A stretch of 64,000 nucleotides of DNA from Pristiophorus japonicus. Its lineage: Eukaryota. A program made the translations under genes and the position numbers. This document shows, in pieces, positions 1 to 64,000 of this stretch. The notes beneath the pieces are model-generated. The model made no database searches. It saw only the letters and a list, made by a program, of their open reading frames with translations, and had not been told where the DNA came from. Location: positions 32,674,001 to 32,738,000 of the forward strand of contig NC_091993.1 in assembly GCF_044704955.1 (NCBI RefSeq). The letters run 5' to 3'. Every line of letters begins with the position of its first letter. Within the stretch, counting starts at the first letter, position 1.

Positions 1-440
1 CACCTCGGAGTTAGAAGGTTGTGGGTTCAAGTCCCACTCCAGGAACCTGAGCAGTGCTGAAGGAGTGCTGCACTGTCGGAGGGGCAGTGCTGAGGGAGCG
101 CTGCACTGTCGGAGGTGCCGTCTTTCGGATGAGATGTTAAACAGAAGCCCTGTCTGCTCTCTCAAGTGGATGTAAAAGATCCCATGGCACTATTTTGAAG
201 AAGAGCAGGGGAGTTATCCCCGGTGTCCTGGGGCCAATATTTATCCCTCAATCAACATAACAAAAACAGATTATCTGGTCATTATCACATTGCTGTTTGT
301 GGGAGCTTGCTGTGCACAAATTGGCTGCCGCATTTCCTACATTACAACAGTGACTGCACTCCAAAAGTACTTCATTGGCTATAAAGCACTTTGAGACATC
401 CAGTGGTCATGAAAGGCACTATATAAATCCAAATCTTTCT
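1..440 (+). mobile_element. tRNA-derived Deu-domain SINE (SacSINE1/AmnSINE1-like), cut by window edge
   Basis: B-box GGTTCAAGTCCC, two 33-bp internal units, Deu-type body (GATGAGATGTTAAAC...GTGGGAGCTTGCTGTG) and L2-like tail GAAAGGCACTATATAAAT. The same consensus recurs more than 15 times in the window. Confidence 0.85.
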
Positions 441-1025
441 TTGTTTCAGATTCAGGTCGCTTGGCAATGGCTTGGAGTTGTGTTGTTCCTATGTGCTGGG
501 CTTCCGAGGAAAGATCATTGACCTGAAACATTAACCCAACATTTCCCACTCCACAGTCGCTGCCTGACCTCCTGACTGTAACATTTTTACTTTCAGTAAT
601 AAGAGAGTCTGTTGAGAGTGGAATTGACCCTGGGATTCCGGCACTGGGAGATTGGAGGTGAGATGGCCCTCTATGGTTGGTGGACAATAATCCAACGCAC
701 TGTTGAGAATTCTGGCTCAGCTCCAGAAAACCCTCATGGCCAATGCCCCGATCAATAGGATGGTCACGGCTGAACTAGCGGTGGGAGGTTTACCACTGCT
801 CTGTGTTCGTAAACGGTTTGGTTTCAGTCGGTTAAAGCCCCGGCCGTACAATTTTAATTCCTCTTTGGTGTGTCTGTTGCCAACCTGCACCTACAATCTC
901 TGGGCCTCCATAAGGTGGTGTAGCGGAGAGAGTCCTTGCAGGCAAAGAGTGTGTACTCTGTGTCAGCCCAACTTTGACGTGGTTTGGACTCTCTCACAAC
1001 TCGATCTCCTTGCGCACTAACCAAA

Positions 1026-1285
1026 GAAAATAAAGAGGGATAAATATTGGCCAGGACAGTGAGGAAGCTCCCCTGATCTTCATCAAATAGTGCCAGGAGA
1101 TCTTTGACACCCATCTAAGCGGGCAGACAGAGCCTCGGTTCAACGTCTCATCTGAAGGACGGAACCTCCGACTGTGCAGCGATCCCTCAGGACTGTCAGA
1201 ATATCAGCTGGGATTTTGTGCTCACAGCCCACAACCTTCTGACTCAGAGGCGAGAGCGCAACCCACTGAGCCACACCTGACAACT
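1026..1285 (-). mobile_element. Deu-SINE fragment
   Basis: Reverse complement of the SINE head and body (GAGGGATAAATATTGG...CACAACCTTCTGACTCAGAGGCGAG). Confidence 0.75.
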
Positions 1286-1317
1286 GCCCAAGGTCCCTCC
1301 AGTTCACCTTCTCCCAT

Positions 1318-1587
1318 TTAAAACAGAGATGAGGAGGAATTTCTTCTCTCAGAGGGTTGTAAATCTGTGGAATTCTCTGCCCCAGAGAGCTGTGGAGGCT
1401 GGGTCATTGAATATATTTAAGGCGGAGATAGACAGATATTTGAGCGATAAGGGAATAAAGGGTTATGGGGAGCGGGCAGGGAAATCGAGCTGAGTCCATG
1501 ATCAGATCAGCCATGATCTTATTAAATGGCGGAGCAGGCTCGAGGGGTCGAATGGCTGACTTCTGCTCCTATTTCTTATGTTCTTAT
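1318..1587 (+). mobile_element. CR1 LINE 3' end
   Basis: GAGATGAGGAGGAATTTCTTCTCTCAGAGGGTTGT...GGAATTCTCTGCCCCAG (EMRRNFFSQRVVNLWNSLP), then a TTCTTATG-type tail. Confidence 0.85.
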
Positions 1588-2080
1588 TTTTACACCCTTT
1601 TTTGAACAAGGCTGTAACATTTGCAATTCTCCAGTCCTCTGGCACCATCCCCGATTCTAAGGAGGATTTGAAGATTACGGCCAGTATCTCCGCGATTTCT
1701 TCCTTCACTTCCCTCAGCGTCCCACCCAGTCCTGGTGACTTATGTACTTTAAGTACAGCCAACCTTTCTAGTACCTCGTCTTTATCAATTCTTATCCCAT
1801 CCAGTATCTCCACTATCTCCTCCTTCATTCTGTCAATGGCAGCATCTTCTTCCTTGGTGAAGACAAATGCAAAGTACTCATTCAGTACCTCAGCCATACC
1901 CTCTGCCTCCATGCATAGCTCTCCTTGTTGGTCCCGATTTGGCCCCACCCCTCACTGCCCATTTACTATTTATATGCCTATAGAAGACTTTCAGATGATG
2001 CTGCCATACTATTCTCATACTCTCTCTTTGTCCCTCTTATTTTCTTTTTCACTTGCCCTCTGAACTTTCTATATTTAGCC
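1588..2080 (-). mobile_element. CR1 ORF2 internal fragment
   Basis: ORF 1502-1948(-) reads MAEVLNEYFAFVFTKE...KSPG...VPEDWRIANVTALFKKG, the CR1 region just upstream of the RT domain. Confidence 0.85.
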
Positions 2081-2261
2081 TGTTGGAAAATATCCTGACC
2101 ATTTCCAGAAATATTGCTTCTGAAAACCAGTGGCTTCCAGCTAAGTTTGCTTTTTCCAAAGTTGAATTGGTGTCTTTAACTGAAGCAGTAAGATGATAAA
2201 CTAGCTGCCTCTCCCTCTGACAGACACCCACAGATCAGGGCTGCTTCCATTCTATCTGATT

Positions 2262-2590
2262 GCCATCTTTCAGATGAGACGTTAAACCGAGGTCCCGTCT
2301 GCTCTCTCAGGTGGATGTAAAATATCCCACGGCCACTATTTCAAAGAAGAGCAGGGGAGTTCTCCCCGGTGTCCTGGGGCCAATATTTATCCCTCAATCA
2401 ACATCACTAAAACAGATTAACTGGTCATTATCACATTGCTGTATGTGGGAGCTTGCTGTGCGCAAATTGGCTGCCGCGTTTCCCAAATTACAACAGTGAC
2501 TGCACTCCAAAAGTACTTCATTGGCTGGAAAGTGCTTTGGGACATCCGGTGGTTGTGATAGGCGCTATAGAAATGCAAATCTTTCTTTTA
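2262..2590 (+). mobile_element. Deu-SINE, 5'-truncated
   Basis: Matches the SINE body and tail consensus. Confidence 0.8.
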
Positions 2591-2654
2591 TTAGAGGAGG
2601 TTTTGCTTTACACAAAAGGAGATCAGAGAGGGGGAAAATATATACCTTCCACAC

Positions 2655-2750
2655 TGGTTACGTGGTTATTTTGGGGATGACGTTAGTGACGTGCACGCAA
2701 TCGTATTTCTTCCAACAAATGGAAAAAAAAGTGGTTATTTATAAACGCGA
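2655..2750 (+). promoter_or_regulatory. Putative ANKRD34C promoter: CRE-like cluster plus TATA-like element
   Basis: TTACGTGG, ATGACGTT and GTGACGTG within ~35 bp, then TTTATAAA at ~2738, at the start of a CpG-rich region that ends in a splice donor at 3061. Confidence 0.5.
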
Positions 2751-2764
2751 TCTCTCCATCTGAG

Positions 2765-3060
2765 CTCTCCCTAATACAGAGCAGCCTGGAGAGACACAGC
2801 CAGCCACAGCTGCACAACTCGGGCTGAGCATCGCAAGCCACAGTATCAGCACAATCCGGCTCTCTGGAGAGGGCGAAGCTGCAGAAGCTTTGCGTCGCTG
2901 CCGCAGTTGGGACACAGATCGACTTTATATTTGGGGGGGATTTTAAGAGGAAGAATTTTTTTTTCCGAGACAGGACTGGGCGAGTTGTGGAGGCTGCAAT
3001 TGGGGAAGCAGCACCATGGACTGTAAGCCCCTGCAGCGGAGCCGGGCTCAGAGCAAAACC
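2765..3060 (+). other. ANKRD34C: Putative non-coding first exon of ANKRD34C (start approximate)
   Basis: Donor ACC|GTGAGT at 3060/3061. A matching acceptor (pyrimidine tract + CAG) lies at 10106, 50 nt before the ATG. Confidence 0.55.
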
Positions 3061-4457
3061 GTGAGTCCACCCACTCCTTGTATCGTTTGTTTAACGTCGG
3101 CATTCCCCCCAAAAAACTTGGAAAAATGGGACCAATTTGAAATTTAAAAAAATGATATTTTTGTAAATATCCACCTGTGATTTTAAACAAATAGTAAACA
3201 TTAATCTGTTGCAGTCTCTGTTTTGCAGCCCAGTTCGTTCAATGATAAATGATTGAATAAATATTTATCCCCCCTCCCCAGGGTGCGATATTGCGGAGTT
3301 GAGGGATATCCGCGCCTTTCGGTGCACGCCTGGGTTTAACTGGATTCTTTAGTTAAATCCGAGAGGATTTCTTTGCCGTTACAAATGTTGCACGTTTTGT
3401 AAAAACACTATCTTCAGTGGGGCACCGCCGGGTATTCGGCCACGGGGTGCGGCACATTTACCAATTGCAAATCCCAGCGTTAGAGCCGGAGTTAGTGTCT
3501 GCCCCGGGAACCTGCCGGACTGGAGCAGACCTTTACTCAAACCCATTTCAAATCAGGGGCAGGGGTTCCAGTCGCTGTTTTTCGGCTGAAGGATATCTGG
3601 AGCAGGCAGGAAGGGGAAGGGGACGGTGTTCCGGAATTACCCACCGGGGGTACCAGCCCTCTCTGAGGATCACCCCCCCCCCCACCTCGGTAAACCCAGA
3701 GACTGGGCACTTTCTCCGCTCCAGGGGGGTAGAGACGAATAGTCGGAGTTCCTAGTGGGGCCCCAGGCTCCCCCTGAATGGACCAGCCTCCCTACCACCC
3801 AGACCCCCATACTCCTCCCCGACACCGGGACCCCTCCCCGACACTCCTCGACGACACCAGGACCCCTCCCAGACCCCAAGACCCCTCCCCGACATAGAGA
3901 CCCCTCCCCGACACCCAGACCAGCCTCCTGCCCCGGGCGAGGGGTGCCCAGACTCCCCGTTGAGCGATCCTGGAGCCACCCCCCCCCCCTTCCCTCATTT
4001 TACATTCCAGTTGCGCTCCGTCTGCCCCCGTTGGAGAGGAATCGCCTATTTTTGAGCATCAAATAGAGGCAATAGATGAAGAAATGATGAGCAGGATGTG
4101 TGCAGGCGCCGCACGGGTCCCCCTCCCGCTCCAGAGAGGGAGGGAGCGGCGAGGGGCAGAGACTGTAGAGCGGGGATGTGAGGACAGGGAGAGGCACAGA
4201 GGCATAGATCCAACACTGAGAATGCTGGAAACACGCAACCGGTGCGGCAGCCAGATGGCCCTTCAGCAGAGTTTAAGATCTGAGTGGGGAGAGGGGTTGT
4301 TGGAGAGAGAGAAGATACTGGGGCAGATATAGAGAGGAAGAGAGAATGTGAGTGGTCAGGAGAGAGATTGTGAGCGAGCTGTCGAGAGAGTGGGGAGATG
4401 AGGATTAACGTTGTCAGTGTAAGCAGCAATAGTATTCCAGCATCCGCGGGCTGCTGG

Positions 4458-4478
4458 ACCAGCACCATGGACAGCGAG
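4458..4478 (+). promoter_or_regulatory. RE1/NRSE (REST-binding) element
   Basis: ACCAGCACCATGGACAGCGAG versus consensus TTCAGCACCACGGACAGCGCC. Both half-sites are present with the canonical 2-nt spacer. Confidence 0.7.
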
Positions 4479-4514
4479 CCAATTCCAGTCTGGTCCATTG
4501 CTTTTTGCTATCGG

Positions 4515-4637
4515 CCTGTCTCTGCCTGCCTGTCTGTCTGTCTGTCCCAAGTTTCTGACTCTCTCTCTCTCTCTCTCTCTCTGTCCCTGTCTCTCTCTCT
4601 CTCTGTCTGTCTCCGCCTCTCTCTTTCTTTCTCTCTC
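4515..4637. repeat. (CT)n/(CTGT)n microsatellite
   Basis: Directly visible pyrimidine di- and tetranucleotide run. Confidence 0.9.
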
Positions 4638-5891
4638 AAGCCATTCCAGCTCTTGCATTATTCCAAGCCTATTCATTGCCGGCGCAGCCTTTGCTAGTCG
4701 CACTGATTAAATGCTCAATACCACAGAGACTGTCCAACTCACCCTTCCCATTCCTTTATTTGCATCCCCATAATGAAAATCTGAATAATTTGCATCATAT
4801 TAGTGCTTTAGTTCAATGTTGTAGATTTATGTAATTAATATTCATTACTGTGTGAACAATTACAACCCTGTTTTTTCTGTAAGAATTAAATACAGCTTTA
4901 ACACTTGGGGGAATATCTTGTTATTGAAAGTTAATATTTATTTAATTTGTAATGAAATACTTGGATTGAAATAGAAATATTAGACCAGCAAAATATTCCA
5001 AACTTTCTGTCAATTAATGGACAACAAAGAGGAAATTGTTCTTTCCCAGGTGACCTTTGTTTTTACAACAACCTGCCTTTAACCTGTAGCACAATGTCCC
5101 AAAATGTTTCACAAGGTGGGGAGGGGAGAGGAGGTGAATGTTCAGGTCACTGTTCATGGTGCAACGTGATGTAGCAATGTGGAGAGGTTTAGGAAGAGAG
5201 GTGACTAAAATCCCTGTCACTGACTGAGAGTGGGCAGCAAGAGCTGGTGGAGATTACAGGGGACTGAGGCCAATAATTCTGAAATCAATGCAGGGAGAGA
5301 CCAGGAGGCAGTTACTGGCATATAGCCCATAACTGCTCAATCCCCACCTGATAACATTCATTAACCTCTCCAATCCAATTCCAATTATTAATAATAAATC
5401 TCAAACTGAAGTATTTTGACATTTGCTGCACTTGCAGTACAGTGACTTGTTAAATACTCAGTGTTCTATTAACTGTCAAACTAGATCCATAAATATTTCA
5501 TTATAGTGTGATACAATAATGTTCCACACAAGCATATTGCCAAATAAAATCATCGTTATTCTAATTGTAGGAGCAGTCAGCATCCTAAGTGCAATCATTA
5601 CCTTATTCGGAGCCCTGATTTGGGAAGATTCTTTCAGCCCACATGGATTATTGTGCTATCTGCAGTCTGAAATCAGGAAACTCCCCTCATCTTAAAAAAA
5701 CGTTGAGTTTTGACTGTGACTTTCTGAAGCGTTATGGCTGATTGTCAGTACATGAGTCTGATTACATTTTGAAAAGAAGTGCGATGGGGTGAAAGGAATT
5801 GTGATGAGGGTTAAGCCGACAGAACCCATTGCTAGTAAAGGAAATATTCTTACACCTTTTGCACTCAGTGTGACCAGAAAGCTCTCCTTAG

Positions 5892-6338
5892 TGCCAGCCG
5901 TGGCTCAGTGGGTAGCACTCTCGCCTCTGAGTCAGAAGGTCGTGGGTTCAAGTCCCCACACCAGAGACTTGAGCATAACAATCTAGGTTGACACTCCCAG
6001 TGCAGTGCTGAGGGAGCGCCGCACTGTCGGAGGTGCCGTCTTTTGGATGAGACGTTAAACCGAGGCCCCGTCTGTGCTCTCAGGTGGACATAAGATTTCA
6101 TGGCACTATTTCAAAGAGAAGGGGAGTTCTCCCCGGTGTCCTGGGCCAATATTTATCCCTCAACCAACATCACTAAAACAGATTATCTGGTCATTATCAC
6201 ATTGCTGTTTGTGGGAGCTTGCTGTGCGCAAATTGGCAGCTGCGTTTCCCACATTACAACAATGACTACACTCCAAAAGTACTTTATTGGCTGTAAAGCA
6301 CTTTGTGAAATGCACTATATCAATGCAAGTCTTTCTTA
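5892..6338 (+). mobile_element. Full-length Deu-SINE
   Basis: A-box TGGCTCAGTGG, B-box GGTTCAAGTCC, one 33-bp unit, Deu body and tail. Confidence 0.9.
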
Positions 6339-8019
6339 GTGAGGTACAGCGCAGGTCAGATTCAGGATAAAATCCCAACCAGAGAGAAGCAATAAAGACA
6401 GCAATCACACCAGCCTCCAGCAGAAGTGTACAAGCACATTCACTCATCAATCTTATCACCACCACACTCTCAACAGTTCAAAGATAAATGAGTAAATCTC
6501 TCGGGATCATTCCCCTGCCAATTCCTGTAGTTATGCGAGGCACAGAATATATTAACTGGTTGTTCTGCCATTGACTACGAACGGCTGGGAAATCTCACTC
6601 AATTAACAAACCAAATTTCCTTATTTTTCCTTTCATTTCTGTAAATAACTTCCATTTGGCTTTCCTTCGATTTGAGGACATCGACTGAGAGAAACAGTCC
6701 ATCGGAAGTCCGCACCACTCCGCAATACAACCACATCCCTCAGCCACTTTCATTAAGCACTAACACAATACTCGTTGCAACCACAGGAATAAGTTCAGAA
6801 ACAATTGCCATGTTCCCTATTGTTGAATCCACAGCGTTGCTTTGTGTGAATCAAACCTTACTGAAATCTTCCATCAGGTCTGTGACTTGCTGCCCCAGAA
6901 TCTGCCCAAGCCCACAGGAAACTGATCGGTTTGTGTTCCTGCAGCAGGGAGATGCAGAGATTGTTTGACCTCCGGCTCGATGACTGTGAATGGTGCCACC
7001 TGTAATGTATTTGCTTCATGGGTTCTTTGCTATTAAGAACTAGTTGGTTTATTAGCAAAAGGTTTAACAATCACACTACACATTACCAGTTCATCCACCA
7101 GGCTCACAACCACCTGCCTCATCGTGGATCCCCCAAACCCAACAGGCTGGGGTTTTATTGAGCCTTGTGAACATCACAAGCCACTCACAGTGCAACAGTT
7201 CTACAAACCTGAGCATACTCACTGGTGCATACATTAGAGGTGTCTTCAGCTGAATTCTTTAGGATACAGCTGACCCCTGCTCCTTTTAAAAGATTTCTTA
7301 TAGTCCCAAGAACGCCTTGAATCCCATCATTAAGAGACCGTCACCCTCCAAACTCACCAGTGGGACATTACATACCTTTAACATAGGGAGGACAAATTGG
7401 AGATGGCCCTTTCAAACCCTCCTTCTGTGCAATATCATTCAATATAAATGTCTCAAGGTCCTTTACAAGGGAAGGGGGAGGGCAGAAATGGACACAGCGC
7501 AGGAACTGGGAGAGAAGTTACAGCAGGTAGCCAAAGATGAGGTCAGCAGATGGGTTTTTAGGTAGTCTGTTGCAAATAGGGAGATAGATCAAGGCAAAGG
7601 GGTTTCAGGAGAGAAGTGCAGAGTGCAGGACTGCTAATGGTGGAACGTAGGGAGAGAGGAGGGGGCTGCACTGAGTGTGGGAATGGCGGAGGATGCAGAG
7701 GGAGGGTGGAGCGCAGTCAGTGAGGGAGTTGCAGTTGAGGACGACGATATTAAACTCAACACATTGAAGGTGGACAGCTGTGGCAGTGTTCCACTCAGGG
7801 CGACAGTTATCTTACAGGCACCCCGTGCAATTGCACAGGTTGAACATGTCTACCACCAGCCCTGCTTACATTCCTATTGCCGTTTGAGTGAGACCAATAA
7901 TTTAATGCTAAATTATTTAGTGGCAATTTTGTTTTTAAAATAATAGCCCCTGAAGCATGGCTATTGGTCCACAGTTCTACTGGAAACACCAATCGCAGGA
8001 TGCTCTGTGTATAGTGAGA

Positions 8020-8442
8020 TAGTAAGGATTAGATAGGCTGGGGTTGTTTCCCTTGGAACAGAGGAGGCTGAGGGGAGACCTTATTGAGGTGTATAAAATT
8101 ATGAGGGGCCGAGATAGAGTGGAAAGGAAGGACCTATTTCCCTTAGCAGAGGGTTCAACAACCAGGGAGCATTGATTTAAAGTAATTGGGGGTAAGTTTA
8201 GAGGGGAGTTGAGGGGAAATTTCTTCACCCAGAGGGTGGTGGGGGTCTGGAACTCACTGCCTGAAAGGGTGGTAGAGGCAGAAACCCTCACCACATTTTA
8301 AAAGTACTTGGATGTGCACTTGAATTGCCGTAACCTACAGGGCTACGGACCTAGAGCTGGAAAGTGGGATTAGGCTAGGTAGCTCTTGGTCGGTCAGCAC
8401 GATGGGCCGAATAGCCTCCTTCCATGCTGTAAATTTCTATGA
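8020..8442 (+). mobile_element. CR1 LINE 3' end
   Basis: Encodes [24 protein letters not shown]...FFTQRVVGVWNSLP and ends TTTCTATG. Confidence 0.85.
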
Positions 8443-8444
8443 AG

Positions 8445-8890
8445 TCGCATTCACCCATCACCCCCTGAGCTCGCTGACCTACATTGGCTCCCGGTCCAGC
8501 AACGCCTCAATTTTAAAAGTCTCATCCTGGTTTTCAAAGCCTTCTGTGGCCCTGGCCCCTCCCTATCTCTGTAACCTCCTCCAGCCCCATAACCCTCTAC
8601 GACCTCTGCGCTCCTCCAATTCAAGCCGCTTGCCCACCCCCCCACTTCCTTCGCCCCACCAGTGGCAGCCACGCCTTCAGCCGCCTAGCGCCTAAAATCT
8701 GGAATCCCCTCCATAAACCTCTCGGCCTCACTCTCTTTCAGTCCATCCTTAAAATCTACTTCTTTTGACCAAGTTTTTAGTCACCCCTCCCAATATCTCC
8801 TCCTTTGGCTCGGTGTCAGTTTCTCTCAGATTGCACCTTCTGTGAAGTGCCTTGGAATATTTTGTGATGTTGAAGGCGCAAGCTGTTGTT
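8445..8890 (+). mobile_element. L2-type LINE 3' end
   Basis: CCCATCACCCC..CTCGCTGACCTACATTGGCTCCCGG (PITP-LADLHWLP), with a tail GTGAAGTGCCTTGG...GAAGGCGC like the SINE tail. Confidence 0.7.
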
Positions 8891-9204
8891 AGTGTTGTCA
8901 GAATGTCAGCTGGGCCTGGCGTTGAATTTGAATTACAAGAGGCACCGTGTGTGCGTGGACAGATGTGGCAGGCTTCAGTCGTCAGCCAATCAGGTTTCAG
9001 CAGTGGGGGAGGGGGAGCATCGACCCTCTGACACTAAAAGGACTGAAAAGTAATTTTCTAAAGTTCCCATGAGGCCCAATTTCTAAAACGCAGATTCACA
9101 CGAGGCTGGAGTTATAGCACACCCAGTGCAAACTCAAATTGGTGGTTCCATATCTCACTTCAGTTCATGCCTCCCAAACTGAAGCAGTGTTCGCTGGTCA
9201 TCGA

Positions 9205-9932
9205 AAAGAAAGACTTGCATTTATATAGCACCTTTCATGACCTCAGGACGTCTCAAAGCACTTTACAGCCAATGAAGTACATTTTTTTTGGAAGTGCGGT
9301 CACTGTTGTAATGTAGGAATCGCGGCAGCCAATTTGCGCACAGCCAGCTTCCACACACAGCAATGTAATAATGACCAGACAATCTGATTTTAGTGATGGT
9401 GATTGAGGGATAAATATTGGCCCAGGACACCAGGAAGAACTCCCCTGCTCTTCTTCGAAATAGTGCCATGGGATCTTTTACATCCACCTGAGAGAGGGCC
9501 TTCATTTAAATTCTCATCTGAAAGACGGCCCCTCAGCGCTCCCTCAGTTCTGCCCCTCCGACAGTGCGGTGCTCCCTCAGTACTGCCCCTCCGACAGTGC
9601 AGCGCTCCCTCAGTTCTGCCCCTCCGACAGTGCAGCGCTCCCTCAGTACTGCCCCTCCGACAGTGCAGCGCTTCCTCAGTACTGCTCCTCCGACAGTGCA
9701 GCGGGGCTCAGTACTGCCCCTCCGACAGTGCAGCGCTCCCTCAGTACTGCCCCCCCAACAGTGTGGCGCTCCCTCAGTACTGCCCCTCCAACAGTGTGGC
9801 GCTCCCTCAGTACTGCCCCTCCGACAGTGCAGCACTCCCTCAGTACTGCCCCTCCGACAGTACAGCGCTCCCTCAGTACTGCCCCTCCGACAGTGTGGTG
9901 CTCCCTCAGTACTGCACTGGGAGTGTCAGCCA
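9205..9932 (-). mobile_element. Deu-SINE with internal 33-bp minisatellite expansion (~12 units, 9530-9915)
   Basis: Unit CTCCCTCAGTACTGCCCCTCCGACAGTGCAGCG repeated inside a reverse-oriented SINE. Confidence 0.9.
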
Positions 9933-10081
9933 TCAGTATGAAAGTTAACAATGAAACTGCACCCTAAGCACCGATAAACTGAACAATTTGTAACTCTGGG
10001 CGAACAAAGTGATGAGAGGCGCTAAAATACAGTTTGTGTGTCTGGAGGGAATTATTATTTAGCTCCAGATATTATTATTGA

Positions 10082-11773
<1,692 letters not shown>

Positions 11774-11982
11774 TGCAGCTGACGTAAGAGTCATTCAAGC
11801 TTACACTGTACAAACTAATATAATAAACAAGATTAGTGTTTTCTTTTACACTGGGCAGTGACGTGACCCGATGGCATACATTGAGCTGGGCTGGCTGGGT
11901 TACAGACCTTGATTATATTTGGTCAAATTAAACTATGGCCGGGGGCCGTGATAGTGGATCGCCCGCCCGTTATACACATCGC

Positions 11983-12551
11983 CCGATAATCCCTTGCACC
12001 GACTGCAGGGGGCGCCGGTCTCCCACCCGACAATCCCTTGCACCGACTGCAGGGGGCGCCGGTCCCCCACCCGACAATCCCTTGCACCGACTGCAGGGGG
12101 CGCCGGTCCCCCACCCGACAACCCCTTGCACCGACTGCAGGGGGCACCGGTCTCCCACCCGACAATACCTTGCACCGACTGCAGGGGGCATCGGTCTCCC
12201 ACCCGACAACCCCTTGCACCGACTGCAGGGGGCACCGGTCTCCCACCCGACAACCCCTTGCACCGACTGCAGGGGGCACCGGTCTCCCACCCGACAATCC
12301 CTTGCACCGACTGCAGGGGGCGCCGGTCTCCCACCCGACAACCCCTTGCACCGACTGCAGGGGGCGCCGGTCTCCCACCCGACAATCCCTTGCACCGACT
12401 GCAGGGGGCGCTGGTTCCCCACCCGACAATCCCTTGCACCGACTGCAGGGGGCATCGGTCTCCCACCCGACAACCCCTTGCACCGACTGCAGGGGGCACC
12501 GGTCTCCCACCCGATAATCCCTTGCACCGACTGCAGGGGGCGCCGGTCTCC
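11983..12551. repeat. 44-bp GC-rich minisatellite, ~13 copies
   Basis: Unit CCGACAATCCCTTGCACCGACTGCAGGGGGCGCCGGTCTCCCAC with few variants. Confidence 0.97.
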
Positions 12552-13684
12552 TGCCCGCGCGGTCCAGGTGTGGAGGTCGGGGCCATTTTTAGATCCAGGT
12601 CACAATTAAATTGAACCAGCGAGATGTGGACGCCAGGCCGATATCCCGACGCAGCTCACCGGCTTCGAGCCCCAGGGATATCCGCCGGCTCCCATTGCCC
12701 AAGGGATGGGCCCCATCAAAATGGCAGCAGCAAGGGCATAAAAACATAAGAATTAGCAGGAGTATGCCATTCGGCCCCTCGAGCTTGTTCCGCCATTCAA
12801 TAAGATCGTGACTGATCTGATCTTGGCCTCAGCTCCACGTCCCCGCCCGCTCCCCATAAACCTTGTCTCCCAGCGAGTGGGTTTTAGCAGAGCAGTCTAT
12901 TGCCAACCCCGCCAGCTGAAATCAGCCCAAGTGTGTGGTCATTCTTGTCACAGCCACAGGGTTTATTTGGTTTTCGTATCAGAATGATGTTAAACACTCC
13001 TGGCCCTCCCTTCGACATGTGCCAATTATACACTTCATTGCTTTTTGGACATGTACAACAGGCATTCATTATTTGAAGGCAAACAGTTCCCTGTGGGTCA
13101 GTCTTCATTGTAATAAATCTTTCCTTAATTGTGATATAACTTTAAATATAATGTAAATATATTTTTAATAATCTAACTGCCTATGTTGTGGATTTCAAAT
13201 ACCAAGGGTGATTTCCTCCTTCCCTCTCGGCCAGTTTTAGACATTATTCCAGAGCGATCAAATCCTGCCTTCAATTTATAGAAGTCCTGTTGAATTCAAA
13301 GGGGAGCAAATGACAGAGACTAGGTTCCCTGCTCAGGACCCTTACTGATAAAGAGTACGGTTATAGAACTGTGTACAAAAGGTGCAAGGACATGTGTATA
13401 TATACCAAAAATGCTCAGTGTTAGAAAGGCACAGATATAGTTACAACTCCATAATCCAATCCCGCAGTGTTCTCTCATTGGCGCTCTGATCCTGCAGGTA
13501 TTCTTTGACCATCTTCCTGCTTGATGGCGGTAGTTGTTACCCATGCTCCTTGAGGTGGATGAAACCCACTCTGTGAGGGCTATGTGGCAGTTTTAAGAAT
13601 GCTGGGAAGAGTTAGCATCATTTTAACTCGGGCAACCAGTGCTCTGAACTCTTAGGTCAAGTTTAATCATGAATTTCGTATAAA

Positions 13685-13990
13685 AAGAAAGACTTGCATT
13701 TATATAACGCCTTTCACGACGTCCCAAAGCGCTTTCCAGCCAATGACGTACTTTTGGAGTGTAGTCACTGTTGTAATGTAGGAAACGTGCACCAATGTGC
13801 ACACAGCAAGCTCCCACACAGCGATGACCAGATAATTTGTTTTTGTGATGCTGGTTGAGGGATAAATATTGGCCCCAGGACACCGGGGATAACTTCTCTG
13901 CTCGTCTTCGAAATAGTGCCACGGGATCTTTTACCTTCACCTGAGGGGGCAGACGGGGCCTCGGTTTAACATCTCATCCGAAAGACGGAT
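13685..13990 (-). mobile_element. Deu-SINE fragment
   Basis: Reverse complement of the SINE body and tail. Confidence 0.8.
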
Positions 13991-15259
13991 AGCGGCTATG
14001 GAGCAATGAGTCGCAACTATTGTCATTTGGACCCATCACAATGTGGATCGCAATTATTAGAAATCCAAGATTAATAAGCTTGGTGATAAAAATCAGACCA
14101 GTGTCAAAAATGGTCAACATTTTTTTATATATGTCAATTAATCTTTCAGCACTAACTTGGTCAGAGACATCTTGTCTCCACATCTCCTGAATGCCAACCT
14201 CCCTTCTTCACTCACACAGGCTCTGAAACAGAATGCAGTTAATCCCCCTGCATTACCCGAAGTGGGCAGTTCATCAAATTAAAGGGCAGCAGACTTAAAG
14301 GAAAAGTCAGTATTTTGATTCATTCCTCTTTTTCATAGATCGTCCCTCGGAGTCGAGGATGACTTATGGGTGGAAGATGCCTGTGAGTGAATTTTTTTAA
14401 TGTGGGGTGGCGTTGCACACCAGCTACCACACGGGCTTGACAGAGCTAGGTCTTGGTCCAATGGCAAGGGGATCCAAGACGATTGGAGACCAGGCTCCGC
14501 TGCATGGGCCTAGTACCTCATTCCCACAAGCCTTCAACTCCTCTAAAAACTGCACCGTCGCAAAAAAGTTTTTTTTAAAAATAAATTAAAATTGAAAGTT
14601 CAAGTAAATATCCTATAATTTATACTAGTGGACTATAATAATATAATATAGACTAGTGTTGTATTAGCATTGGTCTTTGAGTATTCTTTGTGTGTAAATT
14701 TAAATTATTTAAGCTCTGTATACTTGAAAAAATATATTGTTTAAGTAAATATTTTTGTGCATTTCTGCAAATCATTTAGAATATGCGAATAATAATAGTA
14801 ATTAGCAGTTTGCAGACAAGTGCATTGAGATGTGTCTGTTTCTCTGTTTAAAGCGCCTTAACGTTTTGTCGGAGCCGAGACTCCCGCAAACCCCAAGCTT
14901 TCATTCTGAATGAGGGTTGGAGAAAGTTTGTTAAACCAGCGAGGAGCGGATTAAAATTACAATTTGAGAAAGCCATTTTGCTTATCGGTCTAACTCTGCC
15001 ATTTGTGCACCTCCTAGTGTTTTGTCAATGTGTAAATAACATCTGTATTTTCTTAATATTGTACATTTAATGTCTGTAAATAAGCAGCTTTCCCAGGATG
15101 GAATCTACAAATTTTGGCCTGTGTAATGGTGGACAACATTTGGAGCTTCCCTGAAGAATTTTGCAGCCTGTTCTAGATATAAATGATCACTTGAAATAGT
15201 TTCTTTACAGAGTGTAAGCAGGTTGTTACGGTATGTTGTGTACAAGAGTATTTTCATAA

Positions 15260-15265
15260 AATAAA
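15260..15265 (+). terminator. Candidate distal poly(A) signal of ANKRD34C
   Basis: AATAAA at the end of an AT-rich UTR-like stretch. ATTAAA follows at ~15300, and more proximal AATAAA signals occur at ~11822 and ~13112. Confidence 0.35.
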
Positions 15266-15609
15266 TGAGTGGTATATTATTTGTGGCATATAACGTTGCA
15301 TTAAAGTGGAACAGATAATTTTTCAAAAACATTGAAGAACAAAACTCCTCCCCACTGCGCTTCAGTGAACCAATGGGCCGCTGAGATCACGGTCCAGCCT
15401 CACACATGGTTACCAAGTGAGGGGTCGGAAATTATCGATGGGCAGGAACCATAACTGTCTTCGGGAAGAGTTACTGCCTGAGGTGGGAGTTAGGAAGAAT
15501 AATTTAAAATGATCTGTGGATCAGATAGATCACCAACAGGGACACACTGTGGCATATTCTGTGGTCAGAGTTTCTGTAGCAACAGAAGTAACTGCCATTC
15601 TGCTGCCGC

Positions 15610-15945
15610 CTTAGGCGGTCCCTCCTATCGAGGATGACTTGCTTCCACACCAAAAGGGGATGGGTTCACAGCTGTTTCAATGAAGGCCCTAATATTCCAG
15701 GTCCCGAACTACATGTTGAAGGGTGGAAGATGCCTGTGCGTGGATTTTTTTTAACGTGGGGTGACCGTTGCACACCAGCCACCACACAGGCTTGACAGAG
15801 CGAGGTCTTGGTCTCGTGGCACGGATTAACCAGGACGACTGGAGACCAGCTCTGCTGCACGGACCTAGTGCACACACACATATCACAATGTGGGCTGGCC
15901 CGTGCTGCCCCTAAGCCCTCACCCCTTCTGGGCCCCGAACACATC
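15610..15945 (-). mobile_element. Short non-autonomous element with RTE-type 3' tail (other copies at ~14340-14515, ~30625-30860, ~42375-42610)
   Basis: Shared core GAAGATGCCTGTGCGTGGATTTTTTT-AACGTGG...CACCAGCCACCACAC, joined to GTCCCTC..CGAGGATGACTTGCTTCCAC. The latter is the reverse complement of the RTE 3' end at 33687-33730. Confidence 0.7.
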
Positions 15946-16849
15946 GCTCTGCAATCTCTTGCCCTGACCTCGCCGCTCCCGCTCCAATCTGCGACCTTGA
16001 ATTTTGCTGACATCCAATCCAGTCACCCTTCTCCAAGTTGTCCCCCTCCTGCACCAGCTCGCGCTGCTCCCAGGCCTTTTATGGAGGAGCACCGCCGCTC
16101 CTTTTATGGCCCCGACCTGCTGCTGGTGGTTTCCTCGCAGGTCGGGGTCCCCACGCTGCTTCCGCGCTGCACCTCCATTCCTTTTATGGCTTGAATACAG
16201 CCACCAACTCCAGTACTGCAACGGCGTTCATACAGAAATTAGCACACCCAAAACACCATTCTGCATACAATAGATGACGTTTTCCCCGAAGAGAATTAGA
16301 AAACTTACAAAAAGCCTTCAATATTCTTTTGCACACTGGGCAGGATTGTGCTGAGCCAGGCCAAGCAGGCTGCTCTGTCCATCAAGCTAATGAGCACTCA
16401 GGACAAATGACAGATTATGGAACAGCGTGAAGGGGTTGTTAGATCTCTTAATTTCCAATGAAATACGAACTCCGATTGTAGTTTTAATGTAACTTTATTC
16501 TGGCAGCAGCAACAAGCTCTTGGCTTTAAGCCAGGCCTTTGTCCTTCTGAGACCACATGGCCAAAATGGCTGTACTTATACCTGGTTCAATTTACAGAAA
16601 ATAACTTGCCTTCTTTGACCTTATTGGCTCATTTAATAGTCTGTTAACCTTTAATTGGCTCACTACCCAAGGTCCTAAAATGTCAAGTTGATTGATGACT
16701 TAATGCAATGTGGTCTGTGTTTTTTTCAAAACTGCAGCCAGGCTGCAGAGCTTGAATTCTCTATCAGGGGTTAAACGTCGGTCAGAACAAAAGTACAGAA
16801 ATAGGCTAGATTTAAGGGAGATTGAGTAGCAATGCTATGCCTGCAAGGA

Positions 16850-16991
16850 AAGACAGACAGAGCGAATGAGAGAGAGAGAGAGAGAGAGAGAGACACACAC
16901 ACACACAGAGACGGAGAAAGACACAGACGGAGAGAGACAGACACAGAGCAGGGGGTGGGTGATGGAGAAGGATCCAGGGTCCCACCCTAAG

Positions 16992-17026
<35 letters not shown>
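16850..17026. repeat. (GA)n/(CA)n and (GT)n microsatellites
   Basis: Directly visible. Confidence 0.9.
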
Positions 17027-19340
17027 ATCAATGCAAACCAGCCAATGTACTTTGCGAACTGTACAGGCAGCCTTTTCAGACTAAACACGCTCGGTGAACA
17101 GCTGATATTGATGCATTTATTAGAGTGCACAAGATGATTTGAAAGATTCCATGTACAAAATTCATACACTTAACCCGGGAGTTATTAATATAGATTGCAG
17201 AGTACAGGAATCAGCCTCTCCAAACAAAACTACAACTCTGGAGACTGACACTGGCAACGGACAGGAACAAACAGCCATTCACAAATGATGATTTAAAAAA
17301 AAAAGTTTAAATATATTTTTTTATTTGTGTTTGGAGATTTGAACTGATCCATGCGTTACATCAGCAATAACAGAGACTAGGTTAAAGACATAATTCAAAG
17401 TTCTGGTAAAAGTCTTATTTTGCAAAATCAGTAAAAATAGTGATTTATTTTTGCAAATACAAGTTCTGAAAGATGCAGGAGCGAAAGTCTTGGGCTGCAG
17501 GTTAAATCCCATCTTCATGCTGATGTGAAGCAGATTCAGAGTCAACGTGAAGGTGGTGTCAATCACTAGTCCAGCACCCAGACACACCAAGCCAAATAGT
17601 GCAAGAACCCTCGCCAACCACCAACGAGCCTGCTTTGCACGGCTGCTTGCTGTGGTTTAAAGGTTCCCAGGCAGGGAAAGCGATCCTGAATGAACGGATA
17701 CTGACTGCTGCCAGCTCTCCAACACAAATGAGCTTCCTACAAAGTGAGGGAACCAATCCAAGACTGGTAGCTGCAGCATGAACAGGCCAGTGCTGAGGAT
17801 CACCACCAGGCTATGGAGATGGCTGGCATACAATTTCCTCCCTGCTGTCTTTCCAACTAGCCCATGCCATTGGGGTTGGGGCTCAGGAGGTGGCTGGGTA
17901 ATACTCCACAAGGTGATTAATGCCTGTAAACTCACTCCCAGGCCATGCTTGCTCCTGGATCAGCAGCACTCGAGGCCTGGCAGAAGGAAACTTTCCACAA
18001 ACTACTCTTCAGTTGAGAACAGTGACTCTTTCTCCACTGTCCCCCACCCTCCTACCCCCCTCAATCTTGTGGAATTACACGCCGGCAGTCCAGAATAAGT
18101 GCCGCCTTCAGATAAAAGCAAGAAAGACTTGAATTTCTATAGCACCTTTCACTACCTCAGGACGTCCCAATATGCTCCGCAGCCATTGAAGTACTTTTGA
18201 AGTGTAGTCAACGTTATAATGCAGGGAAACACGTCAGCCAATTTACACACCGCAAGGCCGCACCAACAACAATGAGATAAATGGCCAGATAATGTGTTTT
18301 TAAAAAGAGATTTTAGATGCAGGATAAATGTCAGGTGGAATACTTGGATAATTCCTCTGCTTTTGAAGGTGTAGTTGCTGTTACACAAACAAATAGCAGT
18401 CACTTTGCACAATGCAAGGTCCCACAAATAGCTATAAAACAAACGACTTGTTCATCAGTTGGTGCCCGTTTGTAGGCATTGGTTGAAGATAAATGTTGGC
18501 CTAGGACACTATACAGTACTGCGGTGTCAGCCTAGATTAAGTGCTCGAGTCTCTGGAGTGGGGCTTGAACCCATCAAACATGGTACTGCCACACACTGAG
18601 CCAAGAACAATACCACGCAGGTGGATCTAGAGGGTGTGGAATAATTAGATGAGGGGGCACAGATGTATTTCAGTCCCATTTTAAAATCATAAGAATGGAC
18701 GTAGAATAATAGCACAAGTCCACATTTATAAATATTGTAACTTGTACATTGTAATTACATCCTCCTGCCAGTGGTGGCACTACAGGAGAGGAAAGGGTGT
18801 AATCGCACTGTGACATGTTTAAATAGCTAGTTCCCATTATAAATATGGACACAGGAATTTATAATGAGAGAAGTTGACCAGGTGGGAGCAAATGCAAATT
18901 GTTTCATTGGAGACAGGTGTTATAATTCCCATCTCTTGCCTACCTATAGCCCGGCCACTGCATCAGTCACCAGAGAAGTCAAATTGGGTTTTTAAACCAG
19001 TGTTTGAGATTGCGTGCTGCAATCCCACTGACCTTTCCCATCTGAAACAGAATCCAGTAGCCCTGCCATTGATGGATCGACCTTTTATGCCCCACCGCAA
19101 AGCTGAGTATTCGGAGTCAGAAAACCCCATTAAATTCAATTAACTTTAGTGTTTTGGGAGACAGTCATAAATTTAACTGGTTCCACCCAAACTCGAAAAT
19201 CTCTACATGGATCCCAGCCAAAAACAACTTAAAGCCCGAGAGTAGGCTCACTTTCAGAACTGGTATCTCAGAAACACATCATAGATACAAGCAGCTATAG
19301 GCAAGAATTATAACAACTTTTCCACTAGTGAATTAACATC

Positions 19341-19473
19341 TCAGGATTCTGGAGTATGAAGCAGTTGTTTGTCAGATTCATCAAGTTTCACCATCTGTGC
19401 ACTGAGCTCCCACAGTCTCTTGGCATCTTCATCATTTCTTGCTTGACTGGCAACCTTTTTAACAGCACAGTCA
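19341..19473 (-). CDS. RDH11/12/13-like retinol dehydrogenase, exon 7 (last)
   Basis: tttgacag|T GAC TGT... gives (S)DCAVKKVASQARNDEDAKRLWELSAQMVKLDESDKQLLHTPES*. Phase 2 matches exon 6. Confidence 0.9.
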
Positions 19474-19519
19474 CTGTCAAACATGAACAAGTTGGAATTA
19501 GTTTACTGCATACATCCAG

Positions 19520-19810
19520 ATGGCATAGATTTAAAGTAATTGGTTGGAGGTTTAGAGGGGATTTGAGGGGAAATGTTTTTACCCAGAGGGTGGTGGGCAT
19601 CTGGAACTCGCTGCCTGAAAAGGGTGGTAGAGGCAGAAACCCTCACCACATTTAAAAAGTACTTGGATGTGCACCTGAAGTGCCATAACTTAGAGCTATG
19701 GACCAAGAGTTGGAAAGTGGGATTAGGCTGGATAACTCTTGGCCGGCCGGCGCGGACACGATGGGCCGAATGGCCTCCTTCCGTGCTGTAAATTTCTATG
19801 ATTCTATGTG
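19520..19810 (+). mobile_element. CR1 3' end
   Basis: HRFKVIG...FTQRVVGIWNSLP and a TTTCTATGATTCTATG tail. Confidence 0.85.
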
Positions 19811-20753
19811 TGGCTTTAACTGTACATGGTCTACAGGGCAACAGGTTACAATGGGGTAGATGTTGAGACTTGGTGCGACAGTGTAAAAGAGGCAAGAGCA
19901 AATCTGCAGCCGTTGACTTCAGTGGAAATAAAACGGCGAGATGCGCGAAACAGGCTGCTGATTGGCTATCGCACAAAGTCAAAATATTTCCCAATATATT
20001 TCAGTTTCATTTTTTTAAAAAAACCTTTTGTCTTTAGGTATTGCCATTCCTGGTTATACAGATTTGCCAACTGATGGGGAACGAGGGGTCTCCTGCCCAC
20101 AGCCCCTTTTCTGCAAACATCTACTCTTTATTCTGCCAGGAGAGGTTGGGATGCAAGTTTTCCTTTCATCCCATTCCCTTTCAATCCACAAACAGCACAG
20201 ATACTTTCTCACAGGAGAACGTTACATTAGAGTAGCAGTAAATTATCCTAATTCCCAATGCCATGGTTGGTACAAACTGATCTGAGACACCAAAAAATGA
20301 CATTTGATTCCCAGACTGTGCTGCGTTAGCGGACCAGTCAGGTCACAGTAATGGTGGCACAGCTGGTCTCAAAGGCCACGGGTTGTGTAGGGGAGAATCA
20401 GCCAGGATTATGAGCCACAGCGTCTCATGCTGTTCCTACAAGTGTCAGTACTAGTGGCTGATGCAAACTTAGAATGTGTGTATAGTGCATCATCACTACA
20501 TAGCCATGTGGATATATTTATGTATATTTTTCATTGTACTGTAACACTAATTAGTGTACAATTAGAGGACCTTTATAGGTTACATACTCTCTGAGGGGCA
20601 CATTCATGTTCCTTAAAATGTCTCACAATGGATCAATGTGATACATGGCTAAACTCCAATACAGCAGCAAATTGAAAGAAATAAAAATTTGCATTTCTTC
20701 AAATGTCTCGAGAAGCAGGCCAACACGATGCCAAGTCAAGAATTCAACCTCAC

Positions 20754-20961
20754 CTGAAGTACAGGCCGCTGACATTGTCCAGCTCCTCAGCAACTGCACA
20801 ATAGATGCTCGTCTGAGCTCCCTGCCAAGGATTCTTGAAGGTCAACTTGGAAAATGGTGTGAAAAGCATCTTCAACATTAAAGGTTGACTCAGCAAAAAA
20901 TGACGTGGCAAGTCAGTCAATACTACTCCAGGGTGGAGAGAATTGGCAGTTACTCCTGTGC
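20754..20961 (-). CDS. RDH-like exon 6
   Basis: ttaag|GC ACA GGA... gives GTGVTANSLHPGVVLTDLPRH...KNPWQGAQTSIYCAVAEELDNVSGLYF, then donor GTGAGG. Missed by the ORF track. Confidence 0.92.
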
Positions 20962-21855
20962 CTTAAATCAAACAAAAACACAAATATGGGCACACTTCAA
21001 TGTGGAACAGATATATATATTTTAAACTAGTTTGCTGAGGATTAGTTCACTGGGACTTGGGCTTGATTAGAGTCCAGAATAAATGAGCCTGTAAATCATG
21101 CAATAATTTAGCATCAGTTGGGAACAATGATTACCAGTGCAGGGAGCAGAAAGGATTGCAGCAATCTTCAGCAGTTGCGGTTAAACAATATAGTCAGGGC
21201 TCAGTAAAAGGAACTCTGTCCTTGCATCTAAGCCCAGGCTATTGCTGACCTGGGAGCACTCAATGTTGAAGCACAGTCCACACACCCCGGTAGATATCCT
21301 TCAACTGCATAAGCACAAAGATCGCCAAAGGGAAAAAAAACCTCAAATCTTTAAAGTTAATAAGGATCCCAAAGCAGATTACCAGCTCCGTACCCTGCTC
21401 CTTCATTTCATAACAAAGAATTAAGTAATCTTTCTGAAGACAATGCATAGCATTACAAAGTAGTTACAGCACAGAAACAAGCCATTCGACTTAACTGGTC
21501 CATGTTCCACACAAACCCCCTCCCACCCTTCTGCATCTAACCCAAGGGAAGCTTTTTGCCTCAACCACTCCCTGTGGCAGCGAGTTGCACATTCTCACCA
21601 CTCTCTGGGTAAAGAAGTTTCTTCTGAATTCCCGATTGGATTTATTAGTGACTATCTTATCTTTATGGCCCCTTGTTCTCGTCTCCCTTTAACTGGAAAC
21701 ATCTTCTCTGCGTCTACCCTATCAAACCCTTTCCTAATCTTAAAGACCTCTATCAGGTCACCCCTCAGTCTTTTCTAGAGAAAAGAGCCCCGGCCTGTTC
21801 AACTTTTCCTGATGGGTAGAACCTCTCAGTTCTGCTATCATTCTGCAGCACTCAC

Positions 21856-21972
21856 CTGTTAGTTTCTTTGCCAGCTCCCTGGTGAACAGTATATTTGCAA
21901 GCTTGCTCTGTGCATAGCTAACAGCAGGATTATAGCTGATATCCAAATTAATGTCATCAAAATGAATTTTAC
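21856..21972 (-). CDS. RDH-like exon 5 (catalytic YxxxK)
   Basis: [39 protein letters not shown], with CAG acceptor and GTGAGT donor. Confidence 0.93.
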
Positions 21973-23495
21973 CTGTGTTTGAGAAAAGAATTAGAACAGC
22001 TGGTAACCCATATATTATCTTCAGTGATTGATGGAACGAACTTATAAAAATAGCTGAACTAGAAGCGACTGTTGTGTTTGGGCATTTCAGACAGTACAGG
22101 CTCAATTCTCGCTCCAATCGGTCTCCAGATTGTGCAGATCACATCAGTATCAACTCTCAGCTCCTGTGGTTCATTAAGTACAGTGCATGAGTTAATGAGA
22201 ACAGACTATTTTTTAAATGGAGACAAATTTAAATTTGCTAAATGTGTACAGAGGGTGCAACTGGTGGAGACAGGGGGGTTTCCTGCCCTGGTGGCAGGGC
22301 CCTGTATAAAAGACTGCACACCATGCTTGTCGAGTGCTCTGGAGTTTGGAATAAAGGACCAAGGTCACTACAGTTTGAGTACAACACATTGCCTCGTGGA
22401 GTTATTCACAAGTACATTATAGACATAACACCCCTGGTTCTAGACTCTCCAGCCAGGGGAAACATCCTCCCTGCATCTATCCTGTCAAGCTGTCAATGAG
22501 ATCACCTCTTAATCTTCTAAACTCCAGCGAATACAAACCCATTCTACTCAATCTTTCATCCCAGGAATTAATCTAGTGAACCTTTGCTGCACTGCCTTGA
22601 AGGCAAATATATCCTACCTTAGGTAAGGAGACCAAAAGACAGAGCTCCAGGTGTGGTCTCACCAAGGCCCTGTATAATTGCAGCAAGATTTCCTTACTCT
22701 CATACTCCAACCCCCTTGCAATAAAGGCCAACATACCATTTGCCTTCCTAATTACTTGCTGTATTTATGTTTAAAAGCTAAATTTTAGCAGCAGCTTTAC
22801 CCCAAGTTTCACAACACTGATCCCCAGCGTCTGTTCAGCCGGTGTGTTCAGACAGTGCACATCACCAGCTTGTAGATTACTCCAGCTTCTCAGTAAGTCT
22901 GAGCTCTACAAAGTGCGAATCTAGCTGGCTTATTGTATTCTGTGGTGCACATTTGCGAGGCACTCTGTCCTTGCTATTCCCCTTCATGCATTTCCAGTTT
23001 TCCCACCTTCCCATCTCTCCGGAAGCCACTGACGCTTTGCTGGGGTATAATTCCACAGGCAGCCCTCTAGTGCACCCAACGCAGCCATTACTCATGGTGG
23101 GAACATGACAGAAATTGTTAGCAGGCTGTTCAAGCAAAGCGGGCATCACAGCCGAGCCGGATCCAGTCCACCGCTTGCAATCAGGATTACTAGAGGGCAT
23201 GGTAGCATAGAGGCCTGGACTAATAATCCAAAGATGGAATTTTTACCGGTTTCCTCGTCCCTCGCCACCAGATATCGCCATTTTGGCCGCTGCAAAAATG
23301 TCCGGTTTTCAGACAGCCGGATTCTGGATGTTGTACCTGTACTGATCGAGCACCTGATTTCTCATTTCCCACCACTTCCCCCCTCCCCCACTTCAAACAT
23401 CGCCTACTCTGTCCACCGAGATCAGCTAACTAAGCACGGAATAACATTCTAGGGCTCAGCTACTCTGTGTTGCTGGGAATGGGCAATAAACTTAC

Positions 23496-23657
23496 CACTA
23501 TTGTGTGCTAGGCTGGACACGGTGACAATCCGACTGGGTGCGGACTTCTTCAGCAGGTCCAGAAGGAGGTTGGTCAGCAGAAAAGGACCCAGATGATTAA
23601 CTCCAAACTGCATCTCAAAGCCATCCTCAGTCTTCCACTTGGGGCACCTCATGATGC
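23496..23657 (-). CDS. RDH-like exon 4
   Basis: [54 protein letters not shown], with CAG acceptor and GTAAGT donor. Confidence 0.93.
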
Positions 23658-24307
23658 CTGGATATATCAATGGAAAAGTCACGTGAGAACAAAGCACTCA
23701 AGGCAATAGCCAGAGTGCACCAAACAAAGGGAAATGCACAGCATCTCGGACTGCATTGAGTCCAGGATTATTTTAAGACCAGGAAGAAAAAAATAAAATA
23801 TTGGTATTATATTCTAAAGAAAGCACGAACTATGTGTTCCTGATAAAAGTGTATAAAAAGACTGAGGGAGCGAGTGCTGCATTGTCGGAGGCGTTGAACC
23901 GAGGCCCCGTCTGCTCTCTCAGGTGGACGTAAAAGATCCCATGGCACTATTGGAAGAAGAGCAGGGGAGTTCTCCCCGGTGTCCTGGGGCCAATACTTAT
24001 CTCTCAATCAACATCACTAACTGATAATCTGATCATTATCACATTGCTGTTTGTGAGATCTTGCTGTCATTTAATGGCAGCTAAAGACTATGCTTCAAGC
24101 GTTATTCATTGGCTGTAAAGCACAGAGTGCCCCGAGGATGTAAAAGGCTCAACATAAATGCAATTATTTTTCTTCTTTCACTTACTCCTAATTGGTAAAC
24201 AGACTCATAGGGAAGGGAAAACACAATGAAAATATTGTCTGAAAATTGGAAACAAATACCTTGGAGCGAGCCCTGGGAGTCAGACAGCTCCTTAAACCAA
24301 CACTTGC

Positions 24308-24499
24308 CTGCATTATTGATGAGAATGTCTAGGCATGTTTCAGTTTCCTGGATCCTGTCAGCAAACGAATGCACAGACTGGAGCGAGGCCAAGTCCAGCT
24401 TGTGCACCAGGACATTCTTATTCCCACTCTCTTTCCTGATCTCAGCTGCCGCCTTCTTGGCTTTATCCAAATCCCGGCAAGCTAGTATCACACGAGCAC
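24308..24499 (-). CDS. RDH-like exon 3 (GC donor)
   Basis: GARVILACRD...LDLASLQSVHSFA...LDILINNA. The donor CAG|GCAAGT is in phase with exon 4. Confidence 0.9.
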
Positions 24500-25022
24500 C
24501 TGCAATCACAAAGTGAGGCTTATTATAATAACACAACTTAGAATCGTACAGCACAGAAGGAGGCCGTTTGGCCCATCGTGCCTGTGCCGGCTCTTTGGTA
24601 GACCTATCTAATTAATCCCATTCCCCTTGCTCGTTCCCCATAGTCCTGCCAATTTTTTTTCCTTTAAGTATTTAATACAAGGAAAGTGACCCTAAAACCA
24701 TTGTGAACCAGAGATCACCTAGCGTACATTCCGACATTGCAACAGTGACTATGCTTCAAACGTAATTCATTGGCTGTAAAGCGCTTTGGGATGTCCGGAG
24801 TTCATGAAAGGCGCTATAGAAATGCTATTTTTTTCTTTCCGGTTTCCTACAGGAACAATGCAGTGACAAGGCATGCTGGCCAAATCACTGCAGAATTAGA
24901 ATTGGTTCGCCAGAAACCAGAAACACTTTCACTCCCAGGCAGTCCAATATTATTAAAACAAGAGTGTTGCAAGGCAGGTAGCATCACACAAGACAAAGCA
25001 TTCTGATTAAAGGCAGGATTAC

Positions 25023-25163
25023 CTCTCCGAGCAAGGTCCTTGGCAGTCTCCTTTCCAATCCCAACATTAGCGCCGGTGACGATCACAGTTTTTCCATCCA
25101 GCCGCACTTTACTCTTGCAAACCGCACCAGAAAGCCATCTCCGCAGAACAAGCAGCCCAATCC
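25023..25163 (-). CDS. RDH-like exon 2 (TGxxxGIG cofactor motif)
   Basis: [47 protein letters not shown], with CAG acceptor and GTAATC donor. Confidence 0.93.
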
Positions 25164-26147
25164 CTGAAGGATCATTAACAACACAGGTCAGTCATTACTA
25201 ATCATGCTTGTGTACTGAATCAGTTCATGTAGCGTTCAGAACACCCATCCACTCCACTCCACACGGTGCCTACATATTGCAAGAATATGGCAGTCCAAAT
25301 TTTTGGGGCAGCGTTGGTGTTGCCAAATGAAAATTCCCACCTCCACCTCACCGATGCTGCTGCAGACAGAGCTGGGATTCTCATGGGATCTCAAAGTCCT
25401 GGCCACCCCGGACAGTGGCGATCCTTGAAGCATCAGCAGGAGGTAGCAGCCAAGAGCAGAGCTGAGATGAGGGGGCAGCAGTCAGGGTGGGGCAGGGGAG
25501 CCCGGAGGAGCACTCCAGCCCACAAGGAAACCTTAAAATAATCAAAAACTTGAACTTATCTGGGCCTCTTCTGGCCAGGGTTCTGCCCCCCTGCTGTTTA
25601 CATTGCGGGGGGGGGGGGGGGGGGAAGGAGGTTCAGGCTCTGGGCCTCACCGTCACTTGCATCGGGGTGCAAATTATGTCGTCGGATCCAGAGGTTTAAA
25701 TATTATCTAGGCCCCCGCCTCCCTGTGCCGAACGGCCCCAAGGATAACGAACACCCGGCAGTTAAAATGGCGTCAGGCGTAAATGCATCAGGAACGCAGC
25801 AGCACATGCCAGGCGGTCAGGGTTAAAATCGGCCCTGAAGCCTGCAGTCAGCATTGCACTTGGTATAATGCTTCACATGTCACAAGCTTACATGCATCAA
25901 CTTGCAATTACAGGTCAACTTTAGTCTTTTTTAAATCCCAAGGCGCTTCACAGATAGGCATAACAGAAATGGACACCAAGCTAGGAAGGGAGATGGGTTT
26001 TGAGAAGATTTTTAAAGAACAGAATTGAAGAGGTTTAGGGAGTGTTCATGATGGACGAGTTGTCAGCTACATTTGCCTGGAATCACTCCTGTGAAGCGCC
26101 TTGGAACGTTTTACTTTGTTAAACGTGCTAGTTGTTGTTGTAGTATG

Positions 26148-26427
26148 TGTTATGTATGCATGCTTGTATTGTTATATGATGTCTGTAACACTGAATGTAC
26201 CTTCACCCTGTACACACCTTACCTGTACACCAGAGGGTGCTGCTGCTGGAGACCTAAGGATCACCTGTACACTGCAGGTAACTAATATAAAAGGGAGCTC
26301 ACCTCTTGGTGTCCTCACTCTAGGAGCTACAAATAAAGGACTACAGTCTTCACAGTTTAAGTACCATACCCCTGCCTCGTGGAGTCATTAACAAAGTGCA
26401 TACATACATAATAACTGGCGACGAGGA
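26148..26427 (+). mobile_element. Gypsy-type LTR with primer-binding-site remnant
   Basis: Starts TGTTATGT, contains TATAAAA and AATAAA, ends near ACATAATA and is followed by the PBS-like TGGCGACGAGGA at 26416. No gag/pol follows. Confidence 0.65.
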
Positions 26428-26649
26428 TAATAGTATGCAGCAGGCAGTTGACAACCTGAGGACCACAGGAAGGTTCATCATCACGGTTATCAAGTACACA
26501 AAAGAACTTTCAAAGCAGATCATTACCACATTTGTTTTTCTTGAATCCAGTATTGGGTGCCGAGAAAAATTTGAACATGGGAGTCTGAACAGGAATGCAG
26601 ATTGAACTGTAGAGTATGAATCCCAACCTAGTCATTCAAATTTCACTCA

Positions 26650-26972
26650 ACAAACTTCTTCAGCGGCACCTCCCAAACCCCCGACCTCTACCACCTAGAA
26701 GGACAAGGCCAGCGGGCGCAAGGGAACACCATCACCTCCACGTTCCCCTCCAAGTCACACACCATCCTGACTTGGAAATATATCGGCCGTTCCTTCATCG
26801 TCGCTGGGTCAAAACCCTGGAACTCCCTCCCCAACAGCTCGGTGGGAGCACCTTCACTACATGGACTGCAGCGGTTCAAGGCGGCGGCTCACCACCACTT
26901 TCTCAAGGGCAATTAGGGACGGGCAATAAATGCCGGCCTTGCCAGCGCCGCCCACATCCCGTGAATGAATAC
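26650..26972 (+). mobile_element. Probable LINE 3' end, family unresolved
   Basis: Coding-like remnant with TGGAACTCCCTCCC (WNSLP), then AATAAA and a TGAATGAAT tail. Confidence 0.55.
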
Positions 26973-27504
26973 ATTTTTAAAGCGATGGTATTTGGCCGAG
27001 TGTATGCAGCAGATGGAGTTCAGTGACAGACAAGCACACACATTTTGGCAGAGGAAGAGGGTGGGATGTTGCAAGATACACATTTACCACCTTAGAGAAA
27101 TGTAGCTTGCAGCTAGAGGAATCTACGGCCCAGGTGCTGCAGACAAATCCTCCCCAGATTCCCCGCCCCCGCCCCCCCCCAGTGGATAGCAGAGCAGCAG
27201 CAGTTGGTCCGTTCGCAGGTCACTAGCTGCTCCTCCCAGAGCAGGTCCGGCAATGATTTGCAACATATGGCAGCACTGAAACTCTGCTATCCTTGAAGGA
27301 TGGAGCCAATACCCTGGTACCACAAGGTTCCCAGAGCCTTTGCCCGGAGCAGTTTAATCTTGCCTATTTTTATTTGGCCATGTAAAAGTACTACACCTTG
27401 GCTGTCCAGCAATTAATCCAGACAAACAATGCACACATGGTCACACAAGCTAATGAACTATAGAACAACTGGTCGAAAGGTTAAGGCACATTGCGACTCA
27501 GTTA

Positions 27505-28080
27505 CAGGTATTGGTGAGGCCACACCTGGAATACTGCGTGCAGTTTTGGTTTCCATATTTAAGAAAGGATATACTTGCTTTGAAGGCAGTTCAGAGAAGG
27601 TTCACTAGGTTGATTCCGGAGATGAGGGGGTTGACTTATGAGGAATGGTTGAGTAGATTGGGCCTCTACTCATTGGCATTCAGAAAAATGAGAGGTGATC
27701 TTATCGAAACATAAAAGATTAAGGTGGCTTGACAAGGTGGATGCAGAGAGGATGTGTCCACTGATGGGGAGACTAGAACTAGAGGGCATGATCTTTTAAG
27801 GGGCCACACATTTAAAACAAACAGAGATGAGGAGAAATTTCTTCTGAGGGTTGTGAATCTGTGGAATTCGCTGCCTCAGAGAGCTGTTGAAGCTGGAACG
27901 TTGAATAAATTTAAGACAAAAATAGATAGTTTCTTAAACGATAAGGGGATAAAGGGTTATGGGGTGCGGGCAGGGAAGTGGAGCTGAGTCCATGATCAGA
28001 TCAGCCATAATCGTATTAAATGGCAGAGCAGGCTCGAGGGGCCGTATGGCCTACTCCTACTCCTATTTCTTTTGTTATGA
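27505..28080 (+). mobile_element. CR1 3' fragment
   Basis: LVRPHLEYCVQFW...VQRRFTRLIP...VVNLWNSLP, broken by frameshifts. Confidence 0.9.
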
Positions 28081-28099
28081 ACAAATTACTCATTATATT

Positions 28100-28610
28100 A
28101 AAACTAAACTGTCTCCCCTCACCCTACTTCATCGCACCCTTATCAGCATACCCTTCTATTCCTCTCTCCTTCATGTGCTCATCCAGCTTCCCCTTAGCTA
28201 TACTATTCACTTCAACCACTCCCTGTGGCAGCGAGTTCCACATTCCCACCACTCTCTGGGTAAAGAAGTTTCTCTTGAATTTATTAGTGACTATCTTATA
28301 TGTATGGCCCCCAGTTCTGGTCTCCCCCACAAGTGGAAACATATTCTCCACGTCTACCCCATTCAAGATTATGAAAGAGTTTAAGAGTTCAATCAGGTCA
28401 CCCCTTAGCCTTCTCATTTCTAGAGAAAAGAGCCCCAGCCTATTCAATCTTTCCTCAGGTATAATCTCTCAATTCTGGTATCATCCTTGTGAATCTTTTT
28501 TGCACCTTCTCCAGTGCCACGATATGATTTTTACAATATGGAGACCAGAACTGTTCTATACATTTTAACATAACCCAGCTTTTCAATTCTATCCTTCTAG
28601 AATGTATTTG
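28100..28610 (-). mobile_element. CR1 3' fragment
   Basis: ORF 28124-28447(-) reads [17 protein letters not shown]...FFTQRVVGMWNSLP. Confidence 0.85.
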
Positions 28611-28615
28611 GTTTT

Positions 28616-29259
28616 CATCATCGGCAGTCCCTCGATATCGAGGAAGACTTGCTTCCACTCTAAAAGGGAGTTCTTAGGTGACTAAACGGTCCAATATGGG
28701 AATTATAGCCTCTGTCACAGGTGGTACAGACAGTCATGGAGGGAAAGGGTGGGTAGGACTGGTTTGCCGCACGCTCCTTCCGCTGCCTGCGCTTGTTTGT
28801 TGCATGCTCTCGGCGACGAGACTTGAGGTGCTCAGCACCCTCCTGGATGCACTTCCTCCACTTAGGGCGGTCTTTGGCCAGGGATTCCCATGTGTCGGTG
28901 GGGATGTTGCACTTTATCGAGGAGGCTTTGAGGGTGTCCTTGAAATGTTTCCTCTGCCCACCTGGGGCTCGCTTGCTGTGTAGGAGTTCCGAGTAGAGCA
29001 CTTGCTTTAGGAGTCTTGTGTCAGGCATGCGGACAATGTGGCCCGCCCAACGGAGCTGGTCGAGTGTGGTCAGTGCTTCGAGCGCCTCAGGAAAAGTGTT
29101 CGAAGATCAGGCCCTCAAATCTGGCACAAAGCTTATGATCTACAGGGCTGTAGTGATACCAACCCTCCTGTATGGCTCAGAGACATGGACCATATACAGT
29201 AGACATCACAAAATTGCTGGAGAAATACCACCAGCATTGTCTCCGCAAGATCCTGCAAA
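28616..29259 (-). mobile_element. RTE-clade LINE, 5'-truncated with inverted 5' segment
   Basis: Minus piece encodes MPDTRLLKQVLYSEL...GGQRKHFKDTLK. The segment ~29082-29259 is the upstream part of the same element in plus orientation. Confidence 0.85.
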
Positions 29260-29646
29260 TTTGTTTTTATTCTTTTATTGGCTGATGGTTTCCTTTCTGG
29301 CCAGGAGTAGGAGTGCTCCTCTGGACCTCAGGAGGAAGCCTTGGGCCTCCTTTGCCCCGGGCTCATCCCGATCGCGCCCCCAACGGACGGTGGGGTCCAT
29401 TCCCACAGGTCCCCGTCTACGGCCTACTATCGCGGAATTCCTGCTGCCTCCCGCAGCCAGGTAGTGGATCTGGCCGCATGCAGGCAGGGCTCCAGGAATC
29501 TCCATGGAAACCTGACCTGGCTGTTAATAGCGGCCATGTCTCCAGGTCCCAGGACCCCCCCCCCCCCGGTTCACATGTACCACACGCACGCACACCCCAC
29601 CGCCCTCCCACCCTTTAAAATTGGGCCTTAGACATTGTACTATCAA

Positions 29647-30150
29647 TGTCAGCCGTGGCTCAGGGGCAGCACACTCGCCTCGGAGTCAGAAGATTGAGGG
29701 TTCAAGTCCCACTCCAGGAACTTGAGCACAAAATCTAGGCTGACACTCCAGTGCAGTGCTGAGGGAGTGCTGCACTGTCTGAGGGGCAGTGCTGAGGGAA
29801 CACTGCACTGTTGAGGTGCTGTCTTTCGGGTGAGATGTTAAACCGAGGCATCGTCTGCCCTCTCAGGTGCAGGTAAAAGATCCCACGGCACTATTTTGAA
29901 GAGGAGCAGGGGAGTTCTCCCCGATGTCTGGGGCCAATATTTATCCCTCAAATCAACATCACCAAAAACAGATTATCTGGTCATTATCACATTGCTATCT
30001 GTGGGAGCTTGCCATGCGCAAATTGGCTGCTGCGTTTCCTACATTACAAAAGTGACTACACTCAAAAGTACTTCATTGGCTGTAAAGTGCTTTGAAAAAT
30101 CCGGTGGTCGTGAAAGGCGCTATATAAATCCAAGGTTTTCTTTTCTTTCA
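29647..30150 (+). mobile_element. Full-length Deu-SINE (two 33-bp units)
   Basis: Head, body and tail match the window consensus. Confidence 0.85.
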
Positions 30151-30863
30151 TCTCACCTTCCCCTCTCTACGCTTTCCCCTTTTGTTCCAGGAGGATCTGC
30201 CAGGAATGGTGTGTGACACAAGACCCGGGAGGGACGAGAGGCGCACAGACACTTGGAGATGCAATGGTTAGATCATTTCATTCCCACCTCTGGGACACAG
30301 AACCGAATGACTGGATAAAACTCGGCCTTCTCTGACAGCTACGAAAGAAGCTGCTGAATAGTTTGGGTCGCCTGAACCCAGCTCGAAGGAATTGAACTTC
30401 ACTGCATAGACTGACAAGCTCATTGATGCCAAGCTAACAGCTAGTGCAGGAAATGGAGATCACACTGGGACAATGGAGCTGCACATTTCTGGAGCAAAGT
30501 AGATCAATCTTTCTCTTGGTGCAATTAATGGTGACACTTGACAATTGCTCGGTATTTTTCTGGGACAGCGTGCCCAGATTGAATAATCCCATCACATGAG
30601 GAGGGCATCTTAGACATGCTGCTTCTTCTTCGGCAGTCCCTTGAATTGAGGATGACTTGCTTCCACACTAAAAAGGGATGTGTTCAATGAGTTCACAGGT
30701 GTTTCAATGAAGGGCCTAATATTCCAGGTCCCAAACTGCATATTGAAGGGTGGAAGATGCCGGTGTGTGGATTTTTTTTATTAAAACGTGTGGACACCAG
30801 CCACCACACGAGCTTGACAGAGCTAGGTCTTGATCCAGTGGCAAGAGTTAGCAATGGACATGC

Positions 30864-31725
30864 CATCATCATAGTCAGTCCCTCGGAATCGAGGAAGACT
30901 TGCTTCCACTCCCAAAGTGAGTTCTTTGATGGCTGAACAGTCCAATACGAGAGCCATAGATCCTGTTACAGGTGGGACAGACATTCGTCGAGTGAAGGGG
31001 TCGGTGGGGCTGGTTTGCCACGCGCTTCTTCCGCTGCCTGCGCCTGGCCTCTTCACGCTCTTTGCGTTGAGACTCAAAGAGCTCAATGCCCTCCCGGAAA
31101 AACTTTCTCCACCTCGGGCGGTCTGCGGCCAGGGTGTCCCATGTGTCAGTGGTGATGTCGCACTTTACCAGGGAGGCTTTGAGGGTGTCCTTATAACGTT
31201 TCCGCTGTCCTCCTTTGGCTCATTTACCATGAAGGAGCTCCGCATTTGCTTAGGGAGTCTCGTATCTGGCATGGGAACGATGTGGCCTGCCCAGCGAAGC
31301 TGATAGAGTGTGGTCAGTGCTTCAATGCTGAGGATATTGGCCTGGTCGAGGACATTGATGTTGGGGCACCTGTCCTCCCAGGGGATTTGCAGGATCTTGT
31401 GGAGACATCGTTGACGATATATCTCCAACGACTTGAGGTGCCTTCTATAAATCGTCCATTCCTCAGATCCATACAGGAGGGCGGGTATTACCAGCCCTGT
31501 AGACCATGATCTTGGTGGTAGATTTCAGGGCCTGGTCTTCAAACACTCTTTTCCTCAGACGGCCGAAGGCTGCACTGGTGCACTGGAGGCGATGCTGAAT
31601 CTCCGCATCAATGTCTGCCTTTGTTGATAAGAGGCTCCCGAGATATGGGAAATGGTCCACGTTGTCGAGGGCCACGCCGTGAATCTTGATTGGAGGGCAG
31701 TGCTGTGCGGCGGTGACAGGCTGGT
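30864..31725 (-). mobile_element. RTE-clade LINE 3' fragment
   Basis: LDNVDHFPYLGSLLS...AAFGRLRKRVF...LRWAGHIVPMPDTRLPKQ and an (ATG)n tail. Confidence 0.9.
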
Positions 31726-31849
31726 GTTAAAGACCCCATGCCTCTATATGCTGACATCCCAATGCACTGCACCATTATGGATAAAACATTTCTGAATTCA
31801 GTTATTAAGAGGTCAGAAACAATGCCATTATCCTTAAATGCCATTAGCC

Positions 31850-33732
31850 CGCTGGAAGGAGCATTTGAAGATCTCCTCAAATCGAGACTCTGCCTTTGAC
31901 TCGAGTGGTCTCAACTCCATCCCGCAGCATGCAACCCGCCACCACCTCAGGGAAACCCCAACACTGCACAAGGTAGGCAAAGCCATAAAACAGCTCAAGA
32001 ACAACTTGAGCTACGGGTGCGGATGGAATCCCTGCCATGGCCCTAAAATATGGCGGAGGCGCACTGTTGCCGCGGATACATGACCTCATCTCTCTCATTT
32101 GGAGGGAGGAGAGCATGCCGGGAGATCTCAGGAGATGCAGTGATCGTGTCCATTTTTAAAAAGGGGAACAAATCCGACTGCGGCAACTACAGGGGATTCT
32201 CCCTGCTATCAACCACTGGGAAGTTTGTCGCTAGAGTTCTCCTCAACCGTAATCTCCCTGTGGCCGAGGAGCTTCTCCCAGAGTCACAATGCGAATTTCG
32301 TCCCCTACGGGGAACAGACAGACATGATCTTTTACCTGTAGTCTGCCTGCAAATGCAGGGAGCAGCGCCAGCCCTTATACATGGCCATTTTCGATCTTAC
32401 AAAGGCCTTTGACACTGTCAACTATGAGGGCTTATGGAGCGTCCTCCTCAGTTTTGGATGCCCCCGAAAGTTTGTCAACATCCTTCGCCTGCTCCACGAC
32501 GACATGCAGGCCGTGATCCTTACCAACGGATCCGTTACAGACCCATTCCACGTCCAGACCGGGGTCAAACAGGGCTGAGTCATCGCTCCAACCCTCTTCT
32601 CAATCTTCCTCGCTGCCATGTTTCACCTCACTTTCAAGAAGCTCCCCGCTGGAATGGAACTAAACTACAGAACCAGTGGGAAGCTGTTTAACCTACACCA
32701 CCTTCAGGCCAGGTCCAAGATCACCCCAACCTCTGTCGTTGAACTGCAGTACGCGGATGACATCTGCGTCTGCGCACATTCTGAGGCTGAACTCCAGGAT
32801 ATAGTCGATGTATTCACCGAGGCATATGAAAGCATGGGCCTTACGCTTAACATCTGTAAGACAAAGGTCCACCAGCCTGTCCTCGCTGCACAACACTGCC
32901 CCCCAATCATCAAGATTCACGGTACGGCTCTCGACAACGTGGACCACTTCCCATACCTCGGGAGCCTCTCGTCAACAAAGGCAGACATTGATGGGGAGAT
33001 TCAACATCGCCTCCAGTGCGCCAGTGCAGCCTTCGGTCGCCTGAAGAAAAGAGTGTTCGAAGACCAGGCCCTCAAACCTACCACCAAGCTCATGGTCTAC
33101 AGGGCTGTAGTAATACCCGCCCTCCTGTATGGATCAGAGGCATGGACGACGCACAGAAGACACATCAAGTCGCTGGAGATATATCACCAATAATGTCTCC
33201 GCAAGATCCTGCAAATCCCCTGGGAGGACAGACGCACCAACATCAGTGTTCTCGCCCAGGCTAACACCCCCAGCATTGAAGCACTAACCACACTCGATCA
33301 GCTTCGCTGGGCAGGCCACTTAGTTCGCATGCCAGACACGAGACTCCCTAAGCAATTGCTCTCCGCAGAGCTCCTTCATGGCAAACAATTCAAAGGTGGG
33401 CAGCGGAAACGTTAGAAGGACACCCAGAAGTGTGACATCACCACTGACACCTGGGAGACCTTGGCCGAAGACTACCCTAGGTGGAGAAAGTGCATCCGGG
33501 AGGGTGTTGAGCTCTTCGAATCTCAACGCTGTGAGCGTGAAGAGGTCAGACGCAGGCAGCGGAAGGAGCGTGTGGTAAATCAGTCCCACCCCCCCCACTC
33601 TTCCCCCGACGTATGTCTGTCCCACCTGTGACAGGGTCTGTGGCTCTTGTGTTGGACTGTTCAGCCACCAAAGAACTCACTTTAGGAGTGGAAGCAAGTC
33701 TTCCTCAATTTCGAGGGACTGCCTATGATGAT
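31850..33732 (+). mobile_element. RTE-clade LINE (RT domain to 3' end, degenerate)
   Basis: DCGNYRGFSLLS, FDLTKAFDTV, GVKQG, LQYADD and FPYLGS motifs, with stops and frameshifts. Ends GAGGGACTGCCTATGATGAT. Confidence 0.92.
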
Positions 33733-33960
33733 TTTTAAAACGTAAAAAAAAAATACAAAATGGTAAGTATATTGGCAAAGTTACATTATCAAAGCTCAAA
33801 TCCACAAAACAATCCAGATGCACATCAGTGGAAAAGATGACTTTTAGGTATTGAGAGGCGTGGAGTGTCGTAGGTTGCAACAGGACACAGGTTGAGTGAA
33901 GGGAAAGACCGTGCCCTTTCAAATCAAGCAGTCTGTCATTGGTTAGACTACTGCGATACA

Positions 33961-34050
33961 AGGCCATTACTGCTATCTGATTATACACAGAGGCCATTAC
34001 TGCTATCTGATTATACACAGAGGCCATTACTGCTATCTGATTATACATAG
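33961..34050. repeat. 30-bp tandem repeat x3
   Basis: Unit AGGCCATTACTGCTATCTGATTATACACAG. Confidence 0.95.
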
Positions 34051-36227
34051 AGGTTCTGTTTGAGCCAATTCCTCTTGTAAAGTGAAGGCTGCAAAAGGAA
34101 AATGAACACTAAATCAGCCATGATCTCATTGAATGGAGGAACAGGCTCGATGGGTTGAATGGACACACACACATACACACAGGTGGAGGGGGGGGTGGGG
34201 GAGACACCACAGGAATAGGTCATTCAGCCCATCAAGCCTGTTCCCTCAGAGAGAACAAAAATGCTACACACACAGAGGGACAGTAGGAAAGAGAGCCAGA
34301 GACTCCATGTTTTGGATGGGGGAAAGAGGGTGAGGAAGATGAGAAAGGAGGTGCATTTTATTTTCTCTCCTTCTCCTCTGCCCCCCCCCCCCCTCCCCCA
34401 CCATACCCCTCCCGAGAGGAGTAGAGTGCATAGCTAACTACAATACAGGGGCCAAGTGTGCAGGAAGATCCTGGCAAAGCTTCAACCCCAAAAAGACACC
34501 GACCAACTCTCTCCATTTTGTCCATAAGCAAGACTACAGAGCTTTAGAATCAAATTAATGCGGTCAGGAAAGAAATTAGGGGACAAGAGGTTTTAATATT
34601 TAATAAATTTCATTTGTCTATAAACGTCACAGGAAATAATTAACTATGACATAAAAACTGGAGACAATTGATGCGAGGAGATCATCAGGGCATGATGGCA
34701 ATAGAGAGAGACAGAAGGAATATAAAAGCCCAGGAAAAATTAAAGTTTAATTAAATTAAAACAACACAAAGGGCGATTACAAGTTTTAAGAAGAAAGCAG
34801 GCATGCTTTGCAAATTCAAAGATAATTAAACAGCAATGATTAAGAGGATAGAATCCTAAAGACTTTCAGGCAAAGCAGCTGGACCAGATGAGCAACCAAC
34901 AAATGGAAATGTCATAAAACACAAGGCACACTGCTAAATTCCATTGCCTCGGAAAACAGCAGATCACTAGGAGAAAACAAATGCGATACCGTTCAGGCTT
35001 TCACCCTACTACTTAACTTGTTCACAGCAAAAAGCCAGCGTGTGCAAGCAGACTGAGATTCCCATGAACCTTACCCATCCCGTGCACAGAGAGTGAGGCT
35101 AGCAATTACCCCTTTAACACAGTACAGTACATCAGAGACCACATGGGATGCCCACCATGATCTCGGATGAGACATTAAACCGAGGCCCCGTCTGCTCTCT
35201 CAGATGGACATAAAAGATCTCATGACACTATTTCGAAGAAGAGCAGGGGAGTTATATAAATGCAAGTCTGTCTTTCTTTCCTTTCTTTCTCCAGTCTGAG
35301 GAGCGATTTGATCGAGCTGTCGAAATGATGAAGGGATAGGACAGGATAGGGAAAGAATTGGGCTTTTTCCAGTGACTGCGTGGTGTAGAATGAGGCAAGA
35401 GGGAGGAGCACTGCTGGAAAGCCGTGGGATCCTTCTGTACATATGCGGATCAGACTCTGATGAAGTAAGTGTTAATACGGATTCTTTTTCCCTCAATCTG
35501 TTTCAGCGAATACGCTGACGCGAACACCTTGCCTTTTCTGTAAAGGACCTTTATTGAAGATTCTCCAGCCGGGACTTGTCAAGACAAAGGGACACTCTCA
35601 ATCAGAGCCTGTTTACCTTCCCCTGAACAAGCCCCTTTACAGCACAAAAAGCACAGTAGTTATACATTTTCAAAACAGAACACATTTTATTAGCACTTGG
35701 TCTATCCAATCCCTTTCTGCCTCTTTCCTCCCCCCCCCCCCAGAAAGTCTCCCAATTAGGGCTGGTGTCAGGGTCAGGTTAGTTATAGCTTCGCTACACT
35801 GTCTTCCCTTATCAGTAAAGAACCCAATTAGTTTCCCTTCCTCCTTATCAGTAAAAGCCATTACTTTTCTCCTCCTACCTAGAATTGCTTTCTTTCTTTG
35901 TGCCGCCTTGCGTCTTTCTCATGACCCGTGTTTAACCTCAACCTCAACTCTTGGTAACCCCTTTTTTTTCTGTCGATTCTGCAGTTGTCTGCATCTTGAC
36001 ATTTCTTTAGCTATTTTCCCATGATTCCCTATTTCCATCCCTCTGCCACATTTACAATCCTTCTTTATCCATTCTCATAAGCACGGCCAGAGGCTAGCAC
36101 GGGGAAGATGTGTGCCAGAAGTGGTCCAGAAGGTCAAGTGTTTTAGGCAAGGAAACCTTCTCAGCCCCTCTCCCGATTGAAAGTCCTTTCCTACAACCCC
36201 CACCCCAAATGCTGGGGACTGTTCCTT

Positions 36228-37975
36228 CAGTCATGGCTCAGTACGCAGCACTCTTGCCTCCAAATCAGAAGGTTGTGGGTTCAAGTCCCACTCCAGAGAC
36301 ATGAGCTCATAATCTAGGCTGACATTGCCAGGGCAGTGCTGAGGGAGCACTGTACTGTCCAAGGGTCAGTACTGAGGGAGCGCTGCACTGTCCAAGGGTC
36401 AGTACTGAGGGAGCGCTGCACTGTCCAAGGGTCAGTACTGAGGGAGCGCTGCACTGTCCAAGGGTCAGTACTGAGGGAGCGCTGCACTGTCGGAGGAGCA
36501 GAACTGAGGGAACGCTGCACTGTCGGAGGAGCAGACTGAGGGAGCGCTGCACTGTTGGAGGGGCAGGACTGAGGGAGCGCTGCACTGTCGGAGGAGCAGG
36601 ACTGAGGGAGCGCTGCACTGTCGGAGGAGCAGGACTGAGGGAGCGCTGCACTGTCGGAGGAGCAGGACTGAGGGAGCGCTGCACTGTCGGAGGAGCAGGA
36701 CTGAGGAAGCGCTGCACTGTCGGAGGAGCAGGACTGAGGAAGCGCTGCACTGTCAAAGATGTCATCTTTCGGATGAAATGTTAAACCAAGGTCCCGTCTG
36801 CTCCCCCTAGTGGATATAAAAGATTCCATAGCACTATTTCAAAGAAGAGTAGGGGAGTTCTCCTTGGTTTCCTGGGGCCAATATTTATCCCTCAACCAAA
36901 ATCACTAATAACAGATTATTGGGTCATTTATCTCATTGCGGTGTGTGGGAGCTTGCTGTACGCAAATTGGCTGCCGCGTTTCCCACATTAAAACAATGAC
37001 TACAGATGACACTAAACTGGGTGACGGTGAGAGCTGTGAGGAGGATGCTAAGAGGCTGCAGGGTGACTTGGACAGGTTAGGTGAGTGGACAAATGCATGG
37101 CAGATGCAGTATAATGTGGATAAATGTGAGGTTACCCACTTTGGGGGCAAAAACATGAAGGCAGAATATTATCTGAATGGCGGTAGATTAGGAAAAGGTC
37201 CTGGTACATCAGTCATTGAAAGTTGGCATACAGGTACAGCATGCAGTAAAGAAGGTAAATGGTATGTTGGCCTTCATAGCGAGGGGATTTGAGTATAGGA
37301 GCATGGAGGTTTTACTGCAGTTGTACAGGGCCTTGGTGAGGCCTCACCTGGAATATTGTGTTCAGTTTTGGTCTCCTAATCTGAGGAAGGACGTTCTTGC
37401 TATTGAGGGAGTGCAGCGAAGATTCACCAGACTGATTCCCAGGATAGCTGGTCTGACATATGAGGAGAGACTGGATCAACTGGGCCTTTATACATTGGAG
37501 TTTAGAAGGATGAGAGGGGATCTCATAGAAACATACAAGATTCTGACAGGACTGGACAGGTTAGATGCAGGAAGAATGTTCCCATGTTGGGGAAGTCCAG
37601 AACCAGGGGACACAGTCTAAGGATAAGGGGTAGGCCATTTAGGACTGAGATGAGGAGAAACTTCTTCACTCAGAATTGTTAACCTGTGGAATTCCCTACC
37701 GCAGAGAGTTGTTGATGCCAGTTCATTGGATATATTCAAGAGGGAGTTAGATATGGCCCTTACGGCTAAAGGGATCAAGGGATGGAGAGAAAGCAGGAAA
37801 GGGGTATTGAGGGAATGATCAGCCATGATCTTATTGAATGGTGGTGCAGGCTCGAAGGGCCGAGCAGCCTACTCCTGCACCTATTTTCTATGTTTCAAAA
37901 GTACTTCATTGGCTGTAAAGCGCTTTGGGACGCGCTGAGGTTGTGAAAGGCGCTATAGAAATGCTAATTTTTCTT
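36228..37975 (+). mobile_element. Deu-SINE with ~13-unit 33-bp expansion (36330-36755), interrupted by a CR1 at ~37004-37894
   Basis: The SINE stops at ACAATGACTACA and resumes at TCAAAAGTACTTCATTGG after the CR1 tail. The CR1 encodes DDTKLG...LVRPHLEYCVQFW. Confidence 0.9.
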
Positions 37976-38174
37976 CTGGTTCCCGGTAACTGCTTCCCGT
38001 CGCCCGACATCCCACCAGCCAGCCAACATTTGGTGGGAGACGAGGCTAAGCCTCAGGCTGTGGACGGCTGGAGTGGTGGTCATTCCCGGCCAGGAGATGG
38101 AGTGGGACACAGTGAGGAATTGTGGTAGGGCAGTGACATTGGAGCTCAGTTATACACTCTCTCTGAGACCACCT

Positions 38175-38552
38175 CTCATAGAAACATACAACATTCTTAC
38201 AGGGCTTGACAGGGTAGATTCAGGGAAGAGGTTTCCCCCAGGCTGAGGAGTCCAGAACCAGGGATCACAGTCTCAGAATAAGGGGTCGGCCTTTTAAGAC
38301 TGAGATGAGGAGAAATTTCTTCACTCAGAGGGTGGTGAATCTTTGGAATTCTTTGCCCCAGAGGGCTGTGGATGCTCAGTCTTTGGGTATATTCAAGACA
38401 GAGATTGATAGATTTTTGGATATTAAGGGAATCAAGTGATATGGGGATAGTGCAGGAAAGTGGAGTGGAGGTCGTAGATCAGCCATGATCTTATTGAATG
38501 GCGCAGCAGGCTCGAGGGGCCGAATGGCCTACTCCTGCTATTATGTCTTATG
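38175..38552 (+). mobile_element. CR1 3' end
   Basis: Same 3' ORF2 and UTR consensus as the other copies. Confidence 0.85.
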
Positions 38553-38602
38553 TAGTTCAAATGTTTTAGCTTTCAGCCCTACTTACAGAATACAAGCACA
38601 CT

Positions 38603-39208
38603 GGGCTGGAAATTTGGTGATTTTGCGACCGGGTTTCTGGTGCTAGTTCACCTTTTTTGGTGAAAACCCGGTCGGCGGAAATTTCGGTGACGTTTTTTGG
38701 CAGCGGTTTTCAGATATCGCTGAGTGAGGACCACCGTCGTGCAAGACTCGAAATATCGCTTTCGCCAAAAATTTGGCTCCGCGTGCACCCGTATTTTGCG
38801 GGAAAAATACCGCCCGGGAAAAAGCTGCGTTGCAACCCTTGGAGCAGCGGTAAGTGCGAAGACCTGCAAAACAGGCAAGTTAAAGGTTTTATTTTTTAAT
38901 TTTTAGTAGTGATTCGCTAGCCAAGTGTCTTGTAAATGTTTTGTGAATGTTTTTTGTTGTTTTCTGCAATTTATTATTATTATTTTTTTTTTTTAGGTGT
39001 TTTTCCGCCCTCCCTCGGCCCAACTCACAGTGGTATCGGCCTCGGACTAAAGTTTCCGAAATTCGGGATTTGCGCCACAAATCCTCGTGCAAAGCCAATT
39101 TTTACCATTCCACAAATTAAATCTTGAATTTATGGCCTCATAGCGATGCGATAACAGCAATTTTGGCAAAAAAATACAGTTATCACTGAGAACCGAATTT
39201 CGAGCCCA
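38603..39208. mobile_element. MITE-like element with terminal inverted repeats
   Basis: Left end GGGCTGGAAATTTGGT, right end ACCGAATTTCGAGCCC (16-bp imperfect TIR). CpG-rich arms, AT-rich core, no credible ORF. Confidence 0.65.
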
Positions 39209-39474
39209 TAATCTGGGAGGACACTTCAGTACTGAGAGAGTACTGCATTGTTGGTGGTGCCATCTTTCAGATGAGATATTAATCCGAAGCCCTGTCAGGT
39301 AGACGGAAAGGAACAGGTTGTGTGGCACATTTGGGAGAGCGGCAGGGAGTTCTACCAGTCGTCCGGTCAATGTTCCTCCCTCAGCTACCGGTAAAACCGG
39401 TTTGTCTGGTTATTTGTCAATTTGGTGTTCACAGATTGCCTGTCATTCTACCAGACGTAAATCAGAGATGATCC

Positions 39475-39957
39475 AAAACCCGGCTAACTCGCACCAAGTC
39501 CTGCTCACCCATCACACCTGTGCTCGCTGACCTACATTGGCTCCTGGTTTAAGCAATGCCTCGATTTCAAAATACTCATCCTTATTTTCAAACCCCTCCA
39601 TGACCTCTACCCTCCCTATCTCTAATCTCCTCTAGCTCCACAACCCCCCCCCCCCCCCAAGATGTCTGCGTTCCTCTAATTCTGCTCTCCTGAGCATCCC
39701 GGAGTATAATCACTCAACCATTGCTGGCCATGCCTTCTGTTGCCTGGACCCCAAGCTCTGGAACTCCCTGCCTAAACCTCTCTTTCCTCCTTGAAGATGC
39801 TCCTTAAAACCTACATCTTTGACCAAGCTTTTGGTCCCCTGTGTTAATTTCTACTTATGCAGTTCAGTGTCAAATTTTAATCGCATAATACTCCTGTGAA
39901 GCACCTTGGGACTCACTACGTTAAAGGCGCTATATAAATACAAGTTGCTGTTGTTGC
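39475..39957 (+). mobile_element. L2-type LINE 3' end
   Basis: Homologous to 8445-8890 and ~49620-49855. Tail TTAAAGGCGCTATATAAATACAAGTTG. Confidence 0.75.
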
Positions 39958-40234
39958 CACGATTGCAGAACAGTAACTACACCGCAAAAGTAATTAACTA
40001 GTTACGAAATGCTTTGGACGTCTTTGTTAGAACTTGATGTAGCACTTTTTAAAATGCCAAGTTCTTTCCTTCACAGGAGGTACAAGGAAGGAAAAATCTG
40101 AGTTGGAAAACAGCAAAATAATATTGATAAACCTGTAAAAAAGGTCATTCATAGTATTCAATATTACAGATAAAAACAGAAAATGCTTGAATCACTCAGC
40201 AGGTCAGGCAGTGGCTGTGGAGAGAGACTTTAAA

Positions 40235-40997
40235 GGGCCTGAAATTCCGATCAAGGTCTTCTCGCGGGCAATCGACTGAAAGAGTTAAAAAAGATGCGCA
40301 CCTACTTGTTCCTGCTGCGCCCGCTCGAATTTCCGGTCCGGAGGCCTTCACTCTCTACGCATCGGAGCACGAGCACGTTGGGACGTCTGTATGCTGGAGC
40401 TGGAGTCACATGGCTCTGGGCAGCCAATCAAGGTACAGTATTTTCTCATTCATAATAATGGGAACTCCGTAAGTTGGAGTTCCCATTATTATGAATGAGA
40501 AACCCCCCCTTAAATACACAAAACACATTAAAAAAAGAGAAAAATACACTACATATTTAAGATTCATTTAAATTAAAGTTCCTAAAAAAAAGTCGGGAAA
40601 ATATTTTTTTTATATAAGTTTTTTTAATTATGCCTTAAAATAAACTTACCGTTGTGGGGAGGGTTTTTAAACAATAAAATGTGTTTTTATAACCTTATTT
40701 TAAAATGTTTGTGTATTTTTAAACATTTGCGCCTGGAACAGTAGGCTATACGCCTGCTTTTTCAGGCGCAAGATTTTTGAGGACATTTGCTGGGCAAGAT
40801 ATGCGGAAATATTGGAAATCTTGCCCTGCAAGTGTCCTCGCTCCCGACATGGGCTAGATCTGTCAAGCCAGAAACTTGACACGTCGGAAAAGCCGTTTTT
40901 TAGCGCATGCGCATTGCGTGCTGAAAACCAGCTTTTCTGAAGCCTTCCCGGGTTTGTAGAAACTTCGTATGGACCCGGGACATCGGAAATTCAGGCT
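40235..40997. mobile_element. MITE-like element with internal 27-bp perfect hairpin
   Basis: Ends GGGCCTGAAATTCCGAT and ATCGGAAATTCAGGC. It splits a palindromic repeat (40172-40230 and 40998-41100). A related copy lies at ~60200-60957. Confidence 0.7.
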
Positions 40998-43329
40998 TTC
41001 AGGTGAGTTCTAATGAAAGCTCATCGACCTGAAATGTTAGCCCTACATTACTCCCTCCACAGATACTGCCTGACCTGCTGAGTGCGTCCAGCATTTTCCA
41101 GCTGCCGCATATTTTGCTTTTGATTCAGTATTACAACACCCGTTTGACATTTTGTTGATTGTTTCTTACCAAACTGTTCTGTCGATGAATACAAAGAGCG
41201 GCATCGTACCCATTGCTACCATAGCAAAGGCCATTGCCTTGGAACACTGTATGCTTTTACTCTTGTTACCTTAGTAACATTCCAAAGTTCAACAATTATC
41301 TGAAATGTCTTTTAAAATTGCAACATCCCCATGTTACACAGAACAAAAAGTTAACATTGTGGCAATCTGCTAGACAGCTAACCATTCGTAGAAATAAACT
41401 TCACTTTAAAATGATAAACTTTTAGGTGGCGTTCCACTTTGCTTTCAGACGAGACCAATGTTCCCTGGAATTGTTTTTTGGGGCCATGTGGGCCCTTGAA
41501 CGGGCTGCACGGCCCATTCAAAAGTCTGCACGTGCATTTTTTTCCCAATTTATAAGCCGGCTCATGACTGCACGGGACCCCTGGAGCGCTGCGCGGCTGT
41601 GAAGCTTAAAGGGAACATTGGGCGAGACGTGTATCCAACTGCAACACAAAGAGGTGTCTGTGCATCCAACATTGTCTCAGTCCTGCTCAAATGCTTTTTT
41701 AAAAGAATACTTTAAACTAATGGTTAGAGGTAGTACCATAATTCTGGAGTTCATTACCAAGCTGACTGCAGAGCACAATGGAGCGAGACAGCCCCTCTGG
41801 GGAGTTTAGTTCACTCAGGTCAGACCCCGACTCTGAACTTGGGCAGCATTTACACCACAAGCAGTGTCGATACGAAGTGAGACCACTGCACACCAGCCCT
41901 GGAGCTGCAGAGAATCTCAGCGAACCCATCTTCTGGTGCAGGTTTTCCACAAATAAAGTGTAAAGGTCACCTCTTGGTGCCCAACCTACAAAATGGAGCC
42001 AAAAACATCCAAGAGACTGGCGGCCAGAGGGGAAACGCTGTTCTCGTTTGTAAGCATTATTTTCTGAACAAATCCTGATCCATTTAGTGCCTCATCACAT
42101 CATTGAAACATTCAAAATCCACCAACTAGTGTGGCCTATGCTGCACCAACACAGCATTCCACAAGAACAGAGAGCAAGGTTTGTTTTTGGAGATTAGCAC
42201 AGATAGTTGTGCCGAATGGCCTGTTTCTGTGCTGTATATTCTATGTAATTTTATGAATATGAATATTGGGGTCATGTGCAATTAAGCTGTTGCTCCATCT
42301 CTCGTAGAACCATCCCACGATATAAATATGGTGGAACAAGAAACCTCAGCAAGATTCAAGGAACTCCTCATCATCATAAGTGGTCCCTCGAACGAGGATG
42401 ACTTGCTGCCACATGAGTTCACAGATGTTTCAATGAAGGACCCGATGTTCCAGTCCTGAACTCCAATTGAGGGGCTGGAAGATGCCTGTGCATGGATTTT
42501 TTTTTTTAAAACGTGGTGACCGTTGCACATCAGCCACCACATGGGCCTGACAGAACTAGGCCTTTATCCAGTGGCAAGGGTTAACCAGGACGACTGGAGA
42601 CCTGCTCTGGAGACCAAGGAACTAGACAGGTTCTGGTCAACAAATGGGATTCAAGGATATTGGAAATGCACCATGGGAATACTGTGGATAGGAGGGCTAG
42701 ATGGACCAAAGGGCTTCTGCCTGAAACTGTTGCTATGTCAGCCAAGGCAATTACAAACAGTTACAGCAACTTTGGTAACTTCAAAGACAAGAACAGGACA
42801 TTAAATTCTCTTAATTCTGCTTAAAATGAGATTAGCAGGAACATCTGCAGCTTGCCATTGTTTGCAAGTAGAGCAAAGGAGAGTAAACAAAATCACCCAA
42901 TATTTGCTGAATCTACAAACCAGAGCAGTTCATACCAACAATAAAGTAATTATTGAAAGGTCATCATTAGGTTTTGTGACCAAGAAAACATTGTCCCCTC
43001 TCCTCTCCTCTCATTACAAAGCTACTTATTTGCTTTTAATTGGATACAATCTGGGTCCTCATGATATACGGCCCCAAATGCTCAATGTCCATTCCATTCC
43101 CACCCCTCGGCCAAGCTTACATTGTCACCAGTATACCGTCATACAGAGCAGCAGACTGGCACCGAGTTTGAGATTGTCCGAACTCATTTCACACAGAGAC
43201 CCTGCATAATACTTTCACTTCAGTAGCAAATCTGTATCGTAGGCATTTCAGTTCCCCATCTTGGGAATGCTAATCGTCCTCACTATAGCTATACAAACAA
43301 ACAACAAACTCTGCTGAACAGAGTCAAGT

Positions 43330-45290
43330 CATAAGAACATAAGAATTAGGAACAGGAGTAGGCCATCTAGCCCCTCGAGCCTGCTCCGCCATTCAAAAAG
43401 ATCATGGCTGATCTGGCCGTGGACTCAGCTCCACTTACCCGCCCACTCCCCACAATCCTTAATTCCCTTATTGGTTAAAAATCTATCTATCTGTGATTTG
43501 AATACATTCAATGAGCTAGCCTCAACTGCTTCCTTGGGCAGAGAATTCCACAGATTCACAACCCTCTGGGAGAAGAAATTCCTTCTCAACTCGGTTTTAA
43601 ATTGGCTCCTCCGTATTTTGAGGCTGTGCCCCCTAGTTCTAGTCTCCCCGACCAGTGGAAACAACCTCTCTGCCTCTATCTTGTCTATCCCTTTCATTAT
43701 TTTAAATATTTCTATAAGATCACCCCACATCCTTCTGAACTCCAACGAGTAAAGACCCAGTCTACTCAATCTATCATCATAAGGTAACCCCCTCATCTCC
43801 GGAATCAGCCTAGTGAATCGTCTCTGTACCCCCTCCAAGGCTAGTATATCCTTCCTTAAGTAAGGTGATCAAAACTGCACGCAGTACTCCAGGTGCGGTC
43901 TCGCCAATACCTTGTACAGTTGCAGCAGGACCTCCCTGCTTTTGTACTCCATCCCTCTCACAATGAAGGCCAATATTCCATTCGCCTTCCTGATTACCTA
44001 TTGCACCTGCAAACTAACTTTTTGGGATTCTAAAAGAGTTTCATGCAAAGGACCCCCAGGTCCCTCTGCACTGCAGCATGTTGTAATTTCTCCCCATTCA
44101 AATAATATTCCCTTTTACTGTTTCCCCCCCCCCCCCCCCCAAGGTGGATGACCTCACATTTTCCGACATTGTATTCCATCTGCTAAACCTTAGCCCATTC
44201 GCTTAACCTATCTAAATCTCTTTGCAGCCTCTCTGTGTCCTCTACACAACCCGCTTTCCCACTAATCTTTGTGTCATCTGCAAATTTTGTTACACTACAT
44301 TCTGTCCCCTCTTCCAGGTCATCTATGTATATTGTAAACAGTTGTGGTCCCAGCACCGATCATTGTGGCACACCACTAACCACCAATTTCCAACCCGAAA
44401 AGGATCCATTTATCCCGACTCTCTGCTTTCTGTTAGCCAGCCAATTCTCGATCCATGCGAATACATTTCCTCTGACTCCGCGTACCTTTATCTTCTGCAG
44501 TAATCTTTTGTGTGGCACCTTATCGAATGCCTTTTGGAAATCTAAATACACCATATCCATTGGTACACCATATCCATTGGTACACCTCTATTCACCATGC
44601 TCGTTATATCCTCAAAGAATTCCAGTAAATTAGTTAAACATGATTTCCCCTTCATGAATTTATGTTGCGTCTGCTTGATTGCACTATTCCTATCTAGATG
44701 TCCCGCTATTTCTTCCTTAATTATAGCTTCAAGCATTTCCCCCATTACAGATGTTAAACTAACCGGCCTATAGCTACCTGCCTTTTGTCTGCCCCCTTTT
44801 TTTTTTAAAACAGAGGCGTTACATTAGCTGCTTTCCAATCCGCTGGTACCCCTCCCCAGAGTCCAGAGAATTTTGGTAGGTTATAACGAATGCATCTGCT
44901 ATAACTTCTGCCATCTCTTAATATCCTGGGATGCATTTCATCAGGGCCAGGGGACTTGTCTACCTTGAGTCCCATTAGCCTGTCCAGCACTACCTCCCTA
45001 GTGATAGTGATTGTCTCAAGGTCCTCCTTCCCACATTCCTGTGACCAGCAATTTTTGGCATGGTTTTTGTGTCTTCCACTGTGAAGACCGAAGCAAAATA
45101 ATTGTTTAAGGTCTCAGCCATTTCCACATTTCCCATTATTAAATCTCCCTTCTCATCTTCTAAGGGACCAACATTTACTTTAGTCACTCTCTTCCGTTTT
45201 GTATAATCGGTAAAAGCTTTTACTATCTGTTTTTATGTTTTGCGCAAGTTTACTTTCGTAATCCATCTTTCCTTTCTTTATTGCTTTCTT
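43330..45290 (-). mobile_element. CR1 LINE, ~2 kb, degenerate RT
   Basis: Frameshifted pieces KSPGPDEMHPRIL, YLDFQKAFDKVPH, SGVPQ and VQRRFTRLIP, with tail (TTCTTATG)2. Carries a 17-bp internal duplication at ~44547-44585. Confidence 0.92.
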
Positions 45291-45292
45291 AG

Positions 45293-45650
45293 TCATAGAA
45301 TCTTACAGCGCAGAAGGAGGCCATTTGGCCCATCGTGCCTGTGCCTGCTCTTTGAAAGAGCGATCCAATTAGTCCCACTCCCCCCGCTCTTTCCTCATAT
45401 TGCTGATAATTTTTCCTTTAAGTATTTATCTAATTCCCTTTTGAAAGTCACTATTGAATCGGCTCCCACCGCCCTTTCAGGCAGCACATTCCAGATCACA
45501 ACAACTCGCTGCATTAAAAAAAAATTCTCCTCATCTCCCCCTCTGGCTCTTTTGCCGATCACCTTAAATCTGTGCCCTCTGATTACTGACCCTCCCACCA
45601 CTGGGAACAGTTTCTCCCGGTTTACACAAAAACCCTCATCATTTTGAACA
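45293..45650 (-). mobile_element. CR1 3' end of a different subfamily
   Basis: RGHRFKVIGK...RVVVIWNVLP, with its own tail at 45293. Confidence 0.8.
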
Positions 45651-47005
45651 TCTCTGTTGTTCACCATATCCATAAATGATTTGGACTCAGAAAATTGCAG
45701 ATGATACCAAATTGGAGAATATAGCTAATAATATGAACGATTGCAGAAAATACAGGCAGAGTGGATGGATAATTGGCAAATTAAATTCAATATAAATCAG
45801 GTGTACGATGGTTGATTTTGGGAGGAGGAGTAAGGACCAACTTATTGATTGGAAGGCAAGAAACTGAATGGGGAAGAGGAGCAAAGAGATCTGGAAATAC
45901 AGATATATAAATCACTAAAAGTACAATCCAGGTTGACAAGACCATAAAGTCTGCAAATTAATGGGGTTCATTACTAGAGAAATAAAATACAAAAGCAGGG
46001 AGGTATTGTTAAACGTATATAGGACCTTAGTAAAACCACTGTGTGCTGGACTGGACTATTGTGTGCAGCTCCAATCTCCATACGAATATATTCATGAGGG
46101 TGAAGGGAAGGGAATCGAGGGCAGGGTGAGAGGAGGCTCATGTGGAATTTAAACACCAGAATAGACCAGGGCTCTAGATTCTATGTAAAAAGCCCTAGAA
46201 TTGTTTTACTTAAATAAAAGGCAGAGTGGATTGCTGTTAAACAAATTCAGGTAAACAATTGCTGAACTTTACTGTGGGCCAAATGTACTTTGCAATAATC
46301 CCAGTACATTCAAGGCATTCTGTCTTTTTTGTTTGCATATCTGTGCAATTTATAAAGTAAACAGGAGTTGTGCAACGAATAAAAATCACCTGCACCGATG
46401 CTGCTCAGGTTTTTAACGAAAATAATTGAGAACCCAGTTTGACTGGATCCAAATACATATAAATGTTCAAAAAAGTTGTCAACTAACATGTTTCCCTTGG
46501 AGATATCTCACCTGTCCATTATTATATACACAAACCTCAATGAGCTTAAACGAGGGTTTCTGCTCCTTTGGACAAGGTTTCATCAATAGAAAGCAAATTA
46601 ACAACTGTACACTATTTAGAGAAACTCTAAAATCTGAATTATAAATAAAATCCAAAGGAAATTTATCAAATTAAGGCAAAATGTCACTGGTCGTTTCTGC
46701 ACTTTGCTCCAACCTGGTTTCGGAGCCCGGGACTATGCAAAAATCCCTAGAATTGTTTTACTGAAAAAGGCAGTGTGCTATCGGATTGCTGTTAGACAAA
46801 GTCAGCCAACAACTGCGGGACTTTACTGCGGGACAAATACACTTTGCAAATATCCCCATACATTCATTCAAGGCATTCGCTGTCTGTATATCTGTGCAAT
46901 TTATAAAGTGGAACAGGAATTGTGCAACCGGCGCTGCCGAGGCTTTTACCGAAAGCTATGTCTAACTGCAGACCCCCTCCCGCCCTCCGGTCAGTCCGGC
47001 CTCAC

Positions 47006-47078
47006 CTGCCGCCACCACCGAGCAAATCCCCACCGAGTGCCGCCGCCACCACAACTCCCTGGCTTCCCAGGTCTCCAT
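47006..47078 (-). CDS. RDH-like exon 1 (initiating)
   Basis: ATG at 47078 gives METWEARELWWRRHSVGICSVVAA+G, then donor CAG|GTGAGG. Phase 1 fits exon 2 and yields a hydrophobic N-terminal anchor (GICSVVAAGIGLLVL). Lies in a CpG island. Total CDS 1026 nt. Confidence 0.75.
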
Positions 47079-47094
47079 CACCGACCGATCGACC

Positions 47095-47235
47095 AGCCGG
47101 GCCCGGTTGCTAGGTGCCGCTGTCCAGGTTGCTATGGGCTAGTCTGGCGCCGCGCAGGTATTTAATATGGTCCGTGTCGTCACGGCGCTACGGCCGCAGC
47201 CACTGCGCATGCGCGCAGCGCCGGAAGTGACGCGG
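47095..47235. promoter_or_regulatory. Bidirectional CpG promoter of RDH-like (-) and SNAPC5 (+)
   Basis: NRF1-type TGCGCATGCGCG (47204-47215), ETS/GABP CCGGAAGTG (47221-47229) overlapping TGACG, and two RFX-like GTTGCTA half-sites, between divergent splice donors. Confidence 0.75.
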
Positions 47236-47281
47236 GACTGCGGCCTGACCCTGAAGAGGCCGAGCGGAGCCTGAACCTCAG
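47230..47281 (+). other. SNAPC5: Putative non-coding exon 1 of SNAPC5 (start approximate)
   Basis: Donor CAG|GTACTG at 47281/47282. Acceptor TCCTCCTACAG at 50088, 29 nt before the ATG. Confidence 0.55.
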
Positions 47282-47385
47282 GTACTGAGAGACTTGCTGA
47301 TACAGCACCTTCCCAGGCCACCGCACATCTCAAATCCCTTTACAGCCAATGAAGTACTTTTTAAAGTGTCGTTCATGTAATGCAC

Positions 47386-47935
47386 TACTGAGGGAGCGCT
47401 GCACTGTCGGAGGGGCAGTACTGAGGGAGCGCCGCACTGTCGGAGGGGCAGTACTGAGGGAGTGCTGCACTGTCGGAGGGGCAGTACTGAGGGAGTGCTG
47501 CACTGTCGGAGGGGTAGTACTGAGGGAGCGCTACACTGTCGGAGGGGCAGCACTGAGGGAGCGCTGCACTGTAGGAGGGGCAGTACTGAGGGAGTGCTGC
47601 ACTGTCGGAGGTGCCGTCTTTCGGATGAGACGTTAAACCGAGGCCCCCGTCTGTTCTCTCAGGCGGACGTAAAAGATCCCATGGCACTATTTCGAAGAAG
47701 AACACTGGAGTTCTCCCCGCTGTCCTGGGGCCAATATTTCCCCCAATCAACCTCACTAAAACAGATTATCTGGTCATTATCACATTGCTGTTTGTGGGAG
47801 CTTGCTGTGTGTAAATTGGCAGCTGCGTTTCCTACATTACATCAGTGACTATTACTTCAAAAGTACTTCATTGGCTGTAAAGCTCATTGGGATGCCCCGT
47901 GAAACACATTATAGTAATGCAAGTCTTTCTTTCTT
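47386..47935 (+). mobile_element. Deu-SINE with ~7 33-bp units
   Basis: Tandem units at 47386-47612 followed by the Deu body and tail. Confidence 0.9.
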
Positions 47936-48039
47936 GAATTTTATGGAAGGTGTATCTGGTTAAAAAGTTTTTACTGGTGGGTTATAGCTACTAAAGTATC
48001 TAAGCTTCCTTTTATATGGATGCAAGGTTACAAGAGGAG

Positions 48040-48680
48040 CATCATGTTCCAAGTGCATAAATGGATAATTCCTCATGTTTAAAAAAGCATATAGGATCCT
48101 TGACTTTATAAATAGAAGAATGGAGTACAAAAGCAGGGAAGTTATAAATCACTGGGTTGTACTGAGCTGGAGTATTGTGTCCAATTCTGGGCTCCACACT
48201 TTAGGAAGGAGGTCAAGGCCTTGGAGAGGGCCAGAGGAGTTTTATTAGAATGGTACTGGGGTGAGGGACTTCAATTATCCAGAGAGACTGCAGAAGCTTG
48301 GATTGTTCTCTTTAAAGCAGAGATGGTTAAGGGGAGATTTGATAGAGTTGTTGAAAATTGAGGGGTTTTGATAGAATAAATAATGAGAAACTGTTTCCTG
48401 TGGCAGAAGGGTTGGTAACCAGAGGACACATTTAAGGTGATTGGCAAGATGATCTGGGTGGGGGGGAAACAGATGGCAAGAATTTTTTTGATGCAGCAAG
48501 TTATGATTATTTGGAATGCACTGTCCAAAAGGGTAGTGGAAGCAGATTCAATAGCAACTTTGAAGACAATTGTATAAATACTTGCAGGGGGAGTGGGACT
48601 AATTGGATGGCTCTTTCAAAGAGCCGGCACAGACATGATGGGCCAAATGGCTGCCTCCTGTGCTGTAAGATTCTATGATT
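48040..48680 (+). mobile_element. Old CR1 3' fragment
   Basis: Degenerate LEYCVQFW...GDLIE...IWNAL with an ATTCTATG tail. Confidence 0.75.
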
Positions 48681-48994
48681 TGCAAGTCCCAATTTTTAAA
48701 AAAAACTTTGTTAAAAACTAAGTATATTTTTTTAATGTGTTTGCATTGCAGCAAATCTAGCCTCCGGTAGTGCAGCTGTAAATGGCTGTTCAGGAAGTTA
48801 ATCTATGCAAAAATGTCACGACATTTGTAAGGACTACTTATACATAGCACCAGAAGTAGGCATTCAGCCCCTCGAGCCAGTTCCACCGTTCAGTTGTATC
48901 ATGGCTGAGCTGTACCTCAACTCCGTTAACCCGCCTTTGCTCCATAGCCATTGATACCCGTACCAACACGAGCAAAATGCTGCCGCTGCTGCAA

Positions 48995-49180
48995 TTTGAA
49001 ATAAAAACAGTAAATGCTGGAAACCCTTAGCAGGTCAGGCAGCATCTGTAGAGAGAGAAACCGAGTTAACGTTTCAGGTACTGACGACGGGTCATCGACC
49101 TGAAACTCTGTTTCTCTCTCTCCACAGATGCTGCCTGACACGCTGAGTATTCTCAGCATTTACTGTTTTTATTTCAGATA
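48995..49180. mobile_element. Palindromic repeat with hammerhead-like core (Penelope-type terminal repeat candidate)
   Basis: ~60-bp inverted arms (AAATAAAAACAGTAAATGCTG... / ...CAGCATTTACTGTTTTTATTT) surround CTGACGA-cgGGTC-ATC-GACCt-GAAAC. Confidence 0.6.
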
Positions 49181-50117
49181 CCCATACCTCATATGGCAAC
49201 CTTGAAAATTTGACTCCCAGCATCTGCAGCTTTTTGGGTGGGTGAGGGGAGACCATTCCAGATTTTCACTCTGCTTTGTGTGGATAAAATGCTTCCTTAT
49301 TTCACTCCTAAACAGCCTAGCTCTAATGTGCCCCTTGTTCTGGATTCCCTCACCAGAGGAAATAGTTTCCCTGTATCTACCCTATGGAATAATTTTAAAC
49401 ATCTTGATTAGATCATCCCTTAACTTTCTAAACTCAAATAGGGGGGCCCTCTTGACATTCCCTGTTATGGGTAAGGTGTTTATGTTGGAAGTGAGCAGGG
49501 GGAAAATGCCCTCTGCTCTTTAAGAGGTGGCATACAAGAGCAGTGCAGTAATGGTGTAAAGGATTCATTAACATTGTGAATGTGAGTCCATCAAAGCCGC
49601 TAAACTATCTTACTGTCATTGGTGGCCGTGCCTTCTGTTGCCTGGGCCCCAAGCTCTGGAACTCCCTGCCTAAACCTCTCCGCCTCTCTACCTCTCTTTC
49701 CTCCTTGAAGACGCTCCTTAAAACCTACCTCTTTCACCTGCCCTAATTTCTACTTCTGTGGCTCGGTGTCAAATTTTTATCTCTTAATACTCCTGTGAAG
49801 TGCTTTGGGATGTTTCACTACGTTAAAGGCGCTATATAAATGCAAGTTGTTGTTACTCTTTCAGATGTTGACTGGCCCGACAGGAAGCTACTTGTTTCAT
49901 CCGATGCTCCTTTTCATTTGTAATTAGCAGTGTACCTGACTAAAGTCAGTATTCCTCCTCTGTCCTGGTCTTCAGACACACACTGTTGCTCTTACAAGGC
50001 GTGCAATGTACAATCAAGGGCACCTCTTTGCACGACGCTTCTTCAAAAGATGCCATAGTGCTGTAGTCAACGACACGTCCTCCTACAGGTGAACCTTAAA
50101 CCCCCAAAGGGCTCAGA

Positions 50118-50207
50118 ATGCTGAGTCGGCTCCAGGAGCTGAAGAAAGAAGAGGAAGCTCTACTGAAAATCAAAACCAATTTACAGGATCAATTAAACCG
50201 ACTCAAG
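50118..50207 (+). CDS. SNAPC5: snRNA-activating protein complex subunit 5 (SNAP19), coding exon 1
   Basis: MLSRLQELKKEEEALLKIKTNLQDQLNRLK, then donor AAG|GTAAAC. Matches the known SNAPC5 N-terminus. Confidence 0.95.
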
Positions 50208-51615
50208 GTAAACCTACAGGCAAAGAACGTTGCGCATTATTGCTTATTTATTTCATTATCGTCGTGCCGTGCCTGGGGATGGGGTCCCTTTTCACCCAGT
50301 GCCAGTATGCAGTGTTTCCGGTCAGGTATAGCACAGGTTGGCTGTAAGTTGAAGCTCACGAACCTCCTTCCCTGGCCCCACTGCTTCAGTATTGCCATTG
50401 CTCGCTCCAGCCATCCTGTGACCTGCTACAGGAGCAGCTTGGGAGACAACCCAACTCCCAGCTCCAACCAGGTACACTCCAGCTTTATTTTTCGTTTTTT
50501 TTTGCTGTGATTTCAGTAAAAGAATCGTCTGAACTTTTTCATTTGATTAAATTTGCCAATTCCAACATTTTGCTGTCACTCCATATCAGTCATTATTAGC
50601 ACATCCTGTGCCATTGCTTTGGAATGAGAAATTCATTCATTTTCAGCATGGGATGCTTATTAAAAACTACATCTCAAACAGGGTCGGACATTAATTATTT
50701 TTTTCCCCTTTATTTTAAAAGTTATTTCTTTTCTTCTCTGTGTCTGTACAATTCATTCACTTGCAGTGATGTCCAAGAGCCTTTCCCATGCATGACCATT
50801 GAAGTATAATCACTGTTCCTGTGCTAGACAAACACTGCAGCCAGGTTAAACCCAACAAGTTTTTGGCTGAGGGTGGACTGTTGTCCAGGACACTGGGAGT
50901 GCCGTGGGATCTTTTACATCAACCTAACCGGCAGAGGGAGTCTCATCATAAAGACGGCACCCCTGACAGTGCAGCACCCCATTGGTGCTATAAGTGAGCC
51001 AAGCTGGCACTTAAGTGCCCAACTGTTAGACCACTCAAACATCTCGACTGGTAGTAGACGTTCCCTGTGGCTGTGACTAAAGTCTTACTCAGCACTTCCC
51101 CATCTGACAGTGCAACCAAAATGAGAAAATTGTTGAATCATCCTGTTGGATCACAGCCGGGAATTTTGTTATGATCATAATCTCCTAACCCTGATACAGA
51201 GAAACTATTTCTGGTGGGAAAATCCAGGAAAATGATTTTAATCTTACAATTAAATCTAGGCCATTTAATGGTAAAATCAGTAAACACTTTTTCCGTACCA
51301 AGGGTAGTGGGAATCTGGAACTATTTCCTCTCGCTCCTCCTCACCCCCTCCCCAAGACTGTGGATGCTGAGGGTCATTTGAAAGATGAGATTGATGGATT
51401 TAAGGGCATTGAGTAGAGTGAGGCTTTGGTTTTGTGGTTAGCTTTCCGTCGAAGTCGGTAGGTGGAGGGCTCGAACCCTCGAGCAGAGATTGGACTCCGG
51501 CTCTAAATTCTGGGTTGACATCAAGCGGGGTACTCTCGTCTGGTGGCTTTGGGTGCCCCGCCCCTCCCTTCATCGATGGATTGTGGGACCCCCCCAAAGA
51601 CCTTGTACCGAATAG

Positions 51616-52085
51616 TGTCAGCCGTGGCTCAGTGGGCAGCACTCTCGCCTCTGAGTCAGAAGGTTGTGGGTTGAAGTCCCACTCCAGAGACTTGAGCACA
51701 AAAATCTAGGCTGACGCTCCCAGTGCAGTGCTGAGGGACTGCTGCATTGTCGGAGGTGCTGTCTTTCGGGTGAGACGTTAAACTGAGGCCCCCATCTGCC
51801 TTTTCTGGATGTAAACAATCCCATGGCACTATTTCGAAAAAGAGCAGGGGAGTTATCCCCAGTGTCCTGGGGCCAATATTTATCCCTCAGTCAACATAAC
51901 AGAAACAGATTATCTGGTCATTATCACATGGCTGTTTGTGGGAGCTTGCTGTGCACAAATTGTCTGCCACGTTTCCCACATTACAACAGTGACTACACTT
52001 CATAAAGTACTTCATTGGCTGTAAAGCGCTTTGGGATGTTCAGTGGTCGTGAAAGATGCTGTAGAAATGCAAGATTTTTTTATTC
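51616..52085 (+). mobile_element. Full-length Deu-SINE
   Basis: A/B boxes, body and tail are present. Confidence 0.9.
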
Positions 52086-52420
52086 TTCCCGCCCAATCGA
52101 CTGCATTAATCTGGGTGTCGAAAGTGCCAGTGTGAAAAGCTGGTAGCGACAATGAATAGTCGGGATTGGACCCCAAAAAGGCGAGTAACTGGAACTGATG
52201 TACAAAGCAGCCGTGATCGAATTGAATTCCAGAACTGGCTTGAGGGGCTGAATGGCCTCCTCCTGTTCTCATGATCCCTCCCATGGCTCAGCTATTCCTA
52301 TGCATGTGCCTTGGGATGTATAGTGAGTTCAAGGTTCTACATGAATGCAAGTTATTGTTAATATTGGATTGCAGCAATATATTGGAATGTGACCTTGTGA
52401 GTGTGGTGCTGTGCCTGCAG

Positions 52421-52516
52421 GTGGAAGAGTTGGCCTTGCGCTCGATGATCATGACCAGGGAAGATGGTGATGACGATGACAATGACAGCTGTGGTCAGCC
52501 ATCTGAATCTGTAGAG
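52421..52516 (+). CDS. SNAPC5: SNAPC5 coding exon 2
   Basis: ctgcag|VEELALRSMIMTREDGDDDDNDSCGQPSESVE|gtgaga, phase 0. Confidence 0.93.
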
Positions 52517-52989
52517 GTGAGAAGTGTGATCTGAGCTGTAAATGTTGAATTTTTAAGAAATGCACAGGAAAAGGAGTTATAGAAAACTGCAATGAATGCC
52601 GGTTGGATAGTTCTTGTGTGTACTACTTTAATTCTGCCTCCCTATCTGATATTTGCCTGTGCTATCCTTGGGTCATACCAACCCAGCATTTGTTTGCTCT
52701 GTCCTCCATTTCTTCTCTGAGAAACAATTGCTGGGATATGGGGAAAGATCGGGGGAGTGGGACCAATTGGATCGCTCTTCGAAAGAGCCGGCACCGACTT
52801 GGTGGGCCGAATGGCCTCCTTCCGTGCCGTACTGTTCTATGATTCCCCTGTTATTTACTTACTTTTGTGCACACCTTTCATTTTCCCACTTTGCATTCTG
52901 TCCCAATCTGTTGCTTACTTTGTTCTCAGTTTTCCCCGTTCTTTGATTAGCTTGCTTCCTGTACTCTCTCCCTGCCATTTGAATGCTCA

Positions 52990-53390
52990 GATGCTAAGTG
53001 TGGGTTCAAGCCTTATTCCAGATACTTGGGCATGTAATCCAGGCTGACACTCCCAGTGTAGTACTGAGGGAGTGCTGCACTGTCAGGCGCTATCTTCTGA
53101 ATGAGATTTTAAATCGAGGCCCCATCTGCTCTCAAATGGACGTAAAAGATCCCGTGGCACTATTTCGAAGAAGAGCAGGGGAGTTTTCCCCGGTGTCTTG
53201 GCCAATATTGATCCCTCAACCAACATTTTAAAAACAGGTTATCTGGTCATTACCTCGTTGCTGTTTGTGGGAGCTTGCTGTGCGGAACATGGCTGCTGCG
53301 TTTCCCACATTACAACAGTGACTACACTCCAAAAGTGTAAAGCACTTTGAGATGTCCTGAGGTCATGGAAAGTGCTATAAAAATTCAAAT
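52990..53390 (+). mobile_element. Deu-SINE
   Basis: B-box, body and tail are present. Confidence 0.85.
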
Positions 53391-53711
53391 ACTTCCATCC
53401 TTGCTCTGATCTAAATCATTTGCGTGTTCTTGCCACAGTCCCAAGTCCCAGCTCCGCAAATGTAGGGAACCAGCAAATCCATTCTTCCTGAATGGGCTTT
53501 GAAGTCCAGAATTAGTACAGATAATGGAAGCAGCAAAAAAATCATTTAATTGGAGGCAAAATTACAACATTTTACAGCAGAATGATAATTGAAGAGAAGT
53601 GCTCTCTTAGCACATGAGATTTAAAGATATTTTGAGATGCTTTAATTGTTTTAGCCTGCCATTGCTGTTGCATGACTATTGTTTCAGTTGCTAACCATTT
53701 CCTTTCTACAG

Positions 53712-53858
53712 CCCGCGATGCAGGTAGACAATGAAATTGCCATCAATCAAACCCAGCTTCAGTTGAGCACATCACAGTCTGTTCGTCGAGTAAGACAGGG
53801 AGATGATGGTGAGGAGGAAGAGGAGGAGGAGGAGGATGGAGAAGAATACAACTCCTAA
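53712..53858 (+). CDS. SNAPC5: SNAPC5 coding exon 3 (last)
   Basis: ctacag|PAMQVDNEIAINQTQLQLST...EEEEEEEEDGEEYNS*. The INQT-L-LST motif and acidic tail are typical of SNAPC5. Protein is 110 aa. AATAAA occurs at 54203, 54243 and further downstream. Confidence 0.9.
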   Translation, partial: PAMQVDNEIAINQTQLQLSTSQSVRRVRQGDDGEEEEEEEEDGEEYNS

Positions 53859-56800
53859 ATCGGTTGTTTCCTGGCAAGAATGCGATGAAATAGCACAAAC
53901 AGTATGCATTCTTTTCCTTTTTCAGATGACATGCTGAACTGTACTTGTAAAGAATGAAGCCTCTGAATGCAAAGATGTGTCAGAGTGCGTGGTTTTCTGG
54001 TAAAGAGTGTACGGTGAGCTGGACACTGGGCAGATTGGGCACCACGGGGAGGGGGAGGGGGAGGGGGTGGAAATCAGCCGTTCTGTCTCCGAGAGCTACA
54101 GTCTATTAACTGCTGGAATATCGAGCAGAATTTGAAATTCGAACTGATCTTTGCTGTGCCTCCTTCCTTGAGAGAAACGGAGAAAGAAAGACTGAAGGAG
54201 GAAATAAAACTGTGGGGGGGGAGCTTAACCTTTATCCTGCTGAATAAAGATGTGTATGTTATTGACACATCAAAAAGCTGTGAAACGTCCTTGAGTTAAG
54301 AAAATAAAAACCGAAATGCAAGATCGTGGCCAAGGAATAATAGAGGGTGTGGAATTCTACAATTCAGAACTTTTTTGTGGAGCATTGGAGCCGGGACATC
54401 AGAACTATAAACATATGTAAAAGTCAGTCGGACCTGTGTATTCAAATACTGCAGTACCCTGTATCTGTTCTCAGCCACTGTGGGAATCGTTACAGTTTCT
54501 GTGCCTCACTGAGGCTCTCTAATGGTGGGTAACCAGTACTGCAGCATTACCTCCTTGCACAAAAACTCCCAGGGAACTGAATATTGTTGATTTTCACCAA
54601 CATGTCTCCAAAATAATGTTCCACTCCTAAAATGTGGTAAAGTAAGGTTTGTTTGATACTGAGGTCGAGGCCCAGCTGACATGTGTTGGTCTGCCTGGAT
54701 GCTTTGACACTTTGCATGGATACGTTTTGTTGAGTATTGAAAGAGATTTTTGTACCGTCGTTCTGCTAGATATCGGCCAGTTCATGTATTTTTGTTTAAA
54801 AAGCTGACTAGCGAGCAGTTCCTGCAGCCTCCCTAGCATGGGATTATAATCATCATCATTGTCGGAGGTCACTCAAGTGTCCTCCGCAGCACTGTATTTG
54901 GGACAGTTGCCCTTTCATTGGCTTGTGTACTGCAGCTTCGTCACAGTTGCAGGCATGGGATATCTCTACAGGTTCATTTTGTGAACCCGAATTCCTTGTG
55001 TGGAGCCTCACCCAGAGAGACCGTATCAGTTATTGAGGCTCGTCCCCCACCCTCCAAACCCCCCCAGTCACTGCTCCAGGCCAGCACAGCAGGGAGTGCG
55101 GGTTTGTAAAATGACCCCTGTAATTCCAGTCATTCCCTATGTTTTCACAATGTAATTGTTTTCCTTATGGGTTCCCAGCACCGCGACCTATTGCACAGCT
55201 TTAGAGAGGCAGGCAAGCAAGCTGCTGCTCTGGGATGTGTTATTTATATTGTACCCATGCTTTAAAAAAAATGCCACCATTTTAATTGGCTGAGATACAC
55301 TCTAGTCCTTTGTGTGCCTTTCTGTTGGATGTGGCACTGTGCCAGGGCGGGTGGGTTTTCAGTGGCCTGTGAAAGCCATGAATAAGGAGTGCCATTCAAT
55401 CTCCGGAACATCACGACTGTGTGAGCTAACCCAAACTGAACCGAGTGTTGACTCTAACACAAGCTGTGAATCTGTCTCACCGGTCCATTTCTAAAATTAA
55501 ATATTAATTGATTCATAGTTGCATAAAGAAAGAACTAGGTCCTGAAATACTGGCAAGAAACGTGATAATTCTTCTGTACCTTAAATCATCGGCTGGGTTT
55601 AAATTCCTCTGATAGCACACTGGCTGATGTATTCGCATAATATTCCCTTGCGTGCAGCCCATAGCGGGTTTATTTTGAATGCGTGGATCTCCTCTGGCGA
55701 TGGGAGGCCAGGCTAAGCATTGTCTTTAGGTGGAGCGGATTTAGAAGGCAGCACGTAATTGGACCGGGACTACAGATGTAATTCGATCCCCACTAAAGTT
55801 ATGAATTCTGTCTTTATTTTTATATTTCCGTTATAAATTCCTATGTAAACCTGTCATGCTGTCATTACATCCTTCTGCCAGTGGTGATGCTGCAGGATCT
55901 CCATTGGCAGGTGAGTGTAATGTCACTGTGGTAAATTTTATAAAGGCAGTTCCAATTATAAATGTGGACACAAGAATTTACAATGGGGAAAAAAGTTGAC
56001 AGAAAGTGTGTGCAGATGTGAGATTTTTAATATATTCTAGATGGATTCTTGACCACAGTAATATAACACAAGACGTTTATACAAATACAGCAGGCAGTGA
56101 ACTACCAGTAAATCCATGAATGTGTTTTTTGGGTCGCGACCTCAAGGTACTGCCTCAAACAGCTTCAAAGGAATTGTTTAGCTTTTGTTTGATATTAAAA
56201 CTGTGAATGTAGAAGTTGATTGTTTTAAAGGAAAAAAAAAGCGCCGTAAAACTGTGTAAAACTTGGAAGAATTGAAAAGTATGTACCCTGTAACGCCTTA
56301 GCCTGGCCAGTGAGCGCACTTTCTTTTTCACATTGAAAATAAGACGTCTATTGTGTTTTGTTTTCCACTTGGGACTGTTTTAAATGAAACCCATCAGCCT
56401 GAAATGGGCGGCAGGTAGTGAACACCAACATGCAGCATCACAGACTGATGGGGCAAGGGCTGGTGGTGAGCTCCAGTATTCACAGAGCTAGAGGGGGAAT
56501 GCAGCAAGTGGAAATATGGCGATGCCAGGACACTGGAGCCAGCTGGACATTGAATGCATCTTGTGATCTTTTACCTCCCAAAAACAGGGCGGGAAAACAG
56601 ACAACAGAGTCAACGGGGGCCTGTTCCCTTCATCCTTCCTGGTGGGCACACCTGAGATTGACAGAGGCCGATGAGGAGTTTGCCTAATCTCCGCTCGGTG
56701 CTGGGGAGAAATAAATTATTTGGGAGGCGAGTGACTGAGTGTTCTTTAGTATTTATCCACTGGCTGGTTAAATTGTTCAGGGCACAGACTGGCTGCATTA

Positions 56801-57282
56801 TTTTTGACTGAAAACCTACCTTTCTAACTTCATATTTTAAGTATTGTTGTAAAATAATAAATGCATAGGGCTTTGTGAAAAATGTTACCGAATGCTGCAG
56901 CTAATCATTTGCACTGCTACAAGGATAGCCAATAATAAAACATTGTGAATTCGGGAGATGTTTTTTTATTATGACGATAACGGAAACACACTCCTTGACT
57001 CAGTGGAAGCGGATTCGTCGAATGGAGCCTACGGTGGCAGCAGTCGCTCCCCACTCCGTGCAATTGTTGAAATCCCTCTTCTCCAGAATGTAATGTAGGC
57101 CCCGGTAATTTGGATCCTGATAGACTACCCAGCTATGATGAAAGGAGGAAAAAATATAAGCAAATATATGCTGGCTCTAAGTTCATGCTTATGGACATAA
57201 AAGATCCCACGGCCATTATTTCGAAGAAGAGCAGGGGCGTTCGCCCCGGTGTCCTGGGGCTAATATTTATCCCTCCATGACC

Positions 57283-58753
57283 GTGAGGGTAGCCAATGTA
57301 ACCCCACTTTTTAAAAAAGGAGGGAGAGAGAAAACAGGGAATTATAGACCGGTCAGCCTGACCTCAGTAGTGGGTAAAATGATGGAATCAATTATTAAGG
57401 ATGTCATAGCAGTGCATCTGGAAAATGGTGACATGATAGGTCCAAGTCAGCATGGATTTGTGAAAGGGAAATCATGCTTGACAAATCTTCTGGAATTTTT
57501 TGAGGATGTTTCCAGTAAAGTGGACAAAGGAGAACCAGTTGATGTGGTATATTTGGACTTTCAGAAGGCTTTCGACAAGGTCCCACACAAGAGATTAATG
57601 TGCAAAGTTAAAGCACATGGGATTGGGGATAGTGTGCTGACGTGGATTGAGAACTGGTTGTCAGACAGGAAGCAAAGAGTAGGAGTAAACGGGTACTTTT
57701 CAGAATGGCAGGCAGTGACTAGTGGAGTGCCGCAAGGTTCTGTGCTGGGGCCCCAGCTGTTTACATTGTACATTAATGATTTAGACGAGGGGATTAAATG
57801 CAGTATCTCCAAATTTGCGGATGATACTAAGTTGGGTGGCAGTGTGAGCTGCGAGGAGGATGCTATTAGGCTGCAGAGTGACTTGGATAGGTTAGGTGAG
57901 TGGGCAAATGCATGGCAGATGAAGTATAATGTGGATAAATGTGAGGTTATCCACTTTGATGGTAAAAACAGAGAGACAGACTATTATCTGAATGGTGACA
58001 GATTAGGAAAAGGGAAGGTGCAACGAGACCTGGGTGTCATGGTACATCAGTCATTGAAGGTTAGCATGCAGGTACAGCAGGCGGTTAAGAAAGCAAATGG
58101 CATGTTGGCCTTCATAGCGAGGGGATTTGAATACAGGGGCAGGGAGGTGTTGCTACAGTTGTACAGGGCCTTGGTGAGGCCACACCTGGAGTATTGTGTA
58201 CAGTTTTGGTCTCCTAACTTGAGGAAGGACATTCTTGCTATTGAGGGAGTGCAGCGAAGGTTCACCAGACTGATTCCCGGGATGGCGGGACTGACCTATC
58301 AAGAAAGATTGGATCAACTGGGCTTGTATTCACTGGAGTTCAGAAGAATGAGAGGGGACCTCATAGAAACGTTTAAAATTCTGACGGGGTTAGACAGGTT
58401 AGATGCAGAAAGAATGTTCCCAATGTTGGGAAAGTCCAGAACCAGGGGTCACAGTCTGAGGATAAGGGGTAAGCCATTTAGGACCGAGATGAGGAGAAAC
58501 TTCTTCACCCAGAGAGTGGTGAACCTGTGGAATTCTCTACCACAGAAAGTAGTTGAGGCCAATTCACTAAATATATTCAAAAGGGAGTTAGATGAAGTCC
58601 TTACTACTCGGGGGATCAAGGGTTATGGCGAGAAAGCAGGAATGGGGTACTGAAGTTTCATGTTCAGCCATGAACTCATTGAATGGCGGTGCAGGCTAGA
58701 AGGGCTGAATGGCCTGCTCCTGCACCTATTTTCTATGTTTTTATGTTTCTATG
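57283..58753 (+). mobile_element. Young 5'-truncated CR1 LINE with uninterrupted RT frame, nested in a Deu-SINE (57190-57276 / 58754-58935)
   Basis: 458-aa ORF with NYRPVSLTS, YLDFQKAFDKVPH, GVPQGSVLGP and KFADDTKL. Tail TTTCTATG repeats. The SINE sequence resumes after the tail. Confidence 0.95.
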
Positions 58754-59302
58754 TAACAAAAAAACACATTATCTGGCAATTATCACATTGCTGTTTGTGG
58801 GAGCTTGCTGTGCGCAAATTGGCTGCCGCGTTTCCCACATTACAACAGTGACTGCACTCCAAAAGTACTTCATTGGCTGTAAAGCGCTTTGAGACATCTG
58901 GTGGTTGTGTAAGACGGTATATAAATCCAAGTCTTCAATTCTTTTATTTAAAGCAATACATTCAATGGGAAGCTCTCCCATCTCCCGAAACGGTTAGTGT
59001 TATTGTGGGGGTGGGGGAATGAGTAAATATTCAATCTGTCAAAATGTTTTTAGTGCCTTGTAGGTAGATGGACTCCACATAGGCCAAGGACCCCCATGGT
59101 TTGACCCCCATTCTGTGCTGGGTTAGCTGCGTTGAGATGTGTTAAAAGTGGCCATTGATCCCCGACTCAGCGAGGTGTGAGGGGGGGGGCGAAAGACAGC
59201 CAGGGTTTCTGCTCTAATCATTATCCCCAGTGACCCCTCCAGTGATGGCATCTGTGAAGATACTGGGTGAGGATGGGATCAGGTTCGGCTGTGAAGCAAC
59301 TC

Positions 59303-59762
59303 GGCTCACACTGATCACACTCAGCTCACACATTACTCAGTGCTCTCACTGTGCTCACACTTTACTCTGCTCAAACTCAGCTCACACTTTACTCAGTGCT
59401 CACACTCAGCTCACATTTTACTCAGTGCTCACATTGTGCTAACACTCGGCTCTCACTGTGCTCACACTTGACTCACACTCGGCTCACACTTTACTCGGTG
59501 CTCACACTCCGCTCACACTTTACTCAGCGCTCACACTTTACTCAGTGCTTACACTCAGCTCACTCTTTACTCAGTGCTCACACTCGACTCTCGCTCTGCT
59601 CACTCAGCTCTCACTCAGCTCACACTTTACTCAGTGCTGACACTCAACTCACACTGCTCACACTTTACTCAGTGCGCACACTTTACTCAGTGCTCACACT
59701 TCACTCACACTCGGCTCACACTTTACTTAGTGCTCATACTGCTCACATTCGGCTGCACACTG
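59303..59762. repeat. Degenerate minisatellite (core CTCACACTTTACTCAGTG, ~18 bp, with shorter sub-units)
   Basis: Directly visible. Confidence 0.9.
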
Positions 59763-60199
59763 TACTTACACTCCTCCAAGAACCCTGGCAGAGGCAAAGC
59801 GATTGAGGCTGAAACGTGAAATGAGGTTCGGAATATCCTCTTGGAGTTCCACCTTCCTTCCAGAAAAGCCGGGTTTTTCATATAAACAGATTTTAGATGG
59901 AGAACATTCCTGATTGGATTCAAGGCACAAAGACATTGATTTGATATAGTTGTGTGTCAGTGTTTGCAGTTTTTTTAAAAATCTTTACACGTGACATTCC
60001 AGTTTTTCAAAATAGATACACATTTTTTTTACATCAATTAAAAATATTTTCCCTCTGCTTTTTGTTGCTCCCCAATTTAACCATAAACACACATCCTGCT
60101 TCATGGATCTACCAGTACAGCCTTTGGGCTAATCATTGGCAGATTAAGCAATTTAATTATTGGGAGTTAACATTTTCTGTTTGTTCCATTTGAAATAAA

Positions 60200-60957
60200 C
60201 AAAGGTGCAGTAATTCCGATTGGAGGATTCCTGCGGGCTGATGCTACCAACCTGAAAAAAATCTATGAACGTACCTGCTGGTCCGGGGGGCTCGGAGACT
60301 TGCGGACCTGGGCCTCTCCGCGAAGGCCTGCGTAGAGGCCCACGTATCCCAGGGATGTAGGTGTTTCGCAAACGTCCCTCGGATCACGTGGGCTGGCCCA
60401 ACCAATCAAAGTAGGGGATCCCCATTCATGCTTATGGTGAATTGCGATATATGGAATCACCATAAGTATGAATGTGAAACCCCAAAAGATACACAAACAC
60501 TTAAAACTTAGATTTTTTTAAACATCACATTTAAAATTAATCAAAATTGAATTTAATTAATTATTTAAAACAAAAATTTAATTTGGTGAAAAATAAATAT
60601 ACATATTTTAAAGGGTCTAAAAATAAACTTACCTTATTTCACAGGTTGTTAAATGTTTAAATGATTGAAAAAAAATTATTTTTCTGTCCTTTAAAAGTCT
60701 TACCTAAGGCCTGCTTTTATCAGTCGGAAGAATTTCATGGGCATTCGCTGGGCAGAAGTTGGGCAAATAGCCCAACTCTCCGTCCGCAGAGGCCCTTTTC
60801 TTTCCAGTTGTGTGCGATCTGTCAAGCGGGTTCTTGACAGATCGCTAGTTCTGGGTTTAGACGTATGCGCAGTGCGTGCGTAAACCTTGAACTTGCGGGG
60901 TCCCTATGGGTGCGTGCGCACCTTGTACATGCCCATGGGAGCCACAAATTCAGCCCC
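60200..60957. mobile_element. MITE-like element related to 40235-40997 (left end uncertain)
   Basis: Colinear shared blocks (CCAATCAA, hairpin, AAATAAACTTACC, GCCTGCTTTT, GATCTGTCAAGC, ATGCGCA). Right end AAATTCAGCCCC. Confidence 0.6.
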
Positions 60958-61176
60958 AAAATATTTTCCTTCTCTTCCTGGCTCCCTATCTATGAGGCAG
61001 CAATCAATCTCCAATTGGCGCCTCTATCCCCTGGCACCATTACCCATTGGCACCTCTACCCAATGACACAGCACAGCTTAAGGACGCATGGTGAGATTCT
61101 CTAACCATGAACCTGCAGCTCTTGGCTCTGCGATGTACCATCTGATAAAGGAGGCGATTTAATTTTTTTTAATTAC

Positions 61177-61451
61177 ATGTCCCCCTTCGCTTAGAGGATT
61201 TTACTGGAGGTGGGTGGGGTGGCTTGACCCATCCACCTCCACGGAGGTGTGTGGGGGACCTGACCCATCCGCCTCCATGGCACGAACCTGGTATTGCAGT
61301 ACTTCCAGGAGCGGTGCAGTGGCTCTAGGCCTTTTGGCTAAGAGCATTGGCGCAGAGTGATCCTTGGCGTGTGCAGGGTGACCTCTGGCGTTTGTGATTT
61401 GACAAAGAATTGGAACGATTGGCTACGAATTTCCAAAAAAAAAAAAAAAAA
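61177..61451 (+). mobile_element. U2 snRNA-derived, poly(A)-tailed retroposed element with permuted module order
   Basis: ACCTGGTATTGCAGTACTTCCAGGAGCGGTGCA (U2 3' stem-loop IV, 61286-61318) is followed by GGCCTTTTGGCTAAGA (U2 5' stem-loop I, 61328-61343). A17 tail. AATTAC on both sides. Confidence 0.8.
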
Positions 61452-61518
61452 TTACTGAGTGATGACCACCTGAGGTCATTTACTGCATCATGCAGCATTA
61501 TAATCAGAGCAAATGTTT

Positions 61519-61663
61519 TTAACCCACCTCTCTCACTGCTCTTACAGAGGAGATGTGATCTGATGTTCCGAGCCACTTATCATAGTTGCTGTATTCTCGT
61601 TTGTCGTACACGTCCCAGAGATACTGGCGGCCACTGTAGTTTTCACCCTCATATCCAACCCAA
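61519..61663 (-). CDS. Terminal exon of a beta/gamma-crystallin-domain protein (one Greek-key motif)
   Basis: ttaacag|T TGG GTT... gives WVGYEGENYSGRQYLWDVYDKREYSNYDKWLGTSDHISSVRAVREVG*. It has the W-x-x-Y-E-x-x-N-Y-x-G-R-Q-Y and I-S-S-V-R signatures and a phase-2 acceptor before W, as in beta-crystallin exons. Confidence 0.85.
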
Positions 61664-61895
61664 CTGTTAATGACAAGGGAAAATAAAGAATGTTTACTTA
61701 CACTGCAACAGGTGTTAGAATCAGCTGGGTCTGATAAACAAAGCAATATAAGAATAATAAGTAGAAATGAGTGCTGATATTGGTTGATTGGCTCCATAGC
61801 AACCATCCAGTCCAAACTGTCACAAGGCTGCAAAGCGCGGACTAAAAAGCAAATTTCTCCCACAAATTTCTCCCTCACTTTGGGGGAGAGGTCAC

Positions 61896-62235
61896 TGTCA
61901 GCCGTGGCTCAGTGGGTGGTAGTCTCGCCTCTGAGACTGAAGGTCACTCCAGAGATTTGAGCACATAATCTAGTCTAGTACTTCAATGCAGTAATGAGGG
62001 AGCGCTGTGCCTTCATTTAGGTGAAATTTTACACCAAGGCCTCGTCTGCTCTCAGATGGATGTAAATGATCCCATGGCACAACTTCAAAGAAGAGCAGGG
62101 GAGTTGGCCCAGTGACCTGGCCAATATTTAGCCCTCAACCCACAACATTAAAACAGACCAACTGGTTATTCAATCCATTGCTGTTTGTGGGAGCTTGCTG
62201 TGCACAAATTGTTGTGTTGGCTATATTACAACAGT
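61896..62235 (+). mobile_element. Deu-SINE truncated by CR1 insertion
   Basis: Head and body are present. It stops at ATTACAACAGT, where the CR1 tail begins. Confidence 0.8.
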
Positions 62236-64000
62236 AACATAGAAACATAGAAAATAGGTGCAGGAGTAGGCCATTCGGCCCTTCGAGCCTGCACCACCAT
62301 TCAATATGATCATGGCTGATCATTCACCTCAGTACCCCTTTCCCGCTTTCTTTCCATACCCCTTGATCCCTTTAGCCATAACGGCCATATCTAACTTCCT
62401 CTTGAACATATCCAATGAACTGGCATCAATGACTCTCTGCGGCAGGGAATTCCACAGGTTAACAACTCTCGGAGTGAAGAAGTTTCTCCTCATCTCAGTC
62501 CTAAATGGCCTACCCCTTATCCTAAGACTGTGTCCCCTGGTTCTGGACTTCCCCAACATCAGGAACATTCTTCCCGCATCTAACATGTCCCGTCCCGTCA
62601 GAATCTTATACGCTTCTATGAGATACCCTCTCATCCTTCTAAACTCCAGTGTATAAAGACTTGATCCAGTCTCTCCTCATAGGTCAGTCCAGCCATCCCT
62701 GGAATCAGTCTGGTGAACATTCGCTGCACTCCCTCAATAGCAAGAACGTCCTTCCTCAGATTAGGAGACCAAAACTGAATACAATATTCCAGGCGAGGCC
62801 TCACTAAGGCCCTGTACAACTGCAGTAAGACGTCCCTGCTCCTATACTCGAATCCCCTAGCCATGAACGGCAACATGCCGTTTGCCTTCTTCACCACCTG
62901 CTGTACCTGCATGCCAATTTTCAATGACTGATGAACCATGACACCCAGGTCTCGTTGCACCTTCCCTTTTCCTAATCTGCCACCATTCAGATAATATTTT
63001 GCCTTCGTGTTTTTGCCACCAAAGTGGATAACCTCACATTTATCCACATTATACTGCATCTGCCATGCATTTGCCCACTCGCCTAACCTGTCCAAATCAC
63101 CCTGCAGCCTCTTAGTATCCTCCTCACAGCTCACACCGCCACCCAGTTTAGTGTCATCTGCAAACTTGGAGATATTACACTCAATTCCTTCATCCAAATT
63201 GTTAATGTATATTGTAAAGAGCTGGGGTCCCAGCACTGAGCCCTGTGGCACTCCACTCGTCACTGCCTCCCATTCCGAAAAGGACCCGGTTATCCCGACT
63301 CTCTGCTTCCTGTCTGCCAACCATTTCTCTATCCACGCCAGTACATTACCCCCAATACCATGTGCTTTGATTTTGCACACCAATCTCTTATGTGGGACCT
63401 TGTCAAAGGCCTTTTGAAAGTCCAAATACACCACATCCACTGGTTCGCCCTTATCCACTCTACTAGTTACATCCTCAACAAATTCCAGAAGATTTGTCAA
63501 GCATGATTTCCCTTTCACAAATCCATGCTGACTTGGACCAATCCTGTCACTGCTTCCCAAATGCGCTGCTATTTCATCCTTAATAATTGATTCCAATGTT
63601 TTCCCCACTACTGATGTCAGGCTAACCGGTCTATAATTTCCCGTTTTCTCTCTCCCTCCTTTTTAAAAAACTGGTGTTACATTAGCTACTCTCCAGTCCA
63701 TAGGAACTGATCCTGAGTCGATAGACTGTTGGAAAATGATCACCAGTGCATCCACTATTTCTAGGGTCACCTCCTTAAGTACTCTGGGATGCAGATAATC
63801 AGGCCCCGGGGATTTGTCGGCTTTCAATCCCATCAATTTCCCCAACACAATTTCCTGTCTAATAAGGATATCCTTCAGTTCCTCCTTCTCACTAGACCCT
63901 CGGTCCCCTAGTACATCCGGAAGGTCATTTGTGTCTTCCTTCGTGAAGACAGAACCAAAGTATTTGTTCAATTGTCTGCCATTTCTTTGTTCCTCATTAT
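62236..64000 (-). mobile_element. CR1 LINE (RT domain, few frameshifts), runs off window
   Basis: ORFs 63663-63971, 62631-63608 and 62329-62634(-) carry CR1 RT motifs. Tail (TTTCTATG)2. Confidence 0.95.

Follow-up and report, generated by a model that had tools for sequence, protein, structure and literature searches.

The R2 retroelement enters the multicopy 28S rDNA site-specifically and relies on the promoter of its host gene. The available part of Kojima's 2015 study (PMC4494074) describes R2 as co-transcribed with 28S rDNA and defines SINEU, the snRNA-headed SINEs, in crocodilians only, tying them to the Keno lineage of Tx1 elements by shared targets. SINEU-1, -2 and -3 carry stacked 5' fragments of U2 and U1, are shorter than 500 bp, end in poly(A), contain internal oligo-T, occur as tandem copies around a target site duplication (TSD), acquire 5' snRNA additions and use targets of Keno-lineage Tx1 elements, and SINEU-1 shares no tail with a LINE; in all these respects they resemble the shark family described here. 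How SINEU is transcribed is named in the same text as an open question, because snRNA promoters lie outside the transcribed region. Keno elements, with an AP endonuclease and a reverse transcriptase (RT), have the 3' flank at U2 +38 (available parts of PMC6136364, PMC4640811 and PMC4494074): KenoDr1 shows the very flank found below (PMC6136364), and Keno and Utopia have a common 3' flank in U2 (PMC4640811). The literature searched (Repbase, Dfam and most subscription papers lay outside it) yielded no chondrichthyan SINEU and no U2-promoter model, and the available portion of a paper on chimaera and shark SINEs (PMC5499810) mentions neither snRNA nor SINEU nor Tx1.

The window analysed here, 64,000 nt at C17:32674001-32738000 of the genome of the shark Pristiophorus japonicus, contains a sequence that the original prediction had read as rearranged U2 modules: no simple pseudogene, and either a U2-derived SINE or the 3' UTR of an L1/Tx1-type element carrying U2 mimics. 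As judged from sequence comparison, it is a copy of a young, many-copy SINEU-type retroposon (Table 1). The copy is truncated at the 5' end and comprises positions 121-349 of a 349-nt full element, so that the 3' two-thirds of the SINE are present, the U2 head, U1 stem-loop I and Sm-like site having been lost. It differs from the column modes of the R1 and R1del subfamilies by 3 substitutions, all A>G, and one extra terminal C; RNA editing as the cause was rejected, since family-wide private A>G changes (14) equal T>C changes (12). A search of the 5.92-Gb assembly with the window element gave 1,699 candidates, 40 of which were scored; the other full matches among those listed are 96-99% identical and start at query position 29-37. 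Since the 46 other listed matches start at query position 29 or later, most of them at 32-37, the Sm-site-like sequence noted at 61196 is flanking DNA.

Table 1. Features of the SINE copy and its target site in the window.
Feature	Position	Strand	Basis
Rival left TSD, AATTAC	61171-61176	+	Chosen in the original prediction; 29 extra nt needed
Flank and most of left TSD, outside the element	61196-61205		No other listed match spans all of it; 5' flanks of matches differ
Left TSD, favoured reading TTACTG	61201-61206	+	Adjoins element 5' end
5'-truncated SINE copy	61206-61434	+	97.8% identical to natural full copy L029:1384-1732; R1/R1del diagnostics
SLIII-derived hairpin a, 13-bp stem	61206-61240	+	z -4.5 in L029 vs z -1.67 for host U2 SLIII
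SLIII-derived hairpin b, duplicate of a	61243-61276	+	a vs b score 57, 0/500 shuffles
U2 SLIV and 3' end	61280-61319	+	Score 65 vs host U2, 0/500 shuffles
Second, internal U2 SLI	61320-61346	+	Score 41, 0/500 shuffles
Tail, 88 nt	61347-61434	+	Homologous to family B tail; nested hairpin with variable loop
Poly(A), A17	61435-61451	+	Read from the letters
Right TSD, favoured reading TTACTG	61452-61457	+	Adjoins element 3' end

The remaining modules are where they had been predicted to be. Both hairpins derive from U2 SLIII, scoring 36 and 32 against the U2 of this genome (values reached by 0/500 and 1/500 shuffles, respectively), and an older copy of the SINE has one such hairpin instead of two; the SLIV with the U2 3' end, the SLI copy, the roughly 90 nt of unique sequence and the A17 are likewise present, and neither U1, U2 nor the Keno 3' UTR matches the tail. 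The region folds with z -3.51. The Rfam U2 model gives the window copy 17.8 bits, below the cut-off of 46; hits to the Rfam prion pseudoknot, PVT1 and pRNA models, also below cut-off, are attributed to chance. In the SLIV loop of the A-type SINEs (window 61280-61319), two bases are unlike both host U2 types and nearer to the Rfam consensus, for which a third host U2 type or a later change might account. As to the target site, a duplication is indeed present, but TTACTG is more likely than the previously proposed AATTAC because it abuts both ends of the element. The usual A preceding the TSD, seen at 49/54 family sites, fits AATTAC better. The downstream flank is single-copy, and hence no empty site within the same genome decides between the two, TTACTG remaining the favoured reading.

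Many copies reach about 120 nt further 5' than the window copy, to U2 base 1. In the full element, the U2 head is followed by U1 stem-loop I, an Sm-like site, the duplicated SLIII, SLIV, the second U2 SLI, the tail and poly(A). Element nt 1-35 match host U2 1-35 (score 64, 0/500 shuffles); nt 36-103 match host U1 3-69, mainly stem-loop I (score 70, 0/500 shuffles), while against U2 the same segment scores 33, a level that shuffles also reach; nt 91-150 correspond to the host U2 Sm site and SLIII (score 49). The family's own Sm-like site lies at about position 107-115, a part absent from the truncated window copy. With the full-length copy, the Rfam U2 model reaches 60.4 bits over model positions 1-192, which is above the cut-off. 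The element is thus colinear with U2 from +1 through SLIV, with U1 replacing SLII, and the permuted module order that had been claimed is an appearance produced by 5' truncation together with an internal second head. According to the alignment, this internal SLI was inherited from the sister family B, where SLI comes after a near-complete U2. Runs of T4 in both SLI copies and of T6 in the Sm-like site, as read from the sequence, would argue against transcription of the SINE by Pol III; the same oligo-T argument was used for SINEU (available part of PMC4494074).

At the join between the U1 piece and the U2 head, the U1 CCTG is placed roughly where the cut site of Keno falls in U2 (L029:1384-1435; L068:1501-1530), and one A2 copy has Keno inserted at this CCTG junction; the offset match may explain how U1 was captured.

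The family is large. An exact 33-mer of the R tail occurs 1,248 times in the genome (control, 0), the sister subfamily A2, 89% identical to R1, has 196 exact tail matches, and there are 354 for family B, which looks older and in which SLI and a homologous tail come after a near-complete U2. Classing of 109 full-length copies from 234 anchor hits, a sample biased by the queries used, distinguishes at least six subfamilies with shared indels and median divergences of 0.3-1.5% from their own modes. Since the rearrangements and subfamily diagnostics are common to many copies, the element evidently replicates as a family and not as independent chimeras. The alignment shows a graded series from host type-A U2 through B0 (a U2 that has a short deletion and continues into a second head) and B1 to a U1-bearing form with a single SLIII and, finally, to the double-hairpin forms. 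The series is unrooted and the order of events is one that we infer from it; it points to the host's own snRNAs as the origin of the element.

Copy boundaries were examined in the first 30 R loci on contig C1, starts being taken from local alignment with a possible error of a few bases. Starts fall at positions 1-12 in 16/30 R copies, the range observed for these on C1 being 2-12, and in 25/30 A2 copies; beyond their start, the R and A2 copies alike pass directly into unrelated flank, a TSD or a neighbouring element. Among the 14 truncated R copies, 8 start at 117-132, immediately downstream of the Sm-like site (compared with uniform starts, binomial p 1.3e-7); the window copy shows this clustered form of truncation. 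Exact TSDs of at least 7 nt, up to 19 nt, flank 18/30 R loci, and 8/30 have a tandem neighbour. Elsewhere, real U2 8-58 has been added onto a truncated form of the SINE (L013), and R and B copies occupy one identical point of a short tandem satellite (L002, L081, L285), possibly a fourth preferred site.

The copy number, subfamily diagnostics, poly(A), TSDs and a 5' end fixed at U2 +1 all bear out the U2-derived SINE of the original prediction. Its alternative, a 3' UTR of an L1/Tx1 element, fails, as full-length copies have their 5' end at U2 +1 and truncated ones break off into unrelated flank or a tandem neighbour, neither joining a Tx1 or L1 ORF2, and the intact Keno has no match to the tail. 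In being a 349-nt (<500 bp), non-coding, multi-copy element with a U2/U1 head, poly(A), TSDs, target sites shared with Tx1 and tandem copies around a TSD, the shark family agrees with SINEU. It differs from SINEU-1, -2 and -3 of crocodilians, as they are presented in the available part of PMC4494074, in its elasmobranch host, its own U2 and U1 sequences, its younger age and its intact partner; in its targets, which are U2 genes, Gypsy pol and a Harbinger-type element versus Mariner-N4_AMi for SINEU; and in the copies at +1 of U2 promoters, of which that part of the paper reports none. Because the series from B0 to R appears to descend from host type-A U2, the shark family is likely to be separate in origin from crocodilian SINEU. 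Processed U2 pseudogenes and snRNA-LINE chimeras also have snRNA sequence, poly(A) and a TSD (PMC4494074, same part) but lack the family-wide rearrangements and diagnostics. Nor is this a classical SINE with a tRNA, 7SL or 5S head and a LINE tail, given that the head is U2/U1 and the tail does not match Keno.

The prediction also held that the SLIII-like hairpin is duplicated and that its pairing has been kept. The duplication stands; a signal of constraint is confined to the 3' part of the element. At positions 121-340, subfamily changes affect 1 paired (a wobble that keeps the pair) and 21 unpaired positions, compared with 24 paired and 54 unpaired among private substitutions (p 0.012); at positions 121-300 the counts are 1/10 and 24/42 (p 0.09), and over the whole element, 27/39 and 54/66, there is no difference (p 0.64). 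As a single member served for the structure prediction and a 7-nt deletion was counted per column, these numbers lend modest support to stem constraint in the 3' part only. One two-sided change in a tail stem, judged by eye, separates B from the A forms, and the tail as a whole folds no better than shuffles (z 0.5). Compared with the host originals, the SLIII and U1 hairpins of the SINE are stronger, for which either selection or palindrome-perfecting mutation could account.

What could move such an element? Inside the tandem U2 array lies an intact Tx1 with an ORF1 of 577 aa (ZCCHC3-type RNA-binding domains, zf-CCHC) and an ORF2 of 1145 aa comprising Exo_endo_phos (AP endonuclease), RVT_1 (RT) and zf-RVT; it is inserted 37 nt into U2, its poly(A) joining U2 +38. 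Among named proteins, those nearest are from Pleurodeles (47-49%) and Takifugu (RT BAD04856.1, 39%), and none is labelled Keno. Like Keno in its enzymes and junction, this element, hereafter Keno, differs from the Keno of the literature (available parts of the papers cited above) in having its U2-like head joined directly to the promoter at +1, in self-insertion and in many insertions outside U2; it has 126 exact 3'-end matches. True U2 sequence contains 52 poly(A)-U2(+38) junctions, and in the 51 that were read Keno precedes 29 (12 of them within one repeated unit on C9) and a SINE tail 22 (20 A2, 1 R3 and 1 B); at the U2 junctions examined, no protein-coding element other than this Tx1 was identified. 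Six further R-tail copies at the U2 +38 site lie in family-B or U2-like fragments. A second shared site, antisense in Gypsy pol, holds R at 2/30 loci, A2 at 7/30 (6 with both flanks), Keno at 3/30 (two independent loci) and one B copy. The Harbinger-type site was entered by R and B (3/30 each), with no A2 there and no Keno among the 30 sampled. SINE sequence stands directly 3' of the Keno end at 6/30 Keno loci, and Keno and the SINE are each found inserted in the other's head at the same offset; the two have no common 3' tail. From the shared targets, the SINE is likely mobilised by this Keno-type Tx1. The suggested Keno/Tx1 link therefore holds for a partner using the same target and not for a part of the element. 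That altered heads guard against self-insertion was considered and refuted, as Keno enters both its own head, which yields tandem copies, and an A2 head.

The Keno 5' UTR (L061:6750-6872, minus strand) has an octamer and an inverted CCAAT-like motif after the U2-like head, and motifs of the inverted CCAAT type (ATTGG) recur in the SINE tail; these are possible internal promoter elements. Many U1 genes have a Keno-like 3' fragment (90-97%) about 500 bp upstream, and such fragments also lie between inverted U1 pairs (L067, L069, L073, L074, L076-L078), and at one inverted pair (L075) two SINE copies sit within a Keno ORF1 fragment. At type-B U2 loci, Keno, family B and remnants of U2 are nested in trains (L063:362-1900; L174:4700-6300), which are repeated in an 18-21-kb unit on C9.

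The copies in U2 genes have a common layout: upstream DNA runs without a break into base 1 of the SINE, whose poly(A) is followed by U2 38-191 and the usual 3' flank. There is no TSD, and the U2 1-28 head of the SINE replaces nt 1-37 of the gene. Such A2 copies at +1 number 17 in type-A U2 arrays (a further type-A copy sits at a contig edge) and 1 behind a type-B promoter on another chromosome, C9, a total of 18 genes that goes back to few independent events; in the C19 array, 11 Keno heads are likewise fused at +1. Over the upstream 240 nt, 7/9 SINE units are identical to 49/49 intact units, and over the downstream 200 nt, 10/10 are identical to 49/51 intact units. The 18 A2 copies of the arrays comprise 16 identical ones and 2 others, so they probably represent one event, some unplaced contigs possibly being overlapping or redundant. 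Dispersed A2 copies were sampled at 30 loci; 5 truncated ones were set aside and 25 compared over 302 nt. Among these, 19 are identical to one of the U2-embedded haplotypes (10, 8 and 1) and 6 differ by 1-2. All three haplotypes have a U2-embedded copy; the third stands in a C19 unit now capped by Keno, and the U2 copy of the commonest haplotype is the Keno-capped one. This identity gives no direction of descent, since U2 would be reached by every haplotype that is active. The private base at position 28 of the type-B copy is missing from the 8 matching dispersed copies, and the haplotype fixed in the array is rare among dispersed copies (2/30). For R1 and R2, in the larger group to which the window copy belongs, no promoter-linked copy was found: 18 candidate heads are preceded by the last bases of either promoter, and 0/18 proved to be such a source. 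The sole R-type copy in a true U2 gene, an R3 in a type-B gene, has lost the promoter; sources of R might be concealed by turnover of the arrays or by their collapse in the assembly.

The type-B upstream DNA has a PSE-like motif, judged by eye, at the offset seen in U1 genes, and the type-A upstream DNA has no PSE or octamer like those of U1 genes. The two upstream regions (type A, L036:1692-2200; type B, L059:1000-1500) are unrelated. Type-A U2, perhaps, by analogy with other vertebrates, a germline- or embryo-specific class, forms tandem units of about 770 bp with GTT/GAT microsatellites. In the C19:69625000-69725000 array (L147-L156, L079), elements occupy 16/17 of the units read: Keno is present in 11, in 4 of them as a tandem pair whose second member lies in the U2-like head of the first, and the SINE alone in 5.

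We consider it rather probable that the family uses borrowed U2 promoters and is likely copied by the Keno-type Tx1 of the same U2 site; such borrowing would explain how SINEs without a promoter of their own are transcribed. The cycle can be envisaged as follows. The SINE in a U2 gene ends 3' at U2 +38, with the promoter, the spacer, U2 38-191 and the 3' flank left unaltered. From the snRNA promoter, Pol II would then produce an RNA of SINE, internal A-tract and U2 38-191, and the Keno ORF2, to judge from the shared targets, would prime on the A-tract, inserting the SINE at U2 +38, at secondary sites of looser specificity or, with a TSD of 7-20 bp, almost anywhere. In a U2 target, the U2 head of the cDNA might pair with the 5' end of the gene, creating a new source gene, which array turnover may amplify or lose. 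The clustering of truncations 3' of the Sm-like site would be caused by a bound Sm ring or a hairpin. Because the SINE starts at the first base of the transcript, no self-cleavage would be needed, unlike in R2; a Pol II snRNA gene takes the place of Pol I rDNA, and the SINE is a non-autonomous passenger. A bolder version, to which we give slightly better than even chances, is a self-renewing parasite of snRNA arrays: the SINE would ride the Tx1 into U2, swap heads, become a Pol II snRNA-type gene and have its RNA handled as an snRNP via the kept Sm site and U2 3' stem-loops, with Keno using the same trick.

A competing scenario, which we regard as unlikely, retains the same Keno partner but takes dispersed copies as the sources, read through from what flanks them, be it a Gypsy or Harbinger target, a host gene or the tail of a tandem copy lying upstream, the copies in U2 genes being dead-end Keno products. 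It would accommodate the missing promoter-linked source of R1 and R2, the private base of the type-B copy and the rarity of the array haplotype among dispersed copies, as well as the tandem neighbours and the ATTGG repeats in the tail; moreover, transcription from flanks has been proposed for crocodilian SINEU (available part of PMC4494074). Yet full-length copies never share flank 5' of U2 +1, as is expected for a start at +1, and a U2-embedded copy exists for every A2 haplotype. That another LINE (L1, another Tx1 or Utopia) mobilises the SINE while Keno is only co-resident seems quite improbable: this Tx1 alone was found among the protein-coding elements at the examined U2 junctions, and the Gypsy site, the tandem trains and the reciprocal head insertions at one offset tie it to the SINE, even though the two lack a common 3' tail, the Harbinger-type site yielded R and B and no Keno, Utopia has the same U2 3' flank (PMC4640811, available part) and the survey covered this Tx1 alone.

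Still less credible is that the U2-embedded copies are a domesticated variant snRNA and the dispersed ones its processed pseudogenes. The full copy does score above the Rfam U2 cut-off, subfamily changes in the 3' domain avoid stems and the copies have been amplified in the U2 arrays; however, U1 sequence stands in place of the branch-point and SLII region, the subfamilies, at least six and only slightly diverged from their modes, turn over fast, and the U2-embedded copies themselves are broken by Keno. That the sequence is the 3' UTR of some longer L1/Tx1 element, or a set of independent template-switch chimeras of snRNA, is favoured by the U2 addition at L013 and yet has next to no probability in view of the fixed 5' end, the internal deletions and duplications common to the copies, and a tail with which no LINE was continuous in the loci read.

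Under the preferred, borrowed-promoter reading, the promoter-linked copies bear on the question of SINEU transcription left open by Kojima. If the bolder version is true, SINEU would have arisen independently outside crocodilians, and the transcription of snRNA-headed SINEs would have a general explanation. A single genome here contains a young family, an intact candidate partner, candidate source genes with U2 promoters and a graded series from U2 to the composite element, and two retroelements compete in it for slots in an essential multicopy array of splicing-RNA genes.

Elsewhere in the window, a single-exon ANKRD34C-like ORF occupies 10082-11773 (+), its protein identity being 91-93% to sharks and rays, 86% to chimaera and 76% to coelacanth, values that place the host among the elasmobranchs. 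The stop-free frames at 57181-58650 (+) and 62634-63662 (-) are RT fragments of CR1/L2-like LINEs, the type being assigned by eye.
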